Part shown: one piece after another, positions 1-29,978 of the stretch
Position numbering within the stretch: the first letter of the stretch is position 1
Layout of the letters: every line of letters starts with the position of its first letter
Source of the DNA: Gammaproteobacteria bacterium
GTDB taxonomy: Bacteria; Pseudomonadota; Gammaproteobacteria; Pseudomonadales; Azotimanducaceae
Direction of reading: 5' to 3'
DNA: 29,978 bases
NCBI GenBank assembly: GCA_028821035.1
Contig: JAPPHP010000410.1
Location: 1-29,978, forward strand
Translations under genes and position numbers: made by a program
Notes under the pieces: generated by a model
The model's input: only the letters and a program-made list of their open reading frames with translations
What the model was told of the DNA's origin: nothing
Database searches by the model: none

Positions 1-2
1 GC

Positions 3-1112
3 ACCGGGACGATCTGGATGGACGATGTCCAGTGTACGGGCAGCGAGTCGCGCCTCGCGGACTGCCCGTTCGGCGGCTGGGGCCTGCACAACTGCCGCCA
101 CTCGGAGGACGCCGGGGTGTCGTGCGGGGCGGCGTCGAGCCTGTCGCTCACCCACGCGACGGTGTCTGGGGTGGAACTCAGCCTTCGCTACGACCGGACC
201 CTGGACGGCGGCTCCGTACCGTCGCCGGGCGACTTCGTGGTCGGGGCGGGTCCGGCGGACGGCGCAGCGGCGATCTCCGTCGAGTCGCTCGCGGTGGTCA
301 ATGGCGAGGCGGTGCTGATGCTGTCGCGGCACGTCGAGGAGTCGGAGAACGTGGCTGTCAGCTACCTGCCCGCGCCGATGCACCCGCTGCAGGACGTCTC
401 GTACAACGCGGCGCCCGCCGCAACCGGCGAACCGGTCCGGTACGCACCTGCGGCGGCGGCTTCCCGCGAGGCCGTCGTCACAGGATTGCCGGCGGAGCCG
501 CCGCCGGCCGCTTTCCTGAGCGGAGAGAAAGTCGAGGTGCTGCGCCTGTCTTCGCGCGGCGTGGCCGACCTCTCCGCGCTCGCCGGGCTGGCGGACCTGG
601 AGGTGCTCGACCTGCGCGACAACGCCGTGGACGACCTCTCGCCCCTCGCCAGTCTCCCGCACCTGCGCGTGCTCGACCTGTCGCGCAATGCGGTCTCCGA
701 CCTGTCGCCACTGGCGGGGATGACCACCCTGCGCCGCCTCGACCTCTCCGACAACCGCGTGGCCGACCTCCGGCCGCTGTCGGAACTGCGCCGCCTCGAG
801 GTCCTGCTGCTCGACGGCAATCGGGTCTCGGACCTGGTGCCGCTGTGGGGCCTGACAGACCTCGCCCACCTCGGCCTATCGGACAACCGCATCGCGGACG
901 CGGCGCTGCTGCGGGACGCGCGGTCGCTGCGGCGGCTGGATCTCGCCGGTAACCGGTTGCGCGACGTCTCGGCGCTCGGCGGTCTGCCGAACCTCGTGTG
1001 GCTGCGCGTCTCCGGGAATCCTGTCGCGGACTTCCCGACCCTCGGACGACTGACCACCGCGCGCTGGCTGATGCTCGAGACGACGGGCGGCGAGGGGTCC
1101 CGCGAACCGTAG
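3..1112 (+). CDS. 5'-truncated large modular surface protein, C-terminal part: end of SRCR domain, SwmB-like repeat, 8 internalin-like LRRs (paralog of 2100-7079)
   Basis: Frame open from window start ([11 protein letters not shown]...[12 protein letters not shown] = SRCR C-terminal half, to about 125). Then [17 protein letters not shown]...VSYLPAP (SwmB-like) and 22-aa LxxLxLxxNxVxDLxPL repeats (about 531-1040). Colinear with 5973-7079. Confidence 0.9.
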
Positions 1113-1125
1113 GCCGCAGGGGCCC

Positions 1126-1479
1126 CTACACGAGTCGATCCAGGCCTGCGAGGACCGCCAGGAAACCCGCGATCACGCCGAGGAAGGCGAGGACCAACGC
1201 CACACCGACGCCCATTACGTTGAACTTGGTGTGCAGCGACTTGATCTCGCCCGTGAGTTCGCCCCTGAGTTCGGCGAACTGCTTGTCGACCTGCGCGAAC
1301 CGTTCGTCGACGTGGGCGAGAATGCGTTCGAACCCGAGATCGAGGTCCTTGCGCACGGCGACGTGGTCGCCAAGCTGTGTCCCGAACGCGCTGGCGACGC
1401 CCTCGGCCTGTTCGCGTTCCATCCCTGACCGCTGTAGCGCATCCGCCACCTGCAGCGTGTCCATCACCGGCTGTGCCAT
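1126..1479 (-). CDS. DUF1640/CCDC90-like small coiled-coil membrane-anchored protein, copy 1 (117 aa)
   Basis: MAQPVMDTLQVADAL..SGMEREQAEGVA head, VAVRKDL neck-like motif, coiled coil, C-terminal hydrophobic helix (VMGVGVALVLAFLGVIAGFLAVLA). Start taken at ATG 1479 because the paralog at 7448 starts at the same Met; the track's 346-aa extension is not conserved. Confidence 0.8.
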   Translation of the reverse strand: MAQPVMDTLQVADALQRSGMEREQAEGVASAFGTQLGDHVAVRKDLDLGFERILAHVDERFAQVDKQFAELRGELTGEIKSLHTKFNVMGVGVALVLAFLGVIAGFLAVLAGLDRLV

Positions 1480-1878
1480 GGGGTTCCGTGTCCTTTCGTC
1501 AGAATAGCCGTTTCCATGCCCCGGAGCATCCGCGCACCGGCATGCCCGCGGGGGCCATAGCGGTGGATTCTCCTGGCGGCGGGGCGCGGAGTCTGTAGGA
1601 CGTCTCGGCGAACTGTTGTGGGACATTCGCTCGACCGGCGGCGGCAACGCGTCCGGCGGACCGTAGGCAGCGGATCCCGGAAACCGCCCCCAATGTTGGG
1701 GACGCGGATCGGGCAGGTCGTTCCTATAGTGCGGAAACGTGCGCGAACCCGGCCGTTTTCCGGGCGCCGCACGTTGGCTGGCATCTGTCGGATGAGGGAG
1801 CGTCCATGCGTGGGGAACCGGAAACGGGGGCAGCGTTCGGCGAGGACCCGGCCGCGTGCCGACGAGGCCAGCCCTTTC

Positions 1879-2058
1879 AACCGGTTGCGCGACGTGTCGG
1901 CGCTCGGCGACCTGCCGCAGCTCATGTGACTGCGTGTCTCCGGGAGTCCCATCGTGGACTTCTCCCCGCTCGGAAGGCTGGCGGCCCTGCCCGGGCGACC
2001 AGGCGTGCCTGCCCGGGTCATCGAGACGACGGACGGCAAGGCGGCCGGCGGGCGGTAG
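1879..2058 (+). pseudogene. Degenerate remnant of the LRR C-terminus of the modular surface-protein family
   Basis: Translates [35 protein letters not shown]...[12 protein letters not shown] versus intact [29 protein letters not shown]...[12 protein letters not shown]. Trp TGG is TGA at 1927-1929, and no homologous upstream sequence is present. Confidence 0.85.
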
Positions 2059-2099
2059 GACGGCGGGAGGCCCCTTTGGTACATCCGCACCGGCACGGA

Positions 2100-5000
2100 A
2101 TGGGCATGCGGGGACCGCTCGCGGCACTGGTGCTCTTGACGGCGGCAATCCACGCAAGCGAGGCATCGCCCCAATCGGTCGATGGCGACGACGCCCCGCC
2201 CAACATCGTCGTCTTCCTCTCCGACGACATGGGTTGGGGACAGCCCGGATTCAATGGCGGCGACGAGGTGGAAACTCCCAACATCGACCGCATCGCCGAG
2301 GAAGGAACCAAGCTCATCCAGTTCTACGTGGCACCAGTATGCACGGCGACGCGGGGGGCGTTGCTGACCGGACGTTACTCCTGGAAGAACGGCACGGGTG
2401 TCCGTTTCAATGCCAGGACGAGCATGGGCATGCGCGTCGACGAGCGCACCATGGCCGAAGCCCTGCGCGACGCCGGCTACGCGACGTGGCTGGTCGGCAA
2501 GTGGCACCTCGGGCAATGGCAGCGGAAACACCTGCCGCTGCAGCGCGGCTTCGACCACCACTACGGCCTGTACGGGGCGGAGATCGACTCGTTCTCGCAT
2601 CATCGGGGCCGGGACCGAGACCTGGCCCTGGACTGGCATCGCAACGGACGCCCGGTGGTCGAGGCGGGCTACTCGACCCTCTTGCTGGCGGAGGAGGCAG
2701 TCCAGCTCATAGACCGTCACGGCCCGAGCGATCCCTTCTTCCTGTTTCTGGCATTCAACGCCGTCCACAACCCGAACGACGCCCCACAGGAGTACATCGA
2801 CCGCTACAGCCACCTCGACAACCCCAGGCAGCGCGCCCAGCTCGCCGTCATGGATGTCGCCATCGGCCAGGTCATGGACGCACTGGAAGCCAAGGGCGTG
2901 CTCGACGACACGCTGGTGATGTTCCTGAACGACAACGGCGGCACGAGCACGGCGGGCTGGAACGCGCCCTACCGCGGCAAGAAGTCGGAGTACCACGAGG
3001 GAGGCATCCGGGTTCCCGCCGTCCTGCGCTGGCCCGGCAGGATCGCGCCGGGGTCGGAGAGCGCCGCGTTGCTGCACGCCGTGGACCTGTTTCCTACCTT
3101 CGCCGGGCTCGCCGGAGCGGACGCCGGCGCCGGCCTGGCGCTTGACGGCGCCGATGCGTGGGCGGCGATCGCCGATGGCGCGGCAAGCCCGCGCGACGAG
3201 GTGGTGCATTCGCTCGACGTGATCCGCAAAGGCGACTGGAAGTTCATCGAGGAGGGGATCGACTACTACGGCTGGACCACGGACGCGCCCGAGCTGTACG
3301 ACATCGCGGCGGATCCTTACGAGCAGACCAACCTGGCTTCGAGCGAGACCGCCAAGGTGGCGGAACTGCGGGCGCGCCTGGCCGATCACGCACAATCCGC
3401 CCGAGACGCGGAGACGTCTGAGAACATTCCGGACTACCCGCCGGTCGTCTATGGGGAGGAGGAGAACACGGCGTTCGCCGACCAGGTGGAGACGGCCGTG
3501 CGCGAGCTCCGGGCTGGCAATCCGGCGCCGTCGCTGCTTCGCCTTGAAGTCACGGGCGCGAGCGTCAAGCTGGTCCACGACGAGACGCTCGACCCCGATT
3601 CAACGCCGCCGACGAGCGCTTTCGCGGTGATGTCGATGCCGGAGTACCGATCCATTCAAGTCGCGAGCGTGGCGGTGAGCGGCAGCGACGTGACGCTGAC
3701 GCTGGCCGAGACGCCAACCGGCCAGACGTTGGGTCTCACCTACGAGGTTCCGGACACCGGCGCGATCCGCGACGGGGACGAACTCGAGGCGGGCGGAAGG
3801 ACCTGGATTGCGGCAACGCTGCTATCGACGGACGCGTCGCTTTCGGCACTGGCTTTGACGGACGGCGATGGCGATGCCGTCTCGCTCAACGAGACCTTCG
3901 CGCCGCTGACGACGTCGTACACGGCGAGCGTTGGGTACGACGTGACTGGACTGACGCTGTCCCCGACCACCGGCGACAGCAACGCCACGGTCACCTACCT
4001 GGCCGCCGACGGGACCACGCTCGCAGATGACGACGCCGACACCACGGCCCTGGACACGACGCTGGCCGTGGGAGCGAACGCGATCCAGGTGAAGGTGACG
4101 GCGGAGGACGGGGTCACTACGCAGACGTACAGCGTAACCGTGCAGCGTGCCGCCGCCTGGGTCTGGTCCACGACCATGACCGTGGGTGGGGACTCTTCCG
4201 GCATGGGATTCTCGAGCCTGCCCAACCCCGACGTGGGCCGGCTTGCGGACGACACGTTCGAGCACGCCGGCCTCACGCGGCGCGTGCAGATCGTCGCTGC
4301 CTCTTCGGCCGGCGTGACGTTTCGGACCCGCAACGGCGGAGACACGTTCGGCGGCCTGGTACTCGAGTGGGCGGGCGAGGTCCTGCCGCTCGACGACGCC
4401 ACCCGCAACTCCAACACCTTCACATGGAACCAAGCGTGGCTGGACACCAACGCGTCCTCCCTCAGCGCGGCCAGCTACGAGACGACGTTGCCGACCGGCG
4501 GATCGGCGACGGTGTGCCTGCGGGTGAGGTCCGCGGCCTGCCCGCAAACGCCGACGTTCGAGGACGGTGCGAGTGCGTCGCGCGGGGTACCGGAAAACGC
4601 CCCGGCGGGCACGGCAGTCGGCGCGGCCGTTGCTGCGACGGGTGCCGGCGGCGAAAGCCTCGCGTACTCGCTTGCGGGCGCGAACGCGGCGGAGTTTGCG
4701 ATCAACGCGTCGACCGGTCAGTTGACGACCTCGGCGGTGCTGGATTACGAGGCGGGGTCCAGCCGGGCGGTCACGGTGAGCGCGGCCAATGCCGACGGCG
4801 GCGCCACGTCGATCCCGGTGACGGTCGTCGTGACGAATGTCGACGAGCCGCCGGATGCTCCGCCAGCGCCAACGGTCTCGGGCGCCTCGAGTACGTCTTT
4901 GTCGGTGTCCTGGAGCGCGCCGGCGAACGCCGGGCGCCCGGCGGTGACCGACTACGACGTTCGCTACGGCACCGGGGGCGGCGCGTTCGTGGACTGGGCG

Positions 5001-7079
5001 CACCAGGGTGCGACCACCTCGGCGACCATCACGGGGCTGTCGGCGGACACGGTTTACCAGGTGCAGGTGCTGGCGAGGAACGCGGAAGGCGCGAGCGGGT
5101 GGTCGGCCACGGGCGAGGGGCGCACGAAGGCGGCGGACGCGATGCTTACCGCTCGGTTCGAGAACGTTCCCGCTATGCATGACGGGTCGAGCGCGTTCAC
5201 GCTGGAGCTTGCGTTCTCCGAGGCGGTGTTCGACGGCACCGAGTCGTTCGACAAGAACCAGGCGATCGGGGACGCCCTCCAGGTGACCGGCGGCACGGTC
5301 AAGGGCAGACGCCGGACCGACCCCGGCGCCTTCGACCGGTGGAGACTGAGGATCGGGCCTTCCGGCCGCGGCGACGTGACGGTCAGGCTCCCGGCGACGA
5401 CCGGCGGCTGCGACGTGGTGGGTGCGATCTGCACGCCGGACGGCCTTCCGTTGTCGGCCCCGGCTGCGGCGACGATCCAGGGTCCACCGGCGGAGGCGCC
5501 AGACGCGCCGTCGGCGCCGGCGCTGACGGCCGGAACGACGTGGCTCGAAGCGTCATGGACGGCGCCGTCCGACAACGGCGCGGCGATCACGGACTACGAC
5601 ATCGGGTACCGCACGACGGGCGGGAACTGGACGGACGCCTCACACGCCGGCACGGCGACCACGAAGCGCATCGAGGGCCTTACGGTCGACACGGACTACG
5701 AGGTGCGGGTGCGGGCGACGAACGCGGAGGGCAGCGGCGACTGGTCTCCGTTTGCATCCGGGCGTACGGACGCGGCGGACAGTGCCAGCGAGGGCGACGT
5801 GCGCCTGGTCAACGGCACTACGGCCCAGGAAGGCCGCGTCGAGATCTACCACAACAGTGAGTGGGGCACGGTGTGCGACGACCGGTTCGCCTCGGACGAG
5901 GCGGCGGTGGTGTGCCGGCAGCTCGGCTACACGGGCGGCGAGGCGCACCGGCAGGCGGCGTTCGGCGAGGGGACGGGAACGATCTGGCTGGACGACGTGC
6001 AGTGCACCGGTAGCGAGTCGCGCCTGGCGGACTGTTCCTCCGTGGGCTGGGGCGTACACAATTGCCGGCACTCGGAGGACGTCGGGGTGTCGTGCGGGGC
6101 GGCGGCGGGCATATCGCTCGCGAGCGCAACCGTGTCGGGGTCGGCGCTGACGCTGCGCTACGACCGGACCCTGGACGGCGGCTCGGTGCCGTCGCCGGGC
6201 GACTTCGTGGTGGCGAAGGGCTCGTCGGCCCCTGCTGTGGCGACTCTCGTCGAGTCGGTCGCCGTGGTCGACGGCGCTGCGGTGCTGACGCTGGCGCGAC
6301 CCGTCGAGCCGTCGGAGAACGTGTCCGTCAGCTACCTGCCCGCGCCAATGCACCCGTTGCAGGACGCCTCGTACAACCCGGCGCCCGCGCTGACCGGCCA
6401 TCCGGTCCGGCACGCACCCGCGACGGCGGCTTCCCACGAGGTCATCAAAGGGTTGCTGGCGGAGCCGCCGCCCGCCGGCTTCGAGAGCGGAGAGAAAGTC
6501 GAGGTACTAAGCCTGTCGTCGCGCGCCCTGGCCGGCCTGTCCCCGCTGGCGGCGCTGGTGGACCTGGAGGTCCTCGACCTGCGCGACAACGCCGTGGACG
6601 ACCTCTCGCCTCTCGCCAGTCTCCCGCACCTGCGCGTACTGGACCTGTCCGGCAACGCGGTCTCAGACCTGTCGCCACTGGCGAGCCTGTCGGAACTGCG
6701 CCGCCTCGACCTGTCGGACAACCGCGTGGCCGACCTCCGGCCGCTGTCGGAACTGCGCCGCCTCGAGGTGCTGCTGCTCCACGGCAATCGGGTCTCGGAC
6801 CTGGTGCCGCTATGGGGTCTGCCGGACCTCGCCCACCTCGGCCTGCGAGACAACCGCATCGCGGACGCGGCGCTGCTGCGGGACGTGCGGTCGCTGCAGC
6901 GGCTGGATCTCGCCGGCAACCGGTTGCGCGACGTCTCGGCGCTCGGCGACCTGCCGCAGCTCGTGTGGCTGCGTGTCTCCGGGAATCCTGTCGCGGACTT
7001 CTCGGCCCCCGGACGGCGGACGGCCGCGCGCTGGCTGATGCTCGAGACGACGGACGGCGAGGGGTCCCGCGAACCGTAG
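2100..7079 (+). CDS. Secreted multidomain arylsulfatase/adhesin (1659 aa): signal peptide, sulfatase, SwmB-like, cadherin-like beta-sandwich, unknown domain, cadherin, FN3, unknown domain, FN3, SRCR, SwmB-like, LRR
   Basis: Start [22 protein letters not shown] (Sec-like; ATG 2100 or 2106). Sulfatase motifs [48 protein letters not shown] (about 2196-3400). DASLSALAL...SYTASV (about 3830-4150). PTFEDG..R.VPEN...G..V (cadherin, about 4550-4850). Two P.AP..P...L.VSW.AP..G..TDYDV.Y FN3 units (about 4850-5130, 5490-5770). SRCR 5790-6095, LRRs about 6498-7005. Confidence 0.92.
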
Positions 7080-7091
7080 GTCGCAGGGCTC

Positions 7092-7448
7092 CTACACGAG
7101 CCGGTCCAGGCCTGCGAGGACGGCCAGAAAACCCGCGATCACGCCCAGGAAAGCGAGGGCCAACGTCACCCCGACGCCCAGTACGTTGAACTTGGTGTGC
7201 AGCGACTTGATCTCGCCCCTGAACTCGGCGAACTGCTTGTCGACTTGCGCGAACTGCTTGTCGACCTGCGCGAACCGTTCGTCGACGTGGGCAAGAATGC
7301 GTTCGAATCCGAGATCGAGGTCCTTACGAACGGCGACGTGGTCGCCAAGCTGTGTCCCGAGCATGCTGGCGACGCCCTCGGCCTGTTCGCGTTCCATCCC
7401 TGACAGCGCATCCGCCACCTGCAGCGTGTCCATCACCGGCTGTGCCAT
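7092..7448 (-). CDS. DUF1640/CCDC90-like small coiled-coil membrane-anchored protein, copy 2 (118 aa)
   Basis: Paralog of 1126-1479. Lacks QR in the head, has an extra heptad (FAQVDKQ twice) and lacks one 4-residue unit near ELRGELTGE. Confidence 0.8.
   Translation of the reverse strand: MAQPVMDTLQVADALSGMEREQAEGVASMLGTQLGDHVAVRKDLDLGFERILAHVDERFAQVDKQFAQVDKQFAEFRGEIKSLHTKFNVLGVGVTLALAFLGVIAGFLAVLAGLDRLV
7228..7290. repeat. 21-bp tandem repeat (about 3 units) encoding coiled-coil heptads
   Basis: gcgaactgcttgtcgacttgc / gcgaactgcttgtcgacctgc / gcgaaccgttcgtcgacgtgg. Copy 1 has one fewer unit. Confidence 0.85.
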
Positions 7449-7779
7449 GGGGTTCCGAGTCCTTTCGTCAGAATAGCCGTTTCCATGCCCCGGAGCATCC
7501 GCGCACCGGCATGCCCGCGGGGGCCACAGCGGTGGATTCTCCTGGCGGCGGGGCGCGGAGTCTGCAGGACGCTTCGCCCAACTACTGTGGGATGTTCGCT
7601 CGACCGAGGGCGATCCTGGGCGGGCACGGTCAAAGACGAGAAGTGCCTGGCGGCAGCGACGCGGCCGGCGGACATCGCCGCGGCGTGACAGAGTGGCTCA
7701 ACCCGCAACGATCGACGAGCCGTTCCTGCACCACGACCGGGGACGCAACCGAGAAGACTTGCAGAAGGGTGAAACCGTC

Positions 7780-8106
7780 CTACGGATCCGGCGGCGGGCA
7801 GCCGGGCTCCGCCCGGAGGATCTCAAGCCGCTCCACCGACTCGCGCAACTGCCGGGGTACGCCATCGTACGCACTTCGCCCCACCAACGCCCGAGCCACC
7901 CAGCACTGGTGCCGGGACATCGCGATCGCATCCTGGCGACAACCGGTCGCATGGCGGTAGGCGGTCTCGAGCGTTTCGCATCTGACCGCCGCCCCGTCCA
8001 GCGCCGCGTAGAGTTCCGCAACGGCCGCCGCAAGCAGACGCTGCTCGGTTGCCGGATCCCCCAACGCCAGGGGCGCCAGCAATGCGGCAAACGCGAGCTT
8101 GTGCAT
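7780..8106 (-). CDS. Hypothetical small secreted protein (108 aa, 4 Cys)
   Basis: From internal ATG: MHKLAFAALLAPLALG-DPATEQ (signal-peptide-like), purine-rich GAGACAGG upstream, helical body. No family recognised. Confidence 0.4.
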   Translation of the reverse strand: MHKLAFAALLAPLALGDPATEQRLLAAAVAELYAALDGAAVRCETLETAYRHATGCRQDAIAMSRHQCWVARALVGRSAYDGVPRQLRESVERLEILRAEPGCPPPDP

Positions 8107-8278
8107 GACCGCGGCGACCTGTCTCACATGCGGCCCCAGACGCTGCCGCCGTGGACGCCGAGGGCTTCGTCGACGACGCACGGCCAGGCGGATCGCCATT
8201 GCCGGCTCACCCATGCCGGGGAGCATAGGCGCGGTCGACGCCGCGCGCTTCCCCAACACTGGGGATGAATCCGTCGCG

Positions 8279-9220
8279 TCAATCCGACAGCTGCGAACCC
8301 CCTGCAGCGTAGACTGCGGCAGCGTCCCGATATGGGCCGCTGTCGAGCAACCGGGACTGTTCGATGCAGGTGAAGGCCAGCTTCGCGTCGTGCTCGTCGT
8401 CGACGCTCGCTGGCGCCGGCCGGGCGGCGCGATCGAAACGGGGCGCGCCGATCGTCGCGTACGCCGCCAGGAACCCAGCGCTCAACAGGCCGTCGGAGTC
8501 CAGTCCGATCGCGTCGGCGCATACCCCGAGGGCATGGGTTCCCGTCACCACGTGGAGGGCGAAGAAGTCGTGCGTGTCGTTGAACAGCGCGAGACCAACC
8601 TCGGCGACGCGACGCCGATGGTCGGGGAGCACCACGACCCGTCCCTCCAGCGCGCCCGAGGCGACCGTCGCGTTGTAGCGTTGCTCGAACGGTTCGGCGA
8701 GTGCGGGCCCCGGCGGCGGCAGCGACAGATCTTCGCCCGGCGACGCCGTGTTGGCCAGCACCTCCAGCGCCGGGTCGGGACCCGCGCTCGCGAGGTACGC
8801 GAGTCCGGCGGCGACCTCGGCACCGACCTCGAACCGGATCCCGTATGCCAGGCGAATGATCGGGTGGAAGGCGAAGCGGACCCAGCCGCTGGCGAGCCTC
8901 GGCAACCAGGTCGTGAGGGTCCTCCGCATTCCAAGCCGTTCGAGTTCTCCGTCGAAGAACGCCAACAGGGACCCGTACGCGTCGATGTGTCCCACCGCGT
9001 CCGCGAACTCCACCGGTGGACGCCGGGCGAGGCGCGCGGGCGGGTCCAGCCGACCCCGGTAACGCGCCGCGTACCGCTCGAGGTCAGACCGTCGCACCCC
9101 GACTGCCCACATGGCCAGGAGAGCCATGGGCAAGTGGTCGGAGAGATGGCCCTGGTAGTGCGGACCATGGGTGTCGCGGTGGATGCGCAGGGGCTCCACC
9201 AGCCAGTCGGGCACGAACAC
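8279..9220 (-). CDS. Questin oxidase family protein (DUF4243-like)
   Basis: Motifs HLSDHLPMALLAM, FHPIIRLAYG, AGLAY, DFFALHVVTGTHAL. Confidence 0.75.
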   Translation of the reverse strand: MFVPDWLVEPLRIHRDTHGPHYQGHLSDHLPMALLAMWAVGVRRSDLERYAARYRGRLDPPARLARRPPVEFADAVGHIDAYGSLLAFFDGELERLGMRRTLTTWLPRLASGWVRFAFHPIIRLAYGIRFEVGAEVAAGLAYLASAGPDPALEVLANTASPGEDLSLPPPGPALAEPFEQRYNATVASGALEGRVVVLPDHRRRVAEVGLALFNDTHDFFALHVVTGTHALGVCADAIGLDSDGLLSAGFLAAYATIGAPRFDRAARPAPASVDDEHDAKLAFTCIEQSRLLDSGPYRDAAAVYAAGGSQLSD

Positions 9221-9235
9221 GTCAGGCAGGTTGCG

Positions 9236-10498
9236 TCAGGATGCGCTGTCCGTCAACACGGTCACCCGCACGGTGCGCACGAAGTTCTCCGCCATGCGGA
9301 CGGTCTCGAGCACGTAGGGCCCGATCCGCACGCTGACGTTGCCGTCCGGGAACGACTCCAGTTGCTCCAGGAAGAGGCCGTTCATCGTCCGGGGACCGGA
9401 GGTCGGGAACTCCCATCCGAGCGCGCGGTTCACGTCCCGGACCAGGGCGCTGCCGTCGATGAGGTACGAGCCGTCGTCCTCGCGATGCGCCTCGCCGAAC
9501 CGCGCCGCGAAGTCCGTCGTGAACTCCCCCACGATTTCCTCGAGCAGGTCCTCCAGTGTCGCCATCCCCCGGATGCCGCCGTACTCGTCCACCACCAGCG
9601 CGACGCGGCGCTTCTCACTCTGGAAGTTGTAAAGCTGCGTGTGCAGGGGCGTGCTCGAAGGCACGAAGTACGGCTCCTCGGTCTCGCGGAGCACGTCGGC
9701 CTTGGTGAACGTCTCCCCGGCGAACCGCGCCGCCCGCCGCAGGTGCAGGACGCCCACCACGTCGTCGATGTGCTCGCGGTACACGGGCAGGCGCGTGTGC
9801 TGGGAACTCTCGATCGCCTCGAGGATGGTGGGCGCGTCGTCCTCGAGGTCGATGCCGACGATCCCGGCCCGCGGCACCATGATGTCCTCGACCGTCACGT
9901 TCTCGAGATCGAGGATCCCCACGAGCATCGCCTGCCGCTCGGGCGGTAGCGTGGTGTGCTCGTTGAGCACGGTCTTGAGTTCCGCGACGGAGAGCTGCTC
10001 GGTCTTCTCCTCGGTCCGCGCGATCATCGGCGCTGCCAGCAAGTTGCTGAACCAGTTCACAAAAATCACCACCGGGTACGAGAGCTTCAACAGCGGCTGC
10101 AGCAAGTAGGACGACGGGAAAGCCAGCGTCTCGGGCCTCGCCGCCGCGACGGTCTTCGGGGTCACTTCGGCGAAGATCAGCATGTAGACCGTGAGCACGA
10201 GCGCGCCGACGAAGGGCCCCGCGGTATCGCCGATGAGCCGGGTGGCGACCTCGGTCCCGAACGATGCGGTCAGGAAGATGACGACGTTGTTGCCGACCAG
10301 GATGACGCCGAGCAGCCGGTCGGGCCGTTGCAGCAGTTCGTTCGCCTTGCGCGCGCCGCCGTGGCCCTCAAGCGCCAGGTGCCGCAGCCGGTAACGGTTG
10401 AGCGCCATCATCGCCGTCTCCGACCCGGCGAAATAGCCGGACATCACGGTCAGGACGAGGATGATCAGCAGCAGCGCCCCCATGGACAGCTCGTTCAT
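9236..10498 (-). CDS. HlyC/CorC family transporter (CNNM/DUF21 + CBS pair + CorC_HlyC), YfjD/CorB-like
   Basis: SGYFAGSETAMMALNRYRLRH, ILVGNN, IFAEVTPK, CBS (DIMVPR, HTRLPVY, VVDEYGGIRGMATLEDLLEEIVGE), C-terminal GSYLIDG...GPRTMNG. Start set to MNELSMG (ATG 10498). Confidence 0.92.
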   Translation of the reverse strand: MNELSMGALLLIILVLTVMSGYFAGSETAMMALNRYRLRHLALEGHGGARKANELLQRPDRLLGVILVGNNVVIFLTASFGTEVATRLIGDTAGPFVGALVLTVYMLIFAEVTPKTVAAARPETLAFPSSYLLQPLLKLSYPVVIFVNWFSNLLAAPMIARTEEKTEQLSVAELKTVLNEHTTLPPERQAMLVGILDLENVTVEDIMVPRAGIVGIDLEDDAPTILEAIESSQHTRLPVYREHIDDVVGVLHLRRAARFAGETFTKADVLRETEEPYFVPSSTPLHTQLYNFQSEKRRVALVVDEYGGIRGMATLEDLLEEIVGEFTTDFAARFGEAHREDDGSYLIDGSALVRDVNRALGWEFPTSGPRTMNGLFLEQLESFPDGNVSVRIGPYVLETVRMAENFVRTVRVTVLTDSAS

Positions 10499-10626
10499 GT
10501 GCCTGGCCTCCCGACCCAGAGCGAAGCCGCGGAGCCGCGGCGAGCGACGGGGCGTTGTCCGTCGGGAGCAGTGTTCCACGGAACGACCGCCGCAGGAAGC
10601 CGACACGGTAAGATGCGGCGCCACGT

Positions 10627-11604
10627 ATGAACGCGCCCGTACAGCTCGAGAAGCAGCCGAACAGGTCCGGCGATCCGCATCTGGCCGACCAGGGGTTCGG
10701 GCGCCTGGCGAAGGCGCCGCCACCCCATTTTCCCGGGACCGACCTCGACGGCATCTACGCGTTCTTCGCCGAGAACGGCTACGTCGTGATCGCGGGATGC
10801 CTTTCGCAGGCGGAACTCGGGCACCTGAACGCGTTCTACGACCGCACCCAGGAGGAGCGCCCGGAGGCGTGGGGCCTCGGGCCGCGGAAACCCCACCACC
10901 GCCACCAGGGCCTGATCTTCTCGCAGCCGCTGCTCGACTATCCGGAACTGGACCCGTACACCCGGCACCCGGGTTCGTATCCCGCCGTCTGCCGCCTGCT
11001 GGGCGGCGAGGAACGCGCCCGCTTCAGCGAGTTCAACTTCCGCGAGACGCCGGAGAACGCGGGCCTCGGCGGCCAGAACTTCCACCACGACGCAACGCGC
11101 CCGGACCGCTTCGCGCGAGAGCCGTACATGCCGGTGGACTGGCTGTGCGCCGTGCACTACCTCACCGACGTCGAGCCGGGGACCCCGGCGTTCTGCGTGG
11201 TGCCGAAGAGCAACCGTTTCGGGACGCTCCGGGATGCCTACGAGACGCTCGGGGAGGCCTACCGGGAGATGCCGCTGTTCGCCCCGGCCGGGACATGCAT
11301 CCTGTACGACACCGCCACCTGGCACTGTCGTCTCGACGGCGACGGACGGCGCCGCCGGCGCACCTGGCACCAGTACTACGCGCGCGGCGGCTGGCTGCCG
11401 AGTTCGCTACCGCATACCGACCGCTACGTGCGCCCGCCCACGCCCTGCCTGACCGACTGGAACCTGTTTCCCGAACGCCTCGCACTGCACCCGGACCCGG
11501 CGACGCGGCTCTTCTTCTCGCACTGGAACACCGCCCAGTGCGAGTGGGTCGCATCGGGGTTCTCGGACGCGGTACGACGGAGCATGCCGCGGGGGTATCA
11601 GTAA
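10627..11604 (+). CDS. Phytanoyl-CoA dioxygenase family (PhyH-like Fe(II)/2-oxoglutarate oxygenase)
   Basis: FFAENGYVVI N-terminal motif, H-x-D (FHHDA), AVHYLTDV, FCVVPKSN, PAGTCILYD..TWHCR distal His. Confidence 0.85.
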   Translation: MNAPVQLEKQPNRSGDPHLADQGFGRLAKAPPPHFPGTDLDGIYAFFAENGYVVIAGCLSQAELGHLNAFYDRTQEERPEAWGLGPRKPHHRHQGLIFSQPLLDYPELDPYTRHPGSYPAVCRLLGGEERARFSEFNFRETPENAGLGGQNFHHDATRPDRFAREPYMPVDWLCAVHYLTDVEPGTPAFCVVPKSNRFGTLRDAYETLGEAYREMPLFAPAGTCILYDTATWHCRLDGDGRRRRRTWHQYYARGGWLPSSLPHTDRYVRPPTPCLTDWNLFPERLALHPDPATRLFFSHWNTAQCEWVASGFSDAVRRSMPRGYQ

Positions 11605-11640
11605 CCCCCACGGACACCGGGGAAAGCCGTCAGCAGACGG

Positions 11641-12006
11641 TTACGGCTGCGCCACCCAGACGTTGCACCAGCCCTTCGCGGCGACCAACCGGCCCTTGGG
11701 GGGCACCGCTCCCGCTATCGGGAAAAGGGCGCACGGGGCCCAGCCGTCGGCCTCCTCCGCATTGGCGTAGTGCAGGCAGTTGTCGCAGAACTGGGTCTTG
11801 CCCTCTGCCGTGGCGCGCTTCGGGAATCGGGTGGTGTCCACCGCATCCGCGTCATGGCGATACCCGAAGGCGACGGCCACCGGGTCGCTCTCATCCAGCC
11901 TTGGGGCCGCATCCTGGGCAAGCAGGTTCACTGCGGGGATGACCGCGAGTCCCGCGGTCGTCGCGGCGACGAATCGCCGACGTGTCCATGTCGGTCCTGG
12001 CACCAT
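11641..12006 (-). CDS. High-potential iron-sulfur protein (HiPIP) with Tat signal
   Basis: TRRRFV twin-arginine leader, LDESDP.A...GY, CxxC (CDNC), WAPCALFP, GWCNVW. Four cluster Cys present. Start set at ATG 12006. Confidence 0.9.
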   Translation of the reverse strand: MVPGPTWTRRRFVAATTAGLAVIPAVNLLAQDAAPRLDESDPVAVAFGYRHDADAVDTTRFPKRATAEGKTQFCDNCLHYANAEEADGWAPCALFPIAGAVPPKGRLVAAKGWCNVWVAQP

Positions 12007-12063
12007 GCTTCCTCGTGCTCCTGAAATGGCAGCGCGCAATGATAGCGCCCGGCCCCTTCCGGG

Positions 12064-13284
12064 TCAGCCGACGGCGGCCTCCCGCGCCAGTCGCGCATCC
12101 AGCGACCAGAGCCTGGACGCGAACCCCACCGCGCAGAGCGCGGCCAGCATCGCCGCCGCGGAAACCACGAGGGCGCGTTCCGCCCCCCACCACTCGACCA
12201 TCAGGCCCGACAGCATCGTGCCGAGGGGCGCCGACGACATGAACGAGAAGCCGAAGAACGACATCACCCGCCCGCGCTGGTCCGGCGGGGCCCGCTCCTG
12301 CATGATCATCCGCGCCATGCTCATGCCGAGTCCCGCGCAGGAGCCCCAGGCGCCGATGCACAACACGAACGCCGGAAACTCGAGGCCCGCCCCGGCCAGC
12401 CCGAGCGCAACGGAGCCCACGCCGCTCGCCACCAGCAACAGCCGCCCCGGCCGGCGCACATCGCCGACCAGCAGGAGCACGAACACCGCGGCGATCAGAC
12501 CCACCGCGTTGGCGGTGGAGAGCCAGGCGAGGTCATTGGCGGAGCCGTCGTAGACCTCCCGCACCAGCAGGGGAATGGTCACGACGTAGGGCCCCATGAA
12601 GAAGAGGCCGACGGCGAAGTTCTGCACCACCACCCCGCGCATGGACCGCGAGCCCATCACCGTGCGGGCGCCGTCGGCCACGGAGCGCGCCAGTTCGCCC
12701 ACGGCAGATCCGGACCGCCGGGGAGCAACGATCGGCGGCACGGCCACCCCCGCGAGCGCGACCGCCCCGATGACGAGGACGGCCGCCTGCACGAGCACGA
12801 CCGGACCGGCGCCGACCCGGTCGGCCTGGCCCGCCACCAGGAACGCCACGATCTGGATACCGAACTGCACCAGCGTCACGAGGGCGACCGTCCGCTGGAT
12901 ACGCTGGCCGGCCACCTGGTTCAGCAGGCCGTCGCGCGCCGGCGTCAGGAACGCCTGGGCGCATCCCATCGCCACCGCGAACGCGATCATGAAGCCGAAC
13001 GTCAGGCCGTCCAGGGCCAGCACGACCCACAGCGCCAGCACCGGTAGGGTGGCCGCCACCTGGGACGCCACCGCGACGCGCCGTCCCCCGTAGCGGTCGG
13101 AGATGCTGCCGCCCACCAGCATCAACAGCATCGCGGGCACCAGCATCGCCGTCTGCGCGACGCCCACCATGCGCGGCGACTCGTGGAGCACGATGGTCAC
13201 GAGCCACGCGAACATCACGGTCTGGATGCCGTTGCAGGCGAACCAGCCGCTCGTGCCGACGAGGTAGTAGTGGAGTGGCCGCAA
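12064..13284 (-). CDS. MFS transporter
   Basis: About 12 hydrophobic segments, motif A (GGSISDRYGGRRV), QERAPPDQRGRVMS. TTG start is tentative. Confidence 0.88.
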   Translation of the reverse strand: MRPLHYYLVGTSGWFACNGIQTVMFAWLVTIVLHESPRMVGVAQTAMLVPAMLLMLVGGSISDRYGGRRVAVASQVAATLPVLALWVVLALDGLTFGFMIAFAVAMGCAQAFLTPARDGLLNQVAGQRIQRTVALVTLVQFGIQIVAFLVAGQADRVGAGPVVLVQAAVLVIGAVALAGVAVPPIVAPRRSGSAVGELARSVADGARTVMGSRSMRGVVVQNFAVGLFFMGPYVVTIPLLVREVYDGSANDLAWLSTANAVGLIAAVFVLLLVGDVRRPGRLLLVASGVGSVALGLAGAGLEFPAFVLCIGAWGSCAGLGMSMARMIMQERAPPDQRGRVMSFFGFSFMSSAPLGTMLSGLMVEWWGAERALVVSAAAMLAALCAVGFASRLWSLDARLAREAAVG

Positions 13285-13390
13285 AGCCTCGTGTCCCGGG
13301 TCCGTCCGTCGGGACGAGGCTATCAGCTTGGCGCTTCCCGAGCCCCCTTCGCCGGCGGTCGCGAGGCCCCGCGGCCCACGCCACGAGGTG

Positions 13391-13419
13391 TTGAATCCAC
13401 CCCCGCCCGACCTTAGAAT
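13391..13419 (+). promoter_or_regulatory. Sigma70-type promoter of tRNA-Glu
   Basis: TTGAAT (13391-13396), 17 bp, TAGAAT (13414-13419), then GC-rich discriminator CCGCGCC, 14 bp before the tRNA. Confidence 0.75.
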
Positions 13420-13433
13420 CCGCGCCTTCCCGC

Positions 13434-13509
13434 GTCCCCTTCGTCTAGAGGCCTAGGACACTGGGTTTTCATCCCAGTAACAGGGGTTCGACTCCCCTAG
13501 GGGACGCCA
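13434..13509 (+). tRNA. tRNA-Glu (anticodon UUC)
   Basis: GTCCCCTTCGTCTAGAGGCCTAGGACA-CTGGG-TTTTCAT-CCCAG-TAACAGGGGTTCGACTCCCCTAGGGGACGCCA: 76 nt cloverleaf, TTC anticodon, encoded CCA, very close to canonical proteobacterial tRNA-Glu. Confidence 0.98.
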
Positions 13510-13555
13510 CAAGCTCTCTCGACTCCTCCGCCCGATCAGGCGTGGCGTGCCCCGA

Positions 13556-13978
13556 TCATCCCGTCGCCCAAGGATCGATGACCTCGACGCCCGTGCCTTC
13601 AAAGTCCCGGATGTTTCGCGTAACGAGGCTTGCGCCGTGCGCGCGCGATATGGCGACGATCTGGCAATCGGCTTCGCCGATCGGGCGCCCCGCCAGGCGG
13701 CGGTCCGCGGCAATCTCCGCGTAGGCTCGTGCCGCGGCGCTGTCGAACGGCAGAATCCTGTCGGAAAAGCCGCGTTCCAGCCATCGACGCATGGCGGATT
13801 CAAGGGCGTTGCGTCGTTTGCCCGCAGGCAGGATCGCTACGCCGAAGCGCAACTCCGCTTCGCTTATCGCAGTCAGGTACATCGTCGCGGCGTCGCGTTC
13901 GGCAATCCACGCGGCGACGCTGGGCGTTGGCGTGGGACGCATGAGATCGGACGCAACATTGGTGTCTATGACGAGCAT
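13556..13978 (-). CDS. vapC: PIN-domain toxin (VapC/FitB-like)
   Basis: LVIDTNVASDLMR, LTAISEAELRFG, ILPFD..AA..YA, IGEADCQIVAI, LVTRNIRDF. Confidence 0.93.
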   Translation of the reverse strand: MLVIDTNVASDLMRPTPTPSVAAWIAERDAATMYLTAISEAELRFGVAILPAGKRRNALESAMRRWLERGFSDRILPFDSAAARAYAEIAADRRLAGRPIGEADCQIVAISRAHGASLVTRNIRDFEGTGVEVIDPWATG

Positions 13979-13987
13979 GCGGGTCGT

Positions 13988-14236
13988 TCAGGAGAAGTCC
14001 GGCGGCTCACGCATCGGGCTGCGGCGCGCGGGAAGTTCGAGTTCCACACCGCCAAGCGGCGCGAAACACTCGTGGGTGAAGGCCGCCAGGTTCCGGGGAC
14101 GACCGAGGTCACCGTTCACCGCATCGCGCAGGATGATGCGCACTTCCTCCTCCATCGAACGGTGATGCTCCGCGGCGCGCACGCGCAGGCGGGTCTTCAC
14201 GTCGTCGTCGAGATTGCGGATCGTGATACTCGCCAT
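13988..14236 (-). CDS. FitA-like ribbon-helix-helix antitoxin
   Basis: MASITIRNLDDDVKTRLRVRAAEHHRSMEEEVRIIL, directly upstream of the PIN toxin. Confidence 0.92.
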   Translation of the reverse strand: MASITIRNLDDDVKTRLRVRAAEHHRSMEEEVRIILRDAVNGDLGRPRNLAAFTHECFAPLGGVELELPARRSPMREPPDFS

Positions 14237-14267
14237 CGCCCGTGCCTCGTTGTCGTATCGCCCCCTC

Positions 14268-14296
14268 AACCTACAGTATGCTTGCAGTGCAAGCAA
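14268..14296 (-). promoter_or_regulatory. Putative promoter of the TA operon with overlapping palindromic operator
   Basis: Minus strand TTGCTT (14291-14296), 17 bp, TAGGTT (14268-14273). Perfect inverted repeat TGCTTGCA-G-TGCAAGCA at 14279-14295. Confidence 0.6.
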
Positions 14297-14404
14297 ACAC
14301 GGATTCGGGCGGGCCGTGAGGATCTCTCCGGGCTCTGGATCAAGGCCAGGACCGGGTGGAAACCGTGGCGGGGAGCGCGCGAAGCTGTCTGTCCGACAGG
14401 CTGC

Positions 14405-15427
14405 TCAGCCCGATGCCCCCTGCCTGAGCTCCGGGATCACTTCATGGCCGAGACGTTCCATACTCGCCGCAACGTGCGCGGGATCGGCGTCGCGCGAGCC
14501 TGTCAGGAGCACGAGTCGATCCAGACCCTGATCGATCAGTTCCCGCAGGCGTTCCACGCAGTACGCCGCCGGGCCCACTACCGCGAAACGCGCGACAAAG
14601 TCGTCGGAAACCGCCTGCATGTGCGCCGCCTTGCCGCTGGCGTGATTGGCCATGTCGTAGTTCTCACCGATGTGCTGGAACACGGCAGCGTCCTGGAGGC
14701 CGTCACAGGCGGCACTGGACATACCGCTGAAGTGAGCGAATGTGCCGGTGCTGCCACGGACGACGTCGATACCGCGCTGCATGTCGTCGTCGCAGGCCAC
14801 GTTGACGTAGGCGCCAAAACTCAGCTCGGCCGGGTCGCGGCCGGCCTCTCGAGCGGCCTGTCGCGCGGCCGTGACGCCGGCCGCGATACGCGTCGGATCC
14901 GCCCCCATCGCAAAGGTGATTCGATCGGCAAGACGCCCGGCCATTGCGATCACCCGCGGGCCGGTGCTGGCGACGTCGACCGGCACCTTCGGTTGTCCGC
15001 TCCCGGCAATCCAGGCAATGCGGCTCTCATAGCCGTCCAGGTCGACCGGCTCCCCCCGCAGATACGTCTGCAACTGCTGGAGGTAGACTTCCAGACGTTT
15101 CGCCCCCGCCGGCTTCTGCCCAAGGTAGCCAAGTGACGAGTCGCCACGGCCGATGCCCACCACGGCTCGCCCGCCTGACTCCACCTGCACGGTCGCGATT
15201 GCAGACGCGGTTACCGCGGGGAGGCGGGTCACCGGGTTGGTGACCGCGGTGCCCACCTTGAGTCGCGAGGTCGCCTTCGCCGCGAGACACATCGCCGAGT
15301 AGATGTCGCCCGAAAGGCACTGTGTGTCCGCGAAATACAGACCGTCCCAGCCATGGTCTTCCGCCGCGCGAGCAGCACGCTCGCTGTTGCCGGGCATCGG
15401 AAAGGTGATCTGCCAGAACTCCGTCAT
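14405..15427 (-). CDS. LLM-class flavin/F420-dependent oxidoreductase (Mer-like)
   Basis: AEDHGWDGLYFADTQ, VGTAVTNPVTR, SGGRAVVGIGRGDSS, VASTGPRVIAMAGRLAD, VVGPAAYC. Start set at MTEFW (ATG 15427). Confidence 0.88.
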   Translation of the reverse strand: MTEFWQITFPMPGNSERAARAAEDHGWDGLYFADTQCLSGDIYSAMCLAAKATSRLKVGTAVTNPVTRLPAVTASAIATVQVESGGRAVVGIGRGDSSLGYLGQKPAGAKRLEVYLQQLQTYLRGEPVDLDGYESRIAWIAGSGQPKVPVDVASTGPRVIAMAGRLADRITFAMGADPTRIAAGVTAARQAAREAGRDPAELSFGAYVNVACDDDMQRGIDVVRGSTGTFAHFSGMSSAACDGLQDAAVFQHIGENYDMANHASGKAAHMQAVSDDFVARFAVVGPAAYCVERLRELIDQGLDRLVLLTGSRDADPAHVAASMERLGHEVIPELRQGASG

Positions 15428-15652
15428 CTGTTGTCCCCCGGTATGGTCGTCGCATGGAACCCCGAGAGAATATACCGGTCGCAAGTTCGGAGACCTGGTC
15501 CCACAAGGCTCCTCGACGCTGGCGTGAAAGCAGACCGGGGACTACGTTGAGCCCGCCCGGAGTCTGTGCAAGGATGCGGCGCCGCCGATGCGCTCCCGCC
15601 GGGCGCGCGGAGCACGGCATGGACACACACTGACCCACCAGGGAGAAGCCTC

Positions 15653-16135
15653 TTGTCCACCACCCTCGCCGACATCGCACCCCCGTTCGTGGCCATGGCG
15701 CACCGCATCGTCTGGTGCACGGCCGCGACGGTCGACGCTCAGGGTCGCCCGCGGTCGCGCGTCCTGCACCCCATCTGGGAATGGGACGACGGGACGCTCA
15801 CGGGCTGGATCGCGACCGCACCCACCGCGACGAAGCGCGCGCACCTGGAGGCCAGCCCCCACGTCTCCTGCAACTACTGGGCGGAGAACCAGGACACCTG
15901 CGTCGCGGAGTGCCACGCGGAGTGGGGGTTCGACCTGGCCACCCGCGAGGCGCTTTGGGAGCGGTTCAAGTCGGCGCCGGCGCCGGTCGGCTACGACCCG
16001 GCGATCATTGCCATGTGGGAGGGGCCCGAGAGCCCGGCGTTCGCCGCCCTGAAGCTGACGCCCTGGCGCCTGCGCGTAATGCCCGGAGCGGTCATGACGA
16101 CGGGTGCGGGCGAGGTGCTGACCTGGCAGGCCTGA
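15653..16135 (+). CDS. Pyridoxamine 5'-phosphate oxidase-like (split beta-barrel flavin-binding) protein
   Basis: IVWCTAATVDAQGRPRSRVLHPIWE...K..HL..SPHVS...F.ALKLTPWRLRV. TTG start at 15653 after GGGAGA. Confidence 0.8.
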   Translation: MSTTLADIAPPFVAMAHRIVWCTAATVDAQGRPRSRVLHPIWEWDDGTLTGWIATAPTATKRAHLEASPHVSCNYWAENQDTCVAECHAEWGFDLATREALWERFKSAPAPVGYDPAIIAMWEGPESPAFAALKLTPWRLRVMPGAVMTTGAGEVLTWQA

Positions 16136-16162
16136 GGGGCCGTCGTCGCCCGCCGGTACCGA

Positions 16163-17122
16163 TCAGAACCGGACGCCGAGCCCGACCGCGTAGGTGACGT
16201 CCGACGCCGGGCTGTCTTCCGGCGGCTCGGTCTCGTGGCGCACGTCGACGCGCGCGTTGGCGTTCCACCTGGCGCCCAGGTGATAGCGGACGCCCGTCGA
16301 CGCTTCGATGCTCATGCCACGGTCCGACTCGGCACGGACCAGGACGCCGTGGTTGTGGAAGAGTTCGAGCCGGTTGCCCCAGAGGAACCTTCCGTAGTCG
16401 AGGCCCCAGCGCGCCGCCGGACCGGTGGAGTCGTCGCCGCCGCGTTCCTCCAGCACCTGGCTCACCCCGAGTTCCACCGACCAGCGCTCGAACGACGTGT
16501 CGCGCAGCCGGCGGCCCACGCTGCCACCCAACGCGACGCGCTCGCCGATGCCCTTGAGGCGGTCCTGGTAGTACTGCACATTGCCGGCGACGTACCAGGC
16601 CGGCCCGAACGCCACCTTCAGGCCGTAGTCGATGTCCAGGAGGTCCCCGGTCCGGATGCCGTCGACCTCCTCACCGAGTACGTCCGCGCGCACCTGGTGC
16701 TCCATCCTGCCCCGGCGCAGCGTGCTCTCCGCCAGGACGCGGAAGTCCTCCTCGTCCCGGCTGCCGCTCGCGGCGGAGGCGGACAAGTCCACGTGGGTCT
16801 GCCAGCTATCCACCAGGGAGAGCCCCCGCAGGCGGTTGCGCCGGATCACTGCGACCGGCGCGAGCGGTTCGTCTTCGGTCAGCACGGCCACCCGCCGGCT
16901 GCCGTTCCGCTCCACCAGTTCGAACGCGTCGTCGGTCTCGACGTGCGCCACCGCTTCGCGGTCCACGACCAGGCTCCCGGCGTACTCCGTGTCGAACATG
17001 ACCCGGTCGCCGGCCATGCCGACGAGATTGCCGGTCAGGCGGTCGCCGTTCTGCATTACCAGGACATCGGCCCCGGCGCAGGCCGCCAGGGCCACGACGA
17101 CCGTCCCCGCGACGCGCGTCAC
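16163..17122 (-). CDS. DUF481/YdiY-like outer-membrane beta-barrel protein
   Basis: Signal-like start, ADVLVMQNGDRLTG N-domain, alternating beta-strands, C-terminal YAVGLGVRF. GTG start overlaps the upstream TGA (GTGA). Confidence 0.8.
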   Translation of the reverse strand: MTRVAGTVVVALAACAGADVLVMQNGDRLTGNLVGMAGDRVMFDTEYAGSLVVDREAVAHVETDDAFELVERNGSRRVAVLTEDEPLAPVAVIRRNRLRGLSLVDSWQTHVDLSASAASGSRDEEDFRVLAESTLRRGRMEHQVRADVLGEEVDGIRTGDLLDIDYGLKVAFGPAWYVAGNVQYYQDRLKGIGERVALGGSVGRRLRDTSFERWSVELGVSQVLEERGGDDSTGPAARWGLDYGRFLWGNRLELFHNHGVLVRAESDRGMSIEASTGVRYHLGARWNANARVDVRHETEPPEDSPASDVTYAVGLGVRF

Positions 17123-18048
17123 GCCGGCTCCGCCGCCTCGAGCAGCGCCTTGCCCACCCAGTGCCGCGCGAAGTACTGCGCGGTGCGACCGCTGCGCACG
17201 CCGCGCGCCAGGGCCCACTGCAGGGCCGCCTTGCGGACCTCCTCGGTCCACGGGCAGTGCGCCCCGTGCCGTTCCGCGAGGCGCGCCAGCCAGTGGCGGA
17301 CGACGTCGAGGTATTCGTCCTGCCGGAACGGGTAGAAGGACAGCCACAGGCCGAAGCGGTCCGATAGGGAGATCTTCTCTTCCACGGCCTCGCCTTCGTG
17401 GATCTCTCCGCCCCGGTGCCCGGCCTCGAGGTTATCGGCCATGTACTCGGGAATCAGGTGGCGGCGGTTCGACGTCGCGTAGATCACGACGTTCTCGCTG
17501 CGCGCGAACACGGAACCCTCGAGGGCGCTCTTCAACTCCTTGAACGAGGGGTCGTCCGCCTCGAAGGACAGGTCGTCGCAGACGATGACGAAGCGGAACG
17601 GCTCTTCGCGCAGGGACGCGGCGATGTCGGAGATGCCCGCGAGCGCCCGCTTGTCCACCTCGACGAGACGCATCCCGCGTTCGGCGTACCGGTTCAGCAG
17701 CGCGTGGATCAGCGAGGACTTGCCCGTCCCCCGCGCCCCCCACAGCAGCGCGTTGTTCGCCGGGTGCCCCGCCACGAACTGCGCGGTGTTGGTCTCGAGC
17801 TGCTCCTTCTGGCGGTCGATGCTGAGCAGGTCGTCGAGCTCGATGTCGTCGACGTGGGTGAGCGGCACGAAACGACCGCCGAACTCGCGGCGCCACGCCG
17901 CCGCGCGCGTCCGCACCCAGTCGACGCGCCCGGCCGCGGGGAGCAGGTCCGAAACCCGGCGCACCAGCGCGAGGCCGCTTGCGACCAGTTCCTGCAGTCC
18001 GTCCTTCACGTTCCGGGCAACTTCGGGGGCAGCCGAGAGGTGCGGCAT
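17119..18048 (-). CDS. DUF815 family AAA+ ATPase
   Basis: ANNALLWGARGTGKSS (Walker A), IVCDDLSFE (Walker B), YATSNRRHL, EEKISLSDRFGLWLSF, RSGRTA. Start set at MPHLS (ATG 18048). Confidence 0.9.
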   Translation of the reverse strand: MPHLSAAPEVARNVKDGLQELVASGLALVRRVSDLLPAAGRVDWVRTRAAAWRREFGGRFVPLTHVDDIELDDLLSIDRQKEQLETNTAQFVAGHPANNALLWGARGTGKSSLIHALLNRYAERGMRLVEVDKRALAGISDIAASLREEPFRFVIVCDDLSFEADDPSFKELKSALEGSVFARSENVVIYATSNRRHLIPEYMADNLEAGHRGGEIHEGEAVEEKISLSDRFGLWLSFYPFRQDEYLDVVRHWLARLAERHGAHCPWTEEVRKAALQWALARGVRSGRTAQYFARHWVGKALLEAAEPA

Positions 18049-18126
18049 TGTAACCGCGCCTCCCCACCGGGGCTCCGCCAGACTCGCTATACACTGCGCC
18101 CGGAGCCGACGGGCCGGGAGACATGG

Positions 18127-19551
18127 ATGGCGCCAGCCACCGCCGCCGCATTCATCGCCTACTTCGTCGTGATCGCCGGCATCGGCTACGCGTCTCTCAA
18201 GCGCACCCACGGACTCGACGACTACGCCATCGGGGGACGGTCCCTGAAGGCCCCCGTGGCCGCGCTTTCCGCCGGCGCCTCCGACATGAGCGGCTGGCTG
18301 CTGCTCGGGCTGCCCGGCGCCGTGTACGCCCTTGGGCTCTCGCAGTCGTGGATCGTGATCGGCCTGGTGGCCGGGGCCTGGTGCAACTGGAAGTGGGTCG
18401 CGCCGCGCCTCCGCCATGCCAGCGCGGCCCTCGACGGAGCGCGCTCCCTCCCCCAACTCTTCGCGCGCCGCATGGGGGGAGACCGGCGGGCCCTGACCGT
18501 CGTCGCCACCCTCGTCGTCCTCGGGTTCTTCACGCTCTACACCGCCGCGGGGTTCGTGGCCGGGGCCAAGCTCTTCTCCACCACCCTCGGGCTCGACTAC
18601 GCGACGGCGCTGTGGCTCGGCGTCGCGGCCATCATGCTGTACACGGCGGTCGGCGGATTCCTGGCCGTGTCCTGGACGGACTTCTTCCAGGCGCTCCTGA
18701 TGATGGGGGCGCTGACGGTCGTCGCGGTTCTCGCGTTCGCCGAGCTTCCCGCCGAGCGAGCCGACATCGCTATCGGCGCGATCGCCCCCGTCGGGGCGGT
18801 GTCGCTGGCCGCATGGGGCCTCGGCTACTTCGGTCAGCCCCACGTGCTGGCCCGCTTCATGGCCATCGAGTCTGTTGCCGCCGTACCGCGGGCGCGGCGC
18901 ATCTGCATGAGCTGGATGGTCGTATCGAGCGCCGGGGCGCTCGCGGTCGGTGTCCTCGGCGCTCCGTACTTCGCCGCGACCGGAACGGGGCTCGCCGACC
19001 CGGAGACCGTATTCATCGCGCTCTGCCAGGCGCTGTTGCACCCGGCGGTCGCGGGCTTCGCCGTCGCCGCCATCCTTGCCGCGGTGATGAGCACGGTGGA
19101 CTCGCAGCTCCTCGTCACGGCCACGGCGTTGGTCGACGATCTCCCGCGGATCTGGAAGCGCGTTCCGTCGGAACGGCAACTCCTGGTCGCGAGCCGACTC
19201 ACGGTCGTGGCCGTCGCGGCGGCTGCCGGCACGGTGGCGACCGATCCAGACAGCCAGGTCCTCGGCCTGGTGGCCTACGCGTGGGCCGGGCTCGGAGCGA
19301 GCTTCGGTCCCGCGCTCCTGTTCACCCTGTTCTGGCGGCGGACCAGCGCAAACGGGCTGATCGCGGGGATGGTGGTCGGCGCCACCACGGTCGTGGGTTG
19401 GCGCGGGCTCGAAGGCGGCGTCTTCGACCTCTACGAACTGCTGCCGGCCTTCCTGGCGGCGTGCCTCGCGATCTGGGTCATCAGCCTGGTCGAATCCGGC
19501 GACCCCGCTTCGGAGCGCGCCTTCGACCGCTCGCTCGCGTCGGCCGGGTGA
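18127..19551 (+). CDS. putP: Sodium/proline symporter
   Basis: DYAIGGRSL, ALSAGASDMSGWLLLGLPG, WTDFFQ, WGLGYFGQPHVLARFMAI, ILAAVMSTVDSQLL, YAWAGLGASFGP. Confidence 0.9.
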   Translation: MAPATAAAFIAYFVVIAGIGYASLKRTHGLDDYAIGGRSLKAPVAALSAGASDMSGWLLLGLPGAVYALGLSQSWIVIGLVAGAWCNWKWVAPRLRHASAALDGARSLPQLFARRMGGDRRALTVVATLVVLGFFTLYTAAGFVAGAKLFSTTLGLDYATALWLGVAAIMLYTAVGGFLAVSWTDFFQALLMMGALTVVAVLAFAELPAERADIAIGAIAPVGAVSLAAWGLGYFGQPHVLARFMAIESVAAVPRARRICMSWMVVSSAGALAVGVLGAPYFAATGTGLADPETVFIALCQALLHPAVAGFAVAAILAAVMSTVDSQLLVTATALVDDLPRIWKRVPSERQLLVASRLTVVAVAAAAGTVATDPDSQVLGLVAYAWAGLGASFGPALLFTLFWRRTSANGLIAGMVVGATTVVGWRGLEGGVFDLYELLPAFLAACLAIWVISLVESGDPASERAFDRSLASAG

Positions 19552-19567
19552 CGCCGTACCGGCGCGG

Positions 19568-19957
19568 TCAGGAGCGCCGGTGGATGGGAACTACGTTGTC
19601 CCCGCGTCGTACGTAGACCTCCCGGTCCCGACCCGGTCCATGCACGCCGATCGAACCGGGCCCGAAGACGCGCAGTTCGTACTCGACCGGATCGTCTCGG
19701 TCGTCCCGCGCCATGACGAGATTGCGCCCCGCGATCCGCCACTCCCCTTCCTCCACGTCCCCGCCGCTACGGGCGACGTAGTGACCCTGCTCGTTCCCGC
19801 CGGAGAACTCGAGCACCACCGGGGACGTGGCGTCCTCGAGGTCCCAGATTCCCGGCAGGTGGAGTTCGGCGAGCCATTGACGCCGGCTCGTGCGCGCGCG
19901 CATGAGCCAGATGCCGAGCACCGCCATCGCCGCGATGCCGGCGGCCAGGAAGATCAC
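19568..19957 (-). CDS. Hypothetical protein with N-terminal membrane anchor (129 aa)
   Basis: GTG start overlapping the DUF503 stop (GTGA), hydrophobic N-terminus, beta-rich body (GIWDL...VVLEF...GEWRI), ends DNVVPIHRRS. Confidence 0.7.
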   Translation of the reverse strand: MIFLAAGIAAMAVLGIWLMRARTSRRQWLAELHLPGIWDLEDATSPVVLEFSGGNEQGHYVARSGGDVEEGEWRIAGRNLVMARDDRDDPVEYELRVFGPGSIGVHGPGRDREVYVRRGDNVVPIHRRS

Positions 19958-20238
19958 GACAGCACTTCCCGGTCGACCCCGACGACGATCGCGTCGAGGC
20001 GCTCGTCCACCCACCGCTCGACGTCGCCCAGCATGCGCTCCACCACGGTCGCGCTGGAGGCCACCGCCACCACGGACCAGCGCGCGCGCTGGTGCACGTC
20101 CTGGTGCCCGCTCTCGCAGACCGCCAGGTTCGGGATGCGCCCGAACTTGTCGCGCAGGCGCTGGAGCCGCCGGCGCTTCTCTTTCAGCGACGCGCAGCCG
20201 GGGAGGTGAAAGTCCAGGCCGAGAATGCCGACGTGCAT
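19954..20238 (-). CDS. DUF503 (YlxP-like) protein
   Basis: MHVGIL.LDFHLPGCASLKEKRR...FG...NLAVCE...QD.HQRA. Confidence 0.88.
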   Translation of the reverse strand: MHVGILGLDFHLPGCASLKEKRRRLQRLRDKFGRIPNLAVCESGHQDVHQRARWSVVAVASSATVVERMLGDVERWVDERLDAIVVGVDREVLS

Positions 20239-20240
20239 GG

Positions 20241-20762
20241 CTACCGCTCCGCGAATTCCGCCGCCGTGATCGCGTAGAAGACCGTGTCGAGGCCACGCCA
20301 CACCTTGCGCTCCTCGAAGGACATCCCGAGACGCTGCAACACCCGGACCGCACGCTGATTCGGGGTGTCGGTCGAGGCGATCACGCGTTCCATCCCGCAC
20401 CCGTCGAATCCGTGGCGCAGCACCGCGAGCGCCGCTTCCGTGACGAACCCCTCGCCCCAGTACTCGGGAAGGATGCCATAGAGCAGCTCGATGTCCTCGC
20501 CGTCCTCGAAACGGCGAAAGCCGCAGAACCCTACGATCACGGGCTCAGTCGCCTTGAGGTCCAGGGAGAAGAATCCCCAGCCGTGCTCCGCGAAGTCGCG
20601 GACGCTCTGCTCGATGATCGCCCGCACGGTGTCCAGCGGGAGGACGCGGTCGTCCCACAGGTAGCGCCGCACTTCGGCGTTCGCCCAGAACGCATGGAGC
20701 ACTTCCGCGTCTTCCATCGCGAACGGGCGAATGTGCAGCCGATCCGTCGCCAGCGTCGTCAT
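20241..20762 (-). CDS. GNAT N-acetyltransferase, RimJ/RimL-like
   Basis: LATDRLHIRPF, VGFCGF, IELLYGILPEYWGEGFVTEAA, N.RAVRVLQRLGM. Confidence 0.88.
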   Translation of the reverse strand: MTTLATDRLHIRPFAMEDAEVLHAFWANAEVRRYLWDDRVLPLDTVRAIIEQSVRDFAEHGWGFFSLDLKATEPVIVGFCGFRRFEDGEDIELLYGILPEYWGEGFVTEAALAVLRHGFDGCGMERVIASTDTPNQRAVRVLQRLGMSFEERKVWRGLDTVFYAITAAEFAER

Positions 20763-20812
20763 GATGTATCGGCCTGGCCGGGTAGGCGCCTCGGAGCCGC
20801 TCGAGCGCGCGA

Positions 20813-22288
20813 TTAACCGAAGCCGGTCCTGGCCACGTCCCCTGGAATGAGCGGATAGCTGATGCCGGCCCACTTCTGCACCACCCGGATGACCTGGCAG
20901 GCGTACCCGAACTCGTTGTCATACCAGACGTAGAGGACCGCGCGGTTCTTGTCGACGATGGTCGCGCCGCCGTCGATGGTGCAGGCATAGCGCCGCCCGA
21001 CGAAGTCGGAGGACACGATTTCCGGCGAATCGGTGTACTCGATCTGCCGTTGCATGGAGGAGTCGAGCGACATGTGGCGCAGGTACTCGTTGACCTCCGT
21101 CAACGAGGTCTCCCGCTCGAGCGCCAGGTTGAGGATGGCGAGGGATACGTTGGGGGTCGGCACCCGGATCGCGTTGCCGGTGAGCTTGCCCTCGAGTTCC
21201 GGCAGGAGCTTGGCCACGGCCGAGGAGGCGCCGGTCTCCGTGATGACCATGTTGAGGGGGGCGCCGCGGCCGCGCCGGTTCTTCTTGTGGAAGTTGTCCG
21301 TCAGGTTCTGGTCGTTGGTGTAGGCGTGCACCGTCTCCATGTGCCCGTGCTCGATGCCGAACTCGTCGTTCATCGCCTTCATCGCGGGCACGATGGCGTT
21401 CGTGGTGCAGGACGCCGCCGCCAGCAGCCGGTCGTTCTGGTTGATGAGGTGCGAGTTCACGCCCGAGACGATGTCCTTGATCGCGCCCTTCCCCGGGGCG
21501 GTCAGGATCACCCGCGCGACGCCCTTGGCCTGCAGGTGCTGGCCGAGGCCCTTCTCGTCTCGCCAGACGCCGGTGTTGTCGATCACGATGGCGTTCGAGA
21601 TGCCGAGACGCTCGTAGTCGACGGTCGCCGGGTCGTTCGCGTAGATCACCCGGACGACGTTGCCGTTGGCGATGATGCAGCTGTTCTCGTGGTCGACGCG
21701 GATCGTCCCCTGGAAGCCCCCGTGGACGGAGTCCCGGCGCAGCAGGCTCGCGCGCTTGTCGAGGTCGTTGTCGGCCCCCTTGCGCACGACGATGGCGCGC
21801 AGTCGCAACTGGTCGCCGCCGCCGGTCTTCTCGATCAGGAGCCGGGCGAGCAGGCGACCGATCCGGCCGAAGCCGTAGAGCACGATGTCCTGCGGCTGCT
21901 CGAGGGGCGGCACGTGCCGCCCGATGATCTCCGCGCACTCCCGTTCGACGAAGGCGTGCGCCGTGATGCCGCCGTTCGTCTCCGCCTCCTCCATGAAGCG
22001 CACCGTCAGCTTGCCGAGGTCGATGTGCGACGGCCCGAGGTCGAGCCCGGACAGCGCCTCGAGGATCGGGTAGCTCTCGAACTCCGACAGCTCGTTGTGC
22101 GCCACCTGCCGCACGTAGCGGTGCGCCTTCATGAGCTGCGTAACGCTCTGATTGTTCAGCGCTTTCCCGTAACAATAGGTCACGACGTTGTTGCGGTACA
22201 GCCGGCCGATGAGGGGGATCATCGCCTCCGCGAGCGCTTCGCGTTCCTTCCAGTCGGGGAAATAGTCGTCAAGACTTGGTAGTGCCAC
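20813..22288 (-). CDS. gap: Glyceraldehyde-3-phosphate dehydrogenase, long form with N-terminal extension
   Basis: LYGFGRIGRL, catalytic ASCTTNAI, TVHAYTNDQ, LTGNAIRVPTPNVS, YVWYDNEFGY. W..RE.LAE.MIP N-extension typical of long-form GAPDH. GTG start at 22288 is tentative. Confidence 0.93.
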   Translation of the reverse strand: MALPSLDDYFPDWKEREALAEAMIPLIGRLYRNNVVTYCYGKALNNQSVTQLMKAHRYVRQVAHNELSEFESYPILEALSGLDLGPSHIDLGKLTVRFMEEAETNGGITAHAFVERECAEIIGRHVPPLEQPQDIVLYGFGRIGRLLARLLIEKTGGGDQLRLRAIVVRKGADNDLDKRASLLRRDSVHGGFQGTIRVDHENSCIIANGNVVRVIYANDPATVDYERLGISNAIVIDNTGVWRDEKGLGQHLQAKGVARVILTAPGKGAIKDIVSGVNSHLINQNDRLLAAASCTTNAIVPAMKAMNDEFGIEHGHMETVHAYTNDQNLTDNFHKKNRRGRGAPLNMVITETGASSAVAKLLPELEGKLTGNAIRVPTPNVSLAILNLALERETSLTEVNEYLRHMSLDSSMQRQIEYTDSPEIVSSDFVGRRYACTIDGGATIVDKNRAVLYVWYDNEFGYACQVIRVVQKWAGISYPLIPGDVARTGFG

Positions 22289-22327
22289 GTCAGTCGGTTC
22301 GTCGCAAGGAGATTGAGGGAGGCGCGT

Positions 22328-22357
22328 ATTATCGGAGACTGACGTTGTGGCCGGCAA
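22328..22357 (-). promoter_or_regulatory. Possible sigma70 promoter for gap
   Basis: Minus strand TTGCCG (22352-22357), 18 bp, GATAAT (22328-22333). Confidence 0.35.
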
Positions 22358-22361
22358 CCCG

Positions 22362-22405
22362 CGCGACCCTTCGGGTCGCGTTCGAGTTTCGCTTTGCGAA
22401 ACTCG
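22362..22405. other. Two adjacent perfect inverted repeats (hairpins)
   Basis: CGCGACCC-TTC-GGGTCGCG (22362-22380) and CGAGTTTCGC-TTT-GCGAAACTCG (22383-22405). No U-tract on the minus (sense) strand. Confidence 0.75.
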
Positions 22406-22444
22406 TGGCGAATCGATCGACCTGACGGGAACGGTGTCCGCCGG

Positions 22445-23398
22445 TCATCCAGGCGGGGCGAAACCGGCGGCTTCGTAGGCCCGGAGCGTCAGCAGCGCGT
22501 CGATCGTGACGCGGCCGCGCCATTCGAGTTCCACGCCGGGGCCGATGGGCGGCCACTTGATGGGCCACCCGCCATCTTCCCCCTGGCGGGACCGCAGGTC
22601 GGCGAGACCGGCGGACAGTTCCTCGCGCTCGAACAGGCGATAGCCAAAGCCGGTCGGGACCGGCGCCCAGTCGAGCGGCGGGTGGACGTAGCCGGGGGCG
22701 GCGAGGTCGCGTTCGATCTCGGACGACGACAGCAGGTAGTCTCGCAAGATCGCAAGCCACGACTCGGCCCGCGAGCGGTCCTCGGCCTGTTCCAGGAACG
22801 CGATCGCGCAGCGCAGGTCGTCGAATCCGGTGGGCTGCTCCTCGTCCAGCCGCCTCCAGCAGAACGCGGCGCCCCGCCGCACCCACGGGTGATCCACACC
22901 CCATTTCGTCAGCGTCGCGACGATCGCGCCGGTCGGGTTGATCCAGGGTGGCGGGTCGGGGTCTGTCCGCCACCACGGCGCATGCGGGTAGGCATTCACG
23001 CTCGGCAACGCGAACGGGAGCCCGCCCGACGCGTCCGCGTTCCGGTCCAGCCAGTCGCACAGCTCGTGGACCATCGGGTCGTCCGGGCACTCGATCAGGT
23101 CCAGGATCTCCAGCGCGACCTCGGCGTCCACCGGCTGGCTCTCGGGACAGCGCTTGTCGGGCTCGAGCGCATTGCCGAAGCCGCCATCCGGATTTCGGTA
23201 GGCGCGCAAGGCATCGAGCACGGACTCCCGCGGGCCGTCCTCGAACAGGCAGGCGAAGAGGCGCCGGTCGAGGAGACGGGCGTTGCGCAGGACGAAGTCG
23301 CGAGCCCCTACGAACCCTTGGGAGTCCCGACTCGGGTCGGTGTGTCCCGCGCTCACGATCCGGATGCCTGCTTCGTCAAGGTGCAGGCAAGCCGGCAT
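22445..23398 (-). CDS. Conserved hypothetical protein, probable alpha/alpha-barrel of terpene cyclase/prenyltransferase-like fold
   Basis: AR.LDRR.F, LRAYRNPDGGFGNALEPD.R.P.SQP, L...QGEDGGWPI.W (QW-like repeats). Start uncertain (23398 or GTG 23356). Confidence 0.7.
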   Translation of the reverse strand: MPACLHLDEAGIRIVSAGHTDPSRDSQGFVGARDFVLRNARLLDRRLFACLFEDGPRESVLDALRAYRNPDGGFGNALEPDKRCPESQPVDAEVALEILDLIECPDDPMVHELCDWLDRNADASGGLPFALPSVNAYPHAPWWRTDPDPPPWINPTGAIVATLTKWGVDHPWVRRGAAFCWRRLDEEQPTGFDDLRCAIAFLEQAEDRSRAESWLAILRDYLLSSSEIERDLAAPGYVHPPLDWAPVPTGFGYRLFEREELSAGLADLRSRQGEDGGWPIKWPPIGPGVELEWRGRVTIDALLTLRAYEAAGFAPPG

Positions 23399-23662
23399 TC
23401 ACGCGTCGGGTCGTTCATCGCCGGGTTGCGGCGACACATCCGGCGCGCGCTCGAGATGGCGCTTCAAGTCACCAGGCGTAGACCTCGCGCCACGGCGCTC
23501 GAAGTAGTCCGCCGCTGTCTCCACGGCCCCGATCTTTTGCGTCACCGCCGTGGCAATCCACTGGTTGAGCGAGACGCCCTCGTCTTTCGCCAGACGCGCG
23601 GCTGTCTCCTTCAACGATGCCGGTAGCTTCAGCGGATACTTGTAACGGGTGGTTTCGCTCAC
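23399..23662 (-). CDS. RHH-type antitoxin (HicB-like/YlcI-type) of a PIN-toxin TA pair
   Basis: YPLKLPASLKETAARLAKDEGVSLNQWIATAVTQKI...L.RAPDV.P.PGDE. GTG start overlaps the TGA of the upstream PIN fragment. Confidence 0.85.
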   Translation of the reverse strand: MSETTRYKYPLKLPASLKETAARLAKDEGVSLNQWIATAVTQKIGAVETAADYFERRGARSTPGDLKRHLERAPDVSPQPGDERPDA

Positions 23663-23820
23663 GTTCGTAGCCTCCTCAAGACCTCCCTCGGAGTCGCGAC
23701 CGCTACACCAATGTCGATGGCAGCCGCAAAGCCCTTCAGGTTGCGGGTGACTACGCAGTCAGCATCGCCGTTCGTCGCGACTTCAAGCACCATTTCGTCA
23801 TTCGCGTCTCGTAGAGTCGG
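23659..23820 (-). pseudogene. 3' fragment of a PIN-domain toxin gene (N-terminal half missing)
   Basis: Manual translation PTLRDANDEMVLEVATNGDADCVVTRNLKGFAAAIDIGVAVATPREVLRRLRT* matches the PIN C-terminal pattern (LRD.DDEMVLE.A..G.AD..VT.N...F...TP.E.L). Frame closed upstream by TGA at 23881-23883, no DTNV motif. Absent from the ORF track. Confidence 0.85.
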
Positions 23821-23867
23821 ATCGTCCGCGCTATCGAGATGGCTGCAACGACCGGCGGGCGGACTTC

Positions 23868-26105
23868 TCAGAACGAGAAGTCAAGCGTCACGCCATAGGT
23901 CCTGGGCTGCTGGTACTGCGCCCTGTTCGTGCCAAAGGGAAGAAACGCGGCACCGAACGCCCGGTACACCTCGCTGTCATCGTCCGTCAGATTCTTCGCC
24001 CACAGCGAGATGCCCCAACTATCGGACGCTGGCCGATAGCCTACGCGAGCTCCAAGCAAGGCCTGGGACGGCAGGACATCGTCGGGATGGTTGTGGAAGG
24101 AGCCGTCCGAGAAACGCTCGTCCACGTAGCTCAGATCAAGCCGGGAGGTCAGCGTACCGCCCATCAGCGCTCTCGTGTGCTGAGCGGATACGTTAACGGT
24201 CCACTCTGGCGCGAGAGGCAGGGTCTTGCCTCCGGCATCAAAGAACCCACCCCTGCGCTGGTCTTCGACATCCGACAGCTTGTCATAGACCGTATCCATG
24301 TAGCCGATCCCGGCGGTGAATCGAAGCCCTTCCGTTGGCAGCGCGACCAGCTCGAGTTCGAAACCTTCGCCTTCGGCCGTCCCGGCGTTGGACAGGAATC
24401 GGAGCGGGATACCACCGGGTCCGCAGTTCACGCAACCCAGGCGAACCTGCAGATCATCGTAGTCCATGCGGAACAGTGCGAAGTTCAGGACGAGCCGGTT
24501 GTCCAGCCAGCTCGACTTCATGCCGAGTTCATAGCTCGTGACTTCCTCGTGGTCGGTGATCAGGTTGTTTGCCGCGAAGTCCGCGATGGGGTCAGGGGTG
24601 TTGTTGAACGCACCGGACTTCACGCCCGTTCCGATACTGCCATAGATCATGACATCGTCCGTGATCTGATAACGCATACCCGCGGTCCAGGTCCATTCCT
24701 CCAGTACGACATCGACGGGAGCGTCAGTTGTCTCGGTAAGGGCAGGATTACCCAAGATGATGCACGTGATGGGGTTGGCGCATGAGGAAGGGTGCGTCTG
24801 CTGTTCCTTTATCTCATCGGTGTAGCGCAAACCACCGAAAAGCACCATCCGGTCGCTCAGGTCAAGATTGGCGTGGAGGAAACCGGCCCAGCTTCTACGG
24901 TCCAGCGTATTGCCGCCCCGCGCGATACTCGAATTGCGTACCGGCGGGAAGGGGAACCCGCTGCCGAGAAAGATCACGTCATTGACCGCGCCCTCGTCAT
25001 CGTCGTAGTAGAAACCCGCGACAAAGTCATAGCTGCGGTCTGTCGGCGACGCGATCCGCAGTTCCTGGCTGAACTGTTCGGTGCCAACGAACGATGTGAT
25101 ACCGACGACCGGGTTGGGCGTGGCCTCGACGTCGGCACCGAAGGTCAGCTCGTCGCCCAGTAAAGCCGTTGTGGACGTAAGCGTATAGCCATTCTCGAAC
25201 TCATGCTCGATCGTCACCGATGCGTTGGACAACTCTATCTTCGATGTGTTCTCCGTATCGTTCGTCGTGGTGTAGGCCCGATCATCCGCCGCGGGTCCAT
25301 CGACATGCTCGAAAAAGTAGTCGTCGGAATCCGAATCGTAGGCGCTCACGGAGAGGTCGATCGTGGTTTGAGCGCTCGGCGTGTATCGCACCTGAAAGCG
25401 GGCGCTGGTCTTCTCCTTGCCACCGAGCTTGTCGCTACCCGTCGTCACGTTGTCCGCATATCCGTCGATCTCGTAGCTTTCCGCAAACAGCTTCACCGCG
25501 AGAGTGTTTTCAAGAAGGGGAATGTTCACGCTGCCGCGGGCATGGACCAGGTTTCGGTTGCCGGCGTCGACGGACAAGTCTCCGAAAAAGTCCTCCGTGG
25601 TCGGCTTCTTGCTCGTGATGTTGATTGCGCCGCTGATCGTGTTGCGACCGAACAGCGTGCCCTGCGGACCCCGCAGGACCTCCACCCGCTCTATGTCACC
25701 CATGTTCGGGTTGGCGTTGAACTGACGTGAATGGAACACACCATCCACGTACACGCCTACGCTCGAATCGAAACCCAAGGCCGACGGTTCCGTACGGGTG
25801 TATATGCCGCGAATCGAGATGAACGACAGTCCCTGGTTGACCGACTCGGCGAATACGAAGTTGGGAACCTGACTTGACAGATCCTTCAGATCCAGCGAGC
25901 CGGTGGCAGCGATGTCTTCGGCCGTCACCGCGGAAATCGAGATAGGTACGTCCTGCAACGACTCGGCGCGCCGGGTCGCGGTGACGACAATCTCCTCAAT
26001 CGCCAGCGCGGACGCACCTTCCTGGGCGAACGAAGTGACGGGCAGCGCCAGAGAGACTGCGAACAGGGCAACGCCAGCCCCACGGAAAAATCGAGGCCGG
26101 TACAT
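23868..26105 (-). CDS. TonB-dependent receptor
   Basis: Signal peptide, IEEIVVTATRRAESLQDVPISISA, GVYVDGV, ERVEVLRGPQGTLFGRNTISGAINI plug, C-terminal QQPRTYGVTLDFSF. Lower GC than flanks. Confidence 0.95.
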   Translation of the reverse strand: MYRPRFFRGAGVALFAVSLALPVTSFAQEGASALAIEEIVVTATRRAESLQDVPISISAVTAEDIAATGSLDLKDLSSQVPNFVFAESVNQGLSFISIRGIYTRTEPSALGFDSSVGVYVDGVFHSRQFNANPNMGDIERVEVLRGPQGTLFGRNTISGAINITSKKPTTEDFFGDLSVDAGNRNLVHARGSVNIPLLENTLAVKLFAESYEIDGYADNVTTGSDKLGGKEKTSARFQVRYTPSAQTTIDLSVSAYDSDSDDYFFEHVDGPAADDRAYTTTNDTENTSKIELSNASVTIEHEFENGYTLTSTTALLGDELTFGADVEATPNPVVGITSFVGTEQFSQELRIASPTDRSYDFVAGFYYDDDEGAVNDVIFLGSGFPFPPVRNSSIARGGNTLDRRSWAGFLHANLDLSDRMVLFGGLRYTDEIKEQQTHPSSCANPITCIILGNPALTETTDAPVDVVLEEWTWTAGMRYQITDDVMIYGSIGTGVKSGAFNNTPDPIADFAANNLITDHEEVTSYELGMKSSWLDNRLVLNFALFRMDYDDLQVRLGCVNCGPGGIPLRFLSNAGTAEGEGFELELVALPTEGLRFTAGIGYMDTVYDKLSDVEDQRRGGFFDAGGKTLPLAPEWTVNVSAQHTRALMGGTLTSRLDLSYVDERFSDGSFHNHPDDVLPSQALLGARVGYRPASDSWGISLWAKNLTDDDSEVYRAFGAAFLPFGTNRAQYQQPRTYGVTLDFSF

Positions 26106-26252
26106 GGCTTTTGCCCAATAGATTAGTCGGGTCAGTATTGCACACGCCTTGCCGGAAGTCAGGCGTTCAAGGTCGGTGTGGCTGGACCGGGCGGGCCATG
26201 AGGCGCTCGCACGAAGCGCAGCACCCGCCCAGGGGCGATGACGCTGGTAGCG

Positions 26253-27308
26253 TTACCGGAAACTCGCGTTGATCCGGTCGAGCGCCTCGGAGCCGGGGCA
26301 GAGTTCGGTTTCGCCCAGCGCGTTCAGCGGCGTCTCCACGGTGTCGAGGATCTCGTGGCAATCGCTGGCATCCGGATCGACGTACAGGAGCCCGGTCACC
26401 ACCTCCCCCTCCTGCTGCGCCTCGAGCACGTGCTCCAAGGCGTGGGCGCGGTTGTGGGGATCGTAGCTGGTGTCGAGCTTGCGCAGCCGCAACTGCGAGC
26501 CGTCGGGCATGTGCACCGTCTCCACCTCGCCGGGGGCGTAGTCGGCGGTGATTTCCTCGCCCGCGGCGATGAAGTCCGCGGTGACGACGCTCGCGCCGCG
26601 CGTACGGAGGTAGTCGTAGCTCTTGGTGGAACCGTTGTGGTTGTTGAACGCCACGCAGGGGGAGATGACGTCGATGAAGGCGAAGCCGCGGTGCAGGAGC
26701 CCCGCCTTGATGAGCGGTACGAGCTGCGTCTTGTCGCCGGAGAAGCTGCGCGCCACGAAGCTCGCGCCGATCTGCAGCGCCATCGACACGAGGTCGATCG
26801 GCTCGTACAGATTGGGCACGCCCTTCTTGCTGGTGGAGCCCTTGTCGTTGGTCGCGGAGAACTGGCCCTTCGTCAGGCCGTAGGTGCCGTTGTTGTCCAC
26901 GATGTAGAGCATGTTGATGCGGCGCCGCACGATGTGCGCGAACTGCCCGATGCCGATGGAGGCGGAGTCGCCGTCGCCGGACACGCCGATGCAGTAGAGC
27001 TCGCGATTGGCCAGGTTGGCCCCGGTGGCGACCGACGGCATGCGGCCGTGCACCGAGTTGAAACCGTGCGAGTTGCCGAGGAAGTAGCTCGGCGTCTTGG
27101 AGGAGCAGCCGATGCCGGAGACCTTGGCGAACTGGTGCGGCGGGATCGACAGTTCCGCGCATGCTTGCACGATCGCGGCGCTGACGGAGTCGTGACCGCA
27201 GCCGGCGCATAGCGTGGAAACGAGGCCCTCGTAGTCCCTCCGCGTCAGCCCGACCTCGTTGGTCGGCAGCAGCGGGTGGTGGACGCGGGGCTTGGCGACG
27301 AACGTCAT
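26253..27308 (-). CDS. korB: 2-oxoacid:ferredoxin oxidoreductase beta subunit
   Basis: STLCAGCGH, SGIGCSSKT, VHGR, SGDGD...DNNGTYGLTKGQ (TPP binding), SPCVAFN. Confidence 0.93.
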   Translation of the reverse strand: MTFVAKPRVHHPLLPTNEVGLTRRDYEGLVSTLCAGCGHDSVSAAIVQACAELSIPPHQFAKVSGIGCSSKTPSYFLGNSHGFNSVHGRMPSVATGANLANRELYCIGVSGDGDSASIGIGQFAHIVRRRINMLYIVDNNGTYGLTKGQFSATNDKGSTSKKGVPNLYEPIDLVSMALQIGASFVARSFSGDKTQLVPLIKAGLLHRGFAFIDVISPCVAFNNHNGSTKSYDYLRTRGASVVTADFIAAGEEITADYAPGEVETVHMPDGSQLRLRKLDTSYDPHNRAHALEHVLEAQQEGEVVTGLLYVDPDASDCHEILDTVETPLNALGETELCPGSEALDRINASFR

Positions 27309-27348
27309 GGTCCGGTCCCCTCGATCGGCTGCGTTGTCTTGCGGGCGC

Positions 27349-29244
27349 TCATGCGGCCGAGTCTCCGCCCGGGTCGCCCCGGCCGATGGCCGTCTGCACG
27401 GACGGAGTGCCCCCCCGCGTTCCGCGGCCGACGGCCCAGAGCCTCGGCAGCCGCATCTTCTCGTAGTGGTCGAGCACGCTCTCCTGGATGATGTCCGCCG
27501 AGATGGACATGCCGCCGTAGTACAGCACCGGCACGATCTTCGCCGCGTCGACGCCGGTCTCGTTGACGAGCAGCGTTTTCATCTGCGCGTCGCGGTTCTG
27601 TTCCACCAGGAAGACGAACTCGTGCCGGTAAAGGAACTCGGTGACTTCCTGGCTGAAGGGGAAGCCGCGGATGCGCATCGCATCGAGCTGCACGCCATCG
27701 TCGGCCAGGCGCTCCAGCGCCTCGCCCATCGGCATGGCCGTGCTGCCGTAGAACACGATGCCGGCGCGGTGGCCGTGGCCCGAGATCTCCGGGGCCGGCA
27801 CGAGGGACGCGGCCGTCCGCCACTTGACGAGCAGCCGGTCCATGTTCTCGGTGTAGGCCTCGGGGGCCTCGGTGTAGCGCGCGTACGCGTCGCGTGACGT
27901 GCCGCGGGTGAAGAACGCGCCCTTCGTCGGGTGCGTGCCCGGGAGCGTGCGGTAGCCGATGCCGTCGCCGTCCACGTCGACGTAGCGGCCGTAGTCCTCG
28001 ATGGCGTCGAGGTCCTCCCTCGAGAGGACCTTGCCGCGATCGTACCGGCGCTCGTCGTCCCACGTCAGCGGCTCGGACAGGTTGTCGTTCATGCCGACTT
28101 CGAGGTCGGAAAGGACGATGACCGGCGTCTGCAGCCGGTCCGCGAGGTCCATGGCGTCCGCCGCGAAGTCGAAGCACTCCTTCGGCGTGGACGGGAACAT
28201 CAGCGGGTGCTTCGTGTCGCCGTGGGAGGCGTACGCGGCCAGCAGGACATCGCCCTGCTGCGTGCGGGTCGGCATGCCCGTGGACGGCCCCGCGCGCTGG
28301 ATGTCGAACAGCACGGCGGGAATCTCCGCGAAATAGGCGAGCCCGAGGAACTCCGACATCAGGGACAGTCCCGGACCGCTCGTTGCCGTGAACGCGCGCG
28401 CCCCGTTCCAGCCCGCGCCGATGACGATGCCGATGGCGGACAGCTCGTCCTCCGCCTGCAGTACCGCGAACTTGCGCTGGCCCGTGTCCGTCTCCGTGCG
28501 CAGCTGGCCGGCGTGCTTCTCGAAGGCCTCGGCCATCGAGGTCGACGGCGTGATCGGATACCACGCGCAGATCGTCGCTCCCCCGTAGATGGCGCCGAGC
28601 GCCGCCGCCGTGTTGCCGTCGATCATGATGCTGTCGCCGAGCCCGGCCGTGCGGCGGAGCTGAATCGGCAGCGGGCAGTCGAGGTACTCGCGCGCGTAGC
28701 CCCTGCCGATCTCGAGGGCGTGGATGTTCGGCGCGATGAGTTCGTCCTTGCCGCGGTACTGCGTCGAGACCATGCCCGTGATGACCTCGAAGTCGATGTT
28801 GAGCAACGCGGACAGGGCGCCGAGATAGACGATGTTCTTGAACAGCTTGCGCTGCTTAGGATCGGCGAACTCCGGCAGGAGGAGCTTCGCGATCGGGATG
28901 CCGATCTCCGTGATGTCGGCGCGGAACAGCCGCCGGTCGAGCCCCTTGGAGTTGTCGTACAGCAGGAAGCCGCCCGGGACCACGGAAGCGACGTCCTCCC
29001 GGTACGTCTCGGCGTTCATGGCCACCATGAGGTCCACGCCCTCGCGGCGGCCGTGGTGGTGGTCCTCCGAGACCCGCACCTCGAACCAGGTCGGCAACCC
29101 CTCGATGTTCGACGGGAAGATGTTGCGCGTCGCGATCGGGACGCCCATGCGGAAGAGCGCCTTGGCGAACATGCCGTTCGCGCTCGCGGAGCCCGAACCG
29201 TTCACGTTCGCGAAGCGGATGACAAAATCGTTGTAGGTCGTCAT
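27349..29244 (-). CDS. korA: 2-oxoacid:ferredoxin oxidoreductase alpha subunit (gamma-alpha fusion)
   Basis: NVNGSGSASAN, WYPITPSTS, QAEDELSAIG, TATSGPG, QRAGPSTGMPTRTQQGD. Start MTTYND (ATG 29244). Confidence 0.93.
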   Translation of the reverse strand: MTTYNDFVIRFANVNGSGSASANGMFAKALFRMGVPIATRNIFPSNIEGLPTWFEVRVSEDHHHGRREGVDLMVAMNAETYREDVASVVPGGFLLYDNSKGLDRRLFRADITEIGIPIAKLLLPEFADPKQRKLFKNIVYLGALSALLNIDFEVITGMVSTQYRGKDELIAPNIHALEIGRGYAREYLDCPLPIQLRRTAGLGDSIMIDGNTAAALGAIYGGATICAWYPITPSTSMAEAFEKHAGQLRTETDTGQRKFAVLQAEDELSAIGIVIGAGWNGARAFTATSGPGLSLMSEFLGLAYFAEIPAVLFDIQRAGPSTGMPTRTQQGDVLLAAYASHGDTKHPLMFPSTPKECFDFAADAMDLADRLQTPVIVLSDLEVGMNDNLSEPLTWDDERRYDRGKVLSREDLDAIEDYGRYVDVDGDGIGYRTLPGTHPTKGAFFTRGTSRDAYARYTEAPEAYTENMDRLLVKWRTAASLVPAPEISGHGHRAGIVFYGSTAMPMGEALERLADDGVQLDAMRIRGFPFSQEVTEFLYRHEFVFLVEQNRDAQMKTLLVNETGVDAAKIVPVLYYGGMSISADIIQESVLDHYEKMRLPRLWAVGRGTRGGTPSVQTAIGRGDPGGDSAA

Positions 29245-29251
29245 CCGACGG

Positions 29252-29977
29252 TCATCCCGCATACGTCCCGAGCTGCGGAATGTGCACCACCGACTTCTGC
29301 ATGTCCCATGCCGCCGTCGGGCAGCGTTCCGCGCACAATCCGCAATGCAGGCAGACGTCCTCGTCCTTCACCATCACGCGGCCCGTCGGCAGCGTCTCGG
29401 AGACGTACAGGTCCTGCTCGGCGTTGTCGGCGGGGGCCGTGAGGCGTTCGCGCAGGTCCGTCTCCTCGCCGTTCGAGGTGAAGGTGATGCAGTCCATCGG
29501 GCAGATGTCCACGCAGGCGTCGCACTCGATGCACAGGCCTTCGGTGAACACGGTCTGCACGTCGCAGTTCAGGCAGCGCTGGGCCTCCTTGAAGCCGAGC
29601 GCGCGGTCGAAGCCGAGTTCGACCTCAACCTTGATGTTGCCGAGCGCGCGCCGTTTCTCCGCGTGCGGCACGATGAAGCGCTTGGCGGGATCGTGCTCGG
29701 CGTCGTAGCTCCACTCGTGCATGCCCATCTTCTGGCTGATGAGATTCACGCCCTCCGGGGGACGGTCCGCTTTCAGGTCCTTGCCCTGGCACAGGAGGTG
29801 AATGGAGATGGCCGCCTGGTGCGCGTGCGCGGACGCCCAGATGATGTTCTCCGGGCCGAAGGCCGAGTCGCCGCCGAAGAACACCTTGGGGTGCGTGGAC
29901 TGCATCGTTACCTCGTCGAGCACGGGGCAGTCCCACTTGTCGAACTCGATGCCGATGTCCCGTTCGATCCACGGGCA
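29252..29977 (-). CDS. 5'-truncated FAD-dependent oxidoreductase with C-terminal 2[4Fe-4S] ferredoxin domain (GltD-like; KorC-type subunit)
   Basis: PWIERDIGIEFD, VFFGGD.AFGP.NIIWA, EAQRCLNC, CIECDACVDICP and CLHCGLCAERCP. Frame open at the window end. Confidence 0.9.
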   Translation of the reverse strand, partial: CPWIERDIGIEFDKWDCPVLDEVTMQSTHPKVFFGGDSAFGPENIIWASAHAHQAAISIHLLCQGKDLKADRPPEGVNLISQKMGMHEWSYDAEHDPAKRFIVPHAEKRRALGNIKVEVELGFDRALGFKEAQRCLNCDVQTVFTEGLCIECDACVDICPMDCITFTSNGEETDLRERLTAPADNAEQDLYVSETLPTGRVMVKDEDVCLHCGLCAERCPTAAWDMQKSVVHIPQLGTYAG

Positions 29978-29978
29978 G

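What the first reader, a model, noticed from the sequence alone, without database searches (positions are those of the whole stretch)
1..7606. Tandem array of a cassette: giant secreted protein with conserved SRCR-SwmB-LRR tail plus a convergent DUF1640 membrane protein
Seen: 1-1636 and 5971-7606 are diverged direct repeats. The shared block covers the SRCR-SwmB-LRR C-terminus, the tail-to-tail DUF1640 gene (stops 12-13 bp apart) and about 155 bp upstream of it, then ends sharply. Inference: this may be an undescribed modular surface system in which a conserved host-binding tail is fused to exchangeable N-terminal cargo (here a sulfatase), with a small trimeric coiled-coil membrane protein as a possible anchor, export partner or regulator. 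I know of no named system with this architecture. The N-terminus of copy 1 is outside the window, so cargo exchange is not shown here.
Basis: partly seen in the sequence, partly recalled or inferred. Interest (0 to 1): 0.82.

Follow-up and report, generated by a model that had tools for sequence, protein, structure and literature searches.

The report
Mosaic duplication in sponge-symbiont adhesin genes
Two neighbouring genes for giant secreted "eukaryote-like" proteins of a sponge-symbiont bacterium share a tail because the end of one gene, with a small neighbouring gene riding along, was copied into the other; the small gene is a passenger, not a partner.

Summary
The repeat is real: 3-1637 matches 5971-7606 at 87% nt and ends sharply at about 1640/7609. 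Independent Logan contigs and an ENA re-assembly support the junctions.

The window is a whole contig of a sponge-metagenome gammaproteobacterial MAG. Copy 1 is not a sulfatase duplicate. Its likely N-terminus, on own contig C372, and its SRCR domain both match one ~1,800-aa cadherin-like/fn3 giant of a relative best.

The repeat is a mosaic. The two SRCR domains fall in different clades (dS 0.64). The LRR parts are sisters (dS 0.16), and the small gene diverged equally (dS 0.185). A dead relic of gene 1's old LRR end (about 1834-2062) lies just before gene 2.

So roughly 1.3-1.5 kb (SWM/linker/LRR, the small gene and its 160-bp leader) was copied from gene 2 into gene 1.

None of about 24 tail-bearing genes in other genomes has the small gene beside it. 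The closest relative has it at the syntenic site with no giant gene.

The SRCR-SWM-LRR tail on variable N-termini is a real, apparently undescribed family. It belongs to the known class of sponge-symbiont eukaryote-like proteins. The scan has reported analogous shared-tail exoproteins on other DNA.

The parts
3..1112 (+). 3' end (369 codons) of giant gene 1: C-terminal half of SRCR, SWM_repeat, linker, internalin-type LRR array. The gene runs off the contig start.
   Evidence: Translation and Pfam. The SRCR part is 93-97% identical to the G003 1,804-aa giant, while the linker and LRR are closest to gene 2.
1126..1479 (-). Small gene copy 1 (117 aa): conserved head, heptad coiled coil, C-terminal TM helix. 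CCDC90/DUF1640-like, below the Pfam threshold.
   Evidence: The exact protein is on ENA contigs from two samples.
1480..1640 (-). Conserved 5' region of small gene copy 1. The right-hand junction of the copied tract is at about 1640.
   Evidence: Only 2 differences from copy 2 across 1440-1589. The region is conserved in all 9 paralogues compared. An exact Logan contig covers 1566-2241 and so spans the junction.
1834..2062 (+). Dead relic of the original last LRR and C-terminus of gene 1, with an in-frame TGA. Weak LRR similarity may reach back to about 1700.
   Evidence: It best resembles the end of L076 giant B, which sits 67 bp before a sulfatase-giant start.
2100..7079 (+). Giant gene 2 (about 1,657-1,660 aa; ENA calls the start at 2106): signal peptide, S1 sulfatase (CTATR motif), SWM, Cadherin-like, Cadherin, fn3, fn3, SRCR, SWM, LRR.
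   Evidence: Orthologues 77-91% identical occur in other sponge MAGs (L069, L072, L076, L085).
5971..7079 (+). Tail of gene 2, the proposed source of the copied tract. The copied part probably starts within SWM, at about 6120-6300.
   Evidence: dS gradient: SRCR 0.64, SWM 0.37, linker 0.24, LRR 0.16. Mosaic identity windows.
7092..7448 (-). Small gene copy 2 (118 aa), at the same syntenic place as the G011 copy. It carries one more 21-bp heptad unit than copy 1.
7449..7609 (-). Conserved 5' region of small gene copy 2.
7780..8127 (-). 115-aa ORF with no Pfam family. It is 88% identical to an ORF that also lies upstream of a small-gene copy in G002:C403. It is outside the repeat.

Best explanation
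The first 7.6 kb holds the end of one gene and all of another for giant, Sec-exported, multidomain 'eukaryote-like' proteins of an uncultured sponge-symbiont gammaproteobacterium (Pseudomonadales; related MAGs are titled Ca. Azotimanducaceae).

Both proteins end in an SRCR-SWM-internalin-type-LRR module. This module is the hallmark of a gene family with several members per genome in this genus. Inferred function: the tail docks the protein on sponge matrix or cell-surface ligands, while the variable N-terminal part supplies a stalk or, in gene 2, a sulfatase aimed at sulfated host glycans.

The direct repeat is not a two-gene functional cassette. A tract of about 1.3-1.5 kb was copied from the 3' end of gene 2 into the 3' part of gene 1. 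It comprised part of SWM, the linker, the LRR array, the 12-bp spacer, the convergent small gene and that gene's 160-bp conserved 5' region. The left end joined by homology within the tail. The right end is an illegitimate junction at about 1640. Gene 1's own last LRRs were displaced and survive as a decaying relic just before gene 2.

The small CCDC90/DUF1640-like membrane protein belongs to a separate, scattered, multi-copy family and was carried along.

Shown: the mosaic, the relic, the synteny and the lack of a conserved neighbourhood. Inferred: the direction (2 to 1), the single-event mechanism and the docking function.
For: Repeat and junctions.

Locus reconstruction: own contig C372 (COX genes, GST, 488-aa sulfatase) and the window's CNNM/PhyH/96-aa/MFS genes are contiguous in G011 at 94-99.7% aa identity. 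There, only the small gene lies between the sulfatase and CNNM.

Copy 1 is different. The ORF after the 488-aa sulfatase has a signal peptide and a Cadherin-like domain, and is 80% identical over 206 aa to the N-terminus of the G003 1,804-aa giant. The first 100 residues of tail 1 are 93% identical to residues 1357-1456 of that same protein, against 80% to gene 2.

Mosaic: identity windows. The SRCR tree separates gene 1 (clade support 95/95) from gene 2 (99/98). The LRR tree makes them sisters (100/99). dS values are SRCR 0.64, LRR 0.16 and small gene 0.185, with omega 0.3-0.6. Both window tails share a derived deletion of about 24 aa near the C-terminus that other family members lack.

Relic position mirrors L076, where a tail-bearing gene ends 67 bp before the sulfatase giant.

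Passenger status: 0 of about 24 tails have a small-gene neighbour. The nearest tail homologues in complete genomes lie 35-330 kb from any family member. G011 has the small gene but no SRCR-bearing tail (best tail hit 5e-19, LRR region only). In L081 the tail abuts CNNM directly. The small gene has up to 15 matches per genome, varied neighbours (QueF, glyoxalase, YhgA-like, sulfatase) and presence/absence differences at syntenic sites.

Function leads: the LRR model (pLDDT about 90) superposes on InlA/InlB/InlC2 at rmsd 1-2 A and 30-37% identity. The sulfatase scores 174.7 bits with a conserved CTATR motif, and four FGE-sulfatase-family loci are in the genome.
Against: The middle of gene 1 (about 1,160 aa) is not assembled in the MAG or in the ENA re-assembly. 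Linking C372 to the window therefore rests on synteny and on both ends matching the same protein best.

The small-gene family and LRR-protein genes co-localise regionally more than uniform random placement predicts. In three genomes, 7 of 16 LRR genes lie within 30 kb of a family member against 1.9 expected (naive P about 0.01). Both families cluster, so the test overstates significance. Even so, a loose functional or island-level link is not excluded.

In the window's own genome another family member is convergent with a 1,208-aa FG-GAP protein, with about 25 bp between the two ORF ends.

The right end of the copied tract lies close to where paralogue-wide conservation of the small gene's 5' region fades. 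Independent mobility of a 'small-gene unit' cannot be fully dismissed.

No binding or expression experiment exists.
Confidence: 0.8

Rival explanations
1. One reading: a functional two-gene cassette in which the coiled-coil membrane protein anchors, exports or regulates the tail-bearing giant protein.
For: The tight tail-to-tail arrangement occurs twice in the window. Another family member in the same genome is convergent with a large FG-GAP protein. There is mild regional co-localisation with LRR genes in G001, G011 and G013. An LRR protein lies about 2 kb from a copy in G002:C403.
Against: The two window instances are one event counted twice. 0 of about 24 tail-bearing genes elsewhere have the neighbour. 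G011 keeps the small gene at the syntenic site with no giant. L081 has the giant without the small gene. Other neighbours of the small gene are unrelated housekeeping genes.
Confidence: 0.08
2. The small gene with its 160-bp leader is an independently mobile unit that inserted separately behind both giants. LRR similarity between the two genes then comes from a separate gene conversion.
For: The family is multi-copy with presence/absence differences between close relatives. G006 and G014 have a copy between QueF and a 417-aa gene, and own C372 lacks it. The leader is conserved in all paralogues. A YhgA-like transposase-family gene lies next to one copy.
Against: Homology between the two window copies runs without a break from the LRR through the 12-13-bp spacer into the small gene. 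dS is the same in the LRR (0.16) and the small gene (0.185). No terminal repeats or target duplications were seen in the empty-versus-filled site comparison.
Confidence: 0.07
3. Assembly artefact: the repeat is a chimera of two strain variants of a single locus.
For: The MAG is fragmented (486 contigs, 64.7% complete). Both assemblies break inside the SRCR domain. One low-depth Logan contig joins 7286 to 1274 within the heptad repeat.
Against: An exact contig (1566-2241) physically links leader 1 to the unique spacer, the relic and the start of gene 2. Exact contigs also span tail 1 to small gene 1. Depth is equal across unique pieces in two runs. Two assemblies agree, and a second sample holds the junction. 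Copy 1's SRCR is a different paralogue type from copy 2's, not a strain variant of it.
Confidence: 0.03

Closest known systems
Eukaryote-like proteins (ELPs/ELRs) and adhesion-domain proteins of sponge symbionts (Robbins et al. 2021, PMC8163846)
   Same: Bacterial genes from sponge MAGs that carry LRR, cadherin and fn3 domains. They are enriched in symbionts and reported as laterally transferred. The window comes from that study's samples.
   Different: That paper treats domains one at a time and mentions neither SRCR nor sulfatase. Here there is a fixed SRCR-SWM-LRR C-terminal module on variable N-termini, one of them a sulfatase, in tandem arrays with within-locus copying.
Listeria internalins (InlA, InlB, InlC2, InlH)
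   Same: 22-residue LRR array. The predicted fold superposes at rmsd 1-2 A with 30-37% identity. In internalins this surface binds host receptors.
   Different: There is no room for the Ig-like inter-repeat domain after the LRR, because only about 30 residues follow the last repeat. No LPXTG or GW anchor was noticed on reading the sequence (no motif search was run). The host is Gram-negative, and the LRR is C-terminal on a 1,660-aa multidomain protein.
MCUR1/CCDC90B family (Pfam PF07798, formerly DUF1640; PDB 6H9M)
   Same: The small protein has a conserved N-terminal head motif, a heptad coiled-coil stalk and a C-terminal TM helix. 15 of 20 family members give sub-threshold PF07798 hits, and a profile hits 6h9m at E=0.14.
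   Different: It is below Pfam's gathering score and has no NCBIfam model. The oligomeric state is untested. The family is narrow, multi-copy, and has a conserved 160-bp 5' region.
Synechococcus SwmB-type giant cell-surface proteins (SWM_repeat, PF13753)
   Same: SWM_repeat domains inside a giant secreted protein.
   Different: Only one or two SWM units per protein. There is no link to motility, and the overall architecture differs.
Animal SRCR proteins (DMBT1-like, sponge SRCR proteins)
   Same: The SRCR domain is 46-67% identical to metazoan SRCR repeats (sponge hits 52-58%).
   Different: A single domain embedded in a high-GC bacterial ORF with bacterial neighbours.
Shared-tail exoprotein families noted by this scan in other sponge symbionts (e.g. 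e1-1235845, Binatia)
   Same: Many exoproteins in one genome end in the same C-terminal module, joined to unrelated N-terminal parts.
   Different: The tail domains and the bacterial lineage differ. Those reports were not re-tested here.

Membership tests
Conserved two-gene cassette (tail-bearing giant plus small coiled-coil membrane protein) | The partner gene recurs next to homologues of the giant in other genomes | tested here: not met
   0 of about 24 tail-bearing genes in 25 loci (275 kb), by tblastn with 20 family queries and by a family HMM. The only hit was a coiled-coil-only match in L069 that lacks the head motif. In complete genomes the nearest family member is 35-330 kb away.
Conserved two-gene cassette (tail-bearing giant plus small coiled-coil membrane protein) | The partner is absent where the giant is absent | tested here: not met
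   G011 keeps the small gene at the syntenic site (87% aa identity) but has no SRCR-SWM-LRR giant.
Sponge-symbiont eukaryote-like proteins | Eukaryote-type repeat or adhesion domains in a bacterial ORF | tested here: met
   SRCR, LRR_4/LRR_8, fn3, Cadherin and Cadherin-like all score above their Pfam cut-offs.
Sponge-symbiont eukaryote-like proteins | Encoded by sponge-associated bacteria | tested here: met
   Homologous loci come from sponge MAGs. The exact proteins are in ENA sponge-metagenome assemblies. The runs that hold the sequence are sponge metagenomes.
Sponge-symbiont eukaryote-like proteins | Modulates host interaction (adhesion or phagocytosis) | not testable with these tools
   Needs experiments with sponge cells or matrix.
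Internalin family | 22-residue LRR array with the internalin fold | tested here: met
   Foldseek top hits are InlA, InlB, InlC2 and InlH, with E about 1e-13 to 1e-10, rmsd 1-2 A over about 160-180 residues.
Internalin family | Ig-like inter-repeat domain after the LRR, and an LPXTG or GW cell-wall anchor | tested here: inconclusive
   The protein ends about 30 residues after the last LRR, which leaves no room for an inter-repeat domain. No LPXTG or GW motif was noticed on reading the sequence, but no motif search was run.
CCDC90-like / DUF1640 (PF07798) | Score above Pfam's gathering threshold | tested here: not met
   Copy 1 scores 24.7 bits against 33.5, and copy 2 has no hit. 15 of 20 relatives hit only at E up to 0.01.
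CCDC90-like / DUF1640 (PF07798) | Head, coiled-coil stalk and C-terminal TM architecture | tested here: inconclusive
   The alignment shows a conserved head, variable heptads and a hydrophobic C-terminal helix. The AF2 model gives helix 8-16, helix 20-86 and helix 90-117, but mean pLDDT is only 63. A profile hits PDB 6h9m at E=0.14.
CCDC90-like / DUF1640 (PF07798) | Trimeric assembly | not tested
   No multimer prediction or experiment was done.
S1 formylglycine-dependent sulfatases (PF00884) | Sulfatase domain with a C/S-x-P/A-x-R motif | tested here: met
   PF00884 scores 174.7 bits. CTATR is at residue 82 and is conserved in orthologues. That the A variant is acceptable rests on my own knowledge of the motif.
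S1 formylglycine-dependent sulfatases (PF00884) | A maturation enzyme is present in the genome | tested here: met
   Four loci score above the PF03781 FGE-sulfatase cut-off in the 65%-complete MAG.
T1SS RTX giant adhesins (LapA/SiiE type) | C-terminal RTX repeats or a T1SS signal, and no Sec signal peptide | tested here: not met
   No RTX-repeat (HemolysinCabind) family appears in the Pfam scan. The N-terminus looks like a Sec signal peptide on inspection: [20 protein letters not shown]; no predictor was run.

The most novel reading that the evidence does not exclude
The SRCR-SWM-LRR tail is a portable host-docking module of sponge symbionts. It is repeatedly re-copied between neighbouring giant genes, which homogenises the binding end while the N-termini stay different, and it is passed between unrelated symbiont lineages. 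Supporting observations: a 70%-GC tail gene sits in 53-56%-GC flanks in two MAGs binned to different phyla, and tandem genes in another MAG have identical SRCR domains. The scattered small-gene units, with their strongly conserved 160-bp leaders, may act as recombination landmarks or hitchhikers that mark such events.
Probability: 0.2. Interest if true: 0.6.

Novelty: new variant of a known kind. Interest (0 to 1): 0.35.

Why it matters
The proposed new two-component surface system does not hold up. The small gene is a bystander, so the finding should not be pursued as a new secretion or anchoring system.

Two things remain useful.

1. A defined gene family. Sponge-symbiont gammaproteobacteria place one conserved tail (metazoan-type SRCR, SWM repeat, internalin-type LRR) on different N-terminal parts, including a sulfatase. 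This gives a concrete hypothesis for how symbionts bring enzymes to sulfated host matrix. It can be tested with recombinant tail and sulfatase.

2. A clean example of how such families evolve. The locus shows partial gene copying between tandem paralogues, with a datable mosaic and a leftover relic.

The general class of eukaryote-like adhesion proteins in sponge symbionts is already well known, so this refines existing knowledge rather than opening a new category.

Tried and rejected
- Rfam scan of 1-9000 at E up to 1 gave only a chance snoRNA hit. No known RNA family covers the conserved leader.
- RNA folding of the leader is less stable than shuffled sequence (z = +1.58). RNAalifold on 9 paralogues gave a covariation term of only -0.37, with 3 pairs changed on both sides. 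A structured-RNA reading is therefore not supported.
- No sigma-70-like promoter or intrinsic terminator was found around either copy.
- For the small protein, NCBIfam and PDB sequence searches returned only chance coiled-coil hits.
- The AF2 monomer of the small protein has low confidence (pLDDT 63), so no fold search was run on it.
- The search for the missing middle of gene 1 failed. Own contig C352 is only 38% identical to the G003 giant, so it is not that piece. ENA scaffolds extend the two ends by only 123 bp and 64 aa.
- The comparison of an empty and a filled small-gene site showed no clean boundaries or target duplications.
- A protein search with the tail region was swamped by multi-SRCR animal proteins and said little about bacterial relatives.
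- A second GspD-like secretin lies near LRR and small genes in G011. Gene sizes around it resemble a pilMNOPQ operon. I did not verify this and draw nothing from it.

Full report
**Observation.** The window is a whole 29,978-bp contig (C286) of a 2.97-Mb MAG with 486 contigs, 64.7% complete.
- Positions 3-1637 and 5971-7606 are direct repeats at 87% nt identity. Similarity falls to background at about 1640/7609.
- Each copy holds the C-terminal 369 codons of a protein with SRCR, SWM_repeat and LRR domains.
- Each copy also holds a convergent 117/118-aa ORF whose stop lies 13 or 12 bp from the tail's stop, plus about 160 bp upstream of that ORF.
- A third, partial copy of the LRR end with an in-frame TGA lies at 1834/1878-2062, directly before the real start of the second gene.

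**Assembly.** Logan contigs of two sponge-metagenome runs match exactly across 952-1245/1252 (tail 1 into small gene 1).
- In one run, exact contigs also cover 1566-2241 (leader 1, junction, relic, start of gene 2) and 7535-8200.
- Depth of the unique pieces is even, about 9x in one run and 4.7x in the other.
- An ENA re-assembly of the same sample gives the same gene order on a 41.5-kb scaffold. A second sample holds the tail 1-small gene 1 junction.
- A strain chimera is therefore unlikely.

**Organism and context.** Related loci come from sponge MAGs titled Gammaproteobacteria, Pseudomonadales or Ca. Azotimanducaceae. The exact proteins sit in assemblies of the Robbins et al. 2021 sponge samples.
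- The genome is 68% GC and sulfatase-rich.
- Gene 2 (2100/2106-7079) reads: signal peptide, S1 sulfatase (174.7 bits, CTATR motif), SWM, Cadherin-like, Cadherin, two fn3, SRCR, SWM, LRR.
- FGE-sulfatase-family genes are present in the genome.
- The LRR part of the AF2 model (pLDDT about 90) superposes on Listeria internalins at rmsd 1-2 A.
- The SRCR is 46-67% identical to animal SRCR repeats.

**What copy 1 is.** In the close relative G011, the genes on own contig C372 and the window's CNNM, PhyH, 96-aa and MFS genes form one contiguous locus at 94-99.7% aa identity.
- The C372 genes are cytochrome oxidase subunits, GST and a 488-aa sulfatase.
- In G011, only the small gene lies between the 488-aa sulfatase and CNNM.
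- In the window's genome, the ORF that follows the 488-aa sulfatase has a signal peptide and a Cadherin-like domain and runs off the contig.
- That ORF is 80% identical over 206 aa to the N-terminus of a 1,804-aa giant of G003.
- The first 100 residues of tail 1 are 93% identical to residues 1357-1456 of the same G003 protein, against 80% to gene 2.
- Copy 1 is thus most likely an ~1,800-aa giant of cadherin-like, SWM and fn3 domains, not a sulfatase duplicate. This is an inference, because about 1,160 aa in the middle remain unassembled.

**The repeat is a mosaic.**
- In 30-residue windows, tail 1 is closest to the G003/L074 type through the SRCR. From about the SWM domain onward it is closest to gene 2.
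- Trees agree. SRCR 1 sits in a G003/L074/L075 clade (95/95) and SRCR 2 groups with L080 (99/98). The two LRR arrays are sisters (100/99).
- Synonymous divergence falls along the tail: SRCR 0.64, SWM 0.37, linker 0.24, LRR 0.16. It equals that of the small gene (0.185). Omega is 0.3-0.6, so both copies look functional.
- Both window tails share a derived deletion of about 24 aa near the C-terminus.
- The relic resembles the long ancestral C-terminus. It occupies the place where, in SB0670_bin_10 (L076), a tail-bearing gene ends 67 bp before the sulfatase giant.

**Simplest account (inferred).** SWM/linker/LRR 2, the small gene and its leader were copied into gene 1. The left end was homologous and the right end illegitimate, and the old LRR end was displaced. 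A tandem duplication followed by a tail-to-tail deletion would give the same product.

**The small gene is a passenger.**
- None of about 24 tail-bearing genes in 25 loci (275 kb) has a family member nearby. The only hit was a coiled-coil-only match without the head motif.
- In complete genomes, the nearest tail homologues lie 35-330 kb from any family member.
- G011 has the small gene at the syntenic site but no SRCR-bearing giant.
- In SB0661_bin_54 the giant's tail abuts CNNM directly (L081).
- The family is found in 18 of 21 same-genus genomes, with up to 15 matches per genome.
- It has varied neighbours (QueF, glyoxalase, YhgA-like, sulfatase, LRR proteins) and presence/absence differences at syntenic sites.
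- Its proteins have a conserved head, a variable number of heptads and a C-terminal TM helix.
- Membership in PF07798 is only sub-threshold.
- One caveat: family members lie within 30 kb of LRR-protein genes more often than random placement predicts (7 of 16 against 1.9). Both families cluster in islands, so this is weak evidence.

The SRCR-SWM-LRR tail is a family-wide C-terminal module with variable N-terminal parts.
- These parts include three Cadherin-like plus four fn3, ten Cadherin-like, triple SRCR with Calx-beta, and a sulfatase head. They are often arranged in tandem arrays.
- The sulfatase-headed form has orthologues in several sponge MAGs.
- Robbins et al. describe LRR, cadherin and fn3 enrichment and lateral transfer in these MAGs. 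They mention neither SRCR nor sulfatase.
- This scan has reported analogous shared-tail exoproteins in other sponge symbionts.

**Verdict.** This is a new variant (a defined tail family) of a known kind, and the 'cassette array' is an ordinary local copying event with a hitchhiking gene.

Noticed in passing
window 1440-1640 and 7409-7609 (minus strand); alignment A1: The ~160 bp upstream of the small gene, plus its first ~50 coding bases, is conserved at nucleotide level in all 9 paralogues compared from 5 genomes. The two window copies differ at only 2 of 150 positions here, while synonymous sites differ by about 0.18. There is no Rfam hit, no stable fold and weak covariation. It is possibly a promoter or operator; its function is unknown.
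   Followed up: partly
window 1274-1319 and 7228-7286: A 21-bp tandem unit encodes one coiled-coil heptad (FAQVDKQ). Its copy number differs between the two small genes (2.2 against 2.8) and among paralogues in other genomes.
   Followed up: partly
L078:840-2558 and L073:1-2895: A tail-only gene (fn3-SRCR-SWM-LRR, 70% GC) sits at the end of 53-56% GC contigs in two MAGs from different studies, labelled Caldilineaceae and Rhodospirillaceae. Their low-GC flanks are 93% identical over 765 bp, so the junction recurs in independent assemblies. At least one bin label must be wrong, or the gene was transferred.
   Followed up: partly
L068:2-4948 and L068:6119-10279: Two tandem giants in IRC1_bin_7 have identical SRCR domains. 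This suggests copying between neighbouring family members recurs in other genomes.
   Followed up: no
L058 and L059 (G012:C6:70000-97000): An array of at least four tail-bearing or related giants. It includes a 2,342-aa sulfatase-headed one without SRCR, a protein with the sulfatase at its C-terminus, and a short LRR relic ORF (L058:5378-5899). No small-gene family member lies between them.
   Followed up: partly
window 1050-1112 and 7017-7079: Both window tails lack about 24 residues that all other family members have between RWLxLD and ETTDG near the C-terminus. The relic at 1834-2062 keeps part of the long form.
   Followed up: yes
window 7780-8127 (minus strand): A 115-aa ORF without a Pfam family is 88% identical to an ORF that also lies upstream of a small-gene copy in G002:C403. 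There it is preceded by a 121-aa HTH (LuxR/GerE-like) protein.
   Followed up: partly
window 1 and ENA scaffold_1862 end (L090): Both the MAG contig and an independent re-assembly break within 123 bp of each other inside the SRCR domain. The 31-mer depth summed over all matching contigs in the runs is far higher across the first half of gene 2's SRCR domain (5755-6028: about 390 in run X1 and 90 in X2, against about 9 and 5 for unique pieces). This suggests many near-identical SRCR copies in the community.
   Followed up: partly
window 5808-6095: The SRCR domain is 46-67% identical to SRCR repeats of animal DMBT1-like proteins, including sponge proteins at 52-58%. This is consistent with a metazoan origin.
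   Followed up: partly
window 1-8200, RNA run X5: A sponge metatranscriptome holds short contigs 93-99% identical to parts of gene 2 and of the small gene. This hints at expression in a related strain, but DNA carry-over is not excluded.
   Followed up: no
L004 (own contig C445) 3947-4381 (+) and 4406-8032 (-): Another small-gene family member in the same genome is convergent with a 1,208-aa FG-GAP/VCBS-type protein, with about 25 bp between the two ORF ends.
   Followed up: partly

Follow-up and report, generated by a model that had tools for sequence, protein, structure and literature searches.

A gene in the window (the whole stretch of 29,978 nucleotides analysed here) encodes a sulfatase joined to a long stalk that ends in an animal-type SRCR domain and leucine-rich repeats (LRRs); the gene is real, which confirms the observation made in an earlier note on this DNA. 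Its product belongs to a so far undescribed family, defined in the present analysis by an SRCR-SwmB-LRR tail, whose members carry this tail under very different heads. We consider it fairly probable that the secreted sulfatase head, set on an Ig-like rod, is held by the tail on sponge matrix or host cells, where it would desulfate glycans locally. The protein comprises, in order, a signal peptide, the S1 sulfatase, a SwmB repeat, a cadherin-like domain, unnamed domain 1 and a cadherin domain, followed by an FN3 domain, unnamed domain 2, a second FN3 domain, the SRCR domain, another SwmB repeat and about 7.5 internalin-type LRRs. The features are given below, with residue numbers referring to protein P0001, counted from the ATG at 1806.

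1688–1808, plus strand: conserved family 5' element with the palindrome CCCCAATGTTGGGG, a TATAGT box, a GGGAG ribosome-binding site and the ATG at 1806
1806–2058, plus strand: remnant of an upstream family gene, its conserved start and leader joined by an internal deletion to a fossil end
2100–2165, plus strand: Sec-type signal peptide with the start codon at 2100 or, in the database entry, at 2106, from the translation and the starts of orthologues
2199–3401, plus strand: S1 formylglycine-dependent sulfatase catalytic domain (PF00884, E 4e-51; ARSB alignment)
3525–3755, plus strand: SwmB-type repeat 1, residues 574–650 (PF13753, E 1e-7)
3879–4148, plus strand: cadherin-like beta-sandwich, residues 692–781 (PF12733, E 1e-14)
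4161–4550, plus strand: unnamed domain 1, residues 786–915, with two conserved Cys and a helical insert
4587–4832, plus strand: cadherin domain, residues 928–1009 (PF00028, 34 bits, above cut-off)
4857–5111, plus strand: FN3 domain 1, residues 1018–1102 (PF00041)
5142–5489, plus strand: unnamed domain 2, residues 1113–1228, with an invariant His, Pro and Cys...Cys loop
5520–5756, plus strand: FN3 domain 2, residues 1239–1317 (PF00041, E 1e-13)
5808–6095, plus strand: group A (six-Cys) SRCR domain of metazoan type, residues 1335–1430 (PF00530, E 9e-30)
6117–6335, plus strand: SwmB-type repeat 2, residues 1438–1510 (PF13753)
6471–7079, plus strand: about 7.5 LRRs of 22 residues (internalin/SDS22 type; LRR_4/LRR_8), a short C-terminal extension and the stop

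The SwmB-like, cadherin-like, FN3, SRCR and C-terminal LRR domains that the earlier note had placed after the sulfatase were all found by Pfam profiles, and its figure of an 11-domain stalk was roughly right, ten modules being counted after the catalytic domain. The SwmB repeat always lies directly after the sulfatase module in the family, making the 'sulf-swm' pair constant. A SwmB-like giant surface protein was rejected as a description, there being two single SWM_repeat domains only and no long array; TIGR02059 scores 33 bits, under its cut-off of 40. Two segments for which the note could name no family indeed match none in the Pfam copy used or in the newer precomputed list for the protein, and structure prediction with fold searches resolved one of them. 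Unnamed domain 2 (AF2 model, pLDDT 87) matched bacterial Ig-like domains in AFDB at TM 0.6–0.68, and these were preferred to antibody V domains (PDB E ~0.01, TM ~0.4). It is present in 3,897 cluster representatives with up to 25 copies per protein and, as modelled, is a widespread bacterial Ig-like repeat that lacks a Pfam family. Unnamed domain 1 (AF2 model, pLDDT 72) came away with no fold name: Foldseek found no significant match in PDB (best E 0.3), searches of the ESM Atlas by features and by shape gave unnamed clusters only, and the AFDB matches comprised a single probable relative, called 'SbsA Ig-like' (E 3e-4), and a Siah/TRAF-like row at E 0.02. The TRAF/MATH fold was rejected at VIA-align Z scores of 4.1–4.7, which are no more than the common beta-sandwich level. 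This domain occurs in 51 protein clusters, almost all within the SRCR-SwmB-LRR family, and on its model is an orphan beta-sandwich nearly confined to that family. Judging from its distribution, PF28033, which is listed for some relatives, seems to belong to N-terminal heads found elsewhere in the family and to correspond to neither unnamed domain.

The fusion might be put down to chimeric assembly, or the gene taken for a pseudogene in decay, on the grounds that the contig begins inside a repeated tail, that stalk segments are multi-copy in the metagenome and that a fossil gene lies directly upstream. Against this, a single uninterrupted frame runs from the start at 2100/2106 to the stop codon at 7077–7079, with no stop over 1,660 codons and a GC3 of 0.86, like that of the other genes, and the identical junctions recur in orthologues from other samples. 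Contig pieces with zero mismatches from two runs tile most of the gene; among the Logan contigs, which are short unitigs, none listed spans the whole of it. More distant relatives of the same layout sit on megabase contigs. The joining by assembly error that the earlier note had allowed for is hence hardly credible, as is decay of the gene.

The starts of orthologues fall at the same hydrophobic segment, in agreement with the start at 2100. The ATG at 1806 is also in frame with the sulfatase gene; were translation to begin there, 98 residues would precede the signal peptide, which would thus lie internally, and export could suffer. The element that contains this ATG is 77–83% identical in nucleotides to regions directly upstream of other family genes, the alignment having invariant blocks, and its strict pattern occurs once in the source genome and six times in related loci. 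An Rfam search of 1100–2300 returned no match, nor did a scan of 1480–2110 for consensus sigma-70 promoters and terminators. From its conservation in sequence, the element probably drives transcription of the sulfatase gene, with a family promoter at about 1690–1740. One related locus has a PAS-LuxR regulator. Between the two lies the gene remnant, whose leader motif is common to 8 other family proteins and whose fossil end consists of a last LRR and C-terminus carrying a TGA; the LRR tail matches 1834–2040 by tblastn in another frame, and the DNA of 1878–1986 is 87% identical to that of 6917–7025. Deletion of an upstream family gene would have left its conserved promoter adjoining the sulfatase gene.

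The sulfatase domain, earlier described as intact-looking and formylglycine-dependent, bears this out residue by residue. Pfam Sulfatase covers residues 132–438 (174.6 bits against a cut-off of 25; profile positions 1–301), with SGSH_C extending to ~526, and in the alignment with human ARSB (1fsu, E 7e-67) all ten catalytic and metal residues are kept. The key residues are DD 140–141, C179 in CTATR, K232/H234, H321, D376/N377 and K392; C179-T-A-T-R183...LLTG aligns with the FGly and Arg95 of ARSB, and DD140–141 and D376-N377 align with its D53/D54 and D300/N301. The second sulfatase signature, G-[YV]-x-[ST]-x2-[IVAS]-G-K-x(0,1)-[FYWMK]-[HL], can be read off the sequence, and the C-T-A-T-R formylglycine motif is identical in 23 orthologues. 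This motif has Ala where Pro is usual, the most frequent of the natural substitutions there, found in 369 of 4,058 sulfatases (PMC5066984). A maturation enzyme is available, as the genome (65% complete, with 30 sulfatase matches) has FGE homologues in the form of five PF03781 matches at four loci, the best of which (260 bits) adjoins two sulfatase genes on contig C156; secretin genes also occur in it. With its active-site residues intact, the head looks like a Sec-exported Cys-type formylglycine (S1) sulfatase that is predicted to be catalytically competent, rather than the inactive domain that the note had envisaged as a counter-case. The nearest solved enzymes by score, ARSB (229 bits) and the S1_19 (208–219 bits) and S1_16 (177 bits) carrageenan sulfatases, all act on Gal/GalNAc-4-sulfate; at ~35% identity to these characterised enzymes, the most likely substrate is 4-O-sulfate on Gal/GalNAc-type glycans.

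The SRCR domain and the LRRs, both called eukaryote-like in the earlier note, are canonical by profile. PF00530 covers the SRCR domain at full length (103 bits, profile positions 1–99 of 100), and the domain scores 95–122 bits to CD163, neurotrypsin, SCARA5 and MARCO. It has six Cys and is devoid of the extra Cys pair of the aligned CD163 domains. By the CD163 alignment, its CDD, LDD and N-x4-E motifs (VCDD, WLDDV, HNCRHSED) lie at the expected places; they are putative counterparts of the acidic cation sites of DMBT1 (D1019/D1020/E1086 and D1058/D1059/N1081). In SALSA/DMBT1, the ligands of this site include heparin, hydroxyapatite and an LRR protein of bacterial origin (PMC7043408). In a sample of 400 further genomes from the phylum, a single one had an SRCR. 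The LRRs (residues ~1556–1744; LRR_4, E 2e-29) have the Chlorobium Roco LRR 5il7 and InlA as their closest solved structures; a class 1 internalin (NF033189) was rejected, as NCBIfam internalin_A scores 87 bits against a cut-off of 1600 and the LRR part alone matches.

Among 8,000 scored candidates, 516 proteins share the stalk at E<=0.001, nearly all of them from sponge metagenomes, and the runs that hold the present sequence are likewise sponge metagenomes. Sponge MAG bins from the SB06xx, IRC4, RHO1 and COS4 series contain related loci, and related records are labelled Gammaproteobacteria, Pseudomonadales, Ca. Azotimanducaceae; the family is absent from 300 sampled genomes of the class. The full sulfatase-to-LRR layout is found in at least 19 clusters at 90% identity. 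At 77–83% identity, 18 other database clusters have this head together with this tail, and orthologues of this layout match 98–100% of the protein at 78–82% identity. The architecture is not rare, and the counter-case raised in the earlier note, an architecture already common in databases, largely applies; its bearers are unstudied MAG proteins, and none of the papers found describes a bacterial SRCR-SwmB-LRR tail or an enzyme fused to such a tail.

Within this family the heads differ, being sulfatase, FGE-like or cadherin-like, while the architecture strings of 120 family proteins show the srcr-swm-lrr triad at the end of about 100 of them. The sulfatase-stalk protein conforms, with a variable head and the C-terminal triad after unnamed domain 2 and FN3 units. 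Hundreds of differently headed proteins have this tail cassette, so that it is no adaptation of the sulfatase enzyme, and unrelated heads on the same tail mean that it could serve display on the bacterium instead of host binding. The tail might then be a docking or retention cassette, dockerin-like, that fixes interchangeable heads on the surface of the producing bacterium or on a common scaffold, such that the enzyme would be displayed on the symbiont and not planted on the host. The shared triad speaks for this, as does the 71–86% identity of the tail between the two paralogues in the window, and a constant C-terminal part with a variable N-terminal part is what is seen in sorting and docking modules. 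Animal SRCR domains, moreover, bind bacterial surfaces. On the other side, inspection of the protein sequence by eye revealed neither a membrane anchor nor a known sorting signal, the extreme C-terminus is variable and partly deleted here, and no scaffold protein was identified. A small convergent DUF1640/CCDC90-like membrane protein occurs in duplicate next to the tail (1126–1479 and 7092–7448, minus strand); it was rejected as a general partner or anchor, being absent from 21 related loci. We hold such docking to the symbiont itself to be rather doubtful.

Tethering to the host, as the note had proposed, is plausible given that the sulfatase is intact and exported, that SRCR and LRRs are canonical and that the sequence comes from sponge metagenomes; in all, the proposal is supported in part. 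Under the favoured reading, the sulfatase is exported by the Sec route and forms the N-terminal head of a rod of Ig-like spacers, which ends in a binding cassette common to many paralogous proteins. Once outside, this tail would attach the enzyme either to sponge matrix that is polyanionic or sulfated or to proteins on the surface of host cells, with the SRCR domain acting via its cation site and the LRRs via protein binding. The head might then strip sulfate esters locally, opening host (or trapped dietary) sulfated glycans to degradation or remodelling host surface glycans. Sponge symbionts are known for an enrichment in sulfatases and in proteins with LRR, cadherin and FN3 domains (PMC5735121; PMC8163846).

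The substrate might instead come from outside the host, as algal or dissolved sulfated polysaccharides (carrageenan- or fucoidan-like) filtered by the sponge, the stalk then being a rod for general spacing and carbohydrate capture. Bacterial carrageenan 4-O-sulfatases do account for several of the nearest solved enzymes, and sulfatases are equally enriched in sediments and sponges (PMC5735121). The near-restriction of the family to sponge metagenomes and bins, with its absence from the sampled genomes of the class, and a tail of animal-type protein and polyanion binders rather than carbohydrate-binding modules make this unlikely. Less likely still is a protein that acts mainly as a eukaryote-like decoy, its SRCR and LRRs disturbing host recognition or phagocytosis and its sulfatase an accessory that, for example, strips sulfated recognition epitopes. 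According to reports cited in PMC8163846, E. coli can escape phagocytosis by means of eukaryote-like repeat proteins from sponge symbionts, and SRCR receptors are expanded in sponges (PMC4772301); nevertheless, the catalytic motif is strictly conserved, which points to selection on the enzyme activity itself, and delivery into host cells is without evidence.

A broader view, which we offer tentatively as one possibility, sees the tail as a mobile display cassette of sponge symbionts with its own conserved promoter/operator, mounting interchangeable heads (sulfatase, FGE/lectin-like, cadherin-like, Calx-beta, discoidin) at a common docking site on the sponge matrix or the symbiont surface, with the animal-type SRCR possibly of host origin. 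If true, this would amount to an extracellular cellulosome-like tool kit with which sulfated glycans of the host are processed, and recombination and lateral transfer would carry it from one co-resident lineage to another. No new kind of enzyme or mechanism is at issue, and public MAG data already contain many, if unannotated, instances of the architecture. The analysis brings to light two domain families that have no Pfam entry and a conserved regulatory element, and provides a concrete molecule for the question of how uncultured symbionts attach to and feed on host sulfated extracellular matrix.

Among known systems, the head shares its fold with ARSB (GalNAc-4-sulfatase, SulfAtlas S1_2) and the S1_19 and S1_16 carrageenan 4-O-sulfatases (6prm, 6b0j, 9hh3 and 9fo1 were compared), which of all solved structures match it best in sequence (E 7e-67 to 6e-51) and have the FGly motif, metal-binding Asp/Asn and Lys/His pairs in common with it. 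Those enzymes are stalkless, at ~450–500 residues, whereas here ~1,150 extra residues of binding and spacer domains follow; unlike them, the FGly motif here has Ala in place of Pro. With Listeria internalins (InlA, InlB, InlH) the protein shares 22-residue LRRs, InlA being among the best structural-sequence matches, but these are N-terminal in internalins and C-terminal here, where no internalin cap/inter-repeat region or LPXTG/GW anchor was detected. SALSA/DMBT1 and other animal SRCR proteins (PMC7043408) likewise have full-length six-Cys SRCR domains, and their acidic cation-site motifs have putative equivalents here; unlike SALSA/DMBT1, there is a single SRCR here, within a bacterial protein, with ligand binding as a prediction. 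Cellulosomal enzymes carry a C-terminal dockerin, and a parallel might be struck, by analogy only, with many catalytic or binding heads on one constant C-terminal module, although there is no relation in sequence or fold and no cohesin-like partner is known here. A further close setting is the one described by Robbins et al. 2021 (PMC8163846) and Karimi et al. 2017 (PMC5735121), that of eukaryote-like proteins (LRR, cadherin, FN3) and sulfatase enrichment in sponge symbionts, with the same habitat and domain classes, the same proposed roles in host attachment and the use of host sulfated glycans, and signs of lateral spread between bins. Those studies give domain counts and not the sulfatase-SRCR-LRR architecture; the sulfatase richness and the eukaryote-like adhesion domains of these symbionts, hitherto counted separately, are here found in one polypeptide.

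The sulfatase-stalk protein is encoded in a stop-free frame that runs from position 1599 to the stop codon at 7077–7079, with its first in-frame ATG at 1806, from which residues are numbered here. Its third-position G+C of 0.86 is that of the other genes of the window, which is an entire contig of a 2.97-Mb genome (486 contigs, about 70% G+C, 64.7% complete, 0.28% contaminated). A Sec-type signal peptide starts at nucleotide 2100, as it does in the orthologues, and whether ATG 1806 or the downstream start at the signal peptide is used matters for export.

Pfam domains of the sulfatase-stalk protein (residues)
132–438, C-terminal subdomain to about 530: Sulfatase
574–650: SWM_repeat (first)
692–781: Cadherin-like
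928–1009: Cadherin
1018–1102 and 1239–1317: fn3, two copies
1335–1430: SRCR
1438–1510: SWM_repeat (second)
about 1556–1744: LRRs

Given this map, the open frame and the signal peptide, the earlier note's order of sulfatase, SwmB, cadherin-like, FN3, SRCR and C-terminal LRR domains is correct in substance and coordinates, and the two segments for which it could name no family, residues 786–915 and 1113–1228, are indeed without a Pfam match.

A protein search yielded 516 relatives among 8,000 scored candidates, and the modules were mapped onto the best 120 of these. Within that set, five clusters, its own included, have the identical order sulf-swm-cadlike-unk1-cad-fn3-unk2-fn3-srcr-swm-lrr, at 78–82% identity across 98–100% of the length, and 14 further clusters differ only by missing the second FN3. 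The same-layout clusters derive from other assemblies, on contigs of up to 1.9 Mb, with more distant versions on a 4.1-Mb contig; short public contigs of two sponge runs cover a large part of the gene with no mismatch, none of them spanning it. With the same head and tail recurring in other assemblies, an assembly chimera, the joining error considered in the earlier note, is very unlikely. The architecture is not rare: beyond these clusters, the srcr-swm-lrr ending, usually after the second unnamed domain and FN3 units, is common to about 100 of the best 120 of the 516 relatives, under a variety of heads.

Head types of the family (precomputed Pfam lists and related contig L001)
one or two sulfatase modules
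FGE-sulfatase plus CARDB
triple cadherin-like arrays
Calx-beta
F5/8 type C

Thus, the sulfatase fusion is one combination in a shuffling family rather than a one-off invention. On L001 (1–15055), the sulfatase-headed orthologue follows a cadherin-like-headed paralogue with an 11-nt overlap, and upstream there are a paralogue with an FGE-sulfatase/CARDB head and the gene of a PAS-LuxR regulator (3883–5055, minus strand). All three family genes are co-directional, and the presence of an FGE-like head on the same type of exported stalk as the sulfatase is curious; such a head might serve as a lectin-like module or as a maturation enzyme outside the cell.

The window itself holds a further tail: a gene truncated by the contig start (3–1112) ends in one with 71–86% protein identity to that of the fusion. 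A direct repeat of 1.65 kb (5–1637 and 5974–7606, 87.7% DNA identity) takes in half of the SRCR along with the SwmB repeat, the LRRs, the stop and a 118-aa gene in convergent orientation, and since the contig start falls inside the first copy, the array may be longer than the window shows. The small genes convergent with each tail (1126–1479 and 7092–7448, both minus strand, 87% identical) code for coiled-coil proteins that have a hydrophobic segment at the C-terminal end and give a weak CCDC90/DUF1640-like match; further copies occur on another contig of the genome (C445), and none in the 21 related loci searched. Summed contig depth over the second unnamed domain and the SRCR (5081–5588 and 5843–6096) reaches 235–550 in sponge metagenome runs X1 and X8, against about 8–9 in X1 for exact-match pieces of the window's strain, so that the community as a whole must carry the two domains in very many copies.

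Sequence comparison also brought out the remains of another family gene ahead of the sulfatase.

Features upstream of the sulfatase gene
about 1640–1668: fossil C-terminus and stop (GGNASGGP, then stop)
1688–1808, 120 nt: conserved non-coding element with palindrome CCCCAATGTTGGGG, TATAGT box, GGGAG and ATG 1806
1806–1870: about 22 codons of the family leader
1878–2058: fossil last LRR and C-terminus with TGA

The element, whose TATAGT box lies about 75 nt ahead of the start, recurs with 77–83% identity upstream of family genes in at least six related loci, and a diverged copy lies on contig C372 of the genome; it could serve the entire family as a promoter/operator. Only the leader and the fossil end follow it, and the upstream gene (1640–2058) has evidently collapsed by an internal deletion, so that its putative promoter now adjoins the sulfatase gene, with which ATG 1806 is in frame, the frame staying open throughout. 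A small in-frame deletion appears to have affected the very end of the tail (7020–7079): the extreme C-terminus varies in the family, most relatives having RWLVLDAG, about 20 residues and then PLLLIETTDGK.SGGP, and the fusion protein is without those roughly 20 residues.

The fold search proposed for the two unnamed domains succeeded for the second alone. At E≤0.001, this domain occurs in 3,897 cluster representatives (clusters at 50% identity), and giant proteins carry as many as 25 copies of it in tandem; it shows the pattern LTA.FE.VP..HDG...F...L.FSE ... C...GA.CT.DG (alignment A2), in which the His, the Pro and both Cys of a Cys...Cys loop are invariant. Against AlphaFold DB, its confident model (pLDDT 87) aligned with Ig-like domains of bacteria at TM 0.6–0.68; the domain is an ordinary spacer of the Ig-like kind, so far without a Pfam entry and hence a candidate for a new one. 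The first is found in only 51 clusters, nearly all members of the SRCR-SwmB-LRR family; its model is moderate (pLDDT 72), a beta-sandwich with a helical insert and two conserved Cys, for which structural searches gave no convincing relative, the weak resemblance to TRAF/MATH (Z≤4.7) being a lead only.

The runs holding the sequence are labelled sponge metagenome, and the related loci belong to MAG bins SB06xx, IRC4, RHO1 and COS4, mostly labelled Gammaproteobacteria, which we take to be series from published coral-reef sponge MAG studies. Their host species are covered by Robbins et al. (PMC8163846). Among 21 further species of the genus, 7 carry the tail; it was not detected in 19 genomes that represent the remaining genera of the family and order, nor in 300 sampled genomes of the class. 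Across the phylum, only one further genome of 400 sampled had an SRCR, G151 of the same class, whose contig C4 has four matches, each in a 114-aa open frame, which suggests exons or contaminating DNA more than a gene of bacterial origin. Family members at 59–69% identity also appear in bins labelled Caldilineaceae (Chloroflexota), Acidimicrobiales, Rhodospirillaceae and Acidobacteria (loci L008, L009 and L015, protein P0093), which points either to lateral transfer between symbionts that share a sponge or to mis-binning.

The closest solved structure to the catalytic head is human arylsulfatase B (1fsu, E 7e-67). Every active-site position of that enzyme is matched in the alignment (D140/D141, C179 and R183 within C-T-A-T-R, K232/H234 within GKWH, H321, D376/N377, K392), and the second sulfatase signature is also found. 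The formylglycine motif has Ala in place of the usual Pro, the commonest natural variant (369 of 4,058 sequences; PMC5066984), and C-T-A-T-R is identical in 23 of 23 orthologous proteins; the sulfatase thus looks as intact as had been supposed. FGE-type genes are present in the genome, the best adjoining two ordinary sulfatase genes, and with 30 sulfatase matches the organism is sulfatase-rich. Only two of these have a long open frame, the fusion and one on contig C33 (locus L025, 2543–6724, minus strand). The latter, of 1,393 aa, has its sulfatase domain at the C-terminal end after 876 residues without any Pfam match, and could be another genuine fusion or else a frame called too long in GC-rich DNA.

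At the level of sequence, what emerges is an S1 sulfatase of a sponge symbiont, apparently intact and predicted to be exported, that is fused to domains for binding and spacing. After export, the tail would keep the enzyme on polyanionic matrix or host surface proteins, where the head would take off sulfate, probably 4-O-sulfate of Gal/GalNAc-type glycans. The next-best solved relatives are bacterial exo/endo-4-O-sulfatases for carrageenans (6prm, 6b0j, 9hh3, 'family S1-19'; 9fo1, 'S1_16'), and dietary algal polysaccharide is an unlikely though conceivable substrate. The same tail under differing heads could also be a docking cassette displaying them on the bacterium, to which we give a somewhat better, still minority, chance; no anchor or known sorting signal was recognised in the protein, and secretin genes were found in the genome. 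The SRCR, with six cysteines, is strikingly near those of animals (neurotrypsin 122 bits, SCARA5 118, CD163 domain 7 108), and a protein acting mainly as a decoy of host receptors, beneath so conserved an active site, is improbable. Local desulfation, our preferred reading, agrees with the published proposal that symbionts use their sulfatases to open up sulfated polysaccharides of the host (Slaby et al., cited in PMC5735121).

The class of enzyme, the kinds of domain, the habitat and the proposed role are all known already; the literature that could be searched yielded no mention of this architecture, of the common animal-type tail or of the exchange of heads, and the family proteins stand unannotated in public databases. 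The LRRs are 22-residue repeats nearest to those of a Chlorobium Roco protein and InlA, but the protein fails internalin models and carries them at the opposite end. Its SRCR contains CDD, LDD and N-x4-E, the motifs from which the cation site of DMBT1 is built, and they mark a candidate cation site; in DMBT1, heparin, hydroxyapatite and a streptococcal LRR protein are ligands of that site (PMC7043408).

Follow-up and report, generated by a model that had tools for sequence, protein, structure and literature searches.

The window, a stretch of 29,978 nucleotides analysed at its full length, comes from a Gammaproteobacteria MAG. Other members of its genus bear the label Ca. Azotimanducaceae or Pseudomonadales, and many of these derive from sponge metagenomes according to the record titles. 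The window contains a gene for a large modular protein with an SRCR domain and, at the contig edge, the 3' end of a paralogous gene. The features are as follows:

2100..7079, + strand: host gene, about 1,660 aa, probable start ATG at 2100 or 2106
2199..3383, + strand: formylglycine-type sulfatase head (PF00884 full length plus an SGSH_C-like C-terminal part), 174.6 bits
3879..5765, + strand: beta-sandwich stalk (Pfam), made up of the next four features
3879-4148, + strand: Cadherin-like domain
4587-4832, + strand: Cadherin domain
4857-5111, + strand: fn3 domain, followed by an unannotated segment
about 5523-5765, + strand: fn3 domain, directly N-terminal to the SRCR domain
5790..6095, + strand: complete group A (six-Cys) SRCR domain (sequence, Pfam, phmmer, AF2/Foldseek, site residues, dN/dS)
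6117..6335, + strand: SWM_repeat (SwmB-like) domain directly after the SRCR domain (PF13753, 62.4 bits)
6546..6977, + strand: C-terminal LRRs (LRR_4/LRR_8), the constant tail of the protein family in the genus
3..1112, + strand: 3' part of a paralogous gene that the contig edge truncates; it encodes the final 41 aa of an SRCR domain (3-125), then SWM and LRR

A longer ORF opening at 1806 (1,757 aa) runs through a decayed copy of the LRR tail. The N-terminus of the host protein ([22 protein letters not shown]), judged by eye, looks like a signal peptide; the protein would be exported, to the surface or as a secreted product, and no sorting signal was recognised at its C-terminus. The sulfatase head matched PF00884 over profile positions 1-301 of 301. 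Its FGly motif reads C-T-A-T-R (within [11 protein letters not shown]), with Ala where Pro is usual; Ala variants of the motif occur among anSME substrates, and this one would probably be accepted too. By its domain and the C/S-x-P/A-x-R motif, the head is classed as a putative formylglycine-dependent (type I) sulfatase. The genome, which is 65% complete, contains 29 sulfatase matches and 4-5 FGE matches. An internalin-type LRR adhesin, in which an N-terminal cap and LRRs precede an Ig-like inter-repeat domain and a cell-wall anchor, was considered for the LRR tail and rejected: there is no internalin-specific Pfam match, the LRRs are C-terminal (ORF residues 1581-1724) and the organism is Gram-negative. 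The small convergent ORFs beside the tails gave only a sub-threshold CCDC90-like/DUF1640 match in Pfam (E 9e-4).

The translation of 5790-6095 is identical to the string which the sequence-only reading had called a six-cysteine group A SRCR domain, and this call was confirmed. The Cys residues are located at positions 29, 42, 72, 82, 92 and 102 of the 102-aa stretch, whereas the C1 and C4 positions of group B are occupied by Gln13 and Tyr47, which gives the group A pattern. Pfam PF00530 matched with E 8.9e-30 and 103.4 bits (cut-off 26.1) over profile positions 1-99 of 100, and a six-frame profile search scored the same interval at 109.9 bits. Searching the PDB sequences with phmmer gave per-domain E values down to 1e-29 (CD163) and whole-chain matches to neurotrypsin, SCARA5, M2BP, SR-AI, MARCO and DMBT1. 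As sequence matches, these are far beyond chance. The same six Cys are invariant in 125 bacterial SRCR domains, none of which has a Cys at the C1 or C4 position.

With the 125 bacterial sequences as alignment, AF2 produced a model with pLDDT 98.2 and pTM 0.91; the 16-sequence alignment of the genus gave an unusable model (pLDDT 47). The top 50 Foldseek matches of the predicted model were all SRCR domains, including SCARA5 (7c00; TM 0.95, rmsd 0.7 A) and M2BP (1by2; TM 0.98, rmsd 0.6 A). The model thus has the predicted SRCR fold, a curved beta-sheet cradling one alpha-helix, and the fold match suggests the disulfide pairing C2-C7, C3-C8 and C5-C6. Together, these data assign the domain to group A of the SRCR superfamily.

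Comparison with animal group A proteins (SCARA5, SR-AI/SCARA1, MARCO, Mac-2 binding protein, LOXL2 and neurotrypsin) revealed the same Pfam domain from end to end, the same six-Cys pattern, 51-54% identity, a predicted fold within rmsd 0.6-1.1 A (TM 0.90-0.98) and a common acidic cation-binding cluster. In contrast to these proteins, the window SRCR is bacterial and single-copy, is flanked by fn3, SWM and LRR domains and is fused to a sulfatase, in a protein without a collagenous or coiled-coil stalk, a transmembrane anchor or a protease domain. The group B protein DMBT1/SALSA/gp340 is similarly close (about 50-52% identity, TM 0.94-0.97). It differs in its C1-C4 disulfide and in a buried site 1, both of which the window SRCR lacks (Ala34), and in its copy number, having 13-14 tandem SRCRs with SID linkers against one in the window protein. 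Through its acidic site, DMBT1 recognises both polyanions and an LRR protein from a bacterium (PMC7043408).

All site 2 and site 3 residues of DMBT1/SALSA have matches at the same spacing in the window SRCR. In SALSA SRCR8, site 2 consists of D1019, D1020 and E1086, and site 3 of D1020, D1058, D1059 and N1081; with the D1019A or the D1020A exchange, hydroxyapatite, heparin and an LRR protein of streptococci were no longer bound (PMC7043408). The SALSA numbering was mapped onto the window SRCR by motif (CDD, LDDV, HNC and SED) and spacing, the spacings of 22 and 5 residues being the same and a loop before LDD differing by one residue. The putative Ca2+/ligand residues are D30, D31 and E96 for site 2 and D31, D68, D69 and N91 for site 3. 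Cation site 1, which is buried and structural in SALSA, is absent here, D1023 being aligned with Ala34. None of the 22 close relatives in the window clade departs from these site residues, and 103 further bacterial SRCRs conserve them to 64-96%; the bacterial sample was seeded by the motif WGTVCDD[RYS] and is hence biased towards conservative domains. The dN/dS of the SRCR against 14 relatives was 0.09-0.53, which indicates purifying selection. The window SRCR therefore appears to possess the surface acidic cluster of ligand-binding SRCRs of the DMBT1/MARCO/CD6/CD163 type, and it may be described as a putative Ca2+-dependent polyanion-binding module in a family of modular surface or secreted proteins. 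The earlier suggestion of "mimicry or binding" stands in its second half: judged from residues, the conservation of the complete DMBT1/SALSA site, its invariance in the clade and the purifying selection all speak for binding.

The copy at 3-125, also noted by the sequence-only reading, is real but partial: it covers 41 aa (profile positions 60-99, E 7e-11) and is cut by the contig end. It is included in a direct repeat of 1.6 kb (5-1637 versus 5974-7606) with 87.7% DNA identity. In the genus, the fn3-SRCR-(SWM)-LRR tail was found behind different heads in five genus-mates, the head being a formylglycine sulfatase here and cadherin-like domains in other members, so that the SRCR also stands behind non-enzymatic heads. 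The stalk of the family is built from SWM, cadherin and fn3 domains. Wherever the SRCR is present, it stands immediately ahead of the SWM-LRR tail. Among the giants with a sulfatase head, some in genomes G000, G002 and G012 include an SRCR, and others in G012, G009 and G003 lack it. Because three paralogues or orthologues lack the SRCR, it is dispensable for the sulfatase giants, and a dedicated role in sulfatase targeting is therefore weak. Among the loci examined, the fn3-SRCR-SWM-LRR tail and the sulfatase head occur only in loci of this gammaproteobacterial gene family, three of which are binned to other phyla. Contigs assigned to Acidimicrobiales, Rhodospirillaceae and Caldilineaceae (L022, L032 and L036) may be either mis-binned or products of real transfer. 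On balance, it is probable that a functional group A SRCR serves as an exchangeable module of lineage-specific, giant, Sec-exported surface or secreted proteins in this sponge-associated Ca. Azotimanducaceae genus.

The statement that SRCRs are uncommon in bacteria proved correct for the class, with carriers at about 1% of a Gammaproteobacteria sample (3 of 300), but not for particular lineages. SRCR carriers make up 10 of the 21 species of the genus, against none of the 15 other genera of the family and one of the 24 other families of the order, in a count over genomes listed without habitat. SRCRs are also common in non-symbiotic Myxococcota. A myxobacterial order has them in 20 of 121 genomes, with tandem triple SRCRs, and one 2,006-aa frame from Bdellovibrionales contains five. 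The bacterial carriers belong to at least 10 other phyla in all; Myxococcota and Bradymonadia sampled from sludge and lake water are among them. The bacterial proteins share the six-Cys group A pattern, the conserved site residues and an exported multidomain context with the window protein, at 45-69% identity to its SRCR, but not the number of SRCRs or the domains that accompany them. Examples are proteins of Binatia and Bdellovibrionales and the lipoprotein-like proteins of Myxococcota, in which tandem SRCRs are combined with DUF4215 or MopE repeats. The closest copies all come from MAGs named RHO1, SB06xx, IRC and COS, names which look like sponge-sample codes; Rhopaloeides, Ircinia and Coscinoderma are the sponges of PMC8163846. 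The SRCR is therefore not an animal-only domain but one that several bacterial phyla, predatory lineages included, use repeatedly in extracellular proteins, and its spread bears on the origin of a core domain of animal innate immunity. No paper describing bacterial SRCRs was found in the literature searched, nor any experiment on one.

The domain is encoded in GC-rich codons like the rest of its gene, as had been stated: GC3 is 0.92 for the SRCR and 0.88 for the gene, with 0.84-0.94 for most other sampled genes of the window and 0.75 for a low-GC TonB-receptor gene. From this domain an old host-to-symbiont transfer, used for mimicry or binding, had been proposed. In its mimicry form, the SRCR would have been captured long ago from the sponge host and would now mimic the SRCR pattern-recognition receptors of the host, acting as a decoy or cloak against recognition or phagocytosis. 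The proposal has its attractions, since sponge SRCR receptors are expanded and implicated in microbe recognition (PMC10855680, PMC4850255), the only carrier genus in the family has sponge-MAG lineages as its named members, and single eukaryote-like proteins can alter phagocytosis by sponges (PMC13747020). In the tree, which covered animal and bacterial SRCRs, the window clade was located in the animal-like part beside group A domains of sea urchin and scallop and apart from most Myxococcota, and an AU test did not reject a clade of window sequences and Porifera (p-AU 0.238). However, this constraint cost 31.7 lnL units, and all 12 sponge domains sampled (Amphimedon and Ephydatia, two species, neither from a host order) have 7 Cys ("group C" of PMC10855680), are at most 57% identical to the window SRCR and cluster among themselves (92/92), adjacent to vertebrate group B and separate from the window clade. 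The best animal identities, 70% for sea urchin and 66% for scallop, are no better than the 69% of an SRCR from a Bdellovibrionales MAG with 40% GC, and no eukaryote-like sequence of more than about 70% identity was present among 5.8 billion proteins.

Host-to-symbiont transfer is therefore not supported, because the sponge SRCRs differ in Cys number, identity and position in the tree, because the animal identities do not exceed the bacterial one, because SRCR-bearing bacteria span at least 10 phyla, free-living Myxococcota and Bradymonadia among them, and because codon usage is fully native and shows no compositional trace of transfer. Capture followed by mimicry is accordingly rather unlikely. 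The pattern which had been set against transfer, a broad free-living bacterial clade outside the eukaryotic sequences, was found in part: the bacterial SRCRs are widely distributed and come in part from free-living organisms, but they are interspersed with animal sequences in the tree (4-6 label changes). An alignment of about 100-103 columns cannot settle the direction of transfer or resolve the backbone, and repeated SRCR exchange between bacteria and early animals, or even a bacterial origin of the fold, is a less probable but conceivable reading of the interspersed pattern. The window SRCR is best described as an old, fully ameliorated bacterial lineage common to sponge-MAG Gammaproteobacteria, whose source may have been either a eukaryote, not specifically a sponge, or other bacteria.

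The SRCR could alternatively bind other microbes through LPS, teichoic acids or polyanionic envelope polymers, and serve in aggregation, biofilm formation or prey capture in the sponge microbiome. The richest SRCR holders are predatory or social (Myxococcota with the 20 of 121 genomes, Bradymonadia and Bdellovibrionales), the ligand site is conserved across the SRCRs of these three groups, and bacterial surfaces belong to the canonical SRCR ligands (PMC7043408). On the other hand, the 30-kb window gave no sign of predation by its organism (beyond it, the genome search covered SRCR, sulfatase and FGE domains), and proteins that sponge symbionts direct at the host matrix typically show such a fusion of sulfatase with cadherin, fn3 and LRR domains (PMC8163846). 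Microbe binding is possible but not the likely role. Still lower is the probability that the SRCR is a rigid, disulfide-stabilised stalk spacer without a ligand of its own. Such a role would agree with its place among other beta-sandwich spacer domains and with its presence in some and absence from other similar giants, but a mere spacer is not expected to keep its surface cation/ligand residues: the six site residues are surface-exposed and unneeded for the fold, yet are strongly conserved throughout the 125 bacterial domains in addition to their invariance in the clade, and the fixed position before the SWM-LRR tail points in the same direction. This makes a pure spacer function very unlikely.

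An artefact, in which a host exon was mis-assembled or mis-binned into a bacterial contig, was rejected and has a negligible probability. Contamination does seem real elsewhere: the Gammaproteobacteria genome G211 has four SRCR matches on one contig, each in a frame of 114 aa, and exon-like ORFs with a single SRCR are numerous on ENA contigs of 1.5-2.2 Mb. The window SRCR, however, is in frame within the 1,757-aa ORF, between bacterial fn3 and SWM domains; it has the high GC3 given above, its contig also carries bacterial TonB-receptor, DUF481, MFS and GAPDH genes, and orthologues are located on complete, single-contig chromosomes of 4.5 Mb. The reading frame and these orthologues therefore argue decisively against host-exon contamination. 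As a separate observation, the exon-like ENA ORFs are 63-67% identical to the window SRCR, and a fragment, P0274, is 82% identical.

Returning to the exchangeable binding module, the SRCR would most likely work as in animal scavenger receptors. The acidic cluster formed by D30, D31 and E96 together with D68, D69 and N91 may hold Ca2+ and thereby bind polyanionic ligands. In the sponge mesohyl, the obvious candidates would be the sulfated glycans in the matrix of the host; once the SRCR has bound them, they could be attacked by the fused sulfatase. Polyanionic surfaces of other cells are alternative ligands. A more specific version, in which the SRCR and the LRR tail form a conserved cassette for docking to host matrix or host receptors, deliver varied heads, including the glycan-desulfating sulfatase, to a polyanionic target and make the SRCR an unrecognised eukaryote-like symbiont module, is offered as a tentative idea that is more probably wrong than right. 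The sponge-holobiont literature regards SRCR receptors solely as means by which the host recognises microbes. Our observations add that microbes themselves carry intact SRCRs with conserved ligand-site residues, joined in one symbiont genus to sulfatases and LRR tails, which offers a testable way into the question of how extracellular symbionts attach to and feed on the sulfated sponge matrix, or evade recognition.

The eukaryotic-like proteins (ELPs) of sponge symbionts are a further close parallel to this protein family. Their classes include ankyrin, LRR, TPR, WD40, cadherin and fn3 (PMC8163846; Reynolds & Thomas 2016 as cited in PMC12625764), and SRCR is absent from the ELP classes of the literature searched. 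The window protein likewise comes from a sponge-MAG lineage, looks secreted and contains eukaryote-type adhesion modules (cadherin, fn3 and LRR), and in both cases there are hints of exchange among symbiont lineages. What sets it apart from the ELPs is the SRCR and its combination with a sulfatase head that is catalytic in type.

A six-cysteine SRCR domain at 5790-6095 (+), proposed in the sequence-only reading, was fully confirmed, its translation being identical to the string given there. The Pfam profile PF00530 (SRCR) matched residues 1335-1430 of the ORF over profile positions 1-99 of 100, scoring 103.4 bits at a cut-off of 26.1 bits. A phmmer search against the PDB sequences matched CD163, neurotrypsin, SCARA5, Mac-2BP, SR-AI, MARCO, LOXL2 and DMBT1, and the best per-domain E-values reached 1e-29. 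The cysteines occupy domain positions 29, 42, 72, 82, 92 and 102 (n=6), and Gln13 and Tyr47 stand at the C1 and C4 positions of group B. By sequence, this cysteine pattern is that of group A as defined in PMC10855680. An AlphaFold model generated from 125 bacterial SRCR sequences reached a pLDDT of 98.2 and a pTM of 0.91. The predicted fold superposed on two group A domains, those of SCARA5 (TM 0.95, rmsd 0.7 Å) and M2BP (TM 0.98, rmsd 0.6 Å), and all of its top 50 PDB matches were SRCR domains. The bacterial giant sulfatase/adhesin thus contains a genuine, intact group A SRCR domain, which is apparently functional.

In SRCR8 of SALSA/DMBT1, ligands are bound via two exposed cation sites, site 2 (D1019, D1020, E1086) and site 3 (D1020, D1058, D1059, N1081); the substitutions D1019A and D1020A each eliminate its binding of hydroxyapatite, heparin and a streptococcal LRR protein, and MARCO, CD6 and CD163 bind through the same surface (PMC7043408). 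The CDD, LDDV, HNC and SED motifs of these sites were all found in the window domain with matching spacing. The putative cation sites correspond to D30, D31 and E96 (site 2) and to D31, D68, D69 and N91 (site 3), whereas the buried site 1 of SALSA is not conserved (Ala34). The six putative site residues did not vary in any of the 22 close relatives, and in 103 further bacterial SRCR domains their conservation was 64-96%. Pairwise dN/dS between the window domain and 14 relatives was 0.09-0.53. From these conserved residues and dN/dS values we conclude that the domain is probably maintained for a binding function like that of animal SRCR domains, with a ligand that we infer: it would most likely bind polyanionic ligands in a Ca2+-dependent manner, sulfated glycans of the host being the leading candidate.

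The probable start codon of the host gene is the ATG at either 2100 or 2106, and a putative signal peptide comes next ([22 protein letters not shown], judged by eye). From N- to C-terminus the protein comprises sulfatase, SWM, Cadherin-like, Cadherin, fn3, an unannotated segment, fn3, SRCR, SWM and LRRs, and the sulfatase head (PF00884) is full-length with the FGly motif C-T-A-T-R. Five genus-mates carry an fn3-SRCR-(SWM)-LRR tail behind other heads and stalks (three cadherin-like domains, SWM, 4-7 fn3). Sulfatase-headed giants with SRCR were found in the genus members G000, G002 and G012, and those without it in G009, G003 and as a second G012 paralogue. What stays constant across the family is thus its C-terminal SWM-LRR tail; the SRCR domain is, judging from these architectures, an optional module directly ahead of it. 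The sulfatase motif was compared among the window, the bacterial loci L117:1655-8158 and L117:10210-17919, L118 and L119: a C-x-A-x-R formylglycine motif (CTATR, CSATR; region 2340-2375 in the window) occurred in both SRCR-bearing sulfatase giants, and the canonical C-x-P-x-R (CAPTR, CSPTR) in all three SRCR-less ones. The MAG (2.97 Mb, 65% complete), in which the window is the entire contig C286, is sulfatase-rich, with 29 PF00884 and 4-5 FGE matches. The closest named copies (74-92% identity) came from MAGs with names beginning RHO1, SB06xx, IRC, COS and CO36, prefixes that suggest samples of Rhopaloeides, Ircinia and Coscinoderma, three of the seven sponge hosts in PMC8163846. The giant is a member of a modular family of proteins in a gammaproteobacterial genus associated with sponges.

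Contamination by host DNA was considered and rejected. The SRCR domain lies in frame within a 1,757-aa ORF, and its GC3 of 0.92 compares with 0.88 in the whole gene and 0.84-0.94 in most neighbouring genes. Typical bacterial genes are found on the same contig (CNNM/CorC, MFS, DUF481, sodium:solute symporter, GAPDH, TonB receptor, 2-oxoacid:ferredoxin oxidoreductase), and orthologues are found on single-contig chromosomes of ~4.5 Mb. The TonB-dependent receptor gene at 23868-26105 (-) may be a foreign insertion (GC 0.60 and GC3 0.75 vs 0.67-0.72 and 0.84-0.94 for the remainder of the contig). Elsewhere, contig C4 of another gammaproteobacterial genome (G211) has four strong SRCR matches (67-360, 4429-4722, 13137-13430, 17499-17792), each in an open frame of just 114 aa and ~4 kb apart, an arrangement that suggests host contamination of the MAG with the exons of one eukaryotic gene encoding several SRCR domains. 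An fn3-SRCR-SWM-LRR gene matching the window over its full length at 74-82% DNA identity was found in three loci binned as Acidimicrobiales, Rhodospirillaceae and Caldilineaceae (L022, L032, L036). Two of these fragments lie on ~5-kb contigs, and all three may be mis-binned rather than transferred across phyla.

SRCR domains were detected in 10 of 21 species of the genus. Elsewhere in the family, 15 further genera had none, and one of 24 further families of the order had a match. An even sample of 300 Gammaproteobacteria contained three genomes with matches, including the contamination-like G211. When one genome per GTDB species was scanned with a motif as seed, 106 loci were obtained, distributed over Gammaproteobacteria, Myxococcota (many; some sludge or lake MAGs), Bradymonadia, Bdellovibrionales, Binatia, Nitrospinota, Acidobacteria, Chloroflexota, Planctomycetota and Alphaproteobacteria. 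Within the order of the Sandaracinaceae match, 20 of 121 genomes encode SRCR domains, often as tandem triplets, together with the myxobacterial cysteine-rich repeats DUF4215, MopE-like and DUF7107. This wide distribution makes SRCR a recurrent extracellular module in bacteria, not of symbionts alone. A Bradymonadia MAG from Lake Mendota (L071:724-5526) encodes a 1,601-aa protein with MopE-like repeats, a uromodulin-type D8C and two SRCR domains, a D8C and SRCR pairing otherwise seen in fish DMBT1-like proteins. Two Bdellovibrionales MAGs with reduced 1.4-1.5-Mb chromosomes and 40-43% GC (L043, L046) encode ~2,000-aa proteins, each with 4-5 SRCR domains whose identity to the window domain reaches 69% although GC differs by 30 points. 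The papers examined treat SRCR as a host receptor alone (PMC10855680, PMC8163846), and surveys of eukaryotic-like proteins (ELPs) list ankyrin, LRR, TPR, HEAT, WD40, cadherin and fn3. No description of bacterial SRCR domains, symbiont-encoded or other, was found in the searchable full-text literature, where absence is not proof. The finding is moderately new: a familiar domain family and the established ELP theme appear here in a new architecture.

Protein databases returned ~37,800 cluster representatives (E below 1e-3), mostly animal multi-SRCR proteins.

Best per-domain identity to the window domain
Sea urchin: 70%
Bdellovibrionales MAG (40% GC): 69%
Scallop: 66%
Myxococcota: 60%
Binatia: 60%
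Vertebrates: 60%
Cnidaria: 57%
Sponges: 57%

An old transfer from host to symbiont had been suggested, and the data gave no positive support to a sponge donor: at 57% identity at best, sponge sequences formed a separate clade (92/92) adjoining vertebrate group B in the main tree (IQ-TREE, LG+C20+F+G4, 140 rows x 103 columns). Each of the 12 domains sampled from sponges (Amphimedon, Ephydatia) contains seven cysteines, the 'group C' of PMC10855680, and ~95% of bacterial SRCR domains have six. The window domain fell within a 7-row gammaproteobacterial clade (98/98) on a polytomous backbone with four bacteria/animal label changes (bootstrap range 4-6). Constraining this clade together with sponges cost 31.7 lnL units and was not rejected (p-AU 0.238). 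In a second, quick tree with 19 short proteins added, including exon-like ORFs of large ENA contigs at 63-67% identity, the window clade was placed, with zero support, next to group A domains of sea urchin and scallop, in a set with all animal rows but one and without most Myxococcota (SH-aLRT 91). Five such database proteins (P0355, P0383, P0405, P0407, P0379; 63-67% identity; contigs of 1.5-2.2 Mb with many 100-170-aa ORFs, one six-cysteine SRCR each and junk translation around it) are probably exons of a eukaryote's group A multi-SRCR genes. Because no eukaryotic relative above ~70% identity was found in the protein databases and the composition is native, any such transfer was not recent. 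The direction of an ancient bacteria/animal exchange cannot be read from 100 alignment columns; theft from a host is unproven, and its sponge-specific form rather unlikely.

The second SRCR copy noted at 3-125 is present, though just as its last 41 residues, the rest lying beyond the contig end. It is included in a 1.6-kb direct repeat (5-1637 vs 5974-7606, 87.7% DNA identity), which implies tandem paralogous giant genes with a common tail cassette. The repeat spans the C-terminal part of SRCR, SWM, the LRR tail and ~530 bp downstream with a small convergent ORF. Two small ORFs are convergent with the two LRR tails:

1126-2166, minus strand, small ORF with a sub-threshold CCDC90-like (formerly DUF1640) match, E 9e-4
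7092-7448, minus strand, small ORF with no Pfam match found

A third, decayed copy of the LRR end (1878-2062 vs 6917-7083, 75.7% over 185 nt) adjoins the probable start of the sulfatase gene upstream, and the long ORF from 1806 runs through it.
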